Shown: positions 1 through 64,000 of the stretch, one piece after another | Layout: each line of letters begins with the position of its first letter | Numbering within the stretch: position 1 is the stretch's first letter | NCBI GenBank assembly: GCA_039029315.1 | Contig: JBCCGK010000023.1 | Location: 56,670 to 120,669, forward strand | Reading direction: 5' to 3' | DNA: 64,000 nucleotides | Origin: Bacteroidota bacterium | GTDB taxonomy: Bacteria > Bacteroidota > Bacteroidia > J057 | Made by a program: the position numbers and the translations under genes | The notes under the pieces: generated by a model | The model's input: the letters and a program-made list of their open reading frames with translations, nothing else | What the model was told of the DNA's origin: nothing | Databases searched by the model: none

Positions 1-31
1 CACACTAGCCCAGTAATTTTTTTCATTTATT

Positions 32-1882
32 TTATGGCTGTCCCGTTTTCAACATCTTTCCCTCAAAATGCTCATTCCCAAGATCGGAAACAAAATCTGC
101 CTTATAAAAATACAGCCCATTCGCAATCTTTTGGCCGTTGAGGTCTTCCCCCCAATTCAATTCAAATGTGCCTCCATTTTCCAGAATTTCTGTATGTGCC
201 AAACATTCCTGACCAAGACTGGAATAAATCTTGATGTGGAGTTGACCTGATCGAGGAATTTGGAATCGCAACAAAGTTGTATTCACAAATGGATTGGGGA
301 AATTGTAGCTGAGTCGATTGCCAAAGTTATCAGGAATATCAATCTTCTCAGGCGCAGGGCTTTCCTTCACATCTATGATTTGATTGGCAGAGATGTCATG
401 CAGGGTATCACTCAGTCCGCTGGGCCAGTAGATCAGCAATTCATCAATCACACTGGCGGCGCCTATCCCAAAATGAACGGGCTTGATGCTTTGCCCAAAG
501 AATCCAGCGCCATGATAATAGCGGGCATAGGTTTGCTCTCCCACCTTGGCTAGCAGCCTGCTGCCAAAGGCATTCCTATTAGACGTGCTTCCTTCTAATC
601 GTATCTGCAGCCAGTTCTTATCCTGTGGCTGCTCATCCTTGATCATGTCATTGCGAAACAGATAAGGTGCAACAAACTGGTTCGCCACGATCATATCCTG
701 ATCACCATCGCCATCATAATCAAAAACCTCCAGCCCCTTAGCAGCAGTAAGCACACCCGCACCTGATTCTTTGGACCAATCCTGAAATCCGGTGCTTCCT
801 TCCATGACAGTATTTTTGTAGAAAAAATTGTTGACTGCCTCTTGAGGAACTCCATTGAGTTTGTCTATTGGCCCATTGACCGCATAGAGGTCTTCATCTC
901 CATCGTGATCATAGTCAAAGAAATGTGTTCCCCATCCCCAACCGGTATTCTCCACACCCATTTCTTCCGCAACATTGACATACTTGAGGTGGTCTTCATT
1001 TCTGAGCAATGGATTGGGATGATGGAGATAGATATTGGTTACATATATGTCAAAATCCTGATCATTGTCATAATCTCCGACCGCAACCCCCATTCCAGCT
1101 CCTTCATCTCCCATGCGGTATGCCAGGGTCCCATTGCGAAAGCCCGCCCCCCCCTGGCTCAGCCACAATTTATTGGCCTGGGTGTCATTGATATCATACA
1201 GATCCAGGTACCCATCCCGATTCACATCAATCGCAATACTTGTCCAGGTAATCGCAAGCAGATCCAGCCCCAGGCCCAACTTTTCCGTTACATTCTCAAA
1301 AGTTCCATCGCCATTGTTTTGATACATGATATTCGGACCATTGAGAATGCTCACGTGCAGATCCAGGAATCCGTCCCGATTGTAATCCCACCATAAACCA
1401 CTTCCACTATAACAGTCAAAACAACCATTGACTCCTGCTTCAAAAGTAACGTCAGTGAAGGTTCCATCTCCATTGTTGTGGTAGAGTTGGTCATCCCTGC
1501 TATTGGTCAAAAACAAATCGGGATATCCATCATTGTCATAATCTCCCCAGGCAGCGCCCATTTTTTCTCCTCTTGCAGCAGGTTCTCCCGCATTGAAAAA
1601 CTGCCCCTCCAGGCCCGCTTCAATGGTAACATCCTCGAAGGTCCCATCCCCATTGTTACGCATCAATCGATTCCATGTCGAGTCGATCAGATAAATGAAT
1701 GAACCATACCCAACAAAATAAATATCCAGGTCCCCATCTTGGTCATAATCGGCAACAGCCACACCATTGTTCGCACTGATATGGGTCAAATTGGCTTCAT
1801 CTTCTACCTGCACAAAATCTTGTGCTTTTGGATAAGCAAGAATTCCCACCAACAGGAAGAGTAAGTAGTAGCGTAAATTCAT
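32..1882 (-). CDS. FG-GAP/VCBS-repeat plus ASPIC/UnbV-like protein (CRTAC1-like) with C-terminal T9SS sorting domain
   Basis: 616-aa ORF with signal peptide MNLRYYLLFLLVGILAYPKAQ. Repeated calcium-binding-type motifs DYDQDGDLDIYF, DYDNDGYPDLFL, DYNRDGFLDLHV, DYDNDQDFDIYV, DYDGDGDQDMIV. C-terminal ~80 aa (NFPNPF...GLYFYKADF) resembles Por/T9SS C-terminal domains. Confidence 0.7.
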   Translation of the reverse strand: MNLRYYLLFLLVGILAYPKAQDFVQVEDEANLTHISANNGVAVADYDQDGDLDIYFVGYGSFIYLIDSTWNRLMRNNGDGTFEDVTIEAGLEGQFFNAGEPAARGEKMGAAWGDYDNDGYPDLFLTNSRDDQLYHNNGDGTFTDVTFEAGVNGCFDCYSGSGLWWDYNRDGFLDLHVSILNGPNIMYQNNGDGTFENVTEKLGLGLDLLAITWTSIAIDVNRDGYLDLYDINDTQANKLWLSQGGAGFRNGTLAYRMGDEGAGMGVAVGDYDNDQDFDIYVTNIYLHHPNPLLRNEDHLKYVNVAEEMGVENTGWGWGTHFFDYDHDGDEDLYAVNGPIDKLNGVPQEAVNNFFYKNTVMEGSTGFQDWSKESGAGVLTAAKGLEVFDYDGDGDQDMIVANQFVAPYLFRNDMIKDEQPQDKNWLQIRLEGSTSNRNAFGSRLLAKVGEQTYARYYHGAGFFGQSIKPVHFGIGAASVIDELLIYWPSGLSDTLHDISANQIIDVKESPAPEKIDIPDNFGNRLSYNFPNPFVNTTLLRFQIPRSGQLHIKIYSSLGQECLAHTEILENGGTFELNWGEDLNGQKIANGLYFYKADFVSDLGNEHFEGKMLKTGQP

Positions 1883-2016
1883 ATCAAAGGATGTTTGGTT
1901 CTGTTATTCGAATGCATGAAATCAGGCAATTGTCAGAAAGATAAGCCGCCAACTACAGCAAAACAAGCATAGTTGGCGGCGATCTACTCAGGTCAAGCCA
2001 GATAAATAGTAATGGT

Positions 2017-3759
2017 CTAGTATCCGTTGTTCTGTATGATCGCACCCTGGCTAACCACGATCTGAGAGTTAGGAATGGGTTGATACTCATCTCGTCCTAC
2101 AACGAAGTTCGCATCGTTGAGGTATTCTCGTCGGGCTTTCTCAGTAGAGAAATAGGCATTCAGGGTCTCTTCTGCAATTCCCCAACGGACCAGATCAAAG
2201 AATCGACCTGGATGAGATTCCAGCGCGAGTTCCAATCGTCTCTCCCAACGCAGGATTCGTAAGGCATCCTCTTTGGTCGCGAAGTGAGACTCATTGTACA
2301 AGCCAATCATATACTGGCCTGATGAACTACCATCCGCCTTGACAAGTTTGCCAGTACTGTTCATTGCCCGTTCACGGATGCGGTTGATGATCGGCAAGGC
2401 TTCCAGGTGTCGGCCTGTTTCGATCAATGCTTCTGCCCAATAGAGAAGTGCATCAGCATAGCGCATTTGGTCAGTGTTTCGAGCAGTAGTAAAAAATGCG
2501 ACTGTTCCGCGGAAGCAGGGAGATTCAGGGAGTTCCTGATCTTTGAAAGCAGCATTGAAACCATATATGCCAGGCACGCGAGAGTAGGTTTCATCAAAGA
2601 TTCGATCAGGGACATATTTCCAGGGCATTCCCAGTACAGCAATACTATGAGAAAATCGTGGGTCGAGGTTATTGGCCTCCACAGCTGCCACTCCATCAAT
2701 GATAGGATCCCCATCATAGGTATCAAACATTGGCAGGCCATCAACATCTGTCTTAAAGGCATTGGCCAGATTGACAGAAGGAATGTTGAACCAACAGCAT
2801 CCGTATCCAGGTCCCATGGTTGAGTTCAGCGCATTGGAATGGTTCCCTCTTCCTTCTGGTGCACCATCGTCAATAGAGCGCATGACTGCCCAAACTGATT
2901 CGATTCCACTTTCTGTTTCACACAGAAAATTGTCAGCGATGTCAGCATGTAGGTCAAATTCTCCAGAGGCATCCACTTCTGCAATCAGGTTGGCGGCCTC
3001 ATTCAATTCACTTTGAGTAATAGCGGTCACTTGATGGTTGTCATCCTGCACATAGGCTTTGTAGATCAAGGATTTGGCCAGGAAGAGCTTGGCTGCCCCT
3101 TTGGTAGGTCGCCCGATTTCACTCTGTGTAGCTGGCAAGCCTGCCACTGCAGCACGCCATTCATCTATGATCCATTGCCATCCTTCCTGATCGCTCAGCT
3201 CTCGATTGTGTTTCGTGATATAGTCTTTCTTCTCAATGGTCTCATCGAGATAGACGATATGTTTGTAGAGGACTTTCAGTTTGAAATATGTCTGGGCACG
3301 CAAGAAGTTCATCTCAGCAATTCGCTCTCCTCTTGTAGGCAAGTCTGCTTCGTTCGCTGCTTGCAAGCGTCCCATCGCTTCATTGATTCTGGAAACCAAT
3401 ACATACAAATTCAACCACATCAGGCGATTATTTGTGTTACCTGTTGCAGTCTGTAGCGTTTTGACTTCGATTCGGTGGGTATTGAACTGGTCAGGAATAC
3501 TTCCCCCTCCTTTATGCGCATCTCCTGCTCCGACACTTCCATATGTCCACATGTCCTGGAAAGGAGCGAAAAAGTTGTCATTTCCTTGAGCCGCATAAGC
3601 AGCAATGACCAGTTTTTCAATATTCTCCGGGCTATTCAGGTCTTCACTATTGACCACTCCTTTGGGTGTAAAGTCCAGAAATTCCTCTTGACAGCCTGCA
3701 CTAAAGGTCATCGAGATGATCAGGACGACAAGGAATTTGATATATATAAATTTTTTCAT
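2017..3759 (-). CDS. susD: SusD/RagB-family nutrient-binding outer-membrane lipoprotein
   Basis: 580-aa ORF with lipoprotein signal MKKFIYIKFLVVLIISMTFSAGC. C-terminal RYADALLYWAEALIETGR-type SusD helical signature. Sits immediately downstream of a SusC gene with a 30-bp gap. Confidence 0.85.
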   Translation of the reverse strand: MKKFIYIKFLVVLIISMTFSAGCQEEFLDFTPKGVVNSEDLNSPENIEKLVIAAYAAQGNDNFFAPFQDMWTYGSVGAGDAHKGGGSIPDQFNTHRIEVKTLQTATGNTNNRLMWLNLYVLVSRINEAMGRLQAANEADLPTRGERIAEMNFLRAQTYFKLKVLYKHIVYLDETIEKKDYITKHNRELSDQEGWQWIIDEWRAAVAGLPATQSEIGRPTKGAAKLFLAKSLIYKAYVQDDNHQVTAITQSELNEAANLIAEVDASGEFDLHADIADNFLCETESGIESVWAVMRSIDDGAPEGRGNHSNALNSTMGPGYGCCWFNIPSVNLANAFKTDVDGLPMFDTYDGDPIIDGVAAVEANNLDPRFSHSIAVLGMPWKYVPDRIFDETYSRVPGIYGFNAAFKDQELPESPCFRGTVAFFTTARNTDQMRYADALLYWAEALIETGRHLEALPIINRIRERAMNSTGKLVKADGSSSGQYMIGLYNESHFATKEDALRILRWERRLELALESHPGRFFDLVRWGIAEETLNAYFSTEKARREYLNDANFVVGRDEYQPIPNSQIVVSQGAIIQNNGY

Positions 3760-3788
3760 TTTGGGTGAATTTGATAAATAAAACAGAG

Positions 3789-6700
3789 CTAGAATCCGAC
3801 GTCAATCCCCAGCGTAATTCTTAAAGGTCGAGGATAGTTTCCGGGGAGGCGCTGACCAAATCGCGTTCCATTCGCTCTCTCAATCAGAGAACCGAATAGG
3901 TATGACGCTTCAGATCCGTTTGTGACAGAAAAATAATGGAGGTTTTCCCCTGTGAGATAGGCTCTTAATGAACCAAAAGGTGAGTTGGCAGCTGCCGGGA
4001 GATTCCATCCCAAGGTTACCTGTCGAATCGCGAGGTAATCACCACTTCTGACATCCCAATCGGAGAATCCAAAAGGTCGAGTGCTGGTACTTTGTGCTGG
4101 AATGTGGGTGTCTTTATTTGTAAATGTCCAGCCATTGAGAGAAGCACTTCCTGCTGTTCTACCTGGCGCAAGTCCTCCCAGTTCATTATAATTGGCATCA
4201 CCAGGGATCAATCGTCCCAATGCTCCTGTCAGTTGAATGGTCAGGTCGAAGGCTTTATAATTCATTTGGGAATTCAGACCAAAGTCTACCAATGCTCTCG
4301 CAGCGGCATCAATGTATTCCCGATCTGTAGGCGTAATCATTCCGTCACCATCCAAATCAGCATATTTGAAAGCTCCGACCCGGATTCCAGGATAGGCAGG
4401 TGCAGCGGCCAATTCTTCGGCACTTTGAATCAAGCCATCTACACGATAGACAAACATCGCATTTGGAGAATGTCCAATGATGTTTTGATCTTCTGTTCCA
4501 TTTCCAGGATAAGAAGCCCATAAGTCTTCAGGTAGGCTGGTGATCTTGTCGACATAGCCAGAGAATACCCCACTGATGGTATAGTTGAAATCTCCACTCA
4601 AGGGACTAAAGTATCCAAGTGAGACTTCCCATCCACGGGTTTCCATGTCCGCACCATTGGCCCATCGACTGTATCCATCTCCAAAGTGTCCGATAGCGGA
4701 AGGACGAATCAGGATATCGGTGGTTTGTTTTTGGTACAATTCGATAGAACCGGTGATCTTGTCAGACCACAACCCAAAATCCAGTCCAACATTGATCTCA
4801 GTGGTTGTTTCCCATTTCAGGTCATCATTGCCGGTTTGGGTCGCCAGAAAACCTGATGGAAGAATGCCTGTATTATTGTTGCCAATATCATAGGCAGTTG
4901 CAGCATCCAGGCACAAGGTCTGTGCACACCCACTTCCCCAGGGAAGATAGGTACTCTGCGGTGCATATACAGCCTGATACAAAGCAAATCGGGCTGTATT
5001 TTCAATATCCTGGTTCCCGGTTTGTCCCCATGCAGCACGAAGCTTCAAGTTGGAAAAGGTTTTGCTCCCTTGAAGAAATTCTTCTTCGCTGATCCTCCAT
5101 CCTACAGAAGCTGCCGGAAAAACCGCAAATCGATTGTTCAAGCCAAAGCGGGAAGAGCCATCCCGACGAATGGTGACAGATGTAAGATATTTGTCGGCAA
5201 ACGTATAATTGACTTTTCCGAAGTATGAAAAGAGAGAGAAACCTGTCTGAGATCCAGCAGAAGTTCGTTCTCCTGAAGCTGCTGACAACTGAAAGTAGTC
5301 GTTGTTTTCCAGAGCAAAATCTTTGCCTGAAGCAGAGAATACGCGGAATTGATTTTCAACGGCCTCTGTCCCCGCCAGGACATTCAAGGCATGTTTGCCC
5401 CCAAAATTCTTGGAGTAGGTCAAGGTATTGTTGAATACCAGATTCGTCTGATGAATCTGAGTCAGCCTCAATTCAGCCGTTGTGTTGCTTAGGAAACCTC
5501 TTGAATAGGTTCTGAAAAGGTCTCTGGTGTAAATATTGTCATAATCGATCCCCAGATTGGTTCTGAAGGTCAGCCCTTTAAGGATCTCAGCCTCAACATA
5601 GACATTCCCAAATGCCTTGACATTGTGGATTCGATCATCCTGATTGTCAAAGCCCAGACCAGCAGGATTGTCTCGATCATCAAATCCCGCACCGGGAGGG
5701 CCAGCAAATCTTCCATCTTCCGTCTTTACAGGCAGCATGGGCTTCATCACGCGCATCAGGTTTTCCACTGTTCCGCCAAAACCATCGTCAGACCACTGGC
5801 GCTCACCTTTTGTTACGCCAATGTTTTCTCCAATTTTCACACGTCCGTTGAGGAACTTATAATTAGAATTCAATCGAGTGGAAATTCGCTGATATCCACT
5901 ATGAATAACTGCGCCTGTATGATCAAACAAATTGACCGAGAGGTGAACCCCTCCTTTATCTGTTGCCTGATCAAATGTTACATTATAATCCTGAACGATC
6001 CCTTGCTGAAAGATCACATCATTCCAATCGGTTCCAGCCTCCAAAGAAGAGCCACCATATTCTGTCCCAGTCCAGGTGCTATTGGGATGTCCTGCAGGTC
6101 TCAGCTGATCTGCTTCATCCAACCACTCTGGATAGATGATTCTGTCCAATACAGGCACACCATTGCCTTGGATACCAGGCCCCAGAGAAGGATCATAGTG
6201 CCACTCATACCGATACCGACCGACATTGTCTGGATCCCCACCATCATTGACAGCAGCTTGCCACTGGTTGATGGCTTTTTCTTCACTGGTCATCAAATCC
6301 CAGGGATTGACTATTCTCTCTGTACTGAATCGGACACTGGCTGTGATAGAACTTCGCCCTTGCTTCGCTTGTTTGGTGGTGATGATCACTACCCCGTTCG
6401 AAGCTCTGGAGCCATAGATAGAAGCCGAAGAAGCATCTTTGAGAATCTGAACAGATTCAATGTCGGCAGGATTGAGCCATGACAGCCCCCAGGTTGCCTG
6501 GGTGTTGGGGGTGTTGCTCGCCCCCTGAAATGGCTGTACAGGAACCCCATCTACGATATACAAAGGTTGGTTGTTCCCCAAGGTACTGATCCCCCGTATG
6601 GTGATACTCGCCCCTTGTCCCGGTTGTCCTGCCAGACCTACCTGAACCCCCGCAACTCTCCCCTGCATGGTTTGCATGATGTTGTTGTTCGTATTCCCTT

Positions 6701-7124
6701 TCGTTTTTTCCATCTCCATGATCCCCACAGCTCCCAAAAGATCCTTCTTTTTCTCAGTCGCATAACCAGTAACAACGACTTCTTCCAGGGTGGTAACATC
6801 AACTTCCAGGGTGACATTGATGGTGGTCCCTCCACCAACCGTCATTTCCCGGGAGACATAACCGATGTAAGAAAAGATCAAGACATCTCCTTCCGTCGCT
6901 GCAATTCGATAAGATCCATCACTTCCCGAGAATGTGCCTGTGGTTGTTCCTTTTTTTGAAATGGTAGCCCCTTCCAGTCCTCCCCCATCTGAACCTGTAA
7001 CTGTTCCTGTGATATTTTGCCCAAAACCCAAATTGGGAATTAATGCTAATAAGACACCAAACAGAATCAATTTGAGAGTACGGTTCAATGGAATCTTCAA
7101 GAGCCGCAGTAATGGTTGATTCAT
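3789..7124 (-). CDS. susC: SusC/RagA-family TonB-dependent outer-membrane transporter
   Basis: 1111-aa ORF with N-terminal carboxypeptidase-regulatory-like domain (ITGTVTGSDGGGLEGATISKKG...SGSDGSYRI). TonB plug motif ITIRGISTLGNNQPLYIVDGVPV. C-terminal beta-barrel ending in aromatic residue F. Paired with a SusD gene. Confidence 0.9.
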   Translation of the reverse strand: MNQPLLRLLKIPLNRTLKLILFGVLLALIPNLGFGQNITGTVTGSDGGGLEGATISKKGTTTGTFSGSDGSYRIAATEGDVLIFSYIGYVSREMTVGGGTTINVTLEVDVTTLEEVVVTGYATEKKKDLLGAVGIMEMEKTKGNTNNNIMQTMQGRVAGVQVGLAGQPGQGASITIRGISTLGNNQPLYIVDGVPVQPFQGASNTPNTQATWGLSWLNPADIESVQILKDASSASIYGSRASNGVVIITTKQAKQGRSSITASVRFSTERIVNPWDLMTSEEKAINQWQAAVNDGGDPDNVGRYRYEWHYDPSLGPGIQGNGVPVLDRIIYPEWLDEADQLRPAGHPNSTWTGTEYGGSSLEAGTDWNDVIFQQGIVQDYNVTFDQATDKGGVHLSVNLFDHTGAVIHSGYQRISTRLNSNYKFLNGRVKIGENIGVTKGERQWSDDGFGGTVENLMRVMKPMLPVKTEDGRFAGPPGAGFDDRDNPAGLGFDNQDDRIHNVKAFGNVYVEAEILKGLTFRTNLGIDYDNIYTRDLFRTYSRGFLSNTTAELRLTQIHQTNLVFNNTLTYSKNFGGKHALNVLAGTEAVENQFRVFSASGKDFALENNDYFQLSAASGERTSAGSQTGFSLFSYFGKVNYTFADKYLTSVTIRRDGSSRFGLNNRFAVFPAASVGWRISEEEFLQGSKTFSNLKLRAAWGQTGNQDIENTARFALYQAVYAPQSTYLPWGSGCAQTLCLDAATAYDIGNNNTGILPSGFLATQTGNDDLKWETTTEINVGLDFGLWSDKITGSIELYQKQTTDILIRPSAIGHFGDGYSRWANGADMETRGWEVSLGYFSPLSGDFNYTISGVFSGYVDKITSLPEDLWASYPGNGTEDQNIIGHSPNAMFVYRVDGLIQSAEELAAAPAYPGIRVGAFKYADLDGDGMITPTDREYIDAAARALVDFGLNSQMNYKAFDLTIQLTGALGRLIPGDANYNELGGLAPGRTAGSASLNGWTFTNKDTHIPAQSTSTRPFGFSDWDVRSGDYLAIRQVTLGWNLPAAANSPFGSLRAYLTGENLHYFSVTNGSEASYLFGSLIERANGTRFGQRLPGNYPRPLRITLGIDVGF

Positions 7125-7222
7125 AGTAGTAGATTTAAGTTGATTGATGATTTGAACTGATAACAGTCAACATTCAAATTATTATTCCCGATCAGATTCT
7201 GAGGATGAAAAACTGATCAGAA

Positions 7223-7236
7223 TGGGGGGAATTTTT
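7223..7236 (-). promoter_or_regulatory. Conserved 14-nt motif tGGGGGGAATTTTT (copy A), about 100 bp upstream of the susC start
   Basis: An identical 14-mer recurs at 9197-9210, in the same orientation relative to the minus-strand genes. Confidence 0.4.
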
Positions 7237-7263
7237 CTAATCAAACAGCCTGAAGAAGAATCA

Positions 7264-7301
7264 GCAAGCGGATTCATCTTCCAGGAGATGAATCCGCTTG
7301 T
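7264..7301 (-). promoter_or_regulatory. Strong hairpin between GH32 stop and susC start (possible intra-operon attenuator/processing site)
   Basis: Perfect 15-bp inverted repeat caagcggattcatct / agatgaatccgcttg with a 6-nt loop (tccagg). Confidence 0.4.
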
Positions 7302-7324
7302 TCGCTGTACCCTTATGATTCGAT

Positions 7325-8986
7325 TTACCAGATAGACTGAAGTTCATGTACTTCCAGATGGTGAATCACGATCTCAGCCCGTCCACTTATAGACAATCCT
7401 TCTTGATTTTTAGGCTCATTTAGAGGTGCACTAAAATTGAAGCGTCCATGATCCATAAATATTTCAACAGATGTTCTGTCAATCAGGACTTCCAGGTCGA
7501 CGGTTTTGGTTTCGGCCAGATCTGACTCATAGAATACACCATTGAGTTTGTTATAGTTCATGTCATGGGTCAGGATCACATTTCCTTTGTATTTGAGTTG
7601 GAAAGAGGTCCCGTCGAGGGTCTCGACTGTCAGTTTCAGATGAAGAAGCTCTCCTTTGACATCAGCCAACTTCTCATTGGCTTCACCAGTAGTAAGCTTG
7701 CTCCACTGCATGCTGTTGGTATGAAGTTTTTTGAGTTCGCCGATGGGTTCTGAGAACATTCTGACGCCATTGCGTGTAGAGCGGAGGGTGAGTTCGGTAG
7801 GAAAGAGAAACATCTGGGTAAATGGCATCTTGCCTCCATGGTCCATACCCCTTGCCCATCCGATCTGTATGCGTCTTCCATCTTCTTCCGGGATATTGTT
7901 GTACGTCTGAGCAGCATATAGGCTCCCAGCACAGTAGGCATGTTTTCCTGAAGTTGGCTTGAAGGACTTTCCATCAAAATCACCAATCATATAGGTACCA
8001 GAAGCACCATAGATCACCCATTTGGTGTTGTATTTGTTGCCATCTATGGGCAATTCAAACAGTTCTGGGCATTCCCAAAATCCAACCAAATGACTCAGAT
8101 AGGTCCATTCTTTGAGGTTGTCGGAATTGTAAAAGGAATGGCCATCTTTCTCAAAGACCACCATGACCCATTTTTGCGTTCCCTCATGCCAAAAGATTTT
8201 GGGGTCTCGGGTATTTCTGGAGTCCCATTTTGCTTTGCTATCAACCACAGGATTCCCTTCATATTTGGTGAAGGTTCGGCCCTTGTCATTGCTATAGGCG
8301 ATACACTGGGTCTGAATGGCATCCCCTTCTCCCAAATATTTATGTGCAGTATACGCTGCAATGATTGGCGGATTGTCTCCTTCCTGAAATCCTGTTGTAT
8401 TCTTGGCATCAATGGTTGCTGTCCCTGAAAACATGGTCCCTAACTCATCTGGATGCAGGACATCTGTCAGTTCTTTCCAAAACACCAAATCCGTACTTAC
8501 GGCATGTCCCCAGGTCATATTTTCCCAATTGGCTTCATAAGGATTATGCTGGTAAAACAAATGGTATTCTCCCTCATACCAGACCAATCCATTGGGATCA
8601 TTGTTCCAGCCCCGACGAGAGCTGAAATGCACCTGTGGCCGCCCCACTTCCTTGTAGACACTGTCCTCTCCCGCAAATCGATCTGATTGATAGATCTGCT
8701 TCATGCCCTTTACCTTCTCTGGATATCGGATCGTCAGACTGCTTCCTTGAAAGGCCGACATATCCGCAAATACCCAGTAGTCAGGTTCTTCTGTGCTAAG
8801 ACGAATCACGAATGTGCGAATATTGACCCCTCCTATCTCAAATTTCATTTGTTGCCTGTCTTCAGAATGTTGGACAGGAAGATTGAGATACTTTTTCGTG
8901 ATCTTGATGGTTCGTTTGTTTTCCTGAGACCATACAGAAAGCACACATCCTAGGAGCACACACAAGAGCCAGGCTGTTTTTTTCAT
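7325..8986 (-). CDS. Glycoside hydrolase family 32 (beta-fructofuranosidase/levanase-type)
   Basis: Canonical GH32 motifs are present: WNNDPNGL (nucleophile Asp), HAVSTDLVFW, RDPKIFW (RDP) and WECPELF (EC acid/base). The six-frame ORF extends to 9061, but a signal-peptide-like start MKKTAWLLCVLLGCVLSVWSQ at 8986 is more plausible. Confidence 0.85.
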   Translation of the reverse strand: MKKTAWLLCVLLGCVLSVWSQENKRTIKITKKYLNLPVQHSEDRQQMKFEIGGVNIRTFVIRLSTEEPDYWVFADMSAFQGSSLTIRYPEKVKGMKQIYQSDRFAGEDSVYKEVGRPQVHFSSRRGWNNDPNGLVWYEGEYHLFYQHNPYEANWENMTWGHAVSTDLVFWKELTDVLHPDELGTMFSGTATIDAKNTTGFQEGDNPPIIAAYTAHKYLGEGDAIQTQCIAYSNDKGRTFTKYEGNPVVDSKAKWDSRNTRDPKIFWHEGTQKWVMVVFEKDGHSFYNSDNLKEWTYLSHLVGFWECPELFELPIDGNKYNTKWVIYGASGTYMIGDFDGKSFKPTSGKHAYCAGSLYAAQTYNNIPEEDGRRIQIGWARGMDHGGKMPFTQMFLFPTELTLRSTRNGVRMFSEPIGELKKLHTNSMQWSKLTTGEANEKLADVKGELLHLKLTVETLDGTSFQLKYKGNVILTHDMNYNKLNGVFYESDLAETKTVDLEVLIDRTSVEIFMDHGRFNFSAPLNEPKNQEGLSISGRAEIVIHHLEVHELQSIW

Positions 8987-9196
8987 AAATCCAGCAGTTG
9001 AGAAAAACAAATTGACATGCAGGAAACAGAAAACACCTATTCCCATGCTTCCACATGCCAATGCTTAATGAACAAATTAAACTACAACTTAAAGCGGAAG
9101 GTCTTTTGGCTGGATAATTCCAAAGCCAGTCCTTCGAATCTCTAGTAGCAACTTGCAAAAGTCTGCCCAGAATTACGGATGAAAAACAAATCAATT

Positions 9197-9210
9197 TGGG
9201 GGGAATTTTT
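9197..9210 (-). promoter_or_regulatory. Conserved 14-nt motif tGGGGGGAATTTTT (copy B) in divergent GH32 / HTCS intergenic region
   Basis: Identical to 7223-7236. About 210 bp upstream of the GH32 start and about 70 bp upstream of the HTCS start. Confidence 0.4.
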
Positions 9211-9277
9211 TTAGCGCGTCCTCGATTTGGCTTCCCTCTATACATTCGGTATATTGGAAAAAAGCTCCAATCCGCAC

Positions 9278-12022
9278 ATGGTCCTCAAGAACTTGCTCTT
9301 TCCCATCTTCCTTTTTGTGCTGATAAGCCTGGTATCTTGCTCTACACAAGGACCACAATACCCTTATATTATTGGGTTTTCTCAATGCTGTGATGATGCC
9401 TGGCGGGATGTCATGAATGAAGAAATGGCTCGGGAACTGACTTTCCATTCTGATATTCAATTCATCACCAAAAGCGCCCAGAGCAGCAGTTCATTACAGA
9501 TCAAGCAAATCAAAGAATTGATTGATTCAGGGATTCACTTATTGATTGTTGCCCCCAACGAATCCCAACCACTCACTCCGATCATCGAGGAGGTGTATCA
9601 GGCGGGCATACCTGTGATCTTGATTGATCGCAAGACAGAATCAGCAGAATATTCTGCCTATATCGGTGCTGACAACTATGAAATTGGTCAAACGGCAGCC
9701 AAATATATTTCCAGCAGATTCAAGGATGGGGGGAAAATTCTTGAACTTCAGATGGCCATGAAGATCTCTCCTGCAGCTGAGAGGCATCAAGGATTCGTCG
9801 ATGAAATCAAACAGTATCCACATTTCTCAATCATCAAGTCTGTCGAGATGAATTTGAACTTAAGCTCAGATGTGAGAGATTCTGTCAAATCACTCCTCAG
9901 TAGCCTAGGTCCAGTCGATATCATATTCGGGCATACGGATTTGTTGGCTGAAAACGCTTTCTCAGCTGCTTCAGAGTTAGAATTGGAAGAGGAGCTTTTT
10001 TTTGTTGGGGTGGATGGGTATCCCAGTACAGGAGGCGGGATTGAATCTGTGGAGAAAGGGGTTCTGGATGCTTCCTTGTTGTATCCGACTGGCGGAGGGG
10101 AAGCCATCCGTCTGGCCATGACGATTCTGAAGTATATGCCCTATGACCGAATCAATCGACTTCAGACAACAGTCATTGACTCCACCAATGCCAGCATCCT
10201 CCACTCTCAACTGTCCAAGGTTCATTTGCTTCAAAAAAGCATCAATCAGCAAATCCATCGAAATCAGGAATTACAGGGCATTTATCAGAATCAACGACTG
10301 TTCATTTTCTTTCTGTTGTCCAGTCTGATGCTTGCCATGATCCTGGGCGGTTTTCTGTGGTATTCCCTTCGTGCCAAACAAGTGATTAATCTGGACCTTC
10401 AGCTCAAAAACAGGGAAGTCCTTGCCCAAAAAACCCAAATAGAGGAAATTTCTGAGGAAGTCCGCAAAGCTACGCAGGTTAAGGTGGAGTTTTTTACCAA
10501 CATCTCCCATGAATTTCGCACGCCCTTGACCTTGATTTTGGGTTTTGCGGAGAATCTCTTGCCTTCCCTGAAGTTCAATGACCAAACCCAACTGAACATC
10601 AAACTCATTCGCCAAAATGCCGTACGTCTGCTCCGTCTGGTAAATCAGCTGATGGACTTTAGAAAGATTGAAAGCGAAAAAATGATCATTCGAGCGAGTG
10701 AACAGGATATTCTGGAATTTATTCAGAATATCATGAAGTCTTATTTCCCCACGGCAAGAAATAGAGACATTGATTTTCAGCTCATCAGTCGCCACAAACG
10801 CCTACCGGTTTGGTTTGATGTGAACATGCTGGACAAGGTGTTGTTCAACCTCCTCTCCAATGCGTTCAAGTTTACGCCTGATCATGGCAAAATCCACCTA
10901 TATGTACGTGCGGACAAACTGGAAAACATCGTCAAGATCAAGGTAGAAGATAGCGGTCCTGGTATGAGACCGGAAGTGCTGAATCACATTTTCGAAGCGT
11001 TCTATCAGGGGGATGGCACAACCAAAATGAGCACAGGCCTGGGACTGCCTCTCTCCAAGGCTTTGGTACAGTTACATCAAGGCGATCTGATCGCTCAGAG
11101 TATTCCGGGCAAGGGAAGTCGGTTCTCTCTGAGCTTGCCATTGGGTAGACATCACCTCAAAGATGAGGAGATTTTGCCTTTCGAACCAGTAGGGTTTTTG
11201 AATCCAGGGGAATACCTGGACCTGGAAGAAGAGGTATTGATTCCGGTTAAGGAGCAGCAGCAGAATCAGGAATACTCCATTCTCATTATTGAAGATCACT
11301 CAGACATCCAGTTTTTTCTCAAACAACAACTGGAGCATGAATACAACATTATCTCCTCATCACATGGTGTCCATGGTCTCGAAACAGCGATTGAGCTGGG
11401 ACCAGATCTGATCATCTGTGATGTTATGCTCCCTGGTCAGGATGGCTTATCGATCACAAAGACACTCAAATCCGATCTTAGAACCTCCCATATACCCATC
11501 ATTTTGTTGACCTCCCAAAGTACTGTCGAGCAACAAATAGAAGGCACCAAGGCTGGAGCTGACGCTTATATTCCCAAACCCTTCAATGCTTCTTTGCTTA
11601 AGGAGAAAATCAAAAATCTGCTTCACAATCGACAAATCCTCAGAGAAAGTTATGGCAGTGTCCTGATGGGGATACAGCCCCATCCCTCTTATTCTCTGGA
11701 CCAACAGTTTCTCCACGCCTTTGTCCTCTTTGTCAACCAGAATTTTCATAGAGAGGATTTTCAGGTGGCAGATTTGAGCAAAGAATTTGGGCTCTCACGA
11801 TCCCAACTGTACCGGAAGGTCAAGGCATTGCTTGGACAGAGCATCAGCGACTACATCCAACAAATCCGGCTTCAGAAAGCCGAAGAACTTCTCAAAGAAG
11901 AGGAATTGTCTATTTCGGACATTGCGTACAAGGTCGGTTATAGTTCTCCAGAGTATTTTTCAACTGTGTTTAAGACCAAATATGATATCAGTCCGACCAA
12001 GTATCGGAAGGACTGGAGCTAA
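9278..12022 (+). CDS. Hybrid two-component system sensor kinase/response regulator with periplasmic sugar-binding (PBP type 1) sensor domain and AraC-type HTH (BT1754-like)
   Basis: Signal/TM MVLKNLLFPIFLFVLISLVSC. Periplasmic LacI/ribose-binding-like domain (IIGFSQCCDD...LLIVAPNE...GIPVILIDR...YIGADNYEIG). TM segment (LFIFFLLSSLMLAMILGGFLWY). HisKA box (FFTNISHEFRTPL). HATPase (GLGLPLSK). REC (ILIIEDHSD...DLIICDVMLPGQDG). AraC HTH (LSRSQLYRKVK...). The ORF track starts at 9227; the start at 9278 is preferred. Confidence 0.85.
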   Translation: MVLKNLLFPIFLFVLISLVSCSTQGPQYPYIIGFSQCCDDAWRDVMNEEMARELTFHSDIQFITKSAQSSSSLQIKQIKELIDSGIHLLIVAPNESQPLTPIIEEVYQAGIPVILIDRKTESAEYSAYIGADNYEIGQTAAKYISSRFKDGGKILELQMAMKISPAAERHQGFVDEIKQYPHFSIIKSVEMNLNLSSDVRDSVKSLLSSLGPVDIIFGHTDLLAENAFSAASELELEEELFFVGVDGYPSTGGGIESVEKGVLDASLLYPTGGGEAIRLAMTILKYMPYDRINRLQTTVIDSTNASILHSQLSKVHLLQKSINQQIHRNQELQGIYQNQRLFIFFLLSSLMLAMILGGFLWYSLRAKQVINLDLQLKNREVLAQKTQIEEISEEVRKATQVKVEFFTNISHEFRTPLTLILGFAENLLPSLKFNDQTQLNIKLIRQNAVRLLRLVNQLMDFRKIESEKMIIRASEQDILEFIQNIMKSYFPTARNRDIDFQLISRHKRLPVWFDVNMLDKVLFNLLSNAFKFTPDHGKIHLYVRADKLENIVKIKVEDSGPGMRPEVLNHIFEAFYQGDGTTKMSTGLGLPLSKALVQLHQGDLIAQSIPGKGSRFSLSLPLGRHHLKDEEILPFEPVGFLNPGEYLDLEEEVLIPVKEQQQNQEYSILIIEDHSDIQFFLKQQLEHEYNIISSSHGVHGLETAIELGPDLIICDVMLPGQDGLSITKTLKSDLRTSHIPIILLTSQSTVEQQIEGTKAGADAYIPKPFNASLLKEKIKNLLHNRQILRESYGSVLMGIQPHPSYSLDQQFLHAFVLFVNQNFHREDFQVADLSKEFGLSRSQLYRKVKALLGQSISDYIQQIRLQKAEELLKEEELSISDIAYKVGYSSPEYFSTVFKTKYDISPTKYRKDWS

Positions 12023-12310
12023 AGGAGCATACATGTATGCAACAAATCTTGAGACAAATGCATCATTTTTATAGATGTCGTATAAATGAACCGAACAACA
12101 CCCCCGCACAAAAAACTCACAATCAATATTTTACACCCCAATACTCCGATTACAACAATCCTACAGGAATTAGACTATTTTTCTAAGGCTCTCCAACTAA
12201 GAAATCAGTAATTTTTGGAAATGATGGCCTCTTGCACCTAACCATTTATTCTTAGAGACTGTTTTAAAGGACATTGTTGAATATCTGACGTACATCCTTA
12301 GCTGTACTGT

Positions 12311-15019
12311 ATGAGATCGCTACTATTGCTCTTTCTTCTTACTGGATCATTCCTTTCTTGCAACACATTGGAGCAAGATCCCCTCCCTTCCCTGCGCATT
12401 GGGTTTTCTCAGTGTGACTTTGATCATCCCTGGCGAAAAAAAATGATCCAGGAGATGAAAAGAGAATTGGGATTTCATCCCGAATATCAGATCGATTTGC
12501 ACATCAAAGTCTCCTATGAGGAAAGTCCCAAACAGATAGAGGATGTCAAAGCACTCATGAAAGAGGATCTCGATCTGTTGATTATTTCTCCCAATGAAGC
12601 TGCCCCCCTGACTCCAATCGTGGAAGAAGCCTACGATCAGGGAATCCCTGTCATCATTATTGACAGAAAAATCAGCTCGGAGAAATATACCGCATATATA
12701 GGTGGGGACAATTATACCATTGGGAAGCAAGCAGGAGAATTTGCTGCACAATTGCTTCATGGACAAGGGAACATTGTAAATATCACAGGCTTGATGAGTT
12801 CTTCTCCTGCTGAGGAAAGAAGTCAAGGGTTTGTAGAAATTATCGACTCTCATCCAGACATCCATATCATCGAAACGATCGATGGCTTATGGAGTCAAAC
12901 AAAGGCCATGCAGGAGTTGGAGCAAGTCATTCAGCGGCGCAACGATATTGATTTGATCTATGCGGCCAACGATATCATGGCGCTCGGTGCCTACGAAACA
13001 TCCCAATCCCATGATCTCCATCCCCATATCATTGGGGTAGATGGTCTCAATACACCTAGCGGAGGAATTGATCTGGTGTTGGAAGGAAAAATCGAGGGCA
13101 CATTTCTCTACCCCACGGGAGGCGGAAAGGCTATACAGTTGGCCCTGGACATTCTCGAAGGAAAAGACTTCCAGCGAATCAACAACCTGTCTACCATTCG
13201 CATTGACCAGACCAATGCACGAACCATGAAGCTTCAAACCAATCAAATCGAAAAACAGCAAGCCAGGGTTGACTTCCAGAAAAAGCAATTGGGCGAACTG
13301 GCTTTTTTACTCAAAAAACAACAGACATTTCTCTTTCTGGGTGTGATTATCTGCTGTATGCTGATCGCCATTATCGGGCTTACGTTCTATCATCTATATA
13401 AAAAGAGTAAAGCGCATGAAATCCTGAACATCAAGAATCAAACCATTGGGAAACAAACGCGCTTGATCACAAATCAGCGGGATAAGCTTTTGCGATTTGT
13501 GCGAATGGATGAAGAAGATGCTGAAATAAAAACACGTTTTTTCAACAATATTTCGCATGAATTTCGCCAAGCACTGAGCTTGATTGTGCATCCGATCAAC
13601 AGACTGGTGGAAACAGAACGCTCCCCGGAATTTTCGAGTATCCTTCGTGCGATCCAGCAAAATCTGTGTGTTCTTGCCCGACTCTCCGAGGAGGTATTAG
13701 ATTTTGAAAAAGTTGGGAGACATCACTATCAGTTGATGTTCAAGGAAGTTGATCTCGCCACGCTTATTCAGACAGTGATTCACTCTTATCTTCCCAGGAT
13801 AGAAAATGAGAAATTAACCTTTACTTCCAGCATACCCAAAACTCTCCCGGCATATGTAGATCCTTCTGTCATAGAGAAGGTCTTGAGCAATCTCATGTCG
13901 AATGCGATCAAGTACAACCAAGAAGGAGGGAGCATCCATATTGAGGTAAAATGTATTCACCAAACCATCACCATTGCTGTTTCAGACACTGGCATCGGAA
14001 TTGCCGAAAAAGATTTACCCAATATTTTTCATCGATATTATCGAGCAGGCCATCTACACAATGATATAGAAGGGTATGGTCTTGGACTGGCCATTTGCTA
14101 CAAATTAATCCAGCTTCATCGAGGTCACATAAAGGCATACAGCACCCTAGGAGAAGGATCTACCTTCTATTTCACTATCCCTCAACACAAATCCAGATCG
14201 GTTCCGGCTTCTCTACAAGTGTTAGAGGGGTCTCTTCCTACGCCCTCCACTTCTTTTTCTAAAGCCAAGATTCTGGTGGTTGAGGACAATCCAGAAATTC
14301 GCACCATAATATCTGATTGTGTTGGGAGGTTTTTTGAAGTTGTGCAAGCTCAGAATGGGCAAGAAGGCCTGGAGTTGATCAACAAGGACATGCCAGATCT
14401 TGTAGTAAGCGATATTTACATGCCAGGAATCGATGGAATCGAATTGTGTCAACAATTGAAAAGCAATCCATTGACTTTTCATATTCCCGTAATTTTGTTG
14501 ACAGCAGTGGATTCTGAGGATTCCAAAATTCAGGGATTCGAAATTGGAGCTGATAGTTATGTAACCAAACCCTTCAATGAGCGTGTCCTTCTCTCTCAAA
14601 TTCAAAACCTCATTCTTTCACGGCAGCAACTCAAGGAATCATTTCAGGGGATGTTCAACATGAAGGGGATAGTCTCCAAAAAGGAAGGGAAAGATGCCTT
14701 CGTAGAAGAGTGTTTGAAAATCATTCACGAAAATGGCTCTAATGAAACATTTAACCTGGATCAACTGGCCTCTCATATGAATTTGTCACGCTCTTCTCTC
14801 TACAGAAAAATCAAAGAGTATACCGGGATCAAGCCGGTGGAATTCATGCGAAAAGGAAAATTGAATTTCGCTGCCAAATTGCTCCTCACCACAGATATGA
14901 CTGTCAGTGAAGTAGCTTTCGAATCAGGCTATAATGACACCAAGTATTTCAGCAGATGTTTTCGACAGGAATATGGAAATGTACCAAGTCGATTCAAACA
15001 ATTGGCCAATTCAAACTGA
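12311..15019 (+). CDS. Second hybrid two-component system with PBP-type periplasmic sensor domain (paralog of 9278..12022)
   Basis: Same domain order: PBP (IGFSQCDFDHPW...LLIISPNE...GIPVIIIDRK...YIGGDNYTIG), TM, HisKA (FFNNISHEFRQAL), HATPase (GYGLGLAICYK), REC (ILVVEDNPE...DLVVSDIYMPGIDG) and AraC HTH. About 40% identical to the upstream paralog by eye. Confidence 0.85.
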   Translation: MRSLLLLFLLTGSFLSCNTLEQDPLPSLRIGFSQCDFDHPWRKKMIQEMKRELGFHPEYQIDLHIKVSYEESPKQIEDVKALMKEDLDLLIISPNEAAPLTPIVEEAYDQGIPVIIIDRKISSEKYTAYIGGDNYTIGKQAGEFAAQLLHGQGNIVNITGLMSSSPAEERSQGFVEIIDSHPDIHIIETIDGLWSQTKAMQELEQVIQRRNDIDLIYAANDIMALGAYETSQSHDLHPHIIGVDGLNTPSGGIDLVLEGKIEGTFLYPTGGGKAIQLALDILEGKDFQRINNLSTIRIDQTNARTMKLQTNQIEKQQARVDFQKKQLGELAFLLKKQQTFLFLGVIICCMLIAIIGLTFYHLYKKSKAHEILNIKNQTIGKQTRLITNQRDKLLRFVRMDEEDAEIKTRFFNNISHEFRQALSLIVHPINRLVETERSPEFSSILRAIQQNLCVLARLSEEVLDFEKVGRHHYQLMFKEVDLATLIQTVIHSYLPRIENEKLTFTSSIPKTLPAYVDPSVIEKVLSNLMSNAIKYNQEGGSIHIEVKCIHQTITIAVSDTGIGIAEKDLPNIFHRYYRAGHLHNDIEGYGLGLAICYKLIQLHRGHIKAYSTLGEGSTFYFTIPQHKSRSVPASLQVLEGSLPTPSTSFSKAKILVVEDNPEIRTIISDCVGRFFEVVQAQNGQEGLELINKDMPDLVVSDIYMPGIDGIELCQQLKSNPLTFHIPVILLTAVDSEDSKIQGFEIGADSYVTKPFNERVLLSQIQNLILSRQQLKESFQGMFNMKGIVSKKEGKDAFVEECLKIIHENGSNETFNLDQLASHMNLSRSSLYRKIKEYTGIKPVEFMRKGKLNFAAKLLLTTDMTVSEVAFESGYNDTKYFSRCFRQEYGNVPSRFKQLANSN

Positions 15020-15107
15020 TCCAAGTTTCCATCTGCCCAGGACAAAGAAGCATCATAAAGTCAACATGTAAGAGATCCAATCGACAATGTAGATATTCAA
15101 CAGCCTA

Positions 15108-15259
15108 CTAGTGGTTCAAGACTTAAGTCCTTGACAATCCAAGTCTGGTCCTTTTGCACTCCACCTGCCTTATTTTTCGCTATCTTCCTCAAAAATGCGT
15201 TGGCGGAGTACAAAAGCTCTACGACTTAATGATCAGAAACTTAAGTCTTGAACCACTAG
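15108..15259. repeat. 152-bp MITE-like element with 21-bp terminal inverted repeats, between convergent genes
   Basis: ctagtggttcaagacttaagt (15108-15128) matches the reverse complement of 15239-15259 at 21 of 22 positions. The arms are separated by about 110 bp of non-coding sequence. Confidence 0.5.
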
Positions 15260-15345
15260 CTGAAAAGACCCTCACATAAAACAGGTGAAATATTGTTGAC
15301 AAGGATCTATGGTCTATAAATAATCCCTGAATTCGACACTTACTT

Positions 15346-16212
15346 TTACCTTCTTCCTTGTCCTGTACTGCCAAAAATGTCCATTTGCTTACCGACAACT
15401 TCTCCGACAGCCTGATGCGCCTGCTTCATCATGATGACATAATCATCATACACTTTGCCGGCATTGTTGAGATAGCTTGTCATTGATTGTAGGGCTGCCT
15501 GAGACATGCCTGTATAGAAATTGATTTTGGCAATTCCCAGGCTGATGGCTCGCCGGAAATCTTCTGGAGAGATTCCACTTCCTCCATGCAACACCAAAGG
15601 TATCCCAGTAATATCCCTTAATTGTTTCAAGCGTTCAAAATCCAAATCTGGTTCTCCCTTGTACTTTCCATGAGAATTTCCAAATGCAATCGCGAGGAAG
15701 TCCACCTTCGTTTCCTCTACAAATATTCTGGCTTGCTCCACATTGGTATATTTGCTTGGATCTGCCTCTCCCTCCAAGTCTCCCCCTTCTGATCCACCTA
15801 CTGCTCCCAACTCTGCCTCTACACTGATCCCCAATGGATGACAGATTTCCACGACTTGTCTGGTTTGGCGAATATTTTCTTCGAATTCCAATTGAGATCC
15901 GTCAAACATAATGTTCGTAAAGCCATTGTCAATGGCTCGCTCTATGCCTTTCATGGTCAAGCCATGATCCAAATTCAGAACAATGTCGAGAGAAGTTCTG
16001 GCAGCCAGGGCTTGAATAGCAGGCACAATGTTTTCTGGGGTAACATATGGGTAGTGCGCTTCCGCAATACTCAGGATCACGGGCGAATTTTTTGCCATAG
16101 CAGTCCCTACAATGGCTTCTAGGAAATGGAGATTCACAACATTGAAGGAGCCGACCGCATAGTGCTTGTGATAGGCGCGCTCCAGGACTTGTTTCATGCT
16201 TACTAATGGCAT
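15346..16212 (-). CDS. Class II ketose-bisphosphate aldolase (fructose-/tagatose-1,6-bisphosphate aldolase family)
   Basis: 288 aa with N-terminal MPLVSMKQVLERAYHKHYAVGSFNVVNLHFLEAIV...AKNSPVILSI. Metal-binding His-rich segments (LNLDHG, VLHGGSG) are typical of class II aldolases of GatY/KbaY/FbaA size. Confidence 0.8.
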   Translation of the reverse strand: MPLVSMKQVLERAYHKHYAVGSFNVVNLHFLEAIVGTAMAKNSPVILSIAEAHYPYVTPENIVPAIQALAARTSLDIVLNLDHGLTMKGIERAIDNGFTNIMFDGSQLEFEENIRQTRQVVEICHPLGISVEAELGAVGGSEGGDLEGEADPSKYTNVEQARIFVEETKVDFLAIAFGNSHGKYKGEPDLDFERLKQLRDITGIPLVLHGGSGISPEDFRRAISLGIAKINFYTGMSQAALQSMTSYLNNAGKVYDDYVIMMKQAHQAVGEVVGKQMDIFGSTGQGRR

Positions 16213-16238
16213 CGCACAAGGGGTTAAAAATGAAATAT

Positions 16239-17372
16239 TTAATCAAGGGAAAGATAGCTTGACATACGTGGCCAGCCATCTTCAATTCTCTGGCAGACCA
16301 CTTCCCACTGTGGCACGCCACTACTTGCATCCGCTTGTTCAACACTGAAGCCCCCTACAGCTGTCGCCATGATCATGACCTCCTCTGGGGACATCCCTTT
16401 GTTCATGGCTGCCAGAAAGCCTGCGATGGTACAATCTCCGGCCCCAGTTGTCCCAGCTACATTCGCTTGAAAACAAGGAGACATTAAACGTTGGTTGGTC
16501 CAGCGGTCGATGTGAGCAGGTCTTCCCTTTCCCATCTGTGACAATCGCTCAGGATCATCCGTAGTTTGCATAAATAATCCCTGATCTCCCAACTTCAATA
16601 CAACTATGCCTGCCCCCATTTCCAGCAGCTCCTGACTGAGAGACAGCAACAATTCTTTGGAAATGATGACTGTCCCTTGTTTGTCCATCTGCTCAAACAA
16701 CGGGCGATCCATCATCAAGAGAATCTCATCATAACTGGGAAGAAAGATATCGACATGCGGAAGTACCGTTTTCATCCATGCTCTCCAGTCAGTCATTCCA
16801 GCCTCAGAACTAACATCTGGATAGGACATATCCAGGGAGGTTGTCAAGCCCACTTGCTTGATTTCTGACAGGAGTTGGGCCAAGCCCTCTCCCCCATCAG
16901 CATAGATCATCTGCATCTCGGATGGATAGCCAAAATGAAAATACCGGGCACCTTCCAAAGTCTCAGGAGAGATATCTGTTGCCCGAAAGGTATCGTTTGC
17001 GCCAGGATTGTACAGAAAACTCCGATCCATTCCAGGAGGACTGATCACAATGGAATAAGAGGTACTGTCCTCTTTCGACACGATCATTTTTTCTGTAAGA
17101 TCTGATCCATGTTTTTGCAGGATGTCCAGGATGGTTTCCCCAAAATGATCTTGTCCGATTTTACCAATAAGGCGGGTCGATATTCCCAATTGATGCAAAG
17201 CCAATCCAGTATTCGCCACAGCTCCACCAGTACTAATAATCGCAGCCCCGACATTGACCGCCTTTCCAGGCCTGACCAATTGACTCAAATCTCCTTTGTA
17301 CCCATCGAAAGGCAGGATGATGTCCAAACAAATCAGTCCAGCGACAACAATATCAGGAGAGGGATCAGTCAT
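16239..17372 (-). CDS. PfkB-family (ribokinase-like) carbohydrate kinase
   Basis: 377 aa with N-terminal GG-containing sugar-binding region (VVAGLICLDII). C-terminal PfkB signature 2 TTGAGDCTIAGFLAAM. There is a 6-bp gap to the upstream gene and a 26-bp gap to the downstream aldolase. Confidence 0.8.
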   Translation of the reverse strand: MTDPSPDIVVAGLICLDIILPFDGYKGDLSQLVRPGKAVNVGAAIISTGGAVANTGLALHQLGISTRLIGKIGQDHFGETILDILQKHGSDLTEKMIVSKEDSTSYSIVISPPGMDRSFLYNPGANDTFRATDISPETLEGARYFHFGYPSEMQMIYADGGEGLAQLLSEIKQVGLTTSLDMSYPDVSSEAGMTDWRAWMKTVLPHVDIFLPSYDEILLMMDRPLFEQMDKQGTVIISKELLLSLSQELLEMGAGIVVLKLGDQGLFMQTTDDPERLSQMGKGRPAHIDRWTNQRLMSPCFQANVAGTTGAGDCTIAGFLAAMNKGMSPEEVMIMATAVGGFSVEQADASSGVPQWEVVCQRIEDGWPRMSSYLSLD

Positions 17373-17378
17373 GTTTTT

Positions 17379-18812
17379 TTAGGTCAGAATATCATGAATG
17401 ACATGGCCATGTACATCTGTCAACCGAATGTCCCGACCTCCAAATCGGAAGGTCTGTCGAATGTGGTCGATCCCCAGCAAGTGTAGCATTGTCGCATGCA
17501 TATCGTGAATGCTCGTCCGATTTTCAACTGCCCGGTAACCATAATCATCCGTCTTGCCATAGACAGTGCCACCTTTGATGCCGGCACCGGCAAACCACAT
17601 GCTATAAGCTTGTGGATTGTGATCTCGTCCAATGGGCTCACGCATTTCTGCAAAAGGAGTTCGGCCAAACTCACCTGAAAAAATGATCAATGTTTGATCC
17701 AGTAAGCCCCGCGCTTTCAAGTCTTTGATCAGGCCAGCAATAGGTTGGTCGACAGCGTGCGCATTTTCCTCATGGCCTTGTTTCAGATTGCGATGCTGAT
17801 CCCAGCGGTCGTGACCGACGTTCGGACAGGTCAACTCAATGAATCGGACTCCACGTTCCACCAATCGTCTTGCCAGAAGACATTGAGCAGCGTAGCCTCT
17901 GCAATGATGATCTGGAGAATCCAGACCGTACAGCTTTTTGGTTGCTTCTGATTCCCCGGATAGATCCGCCAATTCAGGCACTGCAGATTGCATCCGATAG
18001 GCCAGTTCATAGTTGGAAATGGCAGATTCGATCTGATCGGCATGTCCCAGCTTGTTCAGCAAGGTCTTATCCATCCGGTCCATGAATTGCAACTTCTCCA
18101 ACTGTAGGGATTCCTTGACCTCTCGCGGGGAGATATTGGCCAGGGGTGTATCTCCTGCCCGTAAGACGGAAGCCTGAAATGTAGCAGGTAAAAAGCCATT
18201 TTTGAAATTGTCCAGGCCTCCAGGAGGTGTCAAGCCTCCATCCAGGACAACATAAGAAGGTAGATTGTCCGATTCGCTTCCCAGGCCATAGGTAACCCAG
18301 GCCCCCATGCTGGGTCTTCCTTGTATGCCGATTCCTGTATGCAAGAAATAATTGGCATTGGTATGCTCCGGGAATTCCGAATACATAGAATTGATCATGG
18401 CTATGTCATCCACGCAAGTTGCTATGTGCGGGAATAGCTCACTCATCCACATCCCTGATTCTCCATGCTGTTTGAATTCCCAGGGGCTTCTCAGCAGCTT
18501 GCCAATGCTGTTGAATTGGGTTGCGTCGACCTTGAACAAATCATAAGGACTTTTGCCATTGTCCTTGATCAGACGTGGTTTGGGGTCAAAGGAATCTACT
18601 TGTGAGATTCCTCCATCCATATAAAGGAAGATGACACTTTTGGCCTTGGGGGCAAAATGGGGAAACTTTCCACCCTCTTTTCCTACACCACTGGAAGAAT
18701 TTGCCAACAACTGATTGACAAAGGGATTTTGCATCAATCCCAACAACGCAATAGATCCAAACCCATTGCGACACAGGCTGAGCATTCGACGGCGACTGAT
18801 ATGCTTGTTCAT
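17379..18812 (-). CDS. DUF1501-family protein (sulfatase/alkaline-phosphatase-like fold) with twin-arginine signal
   Basis: Start MNKHISRRRMLSLCRNGFGSIALLGL (an RR TAT-type signal) chosen at 18812; the ORF track extends to 18953. Conserved DUF1501-type blocks, including a C-terminal GRDHNP segment. Follows a DUF1553 gene, as in the conserved DUF1553/DUF1501 pairs. Confidence 0.7.
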   Translation of the reverse strand: MNKHISRRRMLSLCRNGFGSIALLGLMQNPFVNQLLANSSSGVGKEGGKFPHFAPKAKSVIFLYMDGGISQVDSFDPKPRLIKDNGKSPYDLFKVDATQFNSIGKLLRSPWEFKQHGESGMWMSELFPHIATCVDDIAMINSMYSEFPEHTNANYFLHTGIGIQGRPSMGAWVTYGLGSESDNLPSYVVLDGGLTPPGGLDNFKNGFLPATFQASVLRAGDTPLANISPREVKESLQLEKLQFMDRMDKTLLNKLGHADQIESAISNYELAYRMQSAVPELADLSGESEATKKLYGLDSPDHHCRGYAAQCLLARRLVERGVRFIELTCPNVGHDRWDQHRNLKQGHEENAHAVDQPIAGLIKDLKARGLLDQTLIIFSGEFGRTPFAEMREPIGRDHNPQAYSMWFAGAGIKGGTVYGKTDDYGYRAVENRTSIHDMHATMLHLLGIDHIRQTFRFGGRDIRLTDVHGHVIHDILT

Positions 18813-18895
18813 ATGATTGACGGATGACGGTGGACGATGGAGGCTTTCAGTCAGCGACATTTCCGTTGACCGTAGACCGTCCTTCGTTAACCTTG

Positions 18896-21800
18896 TTATA
18901 GTAGATGGATGAATTCTTTCAGGTTGATTAAGGCATGGCAATAGTCTGCCCATAGTTTGGGATCGTTTTTGAGTTCTTCAAAGCTGGAATCATAGCCTTT
19001 GGCCTGGCTGGCAAGAAAGGCTCTGGCGGTTTCCATCTCTTCTTCGCTGGCTTTTCTGGAAAATGCCTTCATGTACATGGTTTGTACCCGCGCCTCCAGA
19101 CTTTCATCTGCTTGCTCCAGGACAGCTTTTGCCCAAATGCCTGCTTGCTCCTGAACGAATGGATCATTCATCAAGGTCAATGACTGCGCAGGCACATTGG
19201 TGGTATTCCGTTTGCCAAAGGTTGAAAAAGGAATCGGTGTATCGAAGGTCAGCATCATTGGAGGAATAAAGTTTCGCCGGACAGCAATGTAGATACTTCT
19301 ACGTCCATCTCCATCCATAGGGCCTGAGGTCCTTGGTCTCCCTCTGCCTGTCATAAAGTTCGTCAAATGCACAGGAATAGAGGGACCATACATCTCTTTG
19401 TTCAATCTACCGGATACGGCCAAAATTCCGTCACGGATGGCTTCTGCTTCCAGACGTCGTATCGGAAAATGATGCAGAAACAGATTATTGGGATCACTCT
19501 CTGCATTTTCTACGCGTGCTTCAGTAGATCGTTGGAAACTTTGGGTCATCAGAATATGCTTGATCAGACGCTTCATGGACCAATCATCCTCCTGAATTCT
19601 GATCGCCAGATAATCAAGCAATTCGGGATGACTTGGCACTTTGCCCTGCAAGCCAAAGTTATCCACTGTCTCTACAATTCCTCGGCCAAATAGATGGTGC
19701 CAAAGTCGGTTGCTGATCACACGAGCCGTCAGTGGATTCTCAGAATCAACAACAGCTTCTGCCCAGGCAAGTCGGCCACTTCCTCCTTGCGGATAGGATT
19801 CAGGGCCCGCTTCGATGAAACTAAAAAACTGATGGGGAACCTTGTCCTCACTTTGATTGTCAATGCTTCCTCGGATGAATACAGAACTGAAGACTGGATC
19901 GCCTTCTGTCAATCCAATAAAATGGGTAGAATCATAGAGCTGCTGAATGAGACCACTTTGTTTCTGAGCCAGTTTTTGGAGAAGGTCTGCTAGTTTTGTG
20001 TTCTCAGATGTTTTTGAGATTCCATGGAGAATCGGCAGATCATCAGCTTTTGTTTGTCCTTGTACCCACCTCTCCAGAACCTTCTGTTTATCCACTGTCT
20101 GATCCGCTGCGACATTCCTGTTCCACTTCATATCGGGCATTCCATTCTGATAGTTAACAGCGTATTGGACATCGATATAGTCATCAGGAGTGATCTTGTA
20201 AATATGACGTCTTTTCTCTCCATAATTGCCAGGAGTAAATTGTAGATATGCCTTATGTCCCTTGACGAGTGAGACATCAAAATAATAGGTCTTCCACTCA
20301 GGCTCATCCAGGATGGCCTCATATCGATCATAAAGCGGTCCTTGAATGACCTGGAAGTTGTCAACGATGATCCTGATCTGACCATGATGGCCTGCCGCAC
20401 GAACAGCGATTGTGTCATGCTCAACAATGAAATTGGGAGATCGAAGTACCCCTTGTACCCCTTTTCCTACTGCCCTGCTGGATACAAATCCACTTTCCAA
20501 TCCTTCAAATGTTTCTGTTCGGGAGTCGAAGTATGGTTCTCCCATCAACACACCATCTCCAAAGGCCCAACCATCTGCAAACCAACCTGCAAAATTCCCA
20601 TCTCGAAAATCTCCAATTACCTGATAGTCATCAGGATCTTTGGGTGTTTTCTCAGGGGTATCCTTGGTTTGGAGATATTGGGTCAATTGGAACACAGATT
20701 CATCAGAGAGTTTCTCCCTCCACTGCTTGCCAAGTTCTGTACGGATTTGTCCTTTTATTTCTGCCAACTGTTCCAGTTGATCTTCCTGTTGTTTGCTTCT
20801 CCTGGCAGGAATGGGTCCGATCCGCGAACTTTCAAACATCCCGTACATGGCATAGTAATCCGTGGTCGGGATGGGGTCGAATTTGTGATCGTGACAACGC
20901 GCACAAGACACAGTCAATGCCTGAAAGGTTTTGGACGTTACATCGATAACATTGTCGATTTTGTCGGCTTCTTCCAACTTGATTTTGACAGGCGCATGCT
21001 TCCCTTCTCCCAGGAAGAAATAACCGGTCCCAATGATGGATTCATTGAAGTCTTCGTCAGGGTTATAGCGGGCTTCTGTCAACATATCTCCTGCCAGATG
21101 TTCCTTGACAAACAAGTCGAAGGGCACATCCTGATTGAAGGCCCGGATCAAATAATCCCGGTATTCCCAGGGATGGCTGATATTGAAATCTCCTTCATGG
21201 CCCATCGACTCTCCGTATCGAACCAGATCCATCCAGTGTCTGGCCCACCTCTCTCCAAAGTGAGGAGATGCCAGATAATGATCGACAGCTTCCTCATAGG
21301 TGGCCACAGAGGAATCCTGTGCAAACTGCATCAATTCTTCTTGTGTGGGAGGCAAACCTGTCAACAAGTATGCGACTCTCCGAACCAGTGCAGCCTGACT
21401 CGCCCTTGCTGCAGATGTGAGGCCTTGTTCCTCCAGTTTCTGATCCACGAGATAATCAATCACCTCAGCGGGAGAAGCTTCTCTTTTTGCGCGGGGCATG
21501 GAAGGCATTTCAGGTTTGATAAACGCCCAGTGAGGTTTCCATTCGGCTCCTTGATCGATCCATTTGGTCAGCAGGGCAATCTCTCTTTCACTAAGGATTT
21601 TTTTTGCGCTGGGAGGTGGCATTTGAACCTCCGGATCATCAGAACTGATTCTGTGTAGCAGCAGGCTTTTGCGAATATTTCCCGGCACGATTGCAGCCCC
21701 CCCGTCCTGCAATTCGGCTGTGGCCCCTGCCAGATTGTCCAGCCGCAGACCTGCTTCTCTGGTACTTGAATCTGGCCCATGGCAAACGAAGCAGTTCTGT

Positions 21801-21952
21801 GAGAGAAGTGGTCGGATATGGTAGTTAAAATCTACCTTGTCCGGCAAATTCGGGGCGTCATATCCTGTAGGCCAGAACACAATGGTTCCCAGCACAATTG
21901 TCAGAGCGATTGCTCCTATGGCCCATTTTTTTTGAGTATTGCTCCAAGTCAT
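18896..21952 (-). CDS. PSCyt1/PSCyt2-PSD1 (DUF1549/DUF1553) family protein with N-terminal cytochrome-c-like CxxCH motif
   Basis: 1018 aa with N-terminal TM anchor. CFVCHG heme-binding-type motif near residue 55. Large DUF1549/DUF1553-like middle and C-terminal regions (CARCHDHKFDPI motif). Confidence 0.7.
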   Translation of the reverse strand: MTWSNTQKKWAIGAIALTIVLGTIVFWPTGYDAPNLPDKVDFNYHIRPLLSQNCFVCHGPDSSTREAGLRLDNLAGATAELQDGGAAIVPGNIRKSLLLHRISSDDPEVQMPPPSAKKILSEREIALLTKWIDQGAEWKPHWAFIKPEMPSMPRAKREASPAEVIDYLVDQKLEEQGLTSAARASQAALVRRVAYLLTGLPPTQEELMQFAQDSSVATYEEAVDHYLASPHFGERWARHWMDLVRYGESMGHEGDFNISHPWEYRDYLIRAFNQDVPFDLFVKEHLAGDMLTEARYNPDEDFNESIIGTGYFFLGEGKHAPVKIKLEEADKIDNVIDVTSKTFQALTVSCARCHDHKFDPIPTTDYYAMYGMFESSRIGPIPARRSKQQEDQLEQLAEIKGQIRTELGKQWREKLSDESVFQLTQYLQTKDTPEKTPKDPDDYQVIGDFRDGNFAGWFADGWAFGDGVLMGEPYFDSRTETFEGLESGFVSSRAVGKGVQGVLRSPNFIVEHDTIAVRAAGHHGQIRIIVDNFQVIQGPLYDRYEAILDEPEWKTYYFDVSLVKGHKAYLQFTPGNYGEKRRHIYKITPDDYIDVQYAVNYQNGMPDMKWNRNVAADQTVDKQKVLERWVQGQTKADDLPILHGISKTSENTKLADLLQKLAQKQSGLIQQLYDSTHFIGLTEGDPVFSSVFIRGSIDNQSEDKVPHQFFSFIEAGPESYPQGGSGRLAWAEAVVDSENPLTARVISNRLWHHLFGRGIVETVDNFGLQGKVPSHPELLDYLAIRIQEDDWSMKRLIKHILMTQSFQRSTEARVENAESDPNNLFLHHFPIRRLEAEAIRDGILAVSGRLNKEMYGPSIPVHLTNFMTGRGRPRTSGPMDGDGRRSIYIAVRRNFIPPMMLTFDTPIPFSTFGKRNTTNVPAQSLTLMNDPFVQEQAGIWAKAVLEQADESLEARVQTMYMKAFSRKASEEEMETARAFLASQAKGYDSSFEELKNDPKLWADYCHALINLKEFIHLL

Positions 21953-21966
21953 AGTTCTCTATATAA

Positions 21967-24918
21967 TTAGTAGCCATCCTTTTGTCCAGGTGCAAGATAC
22001 CAATAGCCCACTGCCTGAAAAAGACAGATATTACGGTCTCCCCATTGGTCTTCCTTATATTTATCGATAACAGCTGTAAATGATCGTTGGAAAGGAATAT
22101 TGTCCGCAATATGAAAGCGGCTAACGATCGTGTGTCCATTACCGTCAATCGCTGTGAAGGGTTGTGCCGCAAATGGACTGTCAAACAAGGCAAAAGGTGG
22201 TTCAGCTGACCAGGCATAGCCAATATAATCTTCACTGCCGGTTCCAAAAGTGGATGGAAATTTTTCTCCATCTACGTAGAATTTTTCGTCTCCTTCTCCC
22301 CACCACCAATTGATGTTCTTGTACCCCCATTTGCCATACCACCAGTTTTTCACTTCTTCTTCTGGCTCTTCCCATTCGTTCTGAATATGCAAACTCAATC
22401 CGCAAAATCTCCCTTTTCCCTGAGTAAGCAGTAATGGCCAGTCTTTGTCACGCCCATCGGATTGGACTTGCTCTTTATACTTCCCATCATGCCACTTGGC
22501 ATGAAAGCGCAGCAAGTCATTAGCTGACTCCTGAAGAGGAATATGAGCAATGTCCATTTTGAGTTGATGGCTCTTGCTCCCTTTGTTGACCAGTTCAATT
22601 TTGGCTTTTTGGGAGAACGGCATATACCAATTGGAATACAGATGTCCGGGAAGCGCCCCAATGGGATAGCTCCGATAGGGATAAACATTCGGATAGGTCC
22701 CAAAATACAAGCCGATCGGGGCAAAGACTGCTGCTTCGGACTCATCGTCCCAGGTAATTTTGAGCCAAATATTCTTCAGCAGTTCTTCTTTTTCCTGCTC
22801 AGAATCATAGACATACTTGTCATAGTTGATGCTAAAATGTGTGATGGCGCGGTTTCCGGTCAAAACAGAAACGGTCTTTGTTGCCCCAGCACCTAGCTTT
22901 GCTCGCTTTTGCAGGATGGCTTCCTTGTCGTAAGACTTTCTGTCATAGCCACGGTTGGCCAGAACCCGATCAGCTTCAGCTAGTGCAATACAGGCATCCT
23001 TGTAGTAGGTTCCATCAAATTTGGGCAAACGCGTAGTCAGGGGATAACTGGAATGGGTAACGTGATAATACATGCCCCAGCCTTCTTCCAGGACGATCTT
23101 ACAATGTCGTTGGTAGGGAATTGGAATGAAGCGATTGCGCCCACGCGAGAGGGTTGGCATCAGATTCGGCAGGTTGATGGAAGGGATGCCGGGCAAACTT
23201 TTGGGCGGGGGGCCATCATCATTGATTTTGTCAAAAAAATCTGAAAAGGGCATGTCCACGACTGGCTCATCGGCAAAGTCGATATAGATCTTGATATGAC
23301 CAGTCTGAGCCAGTGCGCTCCACACACGCCAGATAACCCCGGGTCCTGTCTTGTCAAAAATGACAATCCCATTCCCTTCTTTGCGCACAAATCCTGTCCC
23401 ATCTCTATTTGCAGTCCAATTGACATAGGTCTCTGTCTGAGGATCATATTGAGACTTGCGATCATAGCTTGAAAAATTCCCGGAGGCTTCTGCAGCCACA
23501 GGTGGGACAGCGAGCTGCTCCATATCATACAGCTTGTTGACCAAATCTGGATAACTGTATCGCTTCAGTTCCGGCCCCAGATAGATTCCCTCCTTTTCTT
23601 TATCGTCTGGCCAGCTAAAGGCCTTGATCTTCTGCTGGAGTTGATTCACAATGTCTGGATGTTGTGCTGCCAGATTCTTCAATTCTCCTATGTCTTCATC
23701 AAGATTGTATAGTTCCGTCTCTTGAGATCCCATGTCATCCAGATATCCGTGAAACTTCTGAAGATTCGGCAAGCGAAGTTTCCATTTTCCCATCCTCACT
23801 GCCTGCAATTCATTTCGACTGAAGTAATAGAAATGATCTCTGGCTCCGGCTTCATTCCTCCCCAATAGCAAATCTGTCTGATCTACGCCATCAATGACGC
23901 GATCTTCTGGCACAGGATATCCTGTCAGATTGGCAAAGGTGGGCATGAAATCAAGGGTAGAGAAGATTGCATCGCTGACACGCCCTGCGGGAATATTTTC
24001 AGGCCATCGGGCAATGGTGGGAACCCGGATCCCCCCCTCATAGGTTGAGCCTTTTGCCCCTCGCAAGGGACCAGGCGATCCCCAGGCCAATGCACCATCG
24101 TGTTTTTTGCTCAGGCTTTCGACATGATTGCTCCAAGGGCCATTGTCTGTTGTGAAAAGGACAAGTGTATTTTCTTTCAAGCCCAATTCCTCCAATGCAT
24201 CCAGCAGGCGTCCGGTATGGAAATCCAGTTCTTCAACGGCATCTCCATATAGGCCTTCACGGGACTTGCCCTTGAATTCAGGCGAGGCATCTATGACAGA
24301 ATGCAACATACTATGAGCAAGATAGAGTAAAAAGGGCTTGTCTTTGTTTTCTTCTAAAAATCCGATGGCCTTATCTGTATATATTCTGGTAATACTGGCC
24401 ATGTCCTCTGTTCTTCCAACCTCTTCATTGTTGTGGTGATACACCATCCACTCATTGTCATTGGCACCGAGCGTTCCCCAATAGTAGTCAAAGCCCTTGG
24501 CATTGGGCATGCGATCAATGATGGCGGCCCGATTAGACACATCCCATTTGCCGACACAGCCCGTTGTATACCCATTCTCTTGCATGAGTTCTGCCAAGGT
24601 GATTTCGCTGGCAGGCATGGACCAACCCCCACTTCTGACTGGATAGCGCCCGGTCAACAATGCAGAACGAGATGGTCCACACACAACCTGGGCGTAGGCA
24701 CTGGTAAATCGGGTCCCTTCTGTAGCCAGTCGATCAATGTTAGGGGTGCGAATCTTGGAGCCAAAACAACTTAGATCTCCATAGCCCTGGTCATCGGTGA
24801 ATATGATCAGAATATTGGGGCGCTCCTCCTGCTTGCTTGTCTGTGCGTTCAGGAACGGAAGGCAGACAATGAGTTTCAGGAGGAGAAATAGTAGTATATG
24901 CTTGTTCAAACACATCAT
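21967..24918 (-). CDS. Sulfatase (formylglycine-type) fused to a C-terminal DUF2961/GH172-like domain
   Basis: The N-terminal ~470 aa carry the sulfatase signature CGPSRSALLTGRYP and NILIIFTDDQGYGDL. The C-terminal ~500 aa contain WWGEGDEKFYVDGEKFPSTFGTGSEDYIGYAWS and FHAKWHDG...DWPLLL, which I recognise as DUF2961 (GH172) hallmarks. Confidence 0.7.
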   Translation of the reverse strand: MMCLNKHILLFLLLKLIVCLPFLNAQTSKQEERPNILIIFTDDQGYGDLSCFGSKIRTPNIDRLATEGTRFTSAYAQVVCGPSRSALLTGRYPVRSGGWSMPASEITLAELMQENGYTTGCVGKWDVSNRAAIIDRMPNAKGFDYYWGTLGANDNEWMVYHHNNEEVGRTEDMASITRIYTDKAIGFLEENKDKPFLLYLAHSMLHSVIDASPEFKGKSREGLYGDAVEELDFHTGRLLDALEELGLKENTLVLFTTDNGPWSNHVESLSKKHDGALAWGSPGPLRGAKGSTYEGGIRVPTIARWPENIPAGRVSDAIFSTLDFMPTFANLTGYPVPEDRVIDGVDQTDLLLGRNEAGARDHFYYFSRNELQAVRMGKWKLRLPNLQKFHGYLDDMGSQETELYNLDEDIGELKNLAAQHPDIVNQLQQKIKAFSWPDDKEKEGIYLGPELKRYSYPDLVNKLYDMEQLAVPPVAAEASGNFSSYDRKSQYDPQTETYVNWTANRDGTGFVRKEGNGIVIFDKTGPGVIWRVWSALAQTGHIKIYIDFADEPVVDMPFSDFFDKINDDGPPPKSLPGIPSINLPNLMPTLSRGRNRFIPIPYQRHCKIVLEEGWGMYYHVTHSSYPLTTRLPKFDGTYYKDACIALAEADRVLANRGYDRKSYDKEAILQKRAKLGAGATKTVSVLTGNRAITHFSINYDKYVYDSEQEKEELLKNIWLKITWDDESEAAVFAPIGLYFGTYPNVYPYRSYPIGALPGHLYSNWYMPFSQKAKIELVNKGSKSHQLKMDIAHIPLQESANDLLRFHAKWHDGKYKEQVQSDGRDKDWPLLLTQGKGRFCGLSLHIQNEWEEPEEEVKNWWYGKWGYKNINWWWGEGDEKFYVDGEKFPSTFGTGSEDYIGYAWSAEPPFALFDSPFAAQPFTAIDGNGHTIVSRFHIADNIPFQRSFTAVIDKYKEDQWGDRNICLFQAVGYWYLAPGQKDGY

Positions 24919-25029
24919 ATGGCAGCTTATCTTGAGGAAATGATCCTGAATAAATCTAAAATATTAGATATAAGATAGAGAGAGGAGAAGGGGCATATTT
25001 TGAGCAAATATTAACGATTAGGGCCTCCT

Positions 25030-25908
25030 CTAAGTTCTCGGGATAAAGAGATTTCGTCCTTCAAATCGTTTGGTACCATTGAGATAACTAAAATATTTTC
25101 GGCACTCACAGGACAAGTATTCAATATCAACTGGTGTAAATGAACGTTTGGCTTCCGGCCAGAGAGTTGCTTGCTTGGCAATCATTTTCTCCGCCACCTC
25201 ATGATGATCCGCACAGCCCAAATGATGCTGCAAACGATCCAGATAGGGAATGGCACCAATTCCACTTGGAACAGGGCTATCCGGGCGAATCAAATCTGGA
25301 AAAAACCAAGATACATCAATCAAGGCCATGAAAATGGGAAAATCGTTTTCCATCTGAAAAGTCGCATTGATCGTCTCAGTAGCGGTCACTACATTGCCAT
25401 CAGCAGTCTGAATGGCTTCCAGCAAGAAGGGTACGATCTGCGGAAACAACTCTGTACAGGCAGTGAATCGATCATAGCTTTTTCCTTCCCATTGCAATGG
25501 AACGACCGGATACACTTCTGAACACCACTGGTCTCCAAGATCTCTGAGTCGGGCTTGCAAGGCTAAAGGATGTGTTAACATCTCTGCCCCTATCATGTTC
25601 AGGGTCAGATGATGATTGCACCAACGAGCAAAGAACAAGGCATGAACCAAATCAGACCTCTGATCTTTCACAGCTTGGCAGAACTGTACCACCGCTCTGG
25701 AGCCCTTATCATCTTCACGAAACACATTGAGGAAACGCCCCTGCTGGAATACCGGATCATCTGTCCAGGGAGGCGGGTGTCCACTTTCTCGTCGGATTCG
25801 GATTTGTTCCCGCTCTTTGCACCAATCAAAAAAAGCGTGCACCGGGTCTTCTATCACCAGTCCATCCAGGGCAGTTGCATATGGATTGTTTAGCTTGATC
25901 GCATTCAT
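25030..25908 (-). CDS. Hypothetical protein; possible resemblance to aGPT-Pplase-like (DNA base hypermodification) family
   Basis: 292 aa with no signal peptide. The N-terminal block W-x-KEREQIRIRRESGHPPPWTDDPVFQQGRFLNVFREDDKGSR matches, from memory, the W..ER..I...G.P.PWT.D.I....F.NV.RE.D motif of alpha-glutamyl/putrescinyl-thymine pyrophosphorylase-like proteins. This could not be verified here. Confidence 0.35.
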   Translation of the reverse strand: MNAIKLNNPYATALDGLVIEDPVHAFFDWCKEREQIRIRRESGHPPPWTDDPVFQQGRFLNVFREDDKGSRAVVQFCQAVKDQRSDLVHALFFARWCNHHLTLNMIGAEMLTHPLALQARLRDLGDQWCSEVYPVVPLQWEGKSYDRFTACTELFPQIVPFLLEAIQTADGNVVTATETINATFQMENDFPIFMALIDVSWFFPDLIRPDSPVPSGIGAIPYLDRLQHHLGCADHHEVAEKMIAKQATLWPEAKRSFTPVDIEYLSCECRKYFSYLNGTKRFEGRNLFIPRT

Positions 25909-26092
25909 AATTTGTTCAGCTTGCTTGCGGATCTCGAGTCAGCCACGCTTCCGATCGAAGGATGACACTTGAAGCTCGAAGAGAGCAGGAATAAGAGCCA
26001 CGAGCGACTCATTTGATCGAGGATTCATTGCTGTCCGTGGAAGGCGTCAATCAGTGCAACATCCTCTGCCCTTCTTCCTGCCAAATCAAGAA

Positions 26093-27679
26093 TCAGTATA
26101 CGTTGGTTCTGGCCATTTGCCAAACTCTGGCATGTGATATCTTGATTGATTTTGATCCAGTGAACAGTTTTACCTGATTGCTCTCTCTCAATTCTGGATA
26201 GACCACTTGGGTCATACACTGTCTTCCATTGGCGAATACCTCAATGATTGACTGATCTATAAAGATATTCAGCTTAAGGGATTCGCCTTTTTTGAGTTCG
26301 AATGGTGCGCGTTGCTCAGAAACGGGTTCTGTAAATCCTTCCAATTGAGGCTCGCCCATACAGTTGGAGCGAAAGGTCTGGCTTCCTTTTGCACTGATGG
26401 AGGAGTTGGAAAAATCGATCACGAGTTCTTTCGATCCAGGATCGTAGCGAATGATTGTTTCTTCACGGCCATCAGGGGAGCAAAATACTTTGACACCATA
26501 GGTATCTTTGATCGTTCCGTCCAATTCTACCTCTATCTCGAGTGCTGTCCCATCTAGATCCATCAGGTGCTCTGTATCGGGAGAAAGCACAAGATCTGTC
26601 TCCTCGGTCCCAGCCAGACGGAGCTGTTTGAATTCTTCTGGAGGCTGAATCCGCAACACACCATCCGAAGGCAGGCTCAAGGCTCTGGGCATGCTCATGA
26701 TGCCAGACCATCCAAAGTCTTCGAGGTGATCGGGCTTGCGTTCCAGTACCCATCCCCAAATGAGGTTCCGTCCCGAATCATCGACCATCTGTTCCGGGGC
26801 AAAGAAGGTCCCACCCGGCCAATTCATTCGATGATGCTGTTCGATGGTGTATTGTCCGTTTTTGAAGGTCCCGATGTAGTATTGTGTTCCCAGATTATGG
26901 CTGATAAAGAGCAGCATCTGTTTGTCACCAATGTTGAAGAAGTCGGGGCAGGATAGGTCTTCAAAATCGAGTCGTTTTCGGTCATCTTGCGGAATCAGAT
27001 CCCCCAAATATTCCCACTCCATCATGTCTTTGGATCGAAAAAAGCCTGCAATTTTCCCTCCTGAAATCTGGTAGTAGTGATCGGTTTCCTTGTCATACCA
27101 GCCCTCAGGGTCCCAGGCTCGATATTTTTCATACATAGGGTCTCCTTTCTCCGGGCTTCTCAGCACAGGATTTCCTTCAAATTTTTTCCATTCCCTCAAA
27201 TCTGCATCTGTCGAATATGCTACCAGGTTGGTGGCAGATCCTTGCCCATGATACATGATATGCGGAATCCCCTCTCTGGACAGAAACGCTCCTCCACTGA
27301 AAATGCCTTTCTCTATGTCTCCATCCTTCACATCCAGCATATCCGGATACAACTGCCAATGCAACAAATCTGTGCTGACAGCATGTCCCCAGTAGTGTTC
27401 TCGAAATCCCTTGTGATAAGCTTGGTAAATGAAGCCAAGATGATATTTGCCATTCCAGTATATTCCGCCATTGGGGTCGAAAGGATAGGCCATTCCTTCT
27501 GGCGCTACAAAATGATAGATCGGACGATGCGGGTCAGACATGATTCGCTGCCGAAGCTTGCGGGATTGCATCACCTTGTCGAGTTCATTGGTCGTGGTCT
27601 TCTGCCCCATCAGTTCGGGACCATGCAGAGCCAAACAGGCTGTAAGCGTCAACAAAGAGAGTAGTCGTAGTAGTAGCAT
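26093..27679 (-). CDS. Divergent GH32-family (clan GH-J) glycoside hydrolase, secreted
   Basis: Signal peptide MLLLRLLSLLTLTACLALHG. FDPNGG plus KYHLGF (nucleophile block), HAVSTDLLHW, RAWDPEGWY (RDP-like) and EDLSCPDFF (EC block). Confidence 0.7.
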   Translation of the reverse strand: MLLLRLLSLLTLTACLALHGPELMGQKTTTNELDKVMQSRKLRQRIMSDPHRPIYHFVAPEGMAYPFDPNGGIYWNGKYHLGFIYQAYHKGFREHYWGHAVSTDLLHWQLYPDMLDVKDGDIEKGIFSGGAFLSREGIPHIMYHGQGSATNLVAYSTDADLREWKKFEGNPVLRSPEKGDPMYEKYRAWDPEGWYDKETDHYYQISGGKIAGFFRSKDMMEWEYLGDLIPQDDRKRLDFEDLSCPDFFNIGDKQMLLFISHNLGTQYYIGTFKNGQYTIEQHHRMNWPGGTFFAPEQMVDDSGRNLIWGWVLERKPDHLEDFGWSGIMSMPRALSLPSDGVLRIQPPEEFKQLRLAGTEETDLVLSPDTEHLMDLDGTALEIEVELDGTIKDTYGVKVFCSPDGREETIIRYDPGSKELVIDFSNSSISAKGSQTFRSNCMGEPQLEGFTEPVSEQRAPFELKKGESLKLNIFIDQSIIEVFANGRQCMTQVVYPELRESNQVKLFTGSKSIKISHARVWQMARTNVY

Positions 27680-27725
27680 ATTTGTGGGAGTTATAGAAGC
27701 ATCATTTCCAGACTGCGGAAGGATG

Positions 27726-28889
27726 TCAATTTTTCAACAAAGTCAAGGGAGGAAAGCCCGTAATTCGTACAACATACATGCCCGGAATCAGGTCGGAGAG
27801 ATTGGTCAACACATGTTGGCCCCCGGCTTGGAGCACTCCTTTCCAGGCCATTTGCCCTGTATAATGGTACAAAGCCACCTGTTTGTCTCCTGAGCCTGGA
27901 ATGTTGAGATGCAGAACCGACTCAAGTGGTTGCGGAAACGCACGCAGAGAGGGTTCCGTTGGCATTGGCTGAAAGTGCGCATCTTCCAAGCTGATGGACA
28001 TCACTGATCCAAACGGGCTATCGGATGACCATATTGGCCCCGATGGGCTGCCTCCCACATTCATGAAGCCATCACTTGGGCCACCGGATGCTCCAGACTG
28101 GTCACCAATCACTGTTCCTGTTCCTTCATCAAAATGATACAATCCTACTGTGGATCCATCCGTAACAAAGGCTGATGTTGCTGGCGTAAAGTTGGCAGTG
28201 TACCGTAAAACGTCGGAGAAGCGAAGCTCATCCATGAACCCATTGAAGGAGGGGAAGGCTGCTCCAGCATCGTGCTTTTCGGCCCCCAGCACAATGAAAG
28301 GGTCGCTGTTCGTGCAAGGCCCTCCACAAAAGTTGCCTGGAACCCCATCATCGGGATAGGATACATTGCCATCTGGTCCGTCTGCCTGTGCTTCGAGCAT
28401 CCCATCGACATACAACCATATCCATCCATCACTCAATCGGCGCTGAACCGCAATATGATGCCAAACATTGTCCAGGACGTTGGTCGTGCCACAAATGGTC
28501 TGTGAATTAAAAAATGGATCCAATATCCCAAACACTGGCACACCTCCGGCAATCGAAATCCCAAAAGCACGCTCTTGATTGAATCTGTCCCGATCCAGAA
28601 TGATGTTCCCATTGATCCAATCGTAATTAAAGCCGCAAGTGATCGCTGCACTGGTATTGTCGGCTGCATTTCCTTTCATCCAAAATTCAATCGTAAGATC
28701 TGTGTCTCCAACATCCACCGGAGGACCAGGATCGGCTGGCATCGTCGGGTCATCAATCCGGATTTTCACCCGATCTTGATCAACAGCAGCAATTCCATTT
28801 CCAAAAAATCGCAATGAAAATCCCTGAGCAATTCCAGCTTGAACCAATAGTTGACAAACAACCGCCCAACAACAGATTGATCTTTTCAT
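27726..28889 (-). CDS. Secreted LamG/concanavalin-like domain protein with T9SS C-terminal sorting domain
   Basis: Start MKRSICCWAVVCQLLVQAGIAQG preferred at 28889. LTIEFWMKGNAADN...IILDRDRF is typical of laminin-G/pentraxin-like jelly rolls. The C-terminus (ESVLHLNIPG...PGMYVVRITG) is T9SS CTD-like. Confidence 0.55.
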   Translation of the reverse strand: MKRSICCWAVVCQLLVQAGIAQGFSLRFFGNGIAAVDQDRVKIRIDDPTMPADPGPPVDVGDTDLTIEFWMKGNAADNTSAAITCGFNYDWINGNIILDRDRFNQERAFGISIAGGVPVFGILDPFFNSQTICGTTNVLDNVWHHIAVQRRLSDGWIWLYVDGMLEAQADGPDGNVSYPDDGVPGNFCGGPCTNSDPFIVLGAEKHDAGAAFPSFNGFMDELRFSDVLRYTANFTPATSAFVTDGSTVGLYHFDEGTGTVIGDQSGASGGPSDGFMNVGGSPSGPIWSSDSPFGSVMSISLEDAHFQPMPTEPSLRAFPQPLESVLHLNIPGSGDKQVALYHYTGQMAWKGVLQAGGQHVLTNLSDLIPGMYVVRITGFPPLTLLKN

Positions 28890-28950
28890 ATTGTATAGGT
28901 GAAATTCTTGATTGCATGACCTGATTGAAAGGTACACATCATCCATGAAA

Positions 28951-28986
28951 TCTTGGGGGAAATACTGGTCTTTCTTGGGGGAAATT
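28951..28986 (-). promoter_or_regulatory. Perfect 13-bp direct repeats tcttgggggaaat spaced 23 bp apart, upstream of the LamG/T9SS gene
   Basis: Copies at 28951-28963 and 28974-28986, about 65-100 bp upstream of the start at 28889. G6-A-T core related to the tGGGGGGAATTTTT motif at 7223 and 9197. Confidence 0.35.
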
Positions 28987-29480
28987 GTTTTCGACTCCAG
29001 ACAAATCATTCCAAAACTACTGATTCTCGTTCATCTGATGAGGACAAAGGGCAGCACCAGCAGCCTGATCAGCCAAGCCTGACTCATCTTTTTCGCTGAC
29101 ATTCTCCTTGCAAAATATATGTAGCAATCACGCGATAACCTCTGCAGGCTCCACAAAAAAACAAGGGTCTTTGACAATGTTAATGGAGCTGGTAATAAAT
29201 TCTTGCTTGCTCGCTTATGACCTCCCTCGGGTCGCATTTTTCCTTCAGGAGAAACAACCCGCCATCCCACAATGTTGCTTCCACAACTGTTGTCAAAGAA
29301 CCAAAAATAAAAAAGGAATTCGGCGCAGAGACAGCAGACAAGCAATATTTCTCTTGTTTACAAAAACCCATTTCTCAACATTTTTATATCAGGAAACGAC
29401 TGTCCTGCTTTGCTCACCTATTTGGAAGGTTCTCAGGCATTGAATATTTTCAATAGAAACTGCTCAACCAACTATTCGTC

Positions 29481-31232
29481 ATGAAACAACCATTTACTCG
29501 ATATTTCACAGGCTGTATTCTTGGAATCGCCTTGCTGTTTGCAACAATCGTCAGGAGCCAATCTCCAGGCCGTATCATCGAGTCTTCCTCCACTTATTCA
29601 TATGCGTCCCCGACAGACTCCACACTACACAACAAGACTGTTTGTCAATACGATGGGTACCTAAACAATATGGTGGACTGTTACAATTTTTCTTCCTGTG
29701 TCTCTTATGAATGGAATCAATTAAGTCGCGACTGGGACAGGATTTTCAAAACAGAACAGCGAATTGAACGAGAGGGAGACTATCATTCAGAAATCCGCTA
29801 TCAATGGGATGATCAGACACAAGACTGGAAGCCCTTATTTTGGACCCTGAACACCAAAGAGAATGGGAGACAAAAATATCAGGAATATGCCTGGAATCCT
29901 GATCGGCAAGATTGGGGTCTCCTCCTGATCCGGGAGAAGGAGTTTGATGAGGGCTTTCTCATCCTGGATGCAGAGAGAGTCTATCGTGTAGATGAAGGGA
30001 TCTGGTATGGACTCAAAGAAGATCGGGTGTATCTCAGGAACAATCGTCCAGGCGAAATCATCCAGCACAGGTGGAACCATGAAGAAGAAGCTTGGGTACC
30101 AGAGAACAAACAGCTTCTTACCTATAAGGCTTTTCCCTTGAATGTAGAACTGATCACACATGTCACATTTTCCTGGGCTGGCACGCTGGGAGGTTGGCAG
30201 CTTGCCAAAACAGAGGAGCATATTTTCGATGAGTTTGGCACCAAATTACGGGTAGAGATCCGCCATGAAGATCCGCTTTATTTTGAGAGAGAAGAATTCT
30301 TGTATAGTTCTACTGGAGAATGGATTGGTTGGCAGGAGTGGACTAACTTTGATCCTGCGACCGGATGGGTTGGACAACTCAAACACGAATATGGCAGAGA
30401 GCCTCTTGGAGACTCCAGTTTCACCTATCAGAATGAATACTTTTGGGATCTGACTCGCGGGGAGTGGGAAAAACACAGACGTACACAAAATATCTGGTAC
30501 AATAGCTATCTCGTTTGCACCAAAAAATTTCTTTGGAATACGGATTCTCTCCAATGGAATCTCCTTGACAGCTTTGAGCAGATTCGGGATAGCGGAGCTT
30601 TTGTCAATGAAAGCATTCGTTTCTTTTACCAACCGAATGGGAGTCGCACTGGCAGGAAAGAAGAGCGAAAGCCATACCCCGGCACGAATCGTGTGGCTCA
30701 AACCACTGAATCCAGCTGGAATGATTCCCTTCGGATCTGGACCTATGAACGCAGAAATGAAACCCATTTCACACCAGACTTACAAGAATACGGCTATTCT
30801 TCCTATCGCTGGGATGAACAATTGTCTACCTGGCTTGGGGTTGGACGGCGAATTTTCACCTTCGATTCTTTCGGAAATCTTGTTTTCAGCTCGCGGCGAC
30901 AATGGGATGTCCTGAATCAGGAATGGGTTCCGGATCAGGGATTCGCTCAACTTTGGTCAGACTGTCAACAAACCAACAACCGGATCTTTACTTTTCAATC
31001 CATTTCCACCTATCCCAATCCTGTCTCCGATGACTGGCTGTATGTGGACACAAAATTTTCTGAGCCTCTCGCCTATGAGATCCTAGCGACAGATGGGCGC
31101 AACGTCTCGAATGGAGAAATCGAGCCCCTTCACGATCGGATTGCACTAGCCAATCTGAACAATGGACTGTATGTCATTCGTTTTTTTGTGGGAGAAAAAG
31201 CAGAAATGAAAAAGGTGGTTGTCAGACGCTAA
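29481..31232 (+). CDS. Secreted Trp-rich repeat protein with T9SS C-terminal sorting domain
   Basis: Signal peptide. At least seven repeats of the form [YF]-x-W-[DN]-x(4-6)-[DEQ]-W, such as YQWDDQTQDWKP, YAWNPDRQDWGL, HRWNHEEEAWVP, FLWNTDSLQWNL, YRWDEQLSTWLG and RRQWDVLNQEWVP. C-terminal CTD (YPNPVSDDWLYVD...GLYVIRF). Confidence 0.55.
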   Translation: MKQPFTRYFTGCILGIALLFATIVRSQSPGRIIESSSTYSYASPTDSTLHNKTVCQYDGYLNNMVDCYNFSSCVSYEWNQLSRDWDRIFKTEQRIEREGDYHSEIRYQWDDQTQDWKPLFWTLNTKENGRQKYQEYAWNPDRQDWGLLLIREKEFDEGFLILDAERVYRVDEGIWYGLKEDRVYLRNNRPGEIIQHRWNHEEEAWVPENKQLLTYKAFPLNVELITHVTFSWAGTLGGWQLAKTEEHIFDEFGTKLRVEIRHEDPLYFEREEFLYSSTGEWIGWQEWTNFDPATGWVGQLKHEYGREPLGDSSFTYQNEYFWDLTRGEWEKHRRTQNIWYNSYLVCTKKFLWNTDSLQWNLLDSFEQIRDSGAFVNESIRFFYQPNGSRTGRKEERKPYPGTNRVAQTTESSWNDSLRIWTYERRNETHFTPDLQEYGYSSYRWDEQLSTWLGVGRRIFTFDSFGNLVFSSRRQWDVLNQEWVPDQGFAQLWSDCQQTNNRIFTFQSISTYPNPVSDDWLYVDTKFSEPLAYEILATDGRNVSNGEIEPLHDRIALANLNNGLYVIRFFVGEKAEMKKVVVRR

Positions 31233-31480
31233 TTGGTCTCCGACCATGTGCCATCTGTGGATCAAATATGAGATGAGGTGCTTTTCTGTTGAGATATCTT
31301 GTTGAGATATCTTGCTTGGGGTATGAAGCTAGATGAGCAAGGATTGGGGGCAATATCCAGGCAGGTACTCTTTTTCCCATATACCTTTTGCCCCTCTTTC
31401 TGGTCAACTTGCCTTTGATTCGAAGGAGGGACAAACAGAAAACTCATGTTCGTCCTCTCCCCTGCTCCATCGTTTGTAGT

Positions 31481-32992
31481 CTACCGCTGATACCCTAGCT
31501 CCTGTTCTCTTTTGAGCCAAATAGACTCAAGCCGATACACTTCCAGATAAGACAATTTGGCCTTTCCTCCTTCAACAAAAAGGGCCAGATCCTTGTTCGA
31601 TGGATCGGGATAAAACAATTTTGTGAAGGTAACTTCTCCTTGATTGGCATATACTTCTACTGAATTTCTGTCAAGAATACATCTCAACTGAATATGACCA
31701 TCCATAGGTGAGAGGGTCGCCTCCGATCCCATAAAGGTCAATCGTTGAGTTTCCTTCGAATAGCTCAAGCGTTCTCCACGTAGAACCAAGCCCACTTCTT
31801 CTGCTGTTTGGAGGTCAATGTCTACCAATATTTCGAAGACATCTCCATCTACGTCTTCCAGTGGATTGTCAGCTGGACTCACCTCAAGGTCCTGCCAGAG
31901 GTGGGAGTCACTTCTCAATTGCTTGATCGCATGTATCGGCATACGGCAGAGACGAGGAAGTCCGTTGATGGTTTTCAGGCTGAGTTCTACGGGAAAAATC
32001 TGTTGCTGGCTCCATGTTCGATCATGGGTAGGGGCCTCGGTCAGATGCATAAATCCCATCTGGTAAAAAGGAGCATCTCCTTCATAGGAATGCGCCCATG
32101 CCTGAGTGGCATATAATTCCCGATCTGAGCCGCGCCAATTCTCCCTCTCGACTCCATGATTGACCTTGGTGTTCGGCATGTCAGAGTGAAAGTGTGTTCC
32201 ATCGAAGTCCCCGATCCGATAGGTTCCATCTCCATTGATGATGACCCATTTTTTGTTATTCTCATCGCCATCCAACGGCATTTCCAAAAAATCAGGACAT
32301 TCATAAAAGCCCTCAAGCTTACTCAATACCTTCCAATCGAGCAGGTTGTCGGATTTGTAGAATGTAAATCCCGGAGGCTCATACAAAATCAGCCGCCAGG
32401 ACTGATCAGGTTTGTACCAGAAAACCTTGGCATCACGATCTGCTTTCCCCTCCGGCATGGGGATGACGGGATTATCCTTGTGCCGAATCCAGGTTTTGCC
32501 AGCATCCCGACTAAAAGAAATGGAGGTTCCCCTTCCATAATCTGTATAAAAGACGACAAGTGTTTTTTCTACCCCCGATTGCAATCCAAGTGTATTGTTC
32601 CAATCTACAATCCCACTCCCACTACCTGGTGCATGATCCAATCTGGTATTCATGATCTGAGGCAGTTGTCCCCAAAAGACCAAATCATTGCTGATGGCAT
32701 GTCCCCAGCTTTTGTTATACCGACGTGATTTGGACCACTCATCATACATGTAAAACAAATGGTAGGTCCCCTTGTATAGGATCAATCCAGTCGCATCAGC
32801 AATCTGGCCAGTGATAGGGGTATAATGCACCTGTGGCCGAAGTGGCTGATTGTAGTGCATGTTGTCGAACACTGCGTCATAGCTGAGGCCGTATGGATCA
32901 TCCGGGATTTTTTTTTCTTTGGTCTGACTTATTCCCAAGGAACAGATAATCAGAAAAAGAAGCAGGAGTGTAGGAAATTTCATCATCAACAT
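31481..32992 (-). CDS. Third, highly divergent GH32-like (clan GH-J) glycoside hydrolase
   Basis: Signal peptide. The nucleophile block is degenerate (QIADATGLILYKGTYHLFY) but retains the Asp. WGHAISNDLVFW, RDAKVFWY (RDP block) and FYECPDFLEMP (EC block) are present. Confidence 0.6.
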   Translation of the reverse strand: MLMMKFPTLLLLFLIICSLGISQTKEKKIPDDPYGLSYDAVFDNMHYNQPLRPQVHYTPITGQIADATGLILYKGTYHLFYMYDEWSKSRRYNKSWGHAISNDLVFWGQLPQIMNTRLDHAPGSGSGIVDWNNTLGLQSGVEKTLVVFYTDYGRGTSISFSRDAGKTWIRHKDNPVIPMPEGKADRDAKVFWYKPDQSWRLILYEPPGFTFYKSDNLLDWKVLSKLEGFYECPDFLEMPLDGDENNKKWVIINGDGTYRIGDFDGTHFHSDMPNTKVNHGVERENWRGSDRELYATQAWAHSYEGDAPFYQMGFMHLTEAPTHDRTWSQQQIFPVELSLKTINGLPRLCRMPIHAIKQLRSDSHLWQDLEVSPADNPLEDVDGDVFEILVDIDLQTAEEVGLVLRGERLSYSKETQRLTFMGSEATLSPMDGHIQLRCILDRNSVEVYANQGEVTFTKLFYPDPSNKDLALFVEGGKAKLSYLEVYRLESIWLKREQELGYQR

Positions 32993-33144
32993 GTGATAGG
33001 TGAAAGAAAGAAGCTGTCTTCAACTTGTTTACGTTTTTCCGATGATAGGAAAAAAAACAATGAAAAGGCGCATAGGCAAAAGATGAATCCTTTGCACTAC
33101 GGCCTTTCCCGGTCTCCTGATCTTGAATGACTAAGGGTTCTTCC

Positions 33145-34305
33145 TTAGCCTTTTAGGACAGCAAGCGGAGTTAGTTCTACCACGATTTCTGCCAGGTCTT
33201 TCTGGTTTTCCATCACGACATCGATGTCCTTGTAAGCACTGGTCGCTTCATCCAGATCTTTCTGGTTTCGCAATCCGTGGATCACGCCTCTCTGGTTCAT
33301 TAGATCGATCTCATGCTGCAAATCCAATTCTCGCTGGGCCTGCTTTCGTCCCATCTTTCGCCCAGCTCCATGGGAGCAAGACATGAAGCTCTGCTCATTC
33401 CCCAATCCGCGAACAATGTAAGAGTGGGTTCCCTGAGATCCTGGGATCATCCCCAATTCATCTTTGAAAGCTTTGGTTGCCCCTTTTCGGTGGACGAAGA
33501 CATTTTCCCCGAAATGATGCTCCCATGCGGCAAAGTTATGGGCTTTGTTAATGATGTCCTCTCGCTCGAATTCTCCTACAACTTCGGTCAAAGCCTCACT
33601 CATACGTTCCATCATCAACTTCCGGTTCGCCAAGGCAAATTCAATACAATAGTTCATTTCATCGATATAGGCTTGAGATTCTTCAATCTCCAATGGCAAG
33701 AATGCCAGTCCCATCTCTTTGGTTACGGTAGAATGATATCGTGCATTCAGCTTAATGGCCAATTCGTTGTAAAACTTGGCTACAGTATATCCAAGATTTC
33801 GGCTCCCTGAGTGAATCATGATCCAGATGTAGCCATCAGAACCTTTTTGAATCTCAATGAAGTGATTCCCTCCCCCCAATGTTCCGATTTGTTTCAAGGC
33901 TTTGTTGTACCCGCGGCTAACATTCATTAAGGCAGCATGTCCTTCTGGCATCCTTGCCTCATCTTGCTTCTCCGCATGCCAGTTGAATCCCAATGGGATC
34001 AAGGATCGGGCTACGCCCATCACTTTCTTCAACTCTTCTCGGGACACGTCTTGCAGTTCGGTCCGCATCGCACACATTCCACATCCGATGTCTACTCCGA
34101 CAGCATTGGGGATGACTACATTTTTGGTAGCTAATACAGAGCCGATTGGCATTCCATATCCTTGATGGCTATCAGGCATGATGGCGATATGCTTGAAGGC
34201 AAATGGCAAGTTCGCAAGGTTTTTGGCCTGCTTCAAAGCCCCAGGCTCAATGTCTTCCAACCACATTTTGATTGGTCGCTTTTCTGTTGATATGACTTGT
34301 TTCAT
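33145..34305 (-). CDS. rtcB: RtcB-family RNA ligase
   Basis: 386 aa with metal-binding blocks MPDSHQGYGMPIGS, GVDIGCGM and NHAG..SGSRN-like segments typical of RtcB (short form). Confidence 0.75.
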   Translation of the reverse strand: MKQVISTEKRPIKMWLEDIEPGALKQAKNLANLPFAFKHIAIMPDSHQGYGMPIGSVLATKNVVIPNAVGVDIGCGMCAMRTELQDVSREELKKVMGVARSLIPLGFNWHAEKQDEARMPEGHAALMNVSRGYNKALKQIGTLGGGNHFIEIQKGSDGYIWIMIHSGSRNLGYTVAKFYNELAIKLNARYHSTVTKEMGLAFLPLEIEESQAYIDEMNYCIEFALANRKLMMERMSEALTEVVGEFEREDIINKAHNFAAWEHHFGENVFVHRKGATKAFKDELGMIPGSQGTHSYIVRGLGNEQSFMSCSHGAGRKMGRKQAQRELDLQHEIDLMNQRGVIHGLRNQKDLDEATSAYKDIDVVMENQKDLAEIVVELTPLAVLKG

Positions 34306-34398
34306 TGTTTTGAAGGGTAAGGTGATGAACGCAAAGCTGGAAAGACAGAAAGGGAATTGGCGCTTTGCGTCTTTGTGTCTCCGCGTTCATCTTGATGA

Positions 34399-35523
34399 TT
34401 ACTTAGAAAAGATCTCCTTCAACTGATCCACAATCTGACCTCCGCCTGACAGGGAGATGCTGCTGATCTTTTCGGCAATTTTCTCTACATATTCCATCTC
34501 CTTGAGTTTGAAGAGCATGGCGTTTTCTTCCATGAGCTTGGCTGTATTGAGCAGACTTCTTGTAGAAGCGGTCTCTTCTCGTCTGGTGATGATATTGGCC
34601 TGGGCGTTTTTCTGTGCAATCAGTACCCGACTCATGATTTCCTTCACATCTCCCGGCAGGATGATGTCCCGAATCCCGCATGTCTTGATTGCGACGCCCA
34701 GTTCTTCGGCCTTGTCAGCGAGTGCCTTGAGCATAAAAGGAGAAATATCTTCCTTTTTTTCCAATAGTTCATCCAATGTCAAGGTTCCGATAAACTCCCT
34801 CAACGCCAACTGAATGGAGGTATAGAGAGATCGTTCATACACCTTGTTGTCTACCAGTGCTCTTTTCAGATCCACAATCTGATAGATGGTCTGGAAGTTG
34901 ATTCTCAAGGCTGCCTTGTCTTTGGTCAGAATTTCCTGTCCGGGGACTTCCAGTTGCTGCTGTCGCATGTCAGCTTTCAGCACAATGATGGCTTCGGCAT
35001 TCTTCCAGAATCTGTAGATCCCGGCACCGATTTCCCGCTCAAATATGCCATCCCGGAAGAACAGCCCCCTTTCATAGGATTCAATGACAAATGTTCTGAC
35101 AAAAGGAGAAAGCGTAGGCTTCACCAACAGGTTGACATCAATGTTGTCTGAAATTTCAGATACACTCAGGTCTATCTTCACGAAGGAGAAAACCGTTACT
35201 CCCTTCCAAAATGCGTGTTTTCCTGGTCTGAGAACGGCTTTGAAGTTGCCATCCTCATACTGTAGGGCGATCTCATTGTCAGTCACTTCGACCACATAGA
35301 GTTGTTCACTCAAGATGGGGTCTCTCAACAATAGACTCAATGGGAATCTGCTGTTCAGTGGCTGTGTCATGTCATGTCGCTCAATTTGCTCATGGAACCC
35401 CAACCAATAACTTCCTTCAGTAAGGGTTCTTCTGTAGCTCCCAAATCTGGAGACAAGAGCGACTTGACCGGTTGCGATTCTTACTCTGTTCATGACGTTG
35501 ATATAATTGATGGTTGTTGACAA
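34399..35523 (-). CDS. SPFH/band-7 (slipin-like) domain protein with ~170-aa N-terminal extension
   Basis: The C-terminal half has band-7 features (GIRDIILPGDVKEIMSRVLIAQKNAQANIITRRE). It lies 93 bp upstream of rtcB on the same strand. Confidence 0.6.
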   Translation of the reverse strand: MSTTINYINVMNRVRIATGQVALVSRFGSYRRTLTEGSYWLGFHEQIERHDMTQPLNSRFPLSLLLRDPILSEQLYVVEVTDNEIALQYEDGNFKAVLRPGKHAFWKGVTVFSFVKIDLSVSEISDNIDVNLLVKPTLSPFVRTFVIESYERGLFFRDGIFEREIGAGIYRFWKNAEAIIVLKADMRQQQLEVPGQEILTKDKAALRINFQTIYQIVDLKRALVDNKVYERSLYTSIQLALREFIGTLTLDELLEKKEDISPFMLKALADKAEELGVAIKTCGIRDIILPGDVKEIMSRVLIAQKNAQANIITRREETASTRSLLNTAKLMEENAMLFKLKEMEYVEKIAEKISSISLSGGGQIVDQLKEIFSK

Positions 35524-35810
35524 AAAAGAAGAAAACAGACCCGCCAGGGCATTTCGGAGAAAGCGGAACTCTCGTTGAGCAGAAATCTATTAACATCGTT
35601 TCCGATCAGGGGCCTTCGTCATGCAAGATCATAGACGATCTTAGATGCTCTGGCTGCCGAAGCAGAAAGGATCCCAACTCTTTCAGCGGTATCCTGAGTG
35701 TTCAGGGCCTTCCAGAAACTGTCTTTCTACACCGGGTAGTCAGACGGCCCCTTTGGGTGCTGTTTCCTTGTAGGTGGAATTTTTATAGAAGTTTCCACTC
35801 TTCTTGCATA

Positions 35811-35892
35811 CAGCTGGATTAAAAGTCCAGTGCTCTACCAATTGAGCTACTATTCACGTGAGAATAGACGGGAATCGAACCCGCAACACCTG
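35811..35892 (-). ncRNA. tRNA-Lys(UUU)-like element with circularly permuted arm order (candidate tRNA-like ncRNA or tRNA remnant)
   Basis: On the minus strand the order is T-arm (GCGGG-TTCGATT-CCCGT), then acceptor 3-prime strand CTATTCT, discriminator C and a short linker. Next come acceptor 5-prime strand (T)GAATAG (6 of 7 bases complementary), TA, and D-arm GCTC-AATTGGTA-GAGC. Last is a complete anticodon arm CTGGA-CTTTTAA-TCCAG with anticodon TTT. No T-arm follows the anticodon arm. Confidence 0.45.
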
Positions 35893-36175
35893 AGTTGTTG
35901 GCAACAAACGATCAGATAAGCGGCATATGCGTCCTTTGCAGGTTGCACACCATGGAGCCATACAGAAACTCTCATCAGGTCTTTGGCTGTCCGTTTGCTA
36001 CAATACAAATATGAGGAGGCACTGCGCAATCTATTTGCGTAGATAAAAAAAAGTGGCGATTTTTATGAAAATTTTTGGAAAAGGCGGTTTTTGGGCCAAA
36101 AGAGGAGGTTTTTTTTCGTTCCTTGAATCGCACAATACTCGCCTCACTTTTCAAAGAGAGTCAAACCCTTATTCT

Positions 36176-37897
36176 ATGCCAGTCAACAGAAACGCTCTCA
36201 TTCGCTACAAGACCATCGACAAGTGCTTGCAGAACAGGTACAGAAGATGGACCCTGAATGATCTCATTGAGGCTTGCTCTGATGCGCTATACGAATACGA
36301 AGGCATCACAAAAGGCGTAAGTCGGCGATCTGTGCAGGCCGATATCCAAATGATGCGGAGTGATAAGCTTGGTTACAATGCGCCCATCATTGTGGTGGAT
36401 CGAAAATATTATACATATGAAGATCCCACCTACAGTATCACCAATATTCCCTTGACAGATCAGGATTTGGGCATGTTGACCGAGGCGGTGGAATTCATGA
36501 AGCAGTTTCAAGGCTTCTCTCACTTTCGTGGGCTGGACGGTATGGTGCAGAAACTGGAAGACCACATCTATTCCCAGAAAACCCAAAACAAACCAGCCAT
36601 TGATTTTGAAAAAAATGACAACCTCAAGGGACTCGAACATCTGGATCGACTTTATCAGGCCATTATCCAAAAAAGAGCGATCCACATCACTTATCAATCA
36701 TTTAAGGCCCGAGTCGAAAGTACCTTTGATTTCCATCCTTATTTGTTGAAGGAATACCGGAATCGCTGGTTCATTCTTGGGGTAAAGAAAAAAGGAAGCA
36801 ATTTGCTCAATTTGGCTTTGGATCGGATTGTGCGAATCGAAGACACAGAGACCTGGTATCAGGGCGATTCGGGCTTCAATGCAGCGGAATATTTCAAGGA
36901 TGCCATCGGCGTTTCTGTCAGTCCCGGTGTTCATGCAGAAGAAGTAGTGCTGTTTGCCACTCACAAACATGCTCCCTATATTATCACCAAACCTCTCCAC
37001 CACTCGCAACAATTGCTGGAAAAAGATGCTTATGGGATTACCTTCTCTCTGTATGTCCAGCACAATTTTGAGCTGGAAAAAGAGATTCTGGCTTTTGGCG
37101 AAGGGGTTCGGGTGATTTCGCCTGAGCGCCTGAAAAGAAGAATCAAGGATCGAATGGAGGCCGCTGTGGAAAATTATCAAACGGACCTGCGAAGCAGGGG
37201 GCTGGACATTGCCGCAAACAAGCTTCAACACAAAGGGTCCAGCATCCTGAATTATGTCTATACCAGCAGAGAGGTCCGACATATCCGACGCATGCTGGAC
37301 AAAGTTCTGAATAACGGAGGAAAACGCCCACATGCCGAACGGCGGTTGCTTCAGCTTATTCCGAGTTTGAAAACGGTCTTATTCAACAAAAATCTTCGAC
37401 GTATTCTTCATAATATTGATGAACAAGCTTTTTTGACCAAGGCGATCTATTTTGACAAAACCCCTGACGCCAACTGGTTTGTGAATTGGCATCAGGATAT
37501 CCCAATCAATGTCGCAGAGAAAAAAGAAGTGGCTGGCTATAGCAAGTGGACGGCAAAAGATGGCGTCATCAGTGTCTGTCCTCCTGAGCAGATTTGTCAG
37601 AATCGTTTTAGTATTCGCATTCATCTGGATGATGCTGATGCCCAGAACGGTGCCCTCCGAATCTTAGCTGGTTCTCACAAAAAGATCTTTGATGATGATG
37701 AAATTCGCCTGATTGCAGAAAACAGTCTTCCAGTCTTGTGCGAAGTTCCTTCTGGGGGGATTCATTTGATGAAGCCCCTGATCCTGCATGCGTCGTCCAA
37801 GAGTCAGACGCAGAAGCGAAGGCGGGTGATTCATTTGGAATTTGCCTCTGTAGAATTGGAAGGAGAGTTGGAATGGGGGGAGAGGGCGGGGTGGTAA
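36176..37897 (+). CDS. HTH plus WYL-domain regulator fused to a PhyH-type Fe(II)/2-oxoglutarate dioxygenase domain
   Basis: N-terminal DeoR/YafY-like HTH (RWTLNDLIEACSDAL...GVSRRSVQADIQMMR). WYL-like core (FDFHPYLLKEYRNRWFILGV...LALDRIVRIED). C-terminal PhyH signature (WFVNWHQD for the HxD motif, NGALRILAGSHKK, distal VIHLEF). The ORF track starts at 36053; the start at 36176 is preferred. Confidence 0.65.
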   Translation: MPVNRNALIRYKTIDKCLQNRYRRWTLNDLIEACSDALYEYEGITKGVSRRSVQADIQMMRSDKLGYNAPIIVVDRKYYTYEDPTYSITNIPLTDQDLGMLTEAVEFMKQFQGFSHFRGLDGMVQKLEDHIYSQKTQNKPAIDFEKNDNLKGLEHLDRLYQAIIQKRAIHITYQSFKARVESTFDFHPYLLKEYRNRWFILGVKKKGSNLLNLALDRIVRIEDTETWYQGDSGFNAAEYFKDAIGVSVSPGVHAEEVVLFATHKHAPYIITKPLHHSQQLLEKDAYGITFSLYVQHNFELEKEILAFGEGVRVISPERLKRRIKDRMEAAVENYQTDLRSRGLDIAANKLQHKGSSILNYVYTSREVRHIRRMLDKVLNNGGKRPHAERRLLQLIPSLKTVLFNKNLRRILHNIDEQAFLTKAIYFDKTPDANWFVNWHQDIPINVAEKKEVAGYSKWTAKDGVISVCPPEQICQNRFSIRIHLDDADAQNGALRILAGSHKKIFDDDEIRLIAENSLPVLCEVPSGGIHLMKPLILHASSKSQTQKRRRVIHLEFASVELEGELEWGERAGW

Positions 37898-37916
37898 AAT
37901 AAAATATACAAGAAGA

Positions 37917-38156
37917 TTATTCAGGCGGGGAGTCTCTATCTTCCTTTTTCCGTAAACGTTCGATGAACTTGGGACTTCTGGATGTATGGAAAATATCTAA
38001 TATAAAAAGTTGGTTTTCCTGCTTTTCAACCCGATAAATGACTCGATACTGTTTCTGATACGCTGCTGACCTGTATCGGCCATAAGGATCAGGAAGCTCT
38101 TTGCAGATAGGAAACTTAAAAGGAAACTGTGAAAGATGATCACAAAAATCTATCAA
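37917..38156 (-). CDS. RelE/ParE-family type II toxin
   Basis: 79 aa with YRVIYRV...LFILDIFHTS, typical of RelE/ParE plasmid-stabilisation toxins. Confidence 0.6.
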   Translation of the reverse strand: MIDFCDHLSQFPFKFPICKELPDPYGRYRSAAYQKQYRVIYRVEKQENQLFILDIFHTSRSPKFIERLRKKEDRDSPPE

Positions 38157-38248
38157 TCCGATTGTATACTCAATAGATCTTTCTTGACTAAATCTATTCC
38201 CGTAATTAAAGACATCTTCCTATGCCAAGAGTGCCTGTTCAGTCCACT

Positions 38249-38491
38249 TTACTTCCATGAATTCAGTCGCCTTCGAACCTCTTCTGTTGAAAAGACTCTG
38301 CCATCTACGATATCTTTTTCAGCCATTGATATCCTTTGCTGAAATATCTCCATGGACATAGACTCTCCAGGCATAGACATATCTTCGCCAGTGTTTTCGG
38401 TCTGGAGTTTTTGACGTACACCTAATACAACCTTCCATTGTTGACTTTGAGGAAGGGCAAAAATGTGTTTTATAATTTCAGTTGTACTCAT
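38249..38491 (-). CDS. Putative antitoxin / addiction-module component
   Basis: 80-aa ORF immediately upstream of the RelE/ParE gene, with a 92-bp gap. The small acidic protein carries a C-terminal FSTEEVRRRL segment. Confidence 0.4.
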   Translation of the reverse strand: MSTTEIIKHIFALPQSQQWKVVLGVRQKLQTENTGEDMSMPGESMSMEIFQQRISMAEKDIVDGRVFSTEEVRRRLNSWK

Positions 38492-38652
38492 TTTTATTCT
38501 TCACAATTCAAATGATCTCATTAAAGGTACCAAAAAACAGGAAGGATGTCTATCTATCTTGCGAAATGGTTTGATGCACATTCTGCATTTTCCAAGCAAA
38601 CTACTATCTTTCCTCTCTTCTAACTCCTATTACAAAAAACTCACTAACTACA

Positions 38653-39810
38653 ATGTATCATACACTAACTACTGTTGTTGCCGGAGCTGGCTTTATCGGA
38701 CCTGTTCATATGGAAGCACTCAAACGCCTGGGGGTCCGGGTAAAAGGTGCACTAGGCAAAGATCAGGCTGAATCTGAACAGGCCAGAGCGGCAATGGGAT
38801 TGGAAGTCGCTTATGCTTCCTTTGAGGATGTCCTCAATGATGAAGAGGTTGATGCGGTTCATTTGGCATTGCCGAATGTGCTTCATTATCCCTTTGCCAA
38901 GCAAGCTCTTCTCGCAGGCAAGCATGTCATGTGCGAAAAACCATTGGCCATGACATCGGAAGAAAGTCAGGAGCTGGTCGAATTGGCCAAGTCAAGCGGT
39001 CTGGTAGCAGGGGTATGCTACAATATTCGCTTTTATCCGCTCAATCTGGATGCTCGTCATCGGGTAGAGCAAGGAGAATTGGGCGATTTCTACTCTGTGG
39101 TTGGTAGCTATGTTCAAGACTGGTTGCAGTATGATACAGATTACAACTGGCGGGTATTGGCCGATCAGGGAGGTGCATTGCGAGCGGTCGCAGACATTGG
39201 CACCCACTGGATGGATCTGGTGACCACCATTACAGGCTTAGAGGTTGAAGCAGTCTTTGCTGATCTAAATACTGTCCATCCGATTCGGAAGCGACCTATT
39301 GGGGAAGTCGAGACTTTTTCAGGCAAACAAAAGACCTTTCAGGAAGTAGAAGAAATTCCCATCACTACTGAAGATACAGGCAGTATTCTGTTTCGATTCA
39401 AAGGCGGAGCCAAAGGAGCCTTATGGGTATCGCAAGTAACTGCAGGTCGAAAAAATTGCCTTCGATATGAAATCTCTGGCGCGAAATCATCTCTGTATTG
39501 GGACAGTGAGCGACCCAATGAGATCAGAATTGGCCACAGAGAGCGGCCCAATGAACTCATGATCAAAGATCCCGCTTTGGTAGGTGGGCCTGTCGGTCAG
39601 TATGTGAATTATCCCGGGGGTCACAATGAAGGCTTCCCTGATACCTTCAAACAGTGTTTCAGAGCTTTTTATGATGCCATTTTGAACAATACCCCTTCAG
39701 ATGAGGCTGTGTATCCGACATTTGTACAAGGCCATCATGAAGTTGTGCTTTGTGAGGCGATCCTGAAAAGTCACGCGGAAGAAAGATGGGTAAAGACCAG
39801 TGAGATATAG
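38653..39810 (+). CDS. Gfo/Idh/MocA-family NAD(P)-dependent oxidoreductase
   Basis: Rossmann motif [16 protein letters not shown]. The EKPLAM motif is characteristic of the family. Confidence 0.85.
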
Positions 39811-39883
39811 TCTCCTTTTGATCTTGAACACAAAGCCGTTGAGCAACAGATATCGATTGTAGAGAGAACAAGAGATCTTCTCT

Positions 39884-40138
39884 CTACATCTTTTTCAATT
39901 TCCACAGAATATCACTGAGACCATTGGTCTTGATTTCGTAGACCGTGGCTAGTTGCATGCCCAGCTTGCCTTTGGGAAATCCTTCTCTGGCAAACCATTC
40001 CAGGTAATGCGAAGGAAGGTCGCACAGGAGCGTCCCAGCATACTTGCCAAAGGGCATTTTGTGGCGGACCAGTTCCAGCAAGATTTGCGGGTCTGGCATG
40101 GGAGAAGACGTGTTTGGGTCATCCATAGATCTGCTCAT
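39884..40138 (-). CDS. DUF3820-family small protein
   Basis: 84 aa with MPFGKYAGTLLCDLPSHYLEWFAREG, which matches the DUF3820 consensus. Confidence 0.5.
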   Translation of the reverse strand: MSRSMDDPNTSSPMPDPQILLELVRHKMPFGKYAGTLLCDLPSHYLEWFAREGFPKGKLGMQLATVYEIKTNGLSDILWKLKKM

Positions 40139-40237
40139 TGATGTTTCTAGGCCTGCATATTAGGAAATTCACTAACTTGGTCCAATCTCAACGCAGTATT
40201 CTTTTTCGTCTCACTCTTCCTCATCTCCTTCACGAAC

Positions 40238-41158
40238 ATGAAACTTGGATTCGTATCAGCCATTCTCCCGGAACAAAGTCTTGCAGAGGTGCTGTCACTT
40301 GCAGCAGAAATCGGATATGATTGTGTAGAAATCATGTGCTGGCCCAAAGGCAAAGCTGAAAGACGTTATGCAGGGGTAACCCATATCGATGTATCGGATT
40401 TTGGAGAGAATGAAGTGCTGGAAGTACGACGTTTGATTGGTGCAAAAGGCGTCTCTATCAGCGGACTTGGATATTACCCCAATCCTTTGGTGGCAGATAA
40501 GGAAGAAGGACAGGTCTACATCGATCATATCAAGAAAGTCATCCGTGCAGCGGCTATGCTGAATATCGGACGTGTCAACACCTTCATTGGTCGTGATCAT
40601 AACAAAAGTATTGAAGACAACTGGCCACGCTTCCTGGAAGTATGGCCTGACATCATTGCTTATGCCGAGGAGCAAAAAGTCTATGTGGGCATCGAAAACT
40701 GTCCCATGCTGTTCACTTATGACGAATGGCCTGGCGGCAAAAATCTGGGTACCAGCCCTGAGATTTGGCGAAGGATGTTCGAGGCGATTCCCAGCAAGTA
40801 TTTTGGGTTGAACTATGATCCTTCCCATATGATTTGGCAGCACATGGATTATCTGGCACCAATGCGCAATTTTGCGGATCGGCTTCATCATATTCACGCC
40901 AAAGATGTGCGCATTGACTATCACAAACTCAATGAGGTCGGCATCATGGCCCCCCCCAATGAATGGCACAGCCCCAAATTACCTGGCTTGGGAGCGGTGG
41001 ATTGGGGACAATTCTTCTCTACCCTTACCAGTGCCGGATATGATGGCCCAGTCTGCGTGGAAGTGGAAGACCGGGCCTATGAGGGCTCTTTGGAGAAGCG
41101 AAAAGCTGCATTGATTCAGAGCTATTCTTATTTACGGCAGTTTATTCCGAAGATGTAA
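40238..41158 (+). CDS. Sugar phosphate isomerase/epimerase (xylose-isomerase-like TIM barrel)
   Basis: 306 aa, starting [32 protein letters not shown], with metal-ligand Glu/His/Asp blocks typical of AP-endonuclease 2 / XI-like TIM barrels. Confidence 0.8.
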
Positions 41159-41314
41159 GGAGAAGGCACAAGGAAAGAGAAATCCTAAGGGTTCAGGCAA
41201 TAACATTCTCGCTCACAGAAGTTTGCAGGCCAAGCAACAGCTTTTTCCTGTGATTTGCACTACCCCTGAACAAGAACAGATCATTCCTTGCGCCTCCGAA
41301 CTCTACAGGTTCTG

Positions 41315-42592
41315 TTAGTCATCAATCATCTGCCCTACCAACTGCTTGAATTTCCAGCCGGTCTGATCACCATTCCAGCCCTGTGTTTGCTTATAGATGA
41401 TGCCAATGACTTGCTCTTTGGGATCAGCAAAGTATTGTGTATTGAAATATCCGCCCCACTCGAACGTACCTATACTGCCATTGCCTCCCATGTCTTGTCC
41501 CCGCTGATCTACAACCCCAAAGGCCAAACCGTAATACCTGCCGCCGTCTCCCCAATAATCTTTGATATGATTGCCCATGATGGACTGAATGGTGGTTCGA
41601 CTCAAAAACCTGCGCCCATTGTATGTGCCCCCATTGAGGTACATTTGCAAAAACTTCGCATAATCCAGGACTGTGCTGCTCAATCCTCCACCACCAGAGA
41701 AAAATGCCTTGGCACCTTTGATCGGAAAATCAATATCAAAGCGATGATCCGTAAAATTCTGCCATTTTCCATCCTCAAACCCATGTACTGCAACCAGGCG
41801 TTTGGCTTTCTTTTTGGGGAGGTAGAAATAGCTATCCTCCATTCCCAACGGATCAAACAAACGCTCCTTTAGAAATTGATCAAAGGGCATTCCTGACACT
41901 ACTTCGATGAAATATCCCAACACATCCAGACCTTCGCTATAGAGATATTCTTCTCCCGGATGAAAATGCAACGGAAGTTTGGCGAGTTTCTTGATGTTTT
42001 CTTCTATGGTGTATTCCTCGGTAGTCCAGGCATCGACAATTCCGTGCTTCTGATAGAGCATTTTGAAGCGCTCATCGGGATCAATCATCCCATATCCGAT
42101 CCCGGAAGTATGCGTCAGCAAATGTCGGATGGTAATCGGACTGTTGACGGGTTCCGTCGTAAAGGTCGTGTCCGCATAGCGATAGTTTTTCAGAACACCT
42201 GTCTCCGCAAATTCAGGGATATACTTCGAAATCGGGTCATCCAACCGAAATTTTCCTTCCTCCCACAGCATCATGACTGCAGTAGAGGTGATAGCTTTGG
42301 TCTGGGAAGCAATGCGGAATATATCATCTCTCTTCAATCTGCGATCCGCCTCAATATCTGCCGTCCCAAACGCTTTGTGCAGGACGATCTTGCCTTTGCG
42401 GGCTACCAGAACCACAATTCCAGGGACATGTTCTTTTTCGATGGTTTCTTCACACATCTTTTCAATCCGGGCAAGCCTCTCCGCAGAAACACCCACACTT
42501 TCGGGACTGGCTTCTGAGAGCATAGAAGGAGCTTGCCCAAAGAGGGAACTGAAGGCAATTGCGAAGAGAGTAATAAGGAGTAATCGTTTCAT
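41315..42592 (-). CDS. Beta-lactamase-related serine hydrolase (class C-like esterase/peptidase), secreted
   Basis: Signal peptide. S-x-x-K active-site motif ASQTK. Family length about 425 aa. Confidence 0.8.
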   Translation of the reverse strand: MKRLLLITLFAIAFSSLFGQAPSMLSEASPESVGVSAERLARIEKMCEETIEKEHVPGIVVLVARKGKIVLHKAFGTADIEADRRLKRDDIFRIASQTKAITSTAVMMLWEEGKFRLDDPISKYIPEFAETGVLKNYRYADTTFTTEPVNSPITIRHLLTHTSGIGYGMIDPDERFKMLYQKHGIVDAWTTEEYTIEENIKKLAKLPLHFHPGEEYLYSEGLDVLGYFIEVVSGMPFDQFLKERLFDPLGMEDSYFYLPKKKAKRLVAVHGFEDGKWQNFTDHRFDIDFPIKGAKAFFSGGGGLSSTVLDYAKFLQMYLNGGTYNGRRFLSRTTIQSIMGNHIKDYWGDGGRYYGLAFGVVDQRGQDMGGNGSIGTFEWGGYFNTQYFADPKEQVIGIIYKQTQGWNGDQTGWKFKQLVGQMIDD

Positions 42593-42788
42593 ACAAATGA
42601 GATATTGATTGGGGATAAAGCTAAAGAATCGGGATCATTTCTCCCATATTGATAGGTGGGCAAATGCTTGATTTATTCCAGCAAAAAGTTTGATCATCAG
42701 CAATAAATGACATAAGTTTTTCTATATTAGTCTATTACAGACGCTTACACAGGATCTTCTCCTCCCTTTCCTCCTTCAATCATTCACA

Positions 42789-44243
42789 ATGAAAACAACA
42801 ACTCTCCTCTTGGTACTTCTGGTCCTGTTCGGTGGCCTGCTCCACTCCAGAGATATGGCTTGGAGAAATGCCGGTCCATTGGTCCTGGATACTCTCACCG
42901 TTGCAGCCTGCAGTACATACACCAGTCCCAGTGGCCTCTACACCTGGACAACTTCTGGCACCTATCAGGATACCCTTAGCGGAACCTTATGTGATACCCT
43001 TCTTACCATTCATCTGACAATTGGATATCAACCTTCTGTCAATATCCTGATTGAAAATCCCTGCGGGAGCAGCTATACTCTCAATGATACCACCTATACC
43101 ATTTCGGGTATCCACACCCAGATTCTCACCAATGCTGTAGGCTGCGATAGTGTCTTAACAGTCTACCTTAACCTCTTTCACCTTGAAACCTATGACACCT
43201 TGACGGTAGATACATGTGACACTTATACCCTTAATGGACAAACATATTCCACCAGCGGTACCTATACACAGCTGCTTACTAACTGGCTGAATTGTGATAG
43301 CTTTCTCACCCTGAACCTCACCATTCATGAAGCCAGCCAACATCTCCTGGCTGATAGCAGTTGCGAAAGCTACTCGTTTCATGATAGCTTATATACACAA
43401 TCTGGTCTGTACACCCACACATTGACGAATCAGGCTGGCTGTGATAGCCTCATCAGCCTGGATGTGACCATCCATCCAGCCTCTCAGCATCTCTTGACAG
43501 CATCTGCTTGCGAGAGTTATGCGTTAAATGACAGCCTATATACTGTCTCTGGCACCTATGAACAGATTCTCATGAACGAATATGGATGTGATAGCACCCT
43601 CACGCTGGATCTGCGTATTTCGCAGGCTTCACAAAGTTATCTTGATTCCATTGTTGTATGCGATGCGTATTCTCTCAATGATTCTGTCTATACGAGTAGC
43701 GGAATGTATACCCAACTTCTCACCAATGCAGAGGGATGCGATAGCAGCATTTTGCTTGATCTAACCATTGAACCACTACATGTAAGCCTAACTTCTGATG
43801 GTTGGACGATATTCGCCCATCCCAACTTCAACTCACAATACCAGTGGGTGAATTGTGATAGTGGATATCTCCCTGTTCCCGGAGAAACGAATGAGAGTTA
43901 CAGTCCTGTTGCAGATGGAAATTATGCTGTGATCGTAACCAATGGAAACTGTCGGGATACCTCAGCGTGTATGGCTATGACTATTACCAGCTTGGATCAA
44001 AGCTTTGCGCATGAACTCAGATATTTTCCGTCTCCGAGTTCTGGAGTACTGACCATCGACCTAGGAGGTATATATCGACACATCGAGATAGACATTCAAA
44101 ATGCGATTGGGCAACAGATTGGAACCTATAGAGATCAATCTCGCCAAAAAACGTCTGTTCGTTTACCCACAGAATCAGGGATATATATGCTTCAAGTGCA
44201 GGCTGATGATCGGGTTGCCGTCATAAAAGTAGTCCGGGAATAA
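42789..44243 (+). CDS. Secreted Cys-containing tandem-repeat protein with T9SS C-terminal sorting domain
   Basis: Six tandem repeats of about 47 aa (consensus TLT-x-CDSYTLNDSTYT-SGTYTQ-LTN-GCDS-LTLDLTIH) spanning roughly 42900-43790. C-terminal CTD (RYFPSPSSGVLTIDL...GIYMLQVQ). Confidence 0.6.
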   Translation: MKTTTLLLVLLVLFGGLLHSRDMAWRNAGPLVLDTLTVAACSTYTSPSGLYTWTTSGTYQDTLSGTLCDTLLTIHLTIGYQPSVNILIENPCGSSYTLNDTTYTISGIHTQILTNAVGCDSVLTVYLNLFHLETYDTLTVDTCDTYTLNGQTYSTSGTYTQLLTNWLNCDSFLTLNLTIHEASQHLLADSSCESYSFHDSLYTQSGLYTHTLTNQAGCDSLISLDVTIHPASQHLLTASACESYALNDSLYTVSGTYEQILMNEYGCDSTLTLDLRISQASQSYLDSIVVCDAYSLNDSVYTSSGMYTQLLTNAEGCDSSILLDLTIEPLHVSLTSDGWTIFAHPNFNSQYQWVNCDSGYLPVPGETNESYSPVADGNYAVIVTNGNCRDTSACMAMTITSLDQSFAHELRYFPSPSSGVLTIDLGGIYRHIEIDIQNAIGQQIGTYRDQSRQKTSVRLPTESGIYMLQVQADDRVAVIKVVRE

Positions 44244-44380
44244 GAGAGAGGTTGAATTTGGGAAACAGTCCATCTAAAACCACTAGAATGTCTTTGTTAC
44301 AGACAAAATGGACAAAGTCAAACTAAGAAATGGGAAGATTTTTTCATTGATTGAGGCCTCAATCATCAATCTAGCTGCCT

Positions 44381-45496
44381 ATGAACATCGCTGAATTTAA
44401 ACTCGAACGCTACTTCGCAAAATACGAATTCACCACACGCTATCTGCTATCTTGCTCAGACTGTGATGGATATCCTCTTTCCTATGTGCTGGATCAGGCA
44501 ACTACCAAAGAACGAAATCTTTGGGACAAGCTGACCTTGGGGTATACTGAATCCGAAGGCAATATCCATCTTCGGGAAGCGATATCGGATCAATACACAA
44601 GCATTTCTCCATCGGAAATAGTCGTAGCGAGTCCCGGCGAACTGAATTTCATCCTGATGAATCGTTTGTTGCACACTGGTGATCATGTCATCTGCATGTC
44701 TCCGGCTTATCAGTCCTTATTTGAAGTGGCTAGATCTTTGGGCACAGAGCTGTCATTTTGGCAACCCAATCCTGACAATTGGCATTTTGACCCGGATGAA
44801 CTCGCGGCATTGATTCGCCCCAACACTCGGATGATCATCATCAATTTTCCTCATAATCCTACGGGTGCATTTCCTTCAAGAGATGAGCTAGATCGTATCG
44901 TCGACTTGGCCAGACGGCAGGGAATTTATCTTTTTTCGGATGAAATGTATCGGAGCCTGCTTCATGGTGAGACAGAAGAGATTCCCTCAGTTTGTGATCT
45001 GTACGAAAAAGGGATCAGTCTGTGGGGCATGGCAAAAACCTTTGGTCTGGCAGGATTGCGAATGGGATGGCTTGCCTGTAAGGATACACAGATTCTCCAG
45101 CAAATCCTGGCGTTCAAGGACTATCTCTCGATCTGCAACAGTGCGCCCAGTGAAATCCTCTCCCTCATCGCGCTGCGACATCAAGATGCATTTGTCCAAC
45201 CCAATCTGACCAAAATCAGGAAAAATCTGAGCCTGTTTCAGGCCTTTGTCAGAAAGCATGAATCGTGGATTCAATGTATTCCTTCACAAGCGGGCTCAAC
45301 GGCATTTGCGAAGCTACACATCTCTGAGTCGAGCCTGGATTTTGGAGAGCGACTGGTGCGAGAAACCGGCATTATGCTGGTTCCAGCAGAGATGTTTGAG
45401 TATGGACAAGCACACATACGCATAGGATTTGGGCGAGAAAATTTTTCTGAAGTCCTCACAGTTTTTGGCCAATGGCTCTTGAAACAATCCAAATAG
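44381..45496 (+). CDS. Class I/II PLP-dependent aminotransferase
   Basis: 371 aa. The FPHNPTGA motif and a later conserved Lys region are typical of fold-type I aminotransferases. Confidence 0.8.
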   Translation: MNIAEFKLERYFAKYEFTTRYLLSCSDCDGYPLSYVLDQATTKERNLWDKLTLGYTESEGNIHLREAISDQYTSISPSEIVVASPGELNFILMNRLLHTGDHVICMSPAYQSLFEVARSLGTELSFWQPNPDNWHFDPDELAALIRPNTRMIIINFPHNPTGAFPSRDELDRIVDLARRQGIYLFSDEMYRSLLHGETEEIPSVCDLYEKGISLWGMAKTFGLAGLRMGWLACKDTQILQQILAFKDYLSICNSAPSEILSLIALRHQDAFVQPNLTKIRKNLSLFQAFVRKHESWIQCIPSQAGSTAFAKLHISESSLDFGERLVRETGIMLVPAEMFEYGQAHIRIGFGRENFSEVLTVFGQWLLKQSK

Positions 45497-45559
45497 TCTC
45501 TTAATTTTACGCCTGACTTACGAGACATTTTTCTATTCTCACCATTCAATCTATTCATC

Positions 45560-46579
45560 ATGAATGAACAGATACGGGATACCTTTATCCTGGAAATGAA
45601 AAGTCTCATCCTTCAAGCAAGGCAAACAGCCGTCCGAAGCGTGGATGCAGCACGGGTACAATTGTACTGGCACATTGGCAAAGGAATTTTTGAAGAAGAA
45701 CAACATGGGCAGGACAGAGCTGCTTATGGAACATTTCTGATAAATCGCCTTGCTAAAGAATTACAAGCAGAGTTTGGTTCTGGATTCTCCAAGCGTCAAC
45801 TTCATCTTTACAGGCAGTTTTTTCGAACGTTCCCAATTGTGACTGCACTGCGGTCACAATTGAGTTGGACCCAGTACAAGCGTCTCATCCAAATCAAGGA
45901 CCAGGACAAACGCACCTACTACATCCACGAAGCTGTCAAGAATAATTGGTCTTCTCGCCAGTTGGAGCGCCAGATCAACAGCCAATTGTATGAGCGCCTT
46001 CTTCTCAGCAATGACAAGGCATCGGTACTCGCAGTAGCGAGACAGGAAAAACAGCCTGAATCGCCTCAAGAAATCATCAAAGATCCGATGGTTCTAGAGT
46101 TTTTGGGGCTGGAAAGGAAAGCAAGCTATTATGAAAAAGATGTTGAGCGGGGGCTGATCAGCCAGCTTCAGGATTTTCTGTTAGAACTGGGAAACGGATT
46201 TTCGTTTGTCGCTCGCCAAAAGAGAATTCATTTGGAAGGAGATGAATTTTTCATTGATTTGGTATGCTACAATCGCTTATTGCGCGCTTTTGTCCTCATT
46301 GAAATCAAAACCCACAAGCTTAGTCATCAAGACCTTGGACAGCTCAATATGTATGTCAACTACTATGATCGGGTAGAGAAAAGACCGGATGAGCATCCGA
46401 CCATTGGCATTTTGTTATGTGCTGACAAAAACGATGCTGTGGTCAAGTTTTCTTTACCAGAAGACAATCATCAAATTCTCGCCAGTCAGTATCACTTGTA
46501 TTTACCTTCTGAAGAGCAGTTGTTGGCCAAGATGCGGAAAAGCATAGAGGAATTTGAATGGTCCGGGCAACAGACTTGA
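45560..46579 (+). CDS. YhcG-like PD-(D/E)XK nuclease (DUF1016 family)
   Basis: N-terminal DUF1016-like helical domain. C-terminal FIDLVCYNRLLRAFVLIEIK (an E-x-K nuclease core with an upstream D). Confidence 0.65.
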   Translation: MNEQIRDTFILEMKSLILQARQTAVRSVDAARVQLYWHIGKGIFEEEQHGQDRAAYGTFLINRLAKELQAEFGSGFSKRQLHLYRQFFRTFPIVTALRSQLSWTQYKRLIQIKDQDKRTYYIHEAVKNNWSSRQLERQINSQLYERLLLSNDKASVLAVARQEKQPESPQEIIKDPMVLEFLGLERKASYYEKDVERGLISQLQDFLLELGNGFSFVARQKRIHLEGDEFFIDLVCYNRLLRAFVLIEIKTHKLSHQDLGQLNMYVNYYDRVEKRPDEHPTIGILLCADKNDAVVKFSLPEDNHQILASQYHLYLPSEEQLLAKMRKSIEEFEWSGQQT

Positions 46580-46697
46580 GGTGAATTGTATTCTGCGTAT
46601 CACATCTCTATCCTCTCCAGCTCCTCTGACCTCAAAAGTGAAGGTCCGGCAAGCAGCTAGCTTGACCGGACCATTTCACTCTAAAAGTTACCATTAC

Positions 46698-47495
46698 TTA
46701 GTTCATGACAGGAGTGGTTTCCTGCTTCTTGTTTGTTTTTGATTTTCTTTCTGTTGCCTCCTCATACATCTGGTCATAGTCTGCCCGCATCGTCCCCATT
46801 GCTCTGTCCCAAAAGAGGAAATACAATCCGTAATTCCCCGTAAAGCGTTTGTGATGAAGGTTATGAGACACAGAGGTGATGATCCACCGGCCAATCCAGG
46901 TTTTGTGAAATCCTTTGGGGTATAGCTCAAATCCCAGATGCTCATAGACATTATAGACAATCTGGAAAAGGAAGAACCAACTGATGGCTCCGATATGGAC
47001 TGGCAGCGTAAAGGCGATCAGTGGAATGATGGCCACTTCCAGGACGGCTTCTATTGGATGAAAAGCATATGCTGTCCAAGGAGAAGGATTGGTGGATTTG
47101 TGATGGACCAGATGCACATACTTGAAGACTTTGGGATGGTGCATGAAGCGGTGTTGCCAATAGAACCAGGTATCATGAAGCAGGAACATCCAGACCCAAG
47201 TGAATATATAATAGGCCGTACTATATTCATTGAAATCATAGTAGACATTGGTATAGGGACGAAGCACTGTCAGTGTCAGGATGGACACCGTCGCAAAAAT
47301 AGTGATGGTGATCATGGAGTACATAAAGTCTCTCGCATAATCGTTGAGCTTTGGCATTTTTTGCTGAATCTTCCTGAACCAGAGAGGACGTTTCAGAATG
47401 ATGTAAAAGAGGATGAAGGCTCCTGTAGCAAACTTCAGATAATCTTCCAGGATATGATAAGCTTCCCACAACCAATTGTCAAGTAAGGATTCCAT
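46698..47495 (-). CDS. Sterol desaturase / fatty-acid hydroxylase superfamily membrane protein
   Basis: His boxes HRFMHH, HLVHHKS and HNLHH, with multiple TM segments. Confidence 0.75.
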   Translation of the reverse strand: MESLLDNWLWEAYHILEDYLKFATGAFILFYIILKRPLWFRKIQQKMPKLNDYARDFMYSMITITIFATVSILTLTVLRPYTNVYYDFNEYSTAYYIFTWVWMFLLHDTWFYWQHRFMHHPKVFKYVHLVHHKSTNPSPWTAYAFHPIEAVLEVAIIPLIAFTLPVHIGAISWFFLFQIVYNVYEHLGFELYPKGFHKTWIGRWIITSVSHNLHHKRFTGNYGLYFLFWDRAMGTMRADYDQMYEEATERKSKTNKKQETTPVMN

Positions 47496-47757
47496 AGGAT
47501 GAAGAATTAAAGGTGAGCGTGTACTAGGAGATACACCAAATTCTGACGGAAGTTGTCAAATTTCCATACAATTCAATGAATGGTCTTTCCTCGCCGATGA
47601 CTGACAACTATCAGCAGTTGAATGGGGATTCCATCTTTTCTGACAAATGAAAGGATAGCAAGAACCACTGATCGGTCAAATGCTGCCGCTCATCGGATGA
47701 ATTGGGAACTCAGGGCATTTCTTTGTTTTTTGTATCAGCTAGAATGGTGATAATCTC

Positions 47758-48816
47758 ATGGGAACCAAAGAGTTTTTAAAAAATCGTCCGGCCATTGAAG
47801 TCATTTTTTGGACCTTGCTGGTCTTGGGGGAATTTGTTCCATCCCTCAGCCACGAACCTGTGCATGTAGCCTTCATGGGAGCTCTATTTCGAAATATTCC
47901 ACTATTTCTAGCTGTGCATTTATGGTACTATTTATTTTCAATCCTGAAAAACAACCGCAATTCCGTTTGGATTCTGAGTGTGATCAGTATTATTCTGATT
48001 TTTGCCGCACCCGCCATCAATTATCTGGCCTTCAATGCTTTTTTCCCTACCTATCGCTATGAATCGCCCTTATTGACCTATGTGTTGATTTGTTCTCCGA
48101 TCTCTCTCACCATCATCGGTGGGTGTAGTCTGGTCTTGTTTACGCTTGAAGGCTGGCTCAAAGAAGTAACAGATCAGGCCAACCTAAAAAGTGAAAAATT
48201 GCTCTCCGAAATACGAGCACTCAAATCTCAGATCAATCCACACTTTCTGTTCAACACCCTGAACAACATATATTTTTATGCCTGTTCACAACATCCACAA
48301 ACCCCAAATATGATTGAGAAACTGTCCGAGATTCTCAGGTATCTGGTGTATGAGGGAGAAAAGGATCGGGTGAGCCTGAAACAGGAAATAGACATTTTAC
48401 AAAACCTCATTGACCTCTACAAAATCAAAAACTCTGAACAAAAGAACATCACCCTTCAACACAAAGGAGTTCAGACACAACATCAGATTGCTCCCCTTAT
48501 TTTGGTGAACTTATTGGAAAATGCCTTTAAACATAGTGATGCTCTCAACAATCCCAAAGGATTCATCCATATATCAGCGGAGGTCACTGTTGAAGGTCAA
48601 TTTGTATTTCGAATCACCAATAGTACCAAGCCCCAAGCCTCATCTTCAGACCAAGCCGGTGTAGGCCAATTCAATATCGAGAAACAAATTGAGCTCATCT
48701 ACCAGGATCATTATTCCTTTCATACCGATATTGATGACCAGACCTATCGGCTCGAATTGATCTTACCGCTCCAAAATGCCGTCGACTATGCCCTACCGCA
48801 CCCTCATCGTGGATGA
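47758..48816 (+). CDS. LytS/YehU-type sensor histidine kinase
   Basis: N-terminal TM segments. INPHFLFNTLNNIYF His_kinase (PF06580-type) box. C-terminal HATPase. Confidence 0.8.
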   Translation: MGTKEFLKNRPAIEVIFWTLLVLGEFVPSLSHEPVHVAFMGALFRNIPLFLAVHLWYYLFSILKNNRNSVWILSVISIILIFAAPAINYLAFNAFFPTYRYESPLLTYVLICSPISLTIIGGCSLVLFTLEGWLKEVTDQANLKSEKLLSEIRALKSQINPHFLFNTLNNIYFYACSQHPQTPNMIEKLSEILRYLVYEGEKDRVSLKQEIDILQNLIDLYKIKNSEQKNITLQHKGVQTQHQIAPLILVNLLENAFKHSDALNNPKGFIHISAEVTVEGQFVFRITNSTKPQASSSDQAGVGQFNIEKQIELIYQDHYSFHTDIDDQTYRLELILPLQNAVDYALPHPHRG

Positions 48817-49513
48817 CGAAGAACCCGCTCGTGGCTTGTTACAACTTCACATCAGCAAAGTATCAGATCTGCATCTTGCGGGGATCTGTACCAATGCGAT
48901 CGAGGCGAGGAAGATCCTATCTGAAGAGCATATAGACATTCTTCTGCTGGATATCCATATGGGTGATATCTCAGGCCTGGATCTTCTGAGAATGCTCAAA
49001 CAACCACCTGCCACCATTCTTACGACAGCCTATTCTGATTATGCACTCGAAAGCTATGAGCTGGATGTGGTAGACTATTTGGTAAAGCCTATTTCTTTTG
49101 ACAGGTTTTTCCGTGCCGTTTCCAAAGCCATGGAGATCCGTAAACCAATACTTCAGGCGTCAAGAATTCAGAAGCTTCCTCAAGTCCTGGAACAATCCTA
49201 CATTTTTGTCAAAGTGGACCAAAAATTGGTAAAAGTCCCTTTTCAGGACCTCTTGTTTGTGGAAGCCTATGGGGAATATGTCAAGCTGTACACTCCAAAA
49301 AAGATCCATATAAGTCTTCGCACCCTGACATCCATGGAAGAAGCACTTCCTGATTCTTCCTTCTTTCGCCTTCATCGCTCCTATATCATCAATGTCGATC
49401 ACATAGCCGAAATCGAGGATGGCATGGTTCGGATTGGCCCACACGAAATTCCTATCAGCAGAAGATTGAAGGACGAATTTTTTGAGATGTTAAAGAGAGG
49501 GGGAATTTTGTGA
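48776..49513 (+). CDS. LytTR-family response regulator
   Basis: REC domain (LIVDDEEPAR...ILLLDIHMGD). C-terminal LytTR DNA-binding domain (FFRLHRSYIINVDHI). Overlaps the kinase gene end by about 40 bp. Confidence 0.85.
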   Translation: MPSTMPYRTLIVDDEEPARGLLQLHISKVSDLHLAGICTNAIEARKILSEEHIDILLLDIHMGDISGLDLLRMLKQPPATILTTAYSDYALESYELDVVDYLVKPISFDRFFRAVSKAMEIRKPILQASRIQKLPQVLEQSYIFVKVDQKLVKVPFQDLLFVEAYGEYVKLYTPKKIHISLRTLTSMEEALPDSSFFRLHRSYIINVDHIAEIEDGMVRIGPHEIPISRRLKDEFFEMLKRGGIL

Positions 49514-49544
49514 GGGTAAGTCATTCGACGTTTTTCCTGTTTTT

Positions 49545-50822
49545 TTACCCCCTTTGCAACTTGATCACCTCATGTTTCTCCACAAATGCAGGATCAATCT
49601 CAACCCCTAGTCCTGGACCAGAAGGCACCGTCACAACGCCATTTTCACTGTCCAGAGAAGAGGTTTCGCATTCCAGCGGGATATTCTTGTTGAATCCTTT
49701 GAATTCATGGAATGGGCCAGCATTGGGGAGGGCAGAAACAAAGTGCATCATGTACAAATAGCCCAGACCTGAGCCAGAGATATGTGGGGTACAGCTCTTA
49801 CCCATCGCATGTGCCATTCTGGCAACTTTCATAGATCGGATCATGCCACCAAAATAGAACATATCCGGCTGCACAATGTCTAATCCATGATTTGCAATCA
49901 ACCAACGAAAGCCATGCATACTCGGCTCCTGTTCCCCGCCTGCCACAGGAATCGTCAAGGCATCGGCTATCTGTTTGGTTTCTTCATACCAATCAAATGG
50001 AACAGGTTCTTCATAGAAATCCAGTTTGTACTCCTCCAGAATTTTTCCAATTCGAATGGCTTCCTTCGCATCATATGATCCATTGGAGTCGGCATAGATT
50101 GTCATCTCATCTCCAAAGGTCTTCCTCACCAAAGGAATCAGTGCTTCGCTTCGGCCCGGAGGATCATCTGCATTCTTACGCATTCGCCCTCCAATCTTGA
50201 ATTTCACAGCTTTGGCCTGGGTTTCTTCTACATTTTTCTGGATAAAGGCAATGGACTCCTCTGCCGTCTTTCCTCTGTAATTATTGGCCTGATAGACGGC
50301 GATTCGCGGATTGTGGATCTGTCCGATCAGTTGGCCGATGGCCTTCCCTGAGATTCTTCCCAACAGATCCAGAATAGCAAATTCGATGGTGGCAAGGGGA
50401 ACCCACAATGCGAGATTCTGTAACTTGTAGTTGCTTTTGTACACGTATACGTCCTCCAACAATTGCTCTAGATCGCGTGCGTCTTTGCCTGGAAAAAATG
50501 GCTGAAGCCGATTCACAAAAATTGGATACAGCGAAGCCATCTGTGCATTGTTGCTGACACACAACCCAACTGCCCCATCCGTTGACCGAACTCGGCAGAT
50601 GAAATTCCGCTCATATCGCAAAAGCTCCAATGTGTCAATGATGACAGGATCGGGAAACAGATCTCGCGTCAAAACTGGCTCTTGCAAAATCTTGTCCAAC
50701 AGCCTATAGGTGTCTGTATCAGAAAGAGGGTCTGAGGCATCGGAACAAGACAGAGCTGCTGCTCCAATTCCGCCCAATGCCAATGGGAAAAATGTTCTCC
50801 GATTCAGTTTCATTTGTCTCAC
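49545..50822 (-). CDS. Mandelate racemase/muconate lactonizing enzyme (enolase superfamily) protein with TAT-like signal
   Basis: The KFKIGG and DSNGSYD motifs mark the metal-ligand region of the barrel domain. N-terminal MKLNRRTFFPLALGGIGAAALSC resembles a twin-arginine signal. Confidence 0.7.
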   Translation of the reverse strand: MRQMKLNRRTFFPLALGGIGAAALSCSDASDPLSDTDTYRLLDKILQEPVLTRDLFPDPVIIDTLELLRYERNFICRVRSTDGAVGLCVSNNAQMASLYPIFVNRLQPFFPGKDARDLEQLLEDVYVYKSNYKLQNLALWVPLATIEFAILDLLGRISGKAIGQLIGQIHNPRIAVYQANNYRGKTAEESIAFIQKNVEETQAKAVKFKIGGRMRKNADDPPGRSEALIPLVRKTFGDEMTIYADSNGSYDAKEAIRIGKILEEYKLDFYEEPVPFDWYEETKQIADALTIPVAGGEQEPSMHGFRWLIANHGLDIVQPDMFYFGGMIRSMKVARMAHAMGKSCTPHISGSGLGYLYMMHFVSALPNAGPFHEFKGFNKNIPLECETSSLDSENGVVTVPSGPGLGVEIDPAFVEKHEVIKLQRG

Positions 50823-51043
50823 ATTGAGTTAAACAGATAAAATAAAGATATCTATTTCTTTTTCAATCGTTTGCCGTGTGCTTATTTTTTTGAAGTTAAA
50901 TCCTATTTTCATTCTTTCGTTGGAACAAAAAGCGCCAAGAGTGAGCAAGACCCTTCCTAGCTTCCCATCAATCATTCCTTGCACTCCTCCTGGAGGCTTT
51001 GAGATACCCACGCATCCTCTATCATTCACCACTAATTGTTCTT

Positions 51044-53791
51044 ATGAGACACTTTCATCTTATTTCCATTTGTCTTTTGCTGACATTGGGCTTTTCCTCA
51101 TATCTATTTGGCCAGGATATTCCTTTGGCAGAACATCCCCGACCTGACTTCGAACGAGCCGACTGGATCAATTTGAATGGCGAATGGGCCTTCCAATTTG
51201 ATCCCAAGAATGAAGGGGTGGCACAAGGCTGGCAGAATGGAGAAGTTGATTTTGAAGGGAGTATCCAAGTTCCATTTCCCTGGGGCTCTGCCTTGTCTGG
51301 TGTTGAGGACGAGGCAGATATCGGTTGGTATCGGCGATCGGTATCGGTTAGTTCTGCCTGGAAAGACAAACGAACCTTCCTAACTATCGGGGCGTCTGAT
51401 TGGGAAACAACTGTATGGCTGGATGGACAATTATTGGGCACACACCAGGGCGGCTATGTCCCGTTTTCTTTTGAGTTGACAGATCATGTGACCTATGACC
51501 AAGAACAACAACTGATCATCAAGGTCGATGATGCCCGCCGCGAATTCACCTTGTACGGCAAACAAGGATATGGAAATGCTCGCGGGATCTGGCAAACTGC
51601 CTATCTCGAAGCCCGCGGACAGAAGTATCTGGATGCGGTACATTTCACCCCGGATATTGATGCCAACACAGTTACTGTAACTGCTTATCTTCCCTCTGAT
51701 GCGGAGGAAGATCTACCTATTTCTGTTAGCATTCAGACCGAATCAGGTTCGAAGACCTTCTCTACGACCTTCCCACAAGGGGATTACAAACATACATTGG
51801 ACTTAGATATACCATCCCCACATCTCTGGACCCTGGATGATCCCTATTTGTACCAAGTAAAGGTGAGTCTGGGAGATGATACACTCCGTTCCTACTTCGG
51901 TATGCGAAAGATTTCTGCCATGAACCTGCCTGGAACGGACTATCCTTATATAGCCTTGAACAATGAACCGATTTATGTTCAGTTAGCATTGGATCAGTCC
52001 TATCATCCCGAAGGCTTTTATACTTTTCCCAGCGATCAGTTCATCAAGGAAGAGATCGAGCGAAGCAAAAGCATTGGTCTGAATGGCATCCGTACACACA
52101 TCAAAGTAGAGGTTCCCCGAAAGCTGTATTGGGCCGACAGACTCGGCTTGTTGGTGATGGAAGACTTACCCAATAGCTGGGGAGAACCGGATGCCAAGAT
52201 GCAGGCAGAATCAGAATACACACTCAGAGAAATGATCAAGCGGGATTACAATCATCCCTCCATTTTTTCATGGGTGATCTTCAATGAGACATGGGGATTG
52301 GTTACAGAAGTAGAAAAGGATGACAAAAAAGAAAGAGTGTATCTTCCTGAAACCCAGGCCTGGGTTGCCTCCATGTATTATCTCGCCAAATCCCTGGATC
52401 TAAGCCGGATCGTGGAAGACAATTCCATCTGTTGCGGAAGAGGGCATACAGAGACCGATCTCAATAGCTGGCATGTTTATCTTCCTGGTTATGCCTGGGA
52501 AGACTATCTCAGCAATATCGAAAAGAATACCTATCCCGGAAGTGGGTTTGACTTTGAAGAGGGATATACTCAAGGCAATCAACCCAATATCAACTCCGAA
52601 TGTGGGAATGTTTGGGGCTATGATGGCAGTGCGGGGGATGTAGACTGGAGTTGGGACTATCATCGCATGATCAACACCTTCCGGGTCCATCCCAAAATTG
52701 GGGGTTGGTTATATACCGAGCATCATGATGTGATCAATGAGTGGAATGGCTATTGGCGATTTGACAGGAGTGAGAAAGAAACCGGAATGGGAGACATTGT
52801 AGAGGGCATGAGTCTGAATGATCTGCATGCAGCCGTTTACCTCTCCACGGGCAATGAGATTTGCAAGACCGTCAAAACCAATGAATTTGTCACTGTTCCG
52901 CTCTTCCTCTCGGTCATGACAGGAGAAGATTATGGAGAAGAACTCACCGTTTCATATACATTTAGCTCCACCAACTATATAGGTGAAACAGAAACAAATC
53001 AAAACGGCTCCATGCGGATTCCCTACAAAGCCTGGATGCAAGAACAACTCGATCCGATTGGAGTCATGATGCCGACTGTGCCAGGTCTTAGTACTCTGGC
53101 CATGAAGGTCTCGACTGCTTCTGGGCAGGTCTTGAGCAGAAACTTCATGCAGTTTGAAGTTGTGGGAGAACAAAGCCTCGACAAGACCACTGCCGTCACA
53201 GCAAAGCCCAGCGATTTTTCATCAGCGGAATGGAGCAAGAAGCAATGGAATGTCATGGAGGGCCGCAAAGCCAACGGAGCCGGAAAGGGGTATTTTGAAT
53301 ATTCACTTGACCTCCCATCCAATGCCAACAAAGCCAAATCTGCTTATCTACTGTTCGAACTTTCTGCCAAGGAACTCTTCGTCAAGGATCAAGAAGAATA
53401 TGATCGCGATCAGGATTTCATGAAGGGATCTGTTGTCGCTCCCAGTAGCAACCCCAACTCCTACCCCATGTCTGATGAGGTGATGTTTCCTTCTACAGTC
53501 AAGATATCGGTCAATGGGCAACAGCTTCATTCTACCACCCTGACAGACGACCCTGCCGACCATCGAGGCAGCCTCTCCTGGCATCATCAGCTCAAGGATC
53601 GCAAATTGCGAGAAGCGGGTTCTTATGGCTATATGGTCAAGATTCCGCTTAAGAGGAGCATGATCCGCGCTGCTGCCAAATCCGGGAAGATGACAATACG
53701 GATTCAGACAGAAGGCGAAGGCGGCATTGCTGTGTATGGAAAAGAATTTGGTCGATATGCTTTTGATCCGGGTGTGGTGTTGATGTATTGA
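51044..53791 (+). CDS. Glycoside hydrolase family 2
   Basis: Signal peptide MRHFHLISICLLLTLGFSSYLFGQ (the ORF track starts at 50999). GH2 N-terminal sugar-binding domain (NGEWAFQFDP, WETTVWLDGQLLGTHQGGYVPF). Acid/base block NHPSIFSWVIFNE. Confidence 0.8.
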   Translation: MRHFHLISICLLLTLGFSSYLFGQDIPLAEHPRPDFERADWINLNGEWAFQFDPKNEGVAQGWQNGEVDFEGSIQVPFPWGSALSGVEDEADIGWYRRSVSVSSAWKDKRTFLTIGASDWETTVWLDGQLLGTHQGGYVPFSFELTDHVTYDQEQQLIIKVDDARREFTLYGKQGYGNARGIWQTAYLEARGQKYLDAVHFTPDIDANTVTVTAYLPSDAEEDLPISVSIQTESGSKTFSTTFPQGDYKHTLDLDIPSPHLWTLDDPYLYQVKVSLGDDTLRSYFGMRKISAMNLPGTDYPYIALNNEPIYVQLALDQSYHPEGFYTFPSDQFIKEEIERSKSIGLNGIRTHIKVEVPRKLYWADRLGLLVMEDLPNSWGEPDAKMQAESEYTLREMIKRDYNHPSIFSWVIFNETWGLVTEVEKDDKKERVYLPETQAWVASMYYLAKSLDLSRIVEDNSICCGRGHTETDLNSWHVYLPGYAWEDYLSNIEKNTYPGSGFDFEEGYTQGNQPNINSECGNVWGYDGSAGDVDWSWDYHRMINTFRVHPKIGGWLYTEHHDVINEWNGYWRFDRSEKETGMGDIVEGMSLNDLHAAVYLSTGNEICKTVKTNEFVTVPLFLSVMTGEDYGEELTVSYTFSSTNYIGETETNQNGSMRIPYKAWMQEQLDPIGVMMPTVPGLSTLAMKVSTASGQVLSRNFMQFEVVGEQSLDKTTAVTAKPSDFSSAEWSKKQWNVMEGRKANGAGKGYFEYSLDLPSNANKAKSAYLLFELSAKELFVKDQEEYDRDQDFMKGSVVAPSSNPNSYPMSDEVMFPSTVKISVNGQQLHSTTLTDDPADHRGSLSWHHQLKDRKLREAGSYGYMVKIPLKRSMIRAAAKSGKMTIRIQTEGEGGIAVYGKEFGRYAFDPGVVLMY

Positions 53792-53906
53792 GTATTACTT
53801 ATTACTCTGAGTCGAGAGAGCTGTTAGGTTTTAGAAAAAAACAGCTCTCTCTTTAGACTTGAATTTTGGGACAAAAAACCGGAGAGATTTTCCCTATTTT
53901 GAGTTC

Positions 53907-55742
53907 ATGTACATCCGACCTTTTCTATTTTGTTTTTTTCTTTTTTTATTTCTTCCTGACTGTTGTTGGGCACAACCGACATCTGCCTACGTTTCAGGAA
54001 CAGTCATCGATGGTGTAACTAAGCAGCCAATCGAATTCTCTTCAGTATTTTTGTACACGCGAGAGGCCGAGCAGTTGAAATTACTCAACACCTATCAAAC
54101 AGATCAGACTGCCCAATATCACTTTGATCTCGATCCTCGAAATCAATATCAACTCCTGGCCAGTGCACCAGAATACTTTATCAACCGGTTTACGCTCCCT
54201 TTCTTCGAGGCCGGAGATAGTCTTTTCCATGATATCCCAATTGAGTTAGAGCCAATTAGGATTATAGAGCCGATCCCCTTTCGTTTATTATTTCTCGGGG
54301 ATCCTGTTTATCGTTTCCTTCAGAAAGATTGGAGCAGGTCGATAGATACTGTCCGGGATTATTTTGGAGGATATGTTGAATTGTATGAGAATCTGTTTAT
54401 CCCAAGCTCTCAACTTTCTCAAACGAAGGTTTCAGTCGAGGCAGACCCAATGGCCTATAGATTGACCAGATGTCTGATAGAACGCGATCAACTGCCCCAT
54501 CCCAATAATATATATCCAAGTCGATTGATCAATCACTACTCCTATAACTACGATCAACCAGAAGGCAAGCATCCCATCCATCTCCAAAGTCATGTACTTC
54601 CTTGCCCATGGAATCCAGACAATTCCTTGTTGCACATAGGCATGCAAACCAAAAAGATCGATCCTCTTTCCTCCCCCCCATTGAATGTGGTTCTTTTGCT
54701 GGATTTCACAAGATCTTTTTATGGAGAAAATGACATCCACCTGGTCAAACAAGTGCTGAGAAACATTATTCAGGAACTTCGTCCACAAGACCGAATCTCT
54801 ATTCTCAGCCTTGATTATCAAATAGATCTTATTCTTCCTCCAACTTCAGGAGTTGATACATCTGCCTTGTTCAACCTCATTGATCAGATAGAGATTGAGC
54901 AGGCGGGAATTAATCTAGAAGCCATACAGGATGCTTTTGATCTGATCCACTCATCCGGGTCTCCCAACACCTCCAATAGCGTTATTTTTATCACAGAGGG
55001 AGGAATCAATCCAGGCTATTTTTGGTATGCTGATCATTACAATTGGGCTGATTCTATTGCCAAACAATATAGCTCAGGGACCCGGTTTTCGGTTTTTGAG
55101 ATCACACCAGAATATCCAGGAGATCATAGATACGACAAATTGGTCCAACAAGGCGGTGGACAATATGCTATCATTGAACGAGCAGAGGAAGCCAAACTCT
55201 TTATTCAAAGAGAATTGACTCGTTCTTTTTCTCCCAAAGTAAAGGATGTTCATCTGACTATCGATTTCCCGTCGACAGTTGTAAAGGCTTATAGATTGAT
55301 TGGACAAGAATATCGAAGGTTGGAGGGAAACAGGGTTGACATGCCTCCATCTTCTGTGGGTCAACTATATGCTGGCCAATCTTATACTGCATTGTACGAA
55401 TTGATTCCTCAGGCCATTGGACCAGATGTTCCGCCAGATCCTATAGACATATCCCTCCACTACACTCCAGCATCTCAATCATCTTCAGAGGTTCTTCATC
55501 ATCAGGTACTCTTTGATTCTACAGATCCAATTCCGGCAGACGTTTTTTTCGCAGCATCCGTAGCAGAGTTTGGGCTCCTTGTGCGGGATCATACACATAA
55601 AGGCCAAGCCAATTGGGATAGCATCATTCGTGGGGCGAAAAAAGGATTATCATATGATCCTTATGGCTACAAACAAGAATTTGTTGAATGGATGAGAAAA
55701 GCAAAAAAAATGTGGCATAACAAGGAAAAGAAGATGAAATAG
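53907..55742 (+). CDS. Secreted von Willebrand factor A-domain protein (YfbK/DUF3520-like)
   Basis: Signal MYIRPFLFCFFLFLFLPDCCWAQ. VWA-like block VVLLLDFTRSF...ISILSL. C-terminal region resembles DUF3520. Confidence 0.45.
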   Translation: MYIRPFLFCFFLFLFLPDCCWAQPTSAYVSGTVIDGVTKQPIEFSSVFLYTREAEQLKLLNTYQTDQTAQYHFDLDPRNQYQLLASAPEYFINRFTLPFFEAGDSLFHDIPIELEPIRIIEPIPFRLLFLGDPVYRFLQKDWSRSIDTVRDYFGGYVELYENLFIPSSQLSQTKVSVEADPMAYRLTRCLIERDQLPHPNNIYPSRLINHYSYNYDQPEGKHPIHLQSHVLPCPWNPDNSLLHIGMQTKKIDPLSSPPLNVVLLLDFTRSFYGENDIHLVKQVLRNIIQELRPQDRISILSLDYQIDLILPPTSGVDTSALFNLIDQIEIEQAGINLEAIQDAFDLIHSSGSPNTSNSVIFITEGGINPGYFWYADHYNWADSIAKQYSSGTRFSVFEITPEYPGDHRYDKLVQQGGGQYAIIERAEEAKLFIQRELTRSFSPKVKDVHLTIDFPSTVVKAYRLIGQEYRRLEGNRVDMPPSSVGQLYAGQSYTALYELIPQAIGPDVPPDPIDISLHYTPASQSSSEVLHHQVLFDSTDPIPADVFFAASVAEFGLLVRDHTHKGQANWDSIIRGAKKGLSYDPYGYKQEFVEWMRKAKKMWHNKEKKMK

Positions 55743-55771
55743 AAATTCTCTTTCTCCATTGTCGAAGAAAA

Positions 55772-56116
55772 TTATGTGACAGCATATTCAGTATCCTTTC
55801 TTCTGTTAGGATGCAAAAATCCCAAGACCAGATCCTGCTTGAGAATCCCTTTGTCCAACAACATTTGCCCAACTACCAAATCGGTGCCATCATGCTGAAG
55901 CCAAACACGCCCATTCTCCATCACATCTATATGCAAAAAGCAACCGTAGATGCGTTTTTTTCCTTTCCAACCTGCAGAGAACAACAGATAATGACCTGAT
56001 TCATGGTCCTTGATAAATTGCGTTTGAATAGGATCATCTGGCTTGAGTCCCGGCAGTCCTACCTCATCCAGTACTTCTGATACGATTTGTTTATATTTTT
56101 TTAGTTTGTTGTCCAT
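55772..56116 (-). CDS. xisI: XisI-family protein
   Basis: 114 aa. The N-terminus MDNKLKKYKQIVSEVLDE resembles XisI. Overlaps the upstream xisH-like gene by 16 bp, as is typical for xisH-xisI pairs. Confidence 0.6.
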   Translation of the reverse strand: MDNKLKKYKQIVSEVLDEVGLPGLKPDDPIQTQFIKDHESGHYLLFSAGWKGKKRIYGCFLHIDVMENGRVWLQHDGTDLVVGQMLLDKGILKQDLVLGFLHPNRRKDTEYAVT

Positions 56117-56547
56117 TGTACTAAAGTCTCGTCTTCAACATTATATACAATCAACTTTATCTGGCTATTTTGAATAGTTGTTTGGGTAAGAGCTTCAGAA
56201 AAAAAGGAATCAAATGCTTCGTCTGGAACAGCTAGATATAACTCTCTTTCTGGATCTTCATCTGCCAAAGCAGAACGATAATATAAGAATTGGCCTGTCG
56301 CTAGATAAAAATCTGACAATACAGATAGCCCAATAAAACTTTTCACTTCAACTGCGATTTTTTCAGGTCCTTTTTCGGCTGCAATGATTTGTTCAGCCCC
56401 TAGGTCAATTTTTATATTTCTACCTTGAGCCCTTAACCGAAGGGGATCATCAGTGATAACCCAACCATCTTTTTCTAAAGCCGCACGAACTACATCATGA
56501 TATTTATCTTTTGCTGACATACAATCAAAGATAAAAAATTTACCCAT
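56101..56547 (-). CDS. xisH: XisH-family protein (PD-(D/E)XK-like)
   Basis: 148 aa. AKDKYHDVVRAALEKDGWVITDDPL matches the XisH N-terminal consensus (AKD.FH..V..AL.KDGW.IT.DP). Confidence 0.7.
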   Translation of the reverse strand: MGKFFIFDCMSAKDKYHDVVRAALEKDGWVITDDPLRLRAQGRNIKIDLGAEQIIAAEKGPEKIAVEVKSFIGLSVLSDFYLATGQFLYYRSALADEDPERELYLAVPDEAFDSFFSEALTQTTIQNSQIKLIVYNVEDETLVQWTTN

Positions 56548-56556
56548 ACTTCTTCC

Positions 56557-57009
56557 CTATCCCCATCGCTGAATCTCAATCAAATTCCCATCGGGATCTT
56601 TCACATAAGCAAAAGTCAATGCTCCCTTGCCTGCCACACTCGTCTCAATGATCTCTCCATATGCAGTCCCTCCATGTGCAACAACCTGCGCACAAACGGC
56701 TCGCACATCCTCCACTTCGAAGGCAATATGCCGAAATCCCACACGATTGGACAGGGAAGATGGAGCTTGTAAATTGTCTGCGTATTGATAGACTTCCAAA
56801 GTCGGTCCATGCTCCCCATAACCCGGCAAGCGAAGATGAACCCCACGAAGATGCGCATTGGGAACACCCGTTCCTCTTTCCAACCAGTCCCCGGATTGAT
56901 CTCTTTCTGGTGGAACGACCTCGCAAGCAAATACTTGTACATAGAAGTCAGCAAGCCGTTGCCAGTCCTGTGTGATGATGTTGGTATGGACGAATTTCAT
57001 AACAATCAA
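56557..57009 (-). CDS. VOC-family (glyoxalase/bleomycin-resistance-like) protein
   Basis: 150 aa. The HIAFEVED block and paired beta-alpha-beta-beta-beta modules are typical of glyoxalase I-like proteins. Confidence 0.7.
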   Translation of the reverse strand: MIVMKFVHTNIITQDWQRLADFYVQVFACEVVPPERDQSGDWLERGTGVPNAHLRGVHLRLPGYGEHGPTLEVYQYADNLQAPSSLSNRVGFRHIAFEVEDVRAVCAQVVAHGGTAYGEIIETSVAGKGALTFAYVKDPDGNLIEIQRWG

Positions 57010-57093
57010 AGTACAAAATTCTCTTTCTCCTCCTCAGAACAAATGCTATTTTCGATTCACAAAAGCTCATAATACTTTCACAAACCCATTATC

Positions 57094-58515
57094 ATGAAAC
57101 AAACATCTCCCCTCCAACAAGCCATGTTTCAGGACATGGCTGACAAACACATTTTTGATCAGGCGAAAAATTATGGTTACGAATATGTCGATCAAGCCTG
57201 GGATCGTCATGTCTATCCGAGTGAGAAAGCCCTGAGTCAACTGAGTGTCTTTGATGAAGCACTTCCAGACAACATTGGACATGCTTCAGACATTCTGGCG
57301 CACCTGCATACCTATGGCTCTCCAGCTACTGTCTCGCAGATTGCTGGTCGCTACTTTGGCTTTGTCAATGGCGGCGTGGTACCTGCTGGACTAGCAGCGA
57401 GGTGTCTGGCAGATTTTTGGGATCAGAACACAGCCATGGAAGTCATCTCTCCCATCTCAGCAAAATTGGAGTCTGTTGTCGAATCCTGGTTGAGAGAATT
57501 GTTTGGTCTACCTGAACAAACGGTGGCAGGCTATGTCAGTGGCACCTCATCAGCCAATCTGTGTGGATTGGCTGCTGCACGATATCGCATTCTCCAAAGA
57601 CAAGGCTGGGACATCAATGAACAAGGCTTGTTTGCTGCACCGAGGATTCGAATTGTGACAGGCCATCATGCGCATTCTTCTGCGCTCAAAGCCATCAAAC
57701 TGCTCGGATTCGGACGGGCCAATATTGAATGGGTAGAAGTCGACGATCAGGGCAGACTCATCGCTGATCAACTCCCTGACTTGGACGCTCAAACCATTGT
57801 TGTTCTCCAAGCTGGCAATGTTAATTCCGGGTCATTCGATCCATTTGAAGCAGTCTGTATCAAAGCACAACAAGCCAAGGCCTGGGTGCATGTGGATGGG
57901 GCATTCGGCTTGTGGGCAGGGGCGAGCCAGCGACTCAAGCCTCTCACAACCGGAATGGAACTCGCCAGTTCCTGGGCCGTTGATGGTCATAAAACTCTCA
58001 ATACGCCTTATGATTCCGGCATTGTTTTGTGTGCTGATCCAGAGGCCATGGTCTCGGCTATGCATATGTCTGGTGCTTATCTGGTTCGGGGCAAAAAGCG
58101 CGATGGCATGTTTTATACACCAGAGATGTCCCGACGAGCCAGGATCATCGAATTGTGGGCGACGATGAAGTATCTCGGTAGGCAGGGCATAGATGAGATG
58201 ATCTGGGGCATGCACGAACGCGCCAGACAATTTGCAGAAGAACTGACTGCAGCAGGATTTGAGATTCTGAATGATGTGGTCTTCAATCAGGTATTGGTCT
58301 CCTGTGGCTCAGATGACGCTACTGAACAAACCCTCCAGCGCGTACAGGAACTCCGAACCTGCTGGTGTGGCGGCTCTTCCTGGTTTGGGAAAAAAGTGAT
58401 CCGAATCAGTGTGTGCAATTGGGCGACGACAGCGGAAGATGTTTCTCAATCAGTAGCTTCCTTTGTCCAGGCCCGCAATGAGGTTATGAGCTTGCCAAAA
58501 TCCAACCTTTATTGA
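57094..58515 (+). CDS. Group II pyridoxal-dependent decarboxylase
   Basis: 473 aa. GTSSANLCGLAAAR, HVDGAFGLWA, and the PLP-Lys block SWAVDGHKTL. Confidence 0.8.
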   Translation: MKQTSPLQQAMFQDMADKHIFDQAKNYGYEYVDQAWDRHVYPSEKALSQLSVFDEALPDNIGHASDILAHLHTYGSPATVSQIAGRYFGFVNGGVVPAGLAARCLADFWDQNTAMEVISPISAKLESVVESWLRELFGLPEQTVAGYVSGTSSANLCGLAAARYRILQRQGWDINEQGLFAAPRIRIVTGHHAHSSALKAIKLLGFGRANIEWVEVDDQGRLIADQLPDLDAQTIVVLQAGNVNSGSFDPFEAVCIKAQQAKAWVHVDGAFGLWAGASQRLKPLTTGMELASSWAVDGHKTLNTPYDSGIVLCADPEAMVSAMHMSGAYLVRGKKRDGMFYTPEMSRRARIIELWATMKYLGRQGIDEMIWGMHERARQFAEELTAAGFEILNDVVFNQVLVSCGSDDATEQTLQRVQELRTCWCGGSSWFGKKVIRISVCNWATTAEDVSQSVASFVQARNEVMSLPKSNLY

Positions 58516-59162
58516 TGAGCGACATCTATATTCCTACATACTCAACTTTCTCAAGAACCAACCCCATGCAAAACCTCAAATTCCCATTACATTTTACCTT
58601 CAAAATTTCTACCCTCTCCAATGATTTTGTGGCCAAAGATGCAGAAGAACGCACCATCGCTTATGTTCGACAAAAGATGCTCAAGTTGATCGATGAGGTG
58701 CTTGTCTACAAGGACGAATCGAAATCTGAGGTCAAATACTCCATCAAGGCCAACAAATGGATTGATTTTTCTGCTGCCTATCTCTTCTCGGATCAGTCAG
58801 GTCGTGAGTTAGGACGCGTTGCCAGAAAAGGTTGGGCTTCCCTCTGGAAAGCTCGCTATGAGATTTATGACGAGAACCAGAAACAGGATCTCCTCATTCA
58901 GGAAGAAAATGGTTGGGTCAAAGTCATAGACGGTATGGTCGGAGAAATCCCGATCCTGGGCATGCTCACTGGATACCTGTTCAATCCTTCCTATCTCTTG
59001 ACAAGACCTGATGGAAGCGAAGTGGCCAAATTAAGCAAAGAGCCCTCCTTTTTTGGACGCAAATTCAAAGTCGAGAAGCTCGCTCCTTTTGAAGAAGGAG
59101 AAGAAACCAGAATTGTATTGGGATTGATGATGATGATCCTGATGGAAAGAAGACGGGGATAA
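58512..59162 (+). CDS. LURP-one-related/DUF567-like (tubby C-terminal-like fold) protein
   Basis: 216 aa. Its pattern of alternating beta-strand-like segments (KFPLHFTFKISTLSNDFVAKDAEERTIAYVRQK) is reminiscent of the LOR family. Low certainty. Confidence 0.35.
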   Translation: MMSDIYIPTYSTFSRTNPMQNLKFPLHFTFKISTLSNDFVAKDAEERTIAYVRQKMLKLIDEVLVYKDESKSEVKYSIKANKWIDFSAAYLFSDQSGRELGRVARKGWASLWKARYEIYDENQKQDLLIQEENGWVKVIDGMVGEIPILGMLTGYLFNPSYLLTRPDGSEVAKLSKEPSFFGRKFKVEKLAPFEEGEETRIVLGLMMMILMERRRG

Positions 59163-59384
59163 ATTCGAAACTTAGCTAAGGATGTAAGGTAATACTCGGC
59201 ATTATGACCACGGAGATAGGTATAGGGTATGGGGGAAATATGGGTATAAGGCTTAATGTTGAGCTGTCCTGGATTCATAAACATCTCACCTTATACCTCT
59301 GAATAGGTTGGATTGGATGCTGAACCAGATTCTTGACCACCCAGCCTTATACCCCATACCTTAGACCTTAGACCCATAAATTCC

Positions 59385-60233
59385 CTAGTCCTTCTCCATC
59401 TCATTCGCCGTCACATACTTCAGCCCATTGACCATGGTTGGGATCATGGTGGTGAAATGATTTTTGTCTGGCATAACCTCTAGGCGCCATTTCAGATTCT
59501 TGCCTTCATAGCCGCTGAAAGCCGTCGCGATTTTGTGAGAGCCTTTCGAGATCCGATTGCCTTCCGAACCCATGGTGAAGTAGACATCATTGTTCATTTC
59601 TTTTTCATTCGCCAGGGTTTCTTCTAGTTGGCCAAAAAGAGAATTGGCTCGGTCTTGAACGGAAGGACTGATCAAGATATAGTCATCGAAAAGATTGTGG
59701 GATTCTGTCAAGGTATAGACCCCAAATAGCCCTCCCAGCGAGTGGCCCATATACAGGCTGTGATCATTGGTGGAAAAATTTTTATCAACAAAAGGAATCA
59801 GCTGATTGGAGACAAAGGCCAAAAAATCCTTCCCCTCTCCAGCATCTTCCCGCCACTCTACCTTCTCCGGTGTCAGATCTGGCCACCAGCGAATATTGGT
59901 TACGCCAACAACGATCATCTCGGGTATCTCCCGATGTCTGGCCAATAGACGTGTGACGCCCGTTGCACAATGAAATAGGTCTTCGCCTCCGATGAACAAG
60001 TACAGGCAAGGATAATCCAGCGTATCTTTGCGTTCTTCATAATTGTCCGGCAGATAGACCGAGACATCATAAGCAAAATCCGTGTACTGAGATGTCAGCT
60101 CATAGGTTTGACCAATGGTTACGGCTTGTTTAGACGTTTGTGCAGGGAGAATCTGTGCACTTAGGCAAAAAGTACCCAGCACACAAAGAGAGAGAAGTTG
60201 ATTCATGGAAGAAAAATTAAATTGTCGTGACAT
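59385..60233 (-). CDS. Secreted alpha/beta-hydrolase esterase (putative esterase family)
   Basis: Signal peptide. Nucleophile elbow GHSLGG. Length and motif order resemble enterochelin-esterase-like esterases. Confidence 0.7.
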   Translation of the reverse strand: MSRQFNFSSMNQLLSLCVLGTFCLSAQILPAQTSKQAVTIGQTYELTSQYTDFAYDVSVYLPDNYEERKDTLDYPCLYLFIGGEDLFHCATGVTRLLARHREIPEMIVVGVTNIRWWPDLTPEKVEWREDAGEGKDFLAFVSNQLIPFVDKNFSTNDHSLYMGHSLGGLFGVYTLTESHNLFDDYILISPSVQDRANSLFGQLEETLANEKEMNNDVYFTMGSEGNRISKGSHKIATAFSGYEGKNLKWRLEVMPDKNHFTTMIPTMVNGLKYVTANEMEKD

Positions 60234-60299
60234 TCACTTCAAAGAACCACCCACCAAGATAGAAGTTGCGCGGCCGTGAAATTCCGGGACATGCCAGAT

Positions 60300-61223
60300 T
60301 TATTTCAGTTGGTTGACCTGCAGGGAGAGGCGGACCTCGGGAGAAGAGTTCGTGGGAAACACCGACAAGCGAATCGATGAGAAGGAATTGTCGGGGAGTT
60401 GATCCATGTGAAACATTTTCTCATCTACCAGGAAATACTGAAAGTCGCCCAGTTGAACAAATCTGAGTTCCGACTCTTGAAAGACAGTCCATTCGAGGTG
60501 ATAATAGATCGGTTGCTCTGGATAAGCAATAAGGATAGCATCTTCATTTAGTGTCATTTTGAAGTTTCCCCATGACAATTCAACCTGGTCCCGAAAGTTG
60601 CTTTTGCTGATGTTTGCGACAATGTCAAAATTCTTTCGCGTATCAAGGCCGGTGATTGGCGCAATCAATATCTCTGCCGAGCTGTCTTCATAAGCAAGGA
60701 TTTCCTGATCAATTTCTGTCTCGATCTCATCAATGTACCAGTCTGGGGGCAAGGTCTCTGGATCGAATAACTCATCGACATAATAGCTTCGCCAAATATC
60801 TGACACCAAACTTCGCAAACATCTTCTTCCATCCTCCGTCCCCTTCATGATGCTTTTGCATTCTCCATGATCCAGGATCACATTCTCATGCCGACGATCC
60901 AGAATACAGTGGCCCAACTCATGAAAGACGAGATATTCTTTTCCGATTTCATTTCGGTCATTCCAGTGATTGGGATTGATGGTCATTTCATTCGTCGCAT
61001 ACCGACAAATACCCGCTGCATGTGCGATGCTCCCAAACTCCATGCTGAAAGAAAAATCTTCCTTCTTCAGGTCAAGTCCTCGCATCTGTGCTTCTTCGAA
61101 GAAGCGATCCACATAAGGCACAAATGTTTCATCGATTACCTGAACATTTTCTTTTTCACAAGACATTAGCATCAGTGTGCTACTGAAGAGAATAATGAGG
61201 AAACGAGAAAATTGCATGTTCAT
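60300..61223 (-). CDS. Lipoprotein with HExxH zinc-metallopeptidase motif
   Basis: Lipobox MLMSC. FHELGHCILDRRHE contains HExxH plus a downstream His/Glu. Confidence 0.45.
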   Translation of the reverse strand: MNMQFSRFLIILFSSTLMLMSCEKENVQVIDETFVPYVDRFFEEAQMRGLDLKKEDFSFSMEFGSIAHAAGICRYATNEMTINPNHWNDRNEIGKEYLVFHELGHCILDRRHENVILDHGECKSIMKGTEDGRRCLRSLVSDIWRSYYVDELFDPETLPPDWYIDEIETEIDQEILAYEDSSAEILIAPITGLDTRKNFDIVANISKSNFRDQVELSWGNFKMTLNEDAILIAYPEQPIYYHLEWTVFQESELRFVQLGDFQYFLVDEKMFHMDQLPDNSFSSIRLSVFPTNSSPEVRLSLQVNQLK

Positions 61224-61464
61224 ATCATTCGTGATTCTTGAAAAACCAAGATAAAAATCTACCCATAGAACTCAAAAAAGGGCACTTGGGTTGTCAACAG
61301 TCTAAGCTTACGCTTATCCCTTATGCCAATCAAGGGTTGGATGCCTCCAAGAAGGTCATCCCAGACAACTGAGCGACCTAGCCAACTCATTTGTCTGAGA
61401 TTTACCCTTTGTCCAGATTCTATCTGCCCACCCAAGCGGTGAGTTCAGCTTTGTTGGGGATCTC

Positions 61465-62937
61465 TTACTGCTTGATGAGTCGGCGACTACCCCTTCCCTG
61501 ATCACTCTGAACAGAGAGCAGGTACAAACCATCGGCCTGATCAGACAAGTCTATGTCCGCTTCACGCCCGACAATATCTTTTACCTGAATCAACTGACCC
61601 TGAATCGTATAGACAGAGAGTCGTGCTTGAAGGGTCTCAGCAAATTGGATATGAAACCGAGCCGTCGAGGGATTGGGCCAGACTTCTGCTTTCAAGGAAT
61701 TCTCTTGCGGATCAATGGAGGAGATGATGTTGTCAAAATCCAGTGGCGTTCCCCATTCTTCTATGCCTTTTTTGTAGTAAACAAGCCAACGGGATAAACT
61801 ACTAGCAATGGTATGTGCCCTATAGTATCCTCCCCCGAGTCCTTCTATCCCATAATCCTCACGTAAGTTCTCAAAGGCACTGCTCTTAAAACAGTCCAAT
61901 CCACCTAAGCCCTTGCTCCATCTTGGATTGTAGTACTTGTATCGCCTTCCATCTCCAGCATCAGATCTTTCCCAACTGCACACATACTCTTCATTCACCC
62001 ACTTTCTCAAAAGGGAATCCCCATTCGCATGGATTCGGCCGGGTTGGTGGCTCAAACTATGGACAGGAATCACCCAGGGAATGGTGTCATTGGTGACGAT
62101 CCATTCGTTATCCTGAAAGGAATTGAAGATTTTTTGTCGCCAAACCTGATAAACAATCGTGTCCTGACTGGCGTTTTCAAGCCGCGACAGAATTTCAAAT
62201 TTTTCATAGGTTGAGTCCAATGGATAGCCAGAATCTGTTTCGCCGGTTTCTTCTACGTGCAACACATCTCCAGGATCAAAATCATAGATCTTTCCGGCAT
62301 TCAGACGCTCCGGCCCCAGATTCGGGTTGCTAAGGCTTGAGAGATACAAGGTAAAGGTATCTGAAGGAAAACGATCAAAATTATAGGTTTGTACCCAGCC
62401 CGATTGCTCACCAATGCGAAAAGTCTTGCCATCCCAACGATCATGCGAAATCACCATTCCGGTTGAATCTTTGTGAATGATGGAAAATTCCTTGATGAGA
62501 TCCTGAACCCCTAGCACATCGCTGAGACTTGATTCCATATGTACCGCCTCCATCACATTCCCATTGGGATAGGTATAAACAGTCCACCTCTCCCCTATCT
62601 GGGTTTGCGTTCGAAATTCGATGGATTCTAGTGTATCATTCGCGAAATGATAGATGCCTGTTGTACTATCCCACTGGACTGGATTGCTCAGCCAGAAATA
62701 TAGGTCATATGCCCATTGTTTCTCTTCTTCGATACAGAAGATCGGAAGGGCAGTTCGATAATAGCTAGCCAAACTATCATCCCAGGACACCGAATCCGGC
62801 GCAAGAAAGTAATTGGCTCCCTGATTGATATTGTATCCGGAAAAATAAGATTGACGGTCCAGCTTCATCAGCTGATAGTTCTGGGAAAATAATTGAACAG
62901 AAGCGATCACACATGGGAGGAGAAGTAGTTTTTTCAT
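61465..62937 (-). CDS. Secreted hypothetical protein with T9SS C-terminal sorting domain
   Basis: Start MKKLLLLPCVIASVQLFSQ at 62937 (the ORF track extends to 63048). C-terminal CTD (VWPNPSTARFHIQFA...GLYLLSVQ). Confidence 0.55.
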   Translation of the reverse strand: MKKLLLLPCVIASVQLFSQNYQLMKLDRQSYFSGYNINQGANYFLAPDSVSWDDSLASYYRTALPIFCIEEEKQWAYDLYFWLSNPVQWDSTTGIYHFANDTLESIEFRTQTQIGERWTVYTYPNGNVMEAVHMESSLSDVLGVQDLIKEFSIIHKDSTGMVISHDRWDGKTFRIGEQSGWVQTYNFDRFPSDTFTLYLSSLSNPNLGPERLNAGKIYDFDPGDVLHVEETGETDSGYPLDSTYEKFEILSRLENASQDTIVYQVWRQKIFNSFQDNEWIVTNDTIPWVIPVHSLSHQPGRIHANGDSLLRKWVNEEYVCSWERSDAGDGRRYKYYNPRWSKGLGGLDCFKSSAFENLREDYGIEGLGGGYYRAHTIASSLSRWLVYYKKGIEEWGTPLDFDNIISSIDPQENSLKAEVWPNPSTARFHIQFAETLQARLSVYTIQGQLIQVKDIVGREADIDLSDQADGLYLLSVQSDQGRGSRRLIKQ

Positions 62938-63457
62938 GGAAAAGATGGTGTTGATGGTTGAGGAAAAAATCAGGATGTAGCATGTGTTAGATCGGGGGAA
63001 AAACACTTTTGACGATTGGCTGTTGGTTTTCCTCCACGTACAAATCATCTCCTATCTGATGTCTGCTGGGTCAGTTTTGTAAACATTTGTTAGGGACAAT
63101 GAGCTGAAGGAAGGAAGAAAAAGTCAACTGCTTTCTCTTGAAGACGGATGTTTTCCCTCAGAAGCTGCGGGAAAGCTTGGGCATTTCGGAAAGAAAAAAT
63201 ACGTACAGGAATAACAAAAAATCATAGGCCCTGTCAATCAGCGAGTTATCCAAAAGTTTTTTATCACATATTTTCACTCCAGAACCTTAAGTATGGAGAC
63301 TATTTCGAATGAAGAATTATGAATATTGAATAGGCTGCCAGACAGCGAGTTAGCAGAATCTATGTTCATATCTATACTTTGGGCCGCATGAATTGTTCCA
63401 TTTGATTCCTCTTTCATTCCCTGATCTTTACTCCCAATTTTTCCGGCTTATAAGCCT

Positions 63458-63509
63458 AGACGTGACGCGTTTGCGGGATGGAATCAGGGCAGAAAAACGC
63501 GTTACGTCT
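63458..63509. promoter_or_regulatory. 15-bp-stem hairpin next to a 12-bp perfect palindrome
   Basis: agacgtgacgcgttt ... aaacgcgttacgtct match at 14 of 15 positions with a 22-nt loop. The palindrome ggcttataagcc lies at 63444-63455. Confidence 0.35.
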
Positions 63510-64000
63510 GAAAAATGCCTTACATCTTTACATCTAAAGTGAAGAATCTATCAGGTCCAATGTATAATTGTGTCCAACTAAGAGCCTTTTTTGGAATCTG
63601 TGCTGAGAATTTTCAGGGTTTATTTTTTTCTCAGACAAGGTTCCTTTTTGTTCTCATAGTGGTGCTATGGGAACAAAAAAAGCCGCCGGATGCGGAAAAA
63701 AGACGCATCCAAAAAATAAGGGATAGATGTTCAAACAGTTTCTAAGTTTGACTTTGGCCAAAATGGAAATTCAAATCTGCCTTCAAAGCCTTAAGTAAGT
63801 GGACAGGTTTATATTTGGCGATCATTTTCCACCCTCTCGCTCTCCCGCCAGCGGGAGAAATCAGCCCACAAGGCCAGGAATCAATGATTTTTCCTTTGGA
63901 GGGGGGAGGGGGAGGAATAGAATAGGCATATGTAAATATGTCCCCTATTTACAAGCCTATTTTCAATCAGAATTAATCAACATCCCCCAAAAACAGCGAA

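Follow-up and report, generated by a model that had tools for sequence, protein, structure and literature searches.

A conserved, circularly permuted tRNA-like domain in the leader of Bacteroidota SPFH-RtcB operons, a candidate tRNA mimic in RNA repair

Recognisable parts of a tRNA stand in a non-canonical order on the minus strand of a Bacteroidota genome, just ahead of genes for an SPFH/Band-7 protein and the RNA ligase RtcB, which raises the question what kind of RNA this operon carries at its front. We examined the locus in a 64-kb window (the whole stretch of DNA that was analysed), where Pfam identifies the neighbours as SPFH, RtcB, GH32 and WYL genes. The start codon of the SPFH gene, ATG 35494, was set from an alignment with the same locus in a 95%-identical relative (L081). 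The distance of about 290 bp between element and SPFH gene given in the original prediction holds when counted from an upstream TTG; from the true ATG it is about 320 nt. The SPFH protein is around 60% identical to homologues across Bacteroidota and stomatin-like in comparison with solved structures, and its AlphaFold model gives no hint of RNA binding.

On the other side of the element, the expected WYL regulator does adjoin, but nothing speaks for the toxin-antitoxin islet proposed along with it: the antisense ORFs at 36287-36697 and 36698-37333 lie inside the WYL gene and have no Pfam match. The WYL-WCX-PhyH fusion is a conserved divergent partner instead: L081 and Chryseolinea serpens (L082) likewise encode it divergently from SPFH, and DNA homologous to its gene lies upstream in about 25 loci. 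The absence of a Ro60 gene was confirmed for 24 ORFs of the window, between 330 and 630 aa long, that were scanned for TROVE, a set that excludes a 438-aa ORF and the ORFs of at least 900 aa; the same-strand TROVE gene within about 4 kb that is a criterion for YrlA was not found among these 24 either.

Read 5' to 3', the module starts with a closing-like TCAG and continues with variable loop, T-arm, acceptor hairpin, D-arm and anticodon arm (Table 1). All listed parts were found on the minus strand where the permuted arm order had been predicted. Entry and exit of the chain are at positions 43/44, where anticodon stem and variable loop meet. The acceptor halves, joined by C-ACGT, are complementary at 6 of 7 positions as claimed, giving a stem of 6 pairs plus a U-U mismatch with a loop of 4 to 6 nt. 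A26 is present between D-arm and anticodon arm, and no T-arm follows 3' of the anticodon arm with its UUU triplet, which also agrees with the prediction. The tRNA core nucleotides are complete (U8, A14, A15 with U48, G18 G19, G46, and T54 Psi55 C56 with A58), and all four hairpins are retained in MFE and centroid folds.

Table 1. Positions of the features of the locus within the window
Feature	Position	Strand	Basis or remark
WYL-WCX-PhyH regulator gene, 573 aa	36176..37897	+	Pfam WYL, WCX, PhyH; divergent
Palindromic putative operator CTACGCA-N7-TGCGCAG	36042-36022	-	Recurring in related loci
Bacteroidota-type -7 box CATATTTG, putative promoter	36013-36006	-	3' of palindrome
5' hairpin GTGTGC...GCATAT	35925..35950	-	Flanks CCAT-GT, ATGC-G invariant
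Circularly permuted, closed-acceptor tRNA-like domain	35814..35893	-	Sequence, YrlA and R1 models, rotation, folds
Variable-loop-like GTGTT	35889-35885	-	Sequence
T-arm GCGGG/TTCGATT/CCCGT	35868..35884	-	Sequence and covariation
Acceptor stem closed by loop: CTATTC, TCACGT, GAATAG	35850..35867	-	Compensatory changes
Acceptor 3' strand CTATTC(T)	35867-35861	-	Sequence
Acceptor 5' strand GAATAG	35855-35850	-	Sequence
TA (U8, A9)	35849-35848	-	Precedes D-arm
D-arm GCTC/AATTGGTA/GAGC	35832..35847	-	Sequence; matches D-arm of YrlA and tRNA models
Anticodon-like arm CTGGA/CTTTTAA/TCCAG	35814..35830	-	Loop CUUUUAA, anticodon UUU
H-type pseudoknot	35774..35804	-	P1 AGAAG/CTTCT; A-rich linker ATAAAAA; P2 GTGGAA (in loop) with TTCCAC (tail)
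3' leader domain with long-range closing helix	35550..35721	-	RNAalifold, MFE and centroid folds
SPFH/Band-7 (slipin) gene, 364 aa	34399..35494	-	Pfam Band_7, E 1.1e-29
RtcB RNA ligase gene	33145..34305	-	Pfam RtcB, E 1.3e-106

An ordinary collinear tRNA gene whose arms had been misread would explain the match of the Rfam tRNA model at 35781-35856, whose 33.6 bits exceed the gathering score of 29. However, the matched alignment contains no T-arm, a 17-nt unaligned insert occupies its place, and a strand of the pseudoknot is borrowed as acceptor 3' strand, with four non-standard acceptor pairs. Because the T-arm is missing and the acceptor pairs are non-standard, the match is regarded as an artefact of the genuine 5' half. 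ARAGORN calls zero tRNAs in native order in the whole window. A canonical tRNA gene was rejected on these results, there being no collinear cloverleaf, no 3' T-arm and an acceptor closed by a loop, and a misreading of this kind has virtually no chance of being the explanation; the original prediction had named a collinear hit as the finding that would overturn its arm order.

When the variable loop, T-arm and acceptor 3' strand were placed behind the anticodon arm in silico, ARAGORN called a 73-nt tRNA-Lys(ttt), and rotated modules overall gave a tRNA call in 26 of 27 cases. In native order, the Rfam YrlA model (RF02553) matches in a local search at 45 bits (E 1.1e-8), against a gathering score of 69. 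The cmscan alignment matches T-arm, acceptor hairpin and D-arm with high posterior probability, and the outer stems of the YrlA model align poorly and with gaps. This supports the YrlA-type reading at a sub-gathering score; at the gathering threshold of 69 bits, YrlA was found in none of 16 related loci tested. A covariance model built in this analysis (R1) recognises the module at 65.5 bits (E 5.7e-17), its sole match in the window.

The discoverers of YrlA likened it to a circularly permuted tRNA; TruB and DusA modify it, and it mimics tRNA in its crystal structure (PMC4201824; bioRxiv 10.1101/312249). The element shares with it the order of T-arm, loop-closed acceptor and D-arm, the conserved elbow and core nucleotides, and a place in RNA-repair operons with RtcB. 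As in YrlA, a short helix closes the anticodon-stem position in the first module of related loci. On the other hand, YrlA owes its known mechanism to a Ro60-binding module in which the two RNA ends pair into a stem, with GNCGAAN0-1G close to the 5' end (PMC4201824); this module is absent here together with a conserved GNCGAA motif and the Ro60 gene. The sole GNCGAAG (35620-35614) lies 200 nt downstream of the module and is not kept in L081. Further differences are that the module has its own complete anticodon arm, and that in relatives it is repeated in tandem within a leader of 500 nt ahead of SPFH. The main proposal of the original prediction, a permuted, closed-acceptor mimic of YrlA type linked to SPFH-RtcB and lacking Ro60, is supported by the YrlA match, the rotation to tRNA-Lys and the lack of TROVE domains in the 24 ORFs scanned.

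The comparison of related neighbourhoods gave strong R1 matches within 1 kb upstream of SPFH at 74 loci from distinct Bacteroidota species. One module is present in 28 of these, two in tandem in 42 and three in 4, and their order, spacing and strand are equal in all 74 species. In the related loci the modules are always found in the 5' leader on the gene strand. In most related loci an RtcB gene comes after SPFH, but modules occur also in loci without RtcB within 4 kb downstream, and because they are kept there, the tie is with SPFH rather than with RtcB alone. An SPFH-RtcB association without Ro60, which had been called an atypical arrangement, is the rule in Bacteroidota.

Covariation was scored on a MAFFT alignment of 34 modules that was not fitted to the structure. 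The score was 0.635 versus 0.21 in shuffles, with 93% paired cells and both-side changes in 13 of 18 pairs. In the acceptor stem, all 5 pairs have compensatory changes (94.7% paired cells); the T-arm stem covaries in 3 of 5 pairs, with 100% paired cells, and the T-loop region GGTTCRAnTCC is invariant. The D-arm region is (nearly) invariant as well (TAGCTYA and AGCA). Over a shorter range, the acceptor loop of the L081 module reads ATTAGC where the window has TCACGT, so that 5 of the 6 loop bases differ and none of the 74 others, in an intergenic region that is 85% identical as a whole. This points to purifying selection on the module at short range. Taken at the level of sequence, the element is best described as a conserved, permuted tRNA-like RNA at the front of the SPFH-RtcB operon.

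The same data bear on the alternative that a functionless tRNA-Lys decayed or was rearranged at an old integration site. Integrases often act near the tRNA anticodon stem, and the 3' part of the element stands directly before the 5' part with both broken near that stem, as such a remnant would have it. It would not have produced an equal order, spacing and strand in 74 species, compensatory changes in every stem, or substitutions versus L081 that are confined to a loop. The WYL gene is a conserved partner and not cargo, no integrase or repeat was seen, and a single recently transferred island is excluded because SPFH identities are 52-63% across families. The conserved architecture upstream of SPFH refutes the remnant, for which we see hardly any chance left. 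In a viral scan with the module pattern, the matches were mainly tightly packed phage tRNA arrays, with only three plausible modules.

The anticodon arm shows a pattern of its own. Among the modules of other loci that are not first, 40 have a 5-bp stem and 7-nt loop directly 3' of the D-arm; in 36 of these the loop signature is of anticodon type (Y32 in 34, U33 in 35, R37 in 34), with positions 34-36 free. The stem covaries, in sequences that had been chosen for perfect pairing. The triplets seen are UUU, GUU, AUU, GAU, CAU, GAA, CAG, ACG and GUG, and the changing triplets sit on one and the same anticodon stem. The first module of each locus (type A, n=63) has no anticodon loop. Because the triplet differs among species, Lys(UUU) identity is not conserved in the family; the predicted tRNA-Lys(UUU) character holds for the window sequence once it is rotated and does not extend to the family.

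The module is one domain of a structured, presumably transcribed leader of about 500 nt, which besides the tRNA mimic comprises the putative operator and promoter, a 5' hairpin, an H-type pseudoknot and a 3' domain. At least 36 related loci have the palindrome together with CAnnTTTG at a distance of 450-1250 nt from SPFH on its upstream side, and transcription probably starts near 36000. A sigma-70 promoter was rejected, since the scan found none and the Bacteroidota -7 box fits instead. The 5' hairpin has compensatory changes among 8 sequences (alignment A2, RNAalifold). In the 3' domain, RNAalifold columns 426-450 pair with 625-647, with many both-side changes.

The pseudoknot motif was matched in 50 loci, including a few weak or off-target matches. 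The mean helix length of P2 was 4.78 versus 3.46 in shuffles (maximum 3.8 in 200), the P2 sequence is not the same between loci, and P1 is included in the RNAalifold consensus. In L081 the pseudoknot is partly degraded. Like preQ1-I pseudoknots, it combines a short P1 with an A-rich linker and has a 3' tail pairing with the loop of P1, but P2 is longer here (4 to 7 bp) and the distance to the start codon is about 280 nt. No Rfam family matches the pseudoknot at E<=10, and a preQ1 riboswitch was rejected since PreQ1 models gave no match at E<=10 in 35400-36200. The window has no terminator between module and SPFH, and the weak candidates in 12 of 77 loci are non-homologous, with none conserved. 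An independent small RNA with its own terminator was discarded for this reason.

Two parts of this picture were already known: YrlA as a permuted-tRNA lookalike and, in the account of 10.1101/312249, tRNA-like RNAs linked to Band-7 and RtcB. Burroughs & Aravind 2016, as cited there, predicted a tRNA-like RNA adjoining Band-7 and RtcB genes and proposed Band-7 and this RNA as RtcB cofactors, the RNA being the partner of a Band-7 scaffold. According to 10.1101/312249, the Band-7-associated RNA is still prediction only, and YrlA occasionally adjoins Band-7. By the citing description, this b7a-tRNA resembles the element in being a tRNA-like RNA next to Band-7/SPFH and RtcB, but it is said to look like an authentic, collinear tRNA whereas the element in the window is permuted. 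Its counterpart in related loci is likely a non-canonical tRNA-Tyr(GUA)-like gene. A tRNA-Tyr-like gene of b7a type was searched for in the window and is absent.

We propose that the leader domain is a functional tRNA mimic that serves the SPFH/Band-7 protein as its cognate RNA in the RtcB repair module, a reading to which we give about an even chance. The module would fold in the cell into a complete tRNA-Lys-like cloverleaf with a loop-closed acceptor stem. Because elbow and core nucleotides are intact, a tRNA L-shape is expected, and proteins that read tRNA shape should therefore accept the module as a tRNA. It has no free CCA end, so charging and entry into translation would be impossible. 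From an operator-controlled promoter near 36000, a leader RNA would read through into SPFH and RtcB. The module might then bind SPFH or RtcB and take part in repair as the Bacteroidota counterpart of YrlA/Ro60 in the sense of a tRNA-shaped cofactor or scaffold, and it could act either inside the leader or once released. A cis-acting leader fits equally well with the fixed position before SPFH and the conserved pseudoknot and 3' domain. The absent Ro60-binding module and the partly degraded pseudoknot of L081 also count against the proposal. Moreover, a pure scaffold role leaves the free variation of the anticodon triplet unexplained.

That variation would suit a cis-acting damage sensor, in which the leader mimic offers a genuine anticodon loop as bait to tRNA-cutting nucleases; we think this possible but, on evidence that is all indirect, would not expect it to hold. 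A cut in the loop would leave the leader as a nicked tRNA whose ends are a 2',3'-cyclic phosphate and a 5'-OH, and would part the upstream RNA from the SPFH-RtcB message. Stability or translation of the message might then be altered, or a ligand of the WYL regulator created, and resealing of the nick by RtcB would reset the switch. The loop does retain Y32, U33 and R37 around a triplet that varies freely on one stem, but this variation may just reflect three unconstrained bases. The constant place in the gene-strand leader without a terminator before SPFH, and the further conserved leader structures that adjoin the start codon, would suit a switch in cis. On the other hand, the 63 type A first modules have no anticodon loop to offer, and no nuclease gene is linked. 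RtcB ligates an engineered permuted tRNA that has a closed acceptor and a nick in its anticodon loop, and this RNA is also the better ligand of the regulator RtcR (PMC10159003). This construct of the Wolin laboratory has a loop-closed acceptor as here, a tetraloop in their case, and was used with RtcR/CARF (PMC10159003); the element in the window is natural, has an intact anticodon loop, and a WYL regulator and conserved operator stand in RtcR's place. That a natural permuted tRNA serves as leader bait, with nick and RtcB resealing setting repair-gene expression, seems improbable to us. If the bait reading were true, the fast-changing triplet would track the nucleases that each lineage meets. 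In a more extreme form, RtcB would circularise the module into a spare tRNA.

Circularly permuted tRNA genes of Cyanidioschyzon were reportedly described by Soma in 2007, and circularisation of permuted tRNAs is a natural task of an RtcB-type ligase. The module could likewise be processed into a real tRNA. Its excision would leave a 5'-OH at the variable loop and a cyclic phosphate behind the anticodon stem, RtcB would close it into a circle, and the acceptor loop would be opened by RNase P, RNase Z and the CCA-adding enzyme, as in red-algal permuted tRNAs. A spare tRNA-Lys would then be made only when RtcB is expressed. RtcB is indeed encoded in the same operon, and ARAGORN accepts nearly all de-permuted modules. 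However, we know of no splicing endonuclease in bacteria. In M. smegmatis, RNase P cuts YrlA in the acceptor loop and CCA is added in vivo (PMC4201824), and it has been suggested that YrlA might be processed towards a tRNA (10.1101/312249). By the criterion of PMC4201824, the acceptor stem in the window would be a poor RNase P substrate because of its 6 pairs, U-U mismatch and 4- to 6-nt loop. Permuted tRNA genes of algae (Cyanidioschyzon and others) and Thermofilum also have the 3' half before the 5' half (PMC3978253), with halves joined via the acceptor ends and a cloverleaf restored by rotation, but they yield real tRNAs through a splicing endonuclease that acts on a bulge-helix-bulge. In the window, the flanks of the module form no extended anticodon stem, and no bulge-helix-bulge is evident at the 43/44 junction. 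The break point at 43/44 and the anticodon that differs between orthologous loci also set the element apart. Because D-arms are near-identical across modules with differing triplets, identity elements do not track the anticodon, and some triplets, e.g., AUU, are unusual for bacterial tRNAs. We consider this precursor very unlikely.

To our knowledge, the only studied case of a tRNA-like RNA in repair operons is YrlA, which acts through Ro60. The modules described here may add a second well-defined system, with SPFH as partner instead of Ro60. It combines a complete tRNA mimic whose anticodon varies with a conserved operator and a regulator of WYL-oxygenase type. They bear on the targets of RtcB repair in bacteria and on the roles of tRNA-like RNAs in repair operons. 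Both the cofactor and the sensor hypothesis are directly testable because the family is present in cultivable genera, the carriers including Chryseolinea, Pedobacter, Aquimarina and Fulvivirga. The permuted module also explains the weak chimeric tRNA matches to be expected from annotation pipelines in these intergenic regions.

Direct reading of the minus strand of 35500-36300 agreed base for base with the original prediction, in the parts of the permuted element and in their order, and no T-arm was present 3' of the anticodon arm. ARAGORN called no tRNA in the whole window. The only Rfam match at gathering thresholds was tRNA at 35781-35856 (33.6 bits), in which 17 nt were unaligned at the expected T-arm place and four non-standard pairs joined the true acceptor 5' strand to an unrelated stretch further downstream. 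A collinear tRNA gene was rejected here because the match covers a genuine 5' half only; with no T-arm in it and no ARAGORN call, the arm order stands. In-silico rotation, which put the variable loop with the T-arm and the 3' acceptor strand after the anticodon arm, yielded a sequence that ARAGORN calls as a 73-nt tRNA-Lys(ttt). This confirms the permuted reading and lets it be quantified.

Coordinates of the element, its leader and associated genes (window positions unless a related or viral locus, L, is given)
Feature	Position	Strand	Remark
Variable-loop-like GTGTT		minus	5'-most part listed
T-arm GCGGG/TTCGATT/CCCGT	35884-35868	minus
Acceptor 3' strand CTATTC	35867-35862	minus	then short loop
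Acceptor 5' strand GAATAG	35855-35850	minus	then TA
D-arm GCTC/AATTGGTA/GAGC	35847-35832	minus	then A
Anticodon arm CTGGA/CTTTTAA/TCCAG	35830-35814	minus
Palindrome CTACGCA-N7-TGCGCAG	36042-36022	minus	then CATATTTG, 36013-36006
Covarying 5' hairpin	35950-35925	minus	between promoter and tRNA mimic
H-type pseudoknot	35804-35774	minus	A-rich linker; after tRNA mimic
3' leader domain	35721-35550	minus	shut by long-range helix, just upstream of SPFH start
SPFH/Band-7 gene	34399-35494	minus	downstream of element; Pfam E 1e-29
RtcB gene	33145-34305	minus	after SPFH; E 1e-106
WYL-WCX-PhyH protein, 573 aa	36176-37897	plus	divergent; ATG 36176
Three GH32 genes, SusD-like gene, PfkB kinase	7325-9061, 26093-27679, 31481-32992, 2017-3759, 16239-17372
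tRNA-Tyr(GUA)-like gene	L006:3887-3971; L011:3887-3971; L001:3277-3362
Collinear tRNA-Asn(gtt)	L065:3431-3501
Viral YrlA-like units	L123:8909-8976; L135:12625-12692; L114:1127-1189

Homologues of the SPFH protein occur Bacteroidota-wide at about 60% identity, and an alignment-based scan with one genome per species gave 80 related loci, in most of which RtcB follows SPFH. A simple pattern search picked up T-loop/hairpin/D-arm units on the gene strand, 300-650 nt ahead of SPFH and often as tandem pairs. Covariation was tested on 34 units in a MAFFT alignment, which is not fitted to any structure. Paired cells amounted to 93%, and the covariation score was 0.635, against 0.21 for shuffled data and at most 0.20 with partners slid; both-sided changes were found in 5/5 acceptor, 3/5 T-stem and 4/4 closing-helix pairs. 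R1, our covariance model of the unit, matched only the element in the window (65.5 bits; E 5.7e-17, R1 E-values being rough). Its 150 best matches included 74 loci with units in the 1 kb preceding SPFH (one in 28, two in 42, three in 4), and weaker matches were junctions between adjoining canonical tRNAs. The closest relative, L081 (SPFH identity 95%), also has a single unit. Five of its six acceptor-loop bases are changed, whereas no change was found in the remaining 74 bases of unit and anticodon arm; identity over the whole intergenic region is 85%. The 74 loci, the covariation and the confinement of the L081 changes to the acceptor loop rule out a decayed, rearranged tRNA-Lys remnant, which had been put forward as the alternative. 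We are confident that the element represents a conserved, selected, closed-acceptor tRNA mimic of the SPFH-RtcB module.

The first unit of a locus is typically shut by a covarying 4-bp helix at the anticodon-stem position and has no anticodon loop, a class of 63 units with the same design as the Y RNA-like family YrlA. Later units mostly lack this helix, and in 40 of them a 5-bp stem with a 7-nt loop immediately follows the D-arm. Stem sequences were chosen for perfect pairing, so that only the diversity of pairs counts as evidence; many pair types occur among the units. The anticodon-like loops (n=36), most frequently CUUUUAA (10 cases), have a pyrimidine at position 32 in 34, U at 33 in 35 and a purine at 37 in 34, while positions 34-36 take any base. 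This pattern would fit a leader element that acts in cis as bait for anticodon nucleases or as their sensor, an explanation that we rank second and hold only tentatively.

After rotation, 26 of 27 units were called tRNA by ARAGORN, with Lys, Asn, Arg, His, Leu, Phe, Met and Ile anticodons. The window and L034 each have one hybrid unit, in which a 4-bp closing-like pairing (TCAG/CTGG) shares bases with the 5' side of the anticodon stem. The 5' strand of this pairing is deleted in L081, which makes the anticodon-arm form the conserved one of the two. The differing anticodons and the hybrid comparison argue that Lys identity belongs to the locus in the window and not to the unit family: the predicted tRNA-Lys(UUU) label holds for the rotated element but not as a family trait. 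The L065 leader (Flavobacteriaceae) has an ARAGORN-called collinear tRNA-Asn(gtt) straight after the first unit, occupying the place of the permuted unit in other loci.

In a sensitive local scan, YrlA (RF02553) was the best family (45 bits, E 1.1e-8; gathering score 69). The alignment had high posterior probability over the T-arm, closed acceptor hairpin and D-arm but not over the model's outer, Ro60-binding stems. None of 24 scanned window ORFs of 330-630 aa contained a TROVE domain, in agreement with the predicted absence of a Ro60 gene. YrlA was defined beside Ro60 genes and is modified by TruB and DusA, and in M. smegmatis it is cut by RNase P and receives CCA (Chen et al., 2014; PMC4201824). 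The structure of its tRNA-like domain has been solved (Wang et al., 2018; bioRxiv 10.1101/312249). The latter source reports that Burroughs and Aravind (2016) predicted a Band-7-associated tRNA-like RNA (b7a-tRNA) adjoining RtcB and that YrlA occasionally adjoins Band-7, both links being predictions. The suggested YrlA-type reading applies to the tRNA-like core, but the element lacks three defining features of YrlA, namely a score at the gathering level, the Ro60-binding module and the Ro60 neighbor; nor is it collinear, as b7a-tRNA is said to be. We therefore regard it as a variant of the YrlA/b7a-tRNA kind outside both families.

With about even confidence, we favor a model in which the element partners the SPFH protein much as a Y RNA would, which is compatible with the bait or sensor model. 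RtcB ligates an engineered permuted tRNA that has a closed acceptor and a nick in its anticodon loop, and this construct is bound by RtcR better than a tRNA half is (PMC10159003). That the element is a true pre-tRNA matured by RtcB we consider a long shot.

Other tRNA-like genes accompany the module. A conserved but non-canonical tRNA-Tyr(GUA)-like gene, absent from the window, lies between promoter and units in related loci (also L003, L007, L013, L014, L016, L019, L029, L039, L045, L079 and L080); in L006 and L011 it takes the place of the units, 30 nt before SPFH. CCA is encoded by no copy, and most have a D stem of 5 bp and C8 for U8. Scores with the Rfam tRNA model were 36-52 bits for three copies and below threshold for L006 and L011. 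This gene is probably the published b7a-tRNA. Same-strand arrays of 8-18 tRNA genes occur 0.5-3.5 kb upstream of 13 loci (L037, L038, L050, L051, L055, L056, L060, L064, L065, L067, L069, L070, L072), mostly upstream of the SPFH-RtcB promoter; the window has none. Among the Lys tRNAs read here and at further related loci, the first base was mostly T or A, not G. YrlA-like units (T-arm, closed acceptor, D-arm) also occur on IMG/VR viral contigs, with a clear 4-bp closing helix in L123 and L135 and about 3 bp in L114; the examined stretches contained no SPFH homologue.

The tRNA-like unit appears to be one domain within a long structured leader. At least 36 related loci keep a palindrome, CTRCGCA-N7-TGCGYAG, with CAnnTTTG about 9 nt further on. 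With CATATTTG, it likely forms an operator overlapping a Bacteroidota-type -7 promoter box, with a predicted start near 36000; a sigma-70 promoter scan was empty. The pseudoknot resembles preQ1-I in shape, matches no Rfam family, and is partly degraded in L081. Its loop-to-tail (second) helix covaries, differing in sequence between loci, and its length averages 4.78 versus 3.46 when shuffled (about 50 loci). The 3' domain is likewise conserved and contains invariant GGATACCG-like and TTCCG blocks. There is no terminator between leader elements and SPFH in the window, and candidates in related loci (12/77) are weak and non-homologous, so the leader RNA is predicted to be co-transcribed with the repair genes.

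The PhyH part of the divergent regulator is a 2-oxoglutarate/Fe oxygenase-like domain fused to WYL and WCX. This fusion also adjoins SPFH in L081 and Chryseolinea serpens (L082), and homologous divergent WYL genes occur at about 25 loci. Antisense ORFs within the WYL gene had no family match, so the proposed toxin-antitoxin islet was not recognized. In the SPFH AlphaFold model (mean pLDDT 77), a stomatin-like core is preceded by two additional beta-meander repeats (residues 12-51 and 75-118); the model also has a long C-terminal helix and no obvious transmembrane segment. The GH32, SusD-like and PfkB genes indicate that a fructan-utilization region surrounds the repair operon, and several proteins carry type IX secretion sorting domains.
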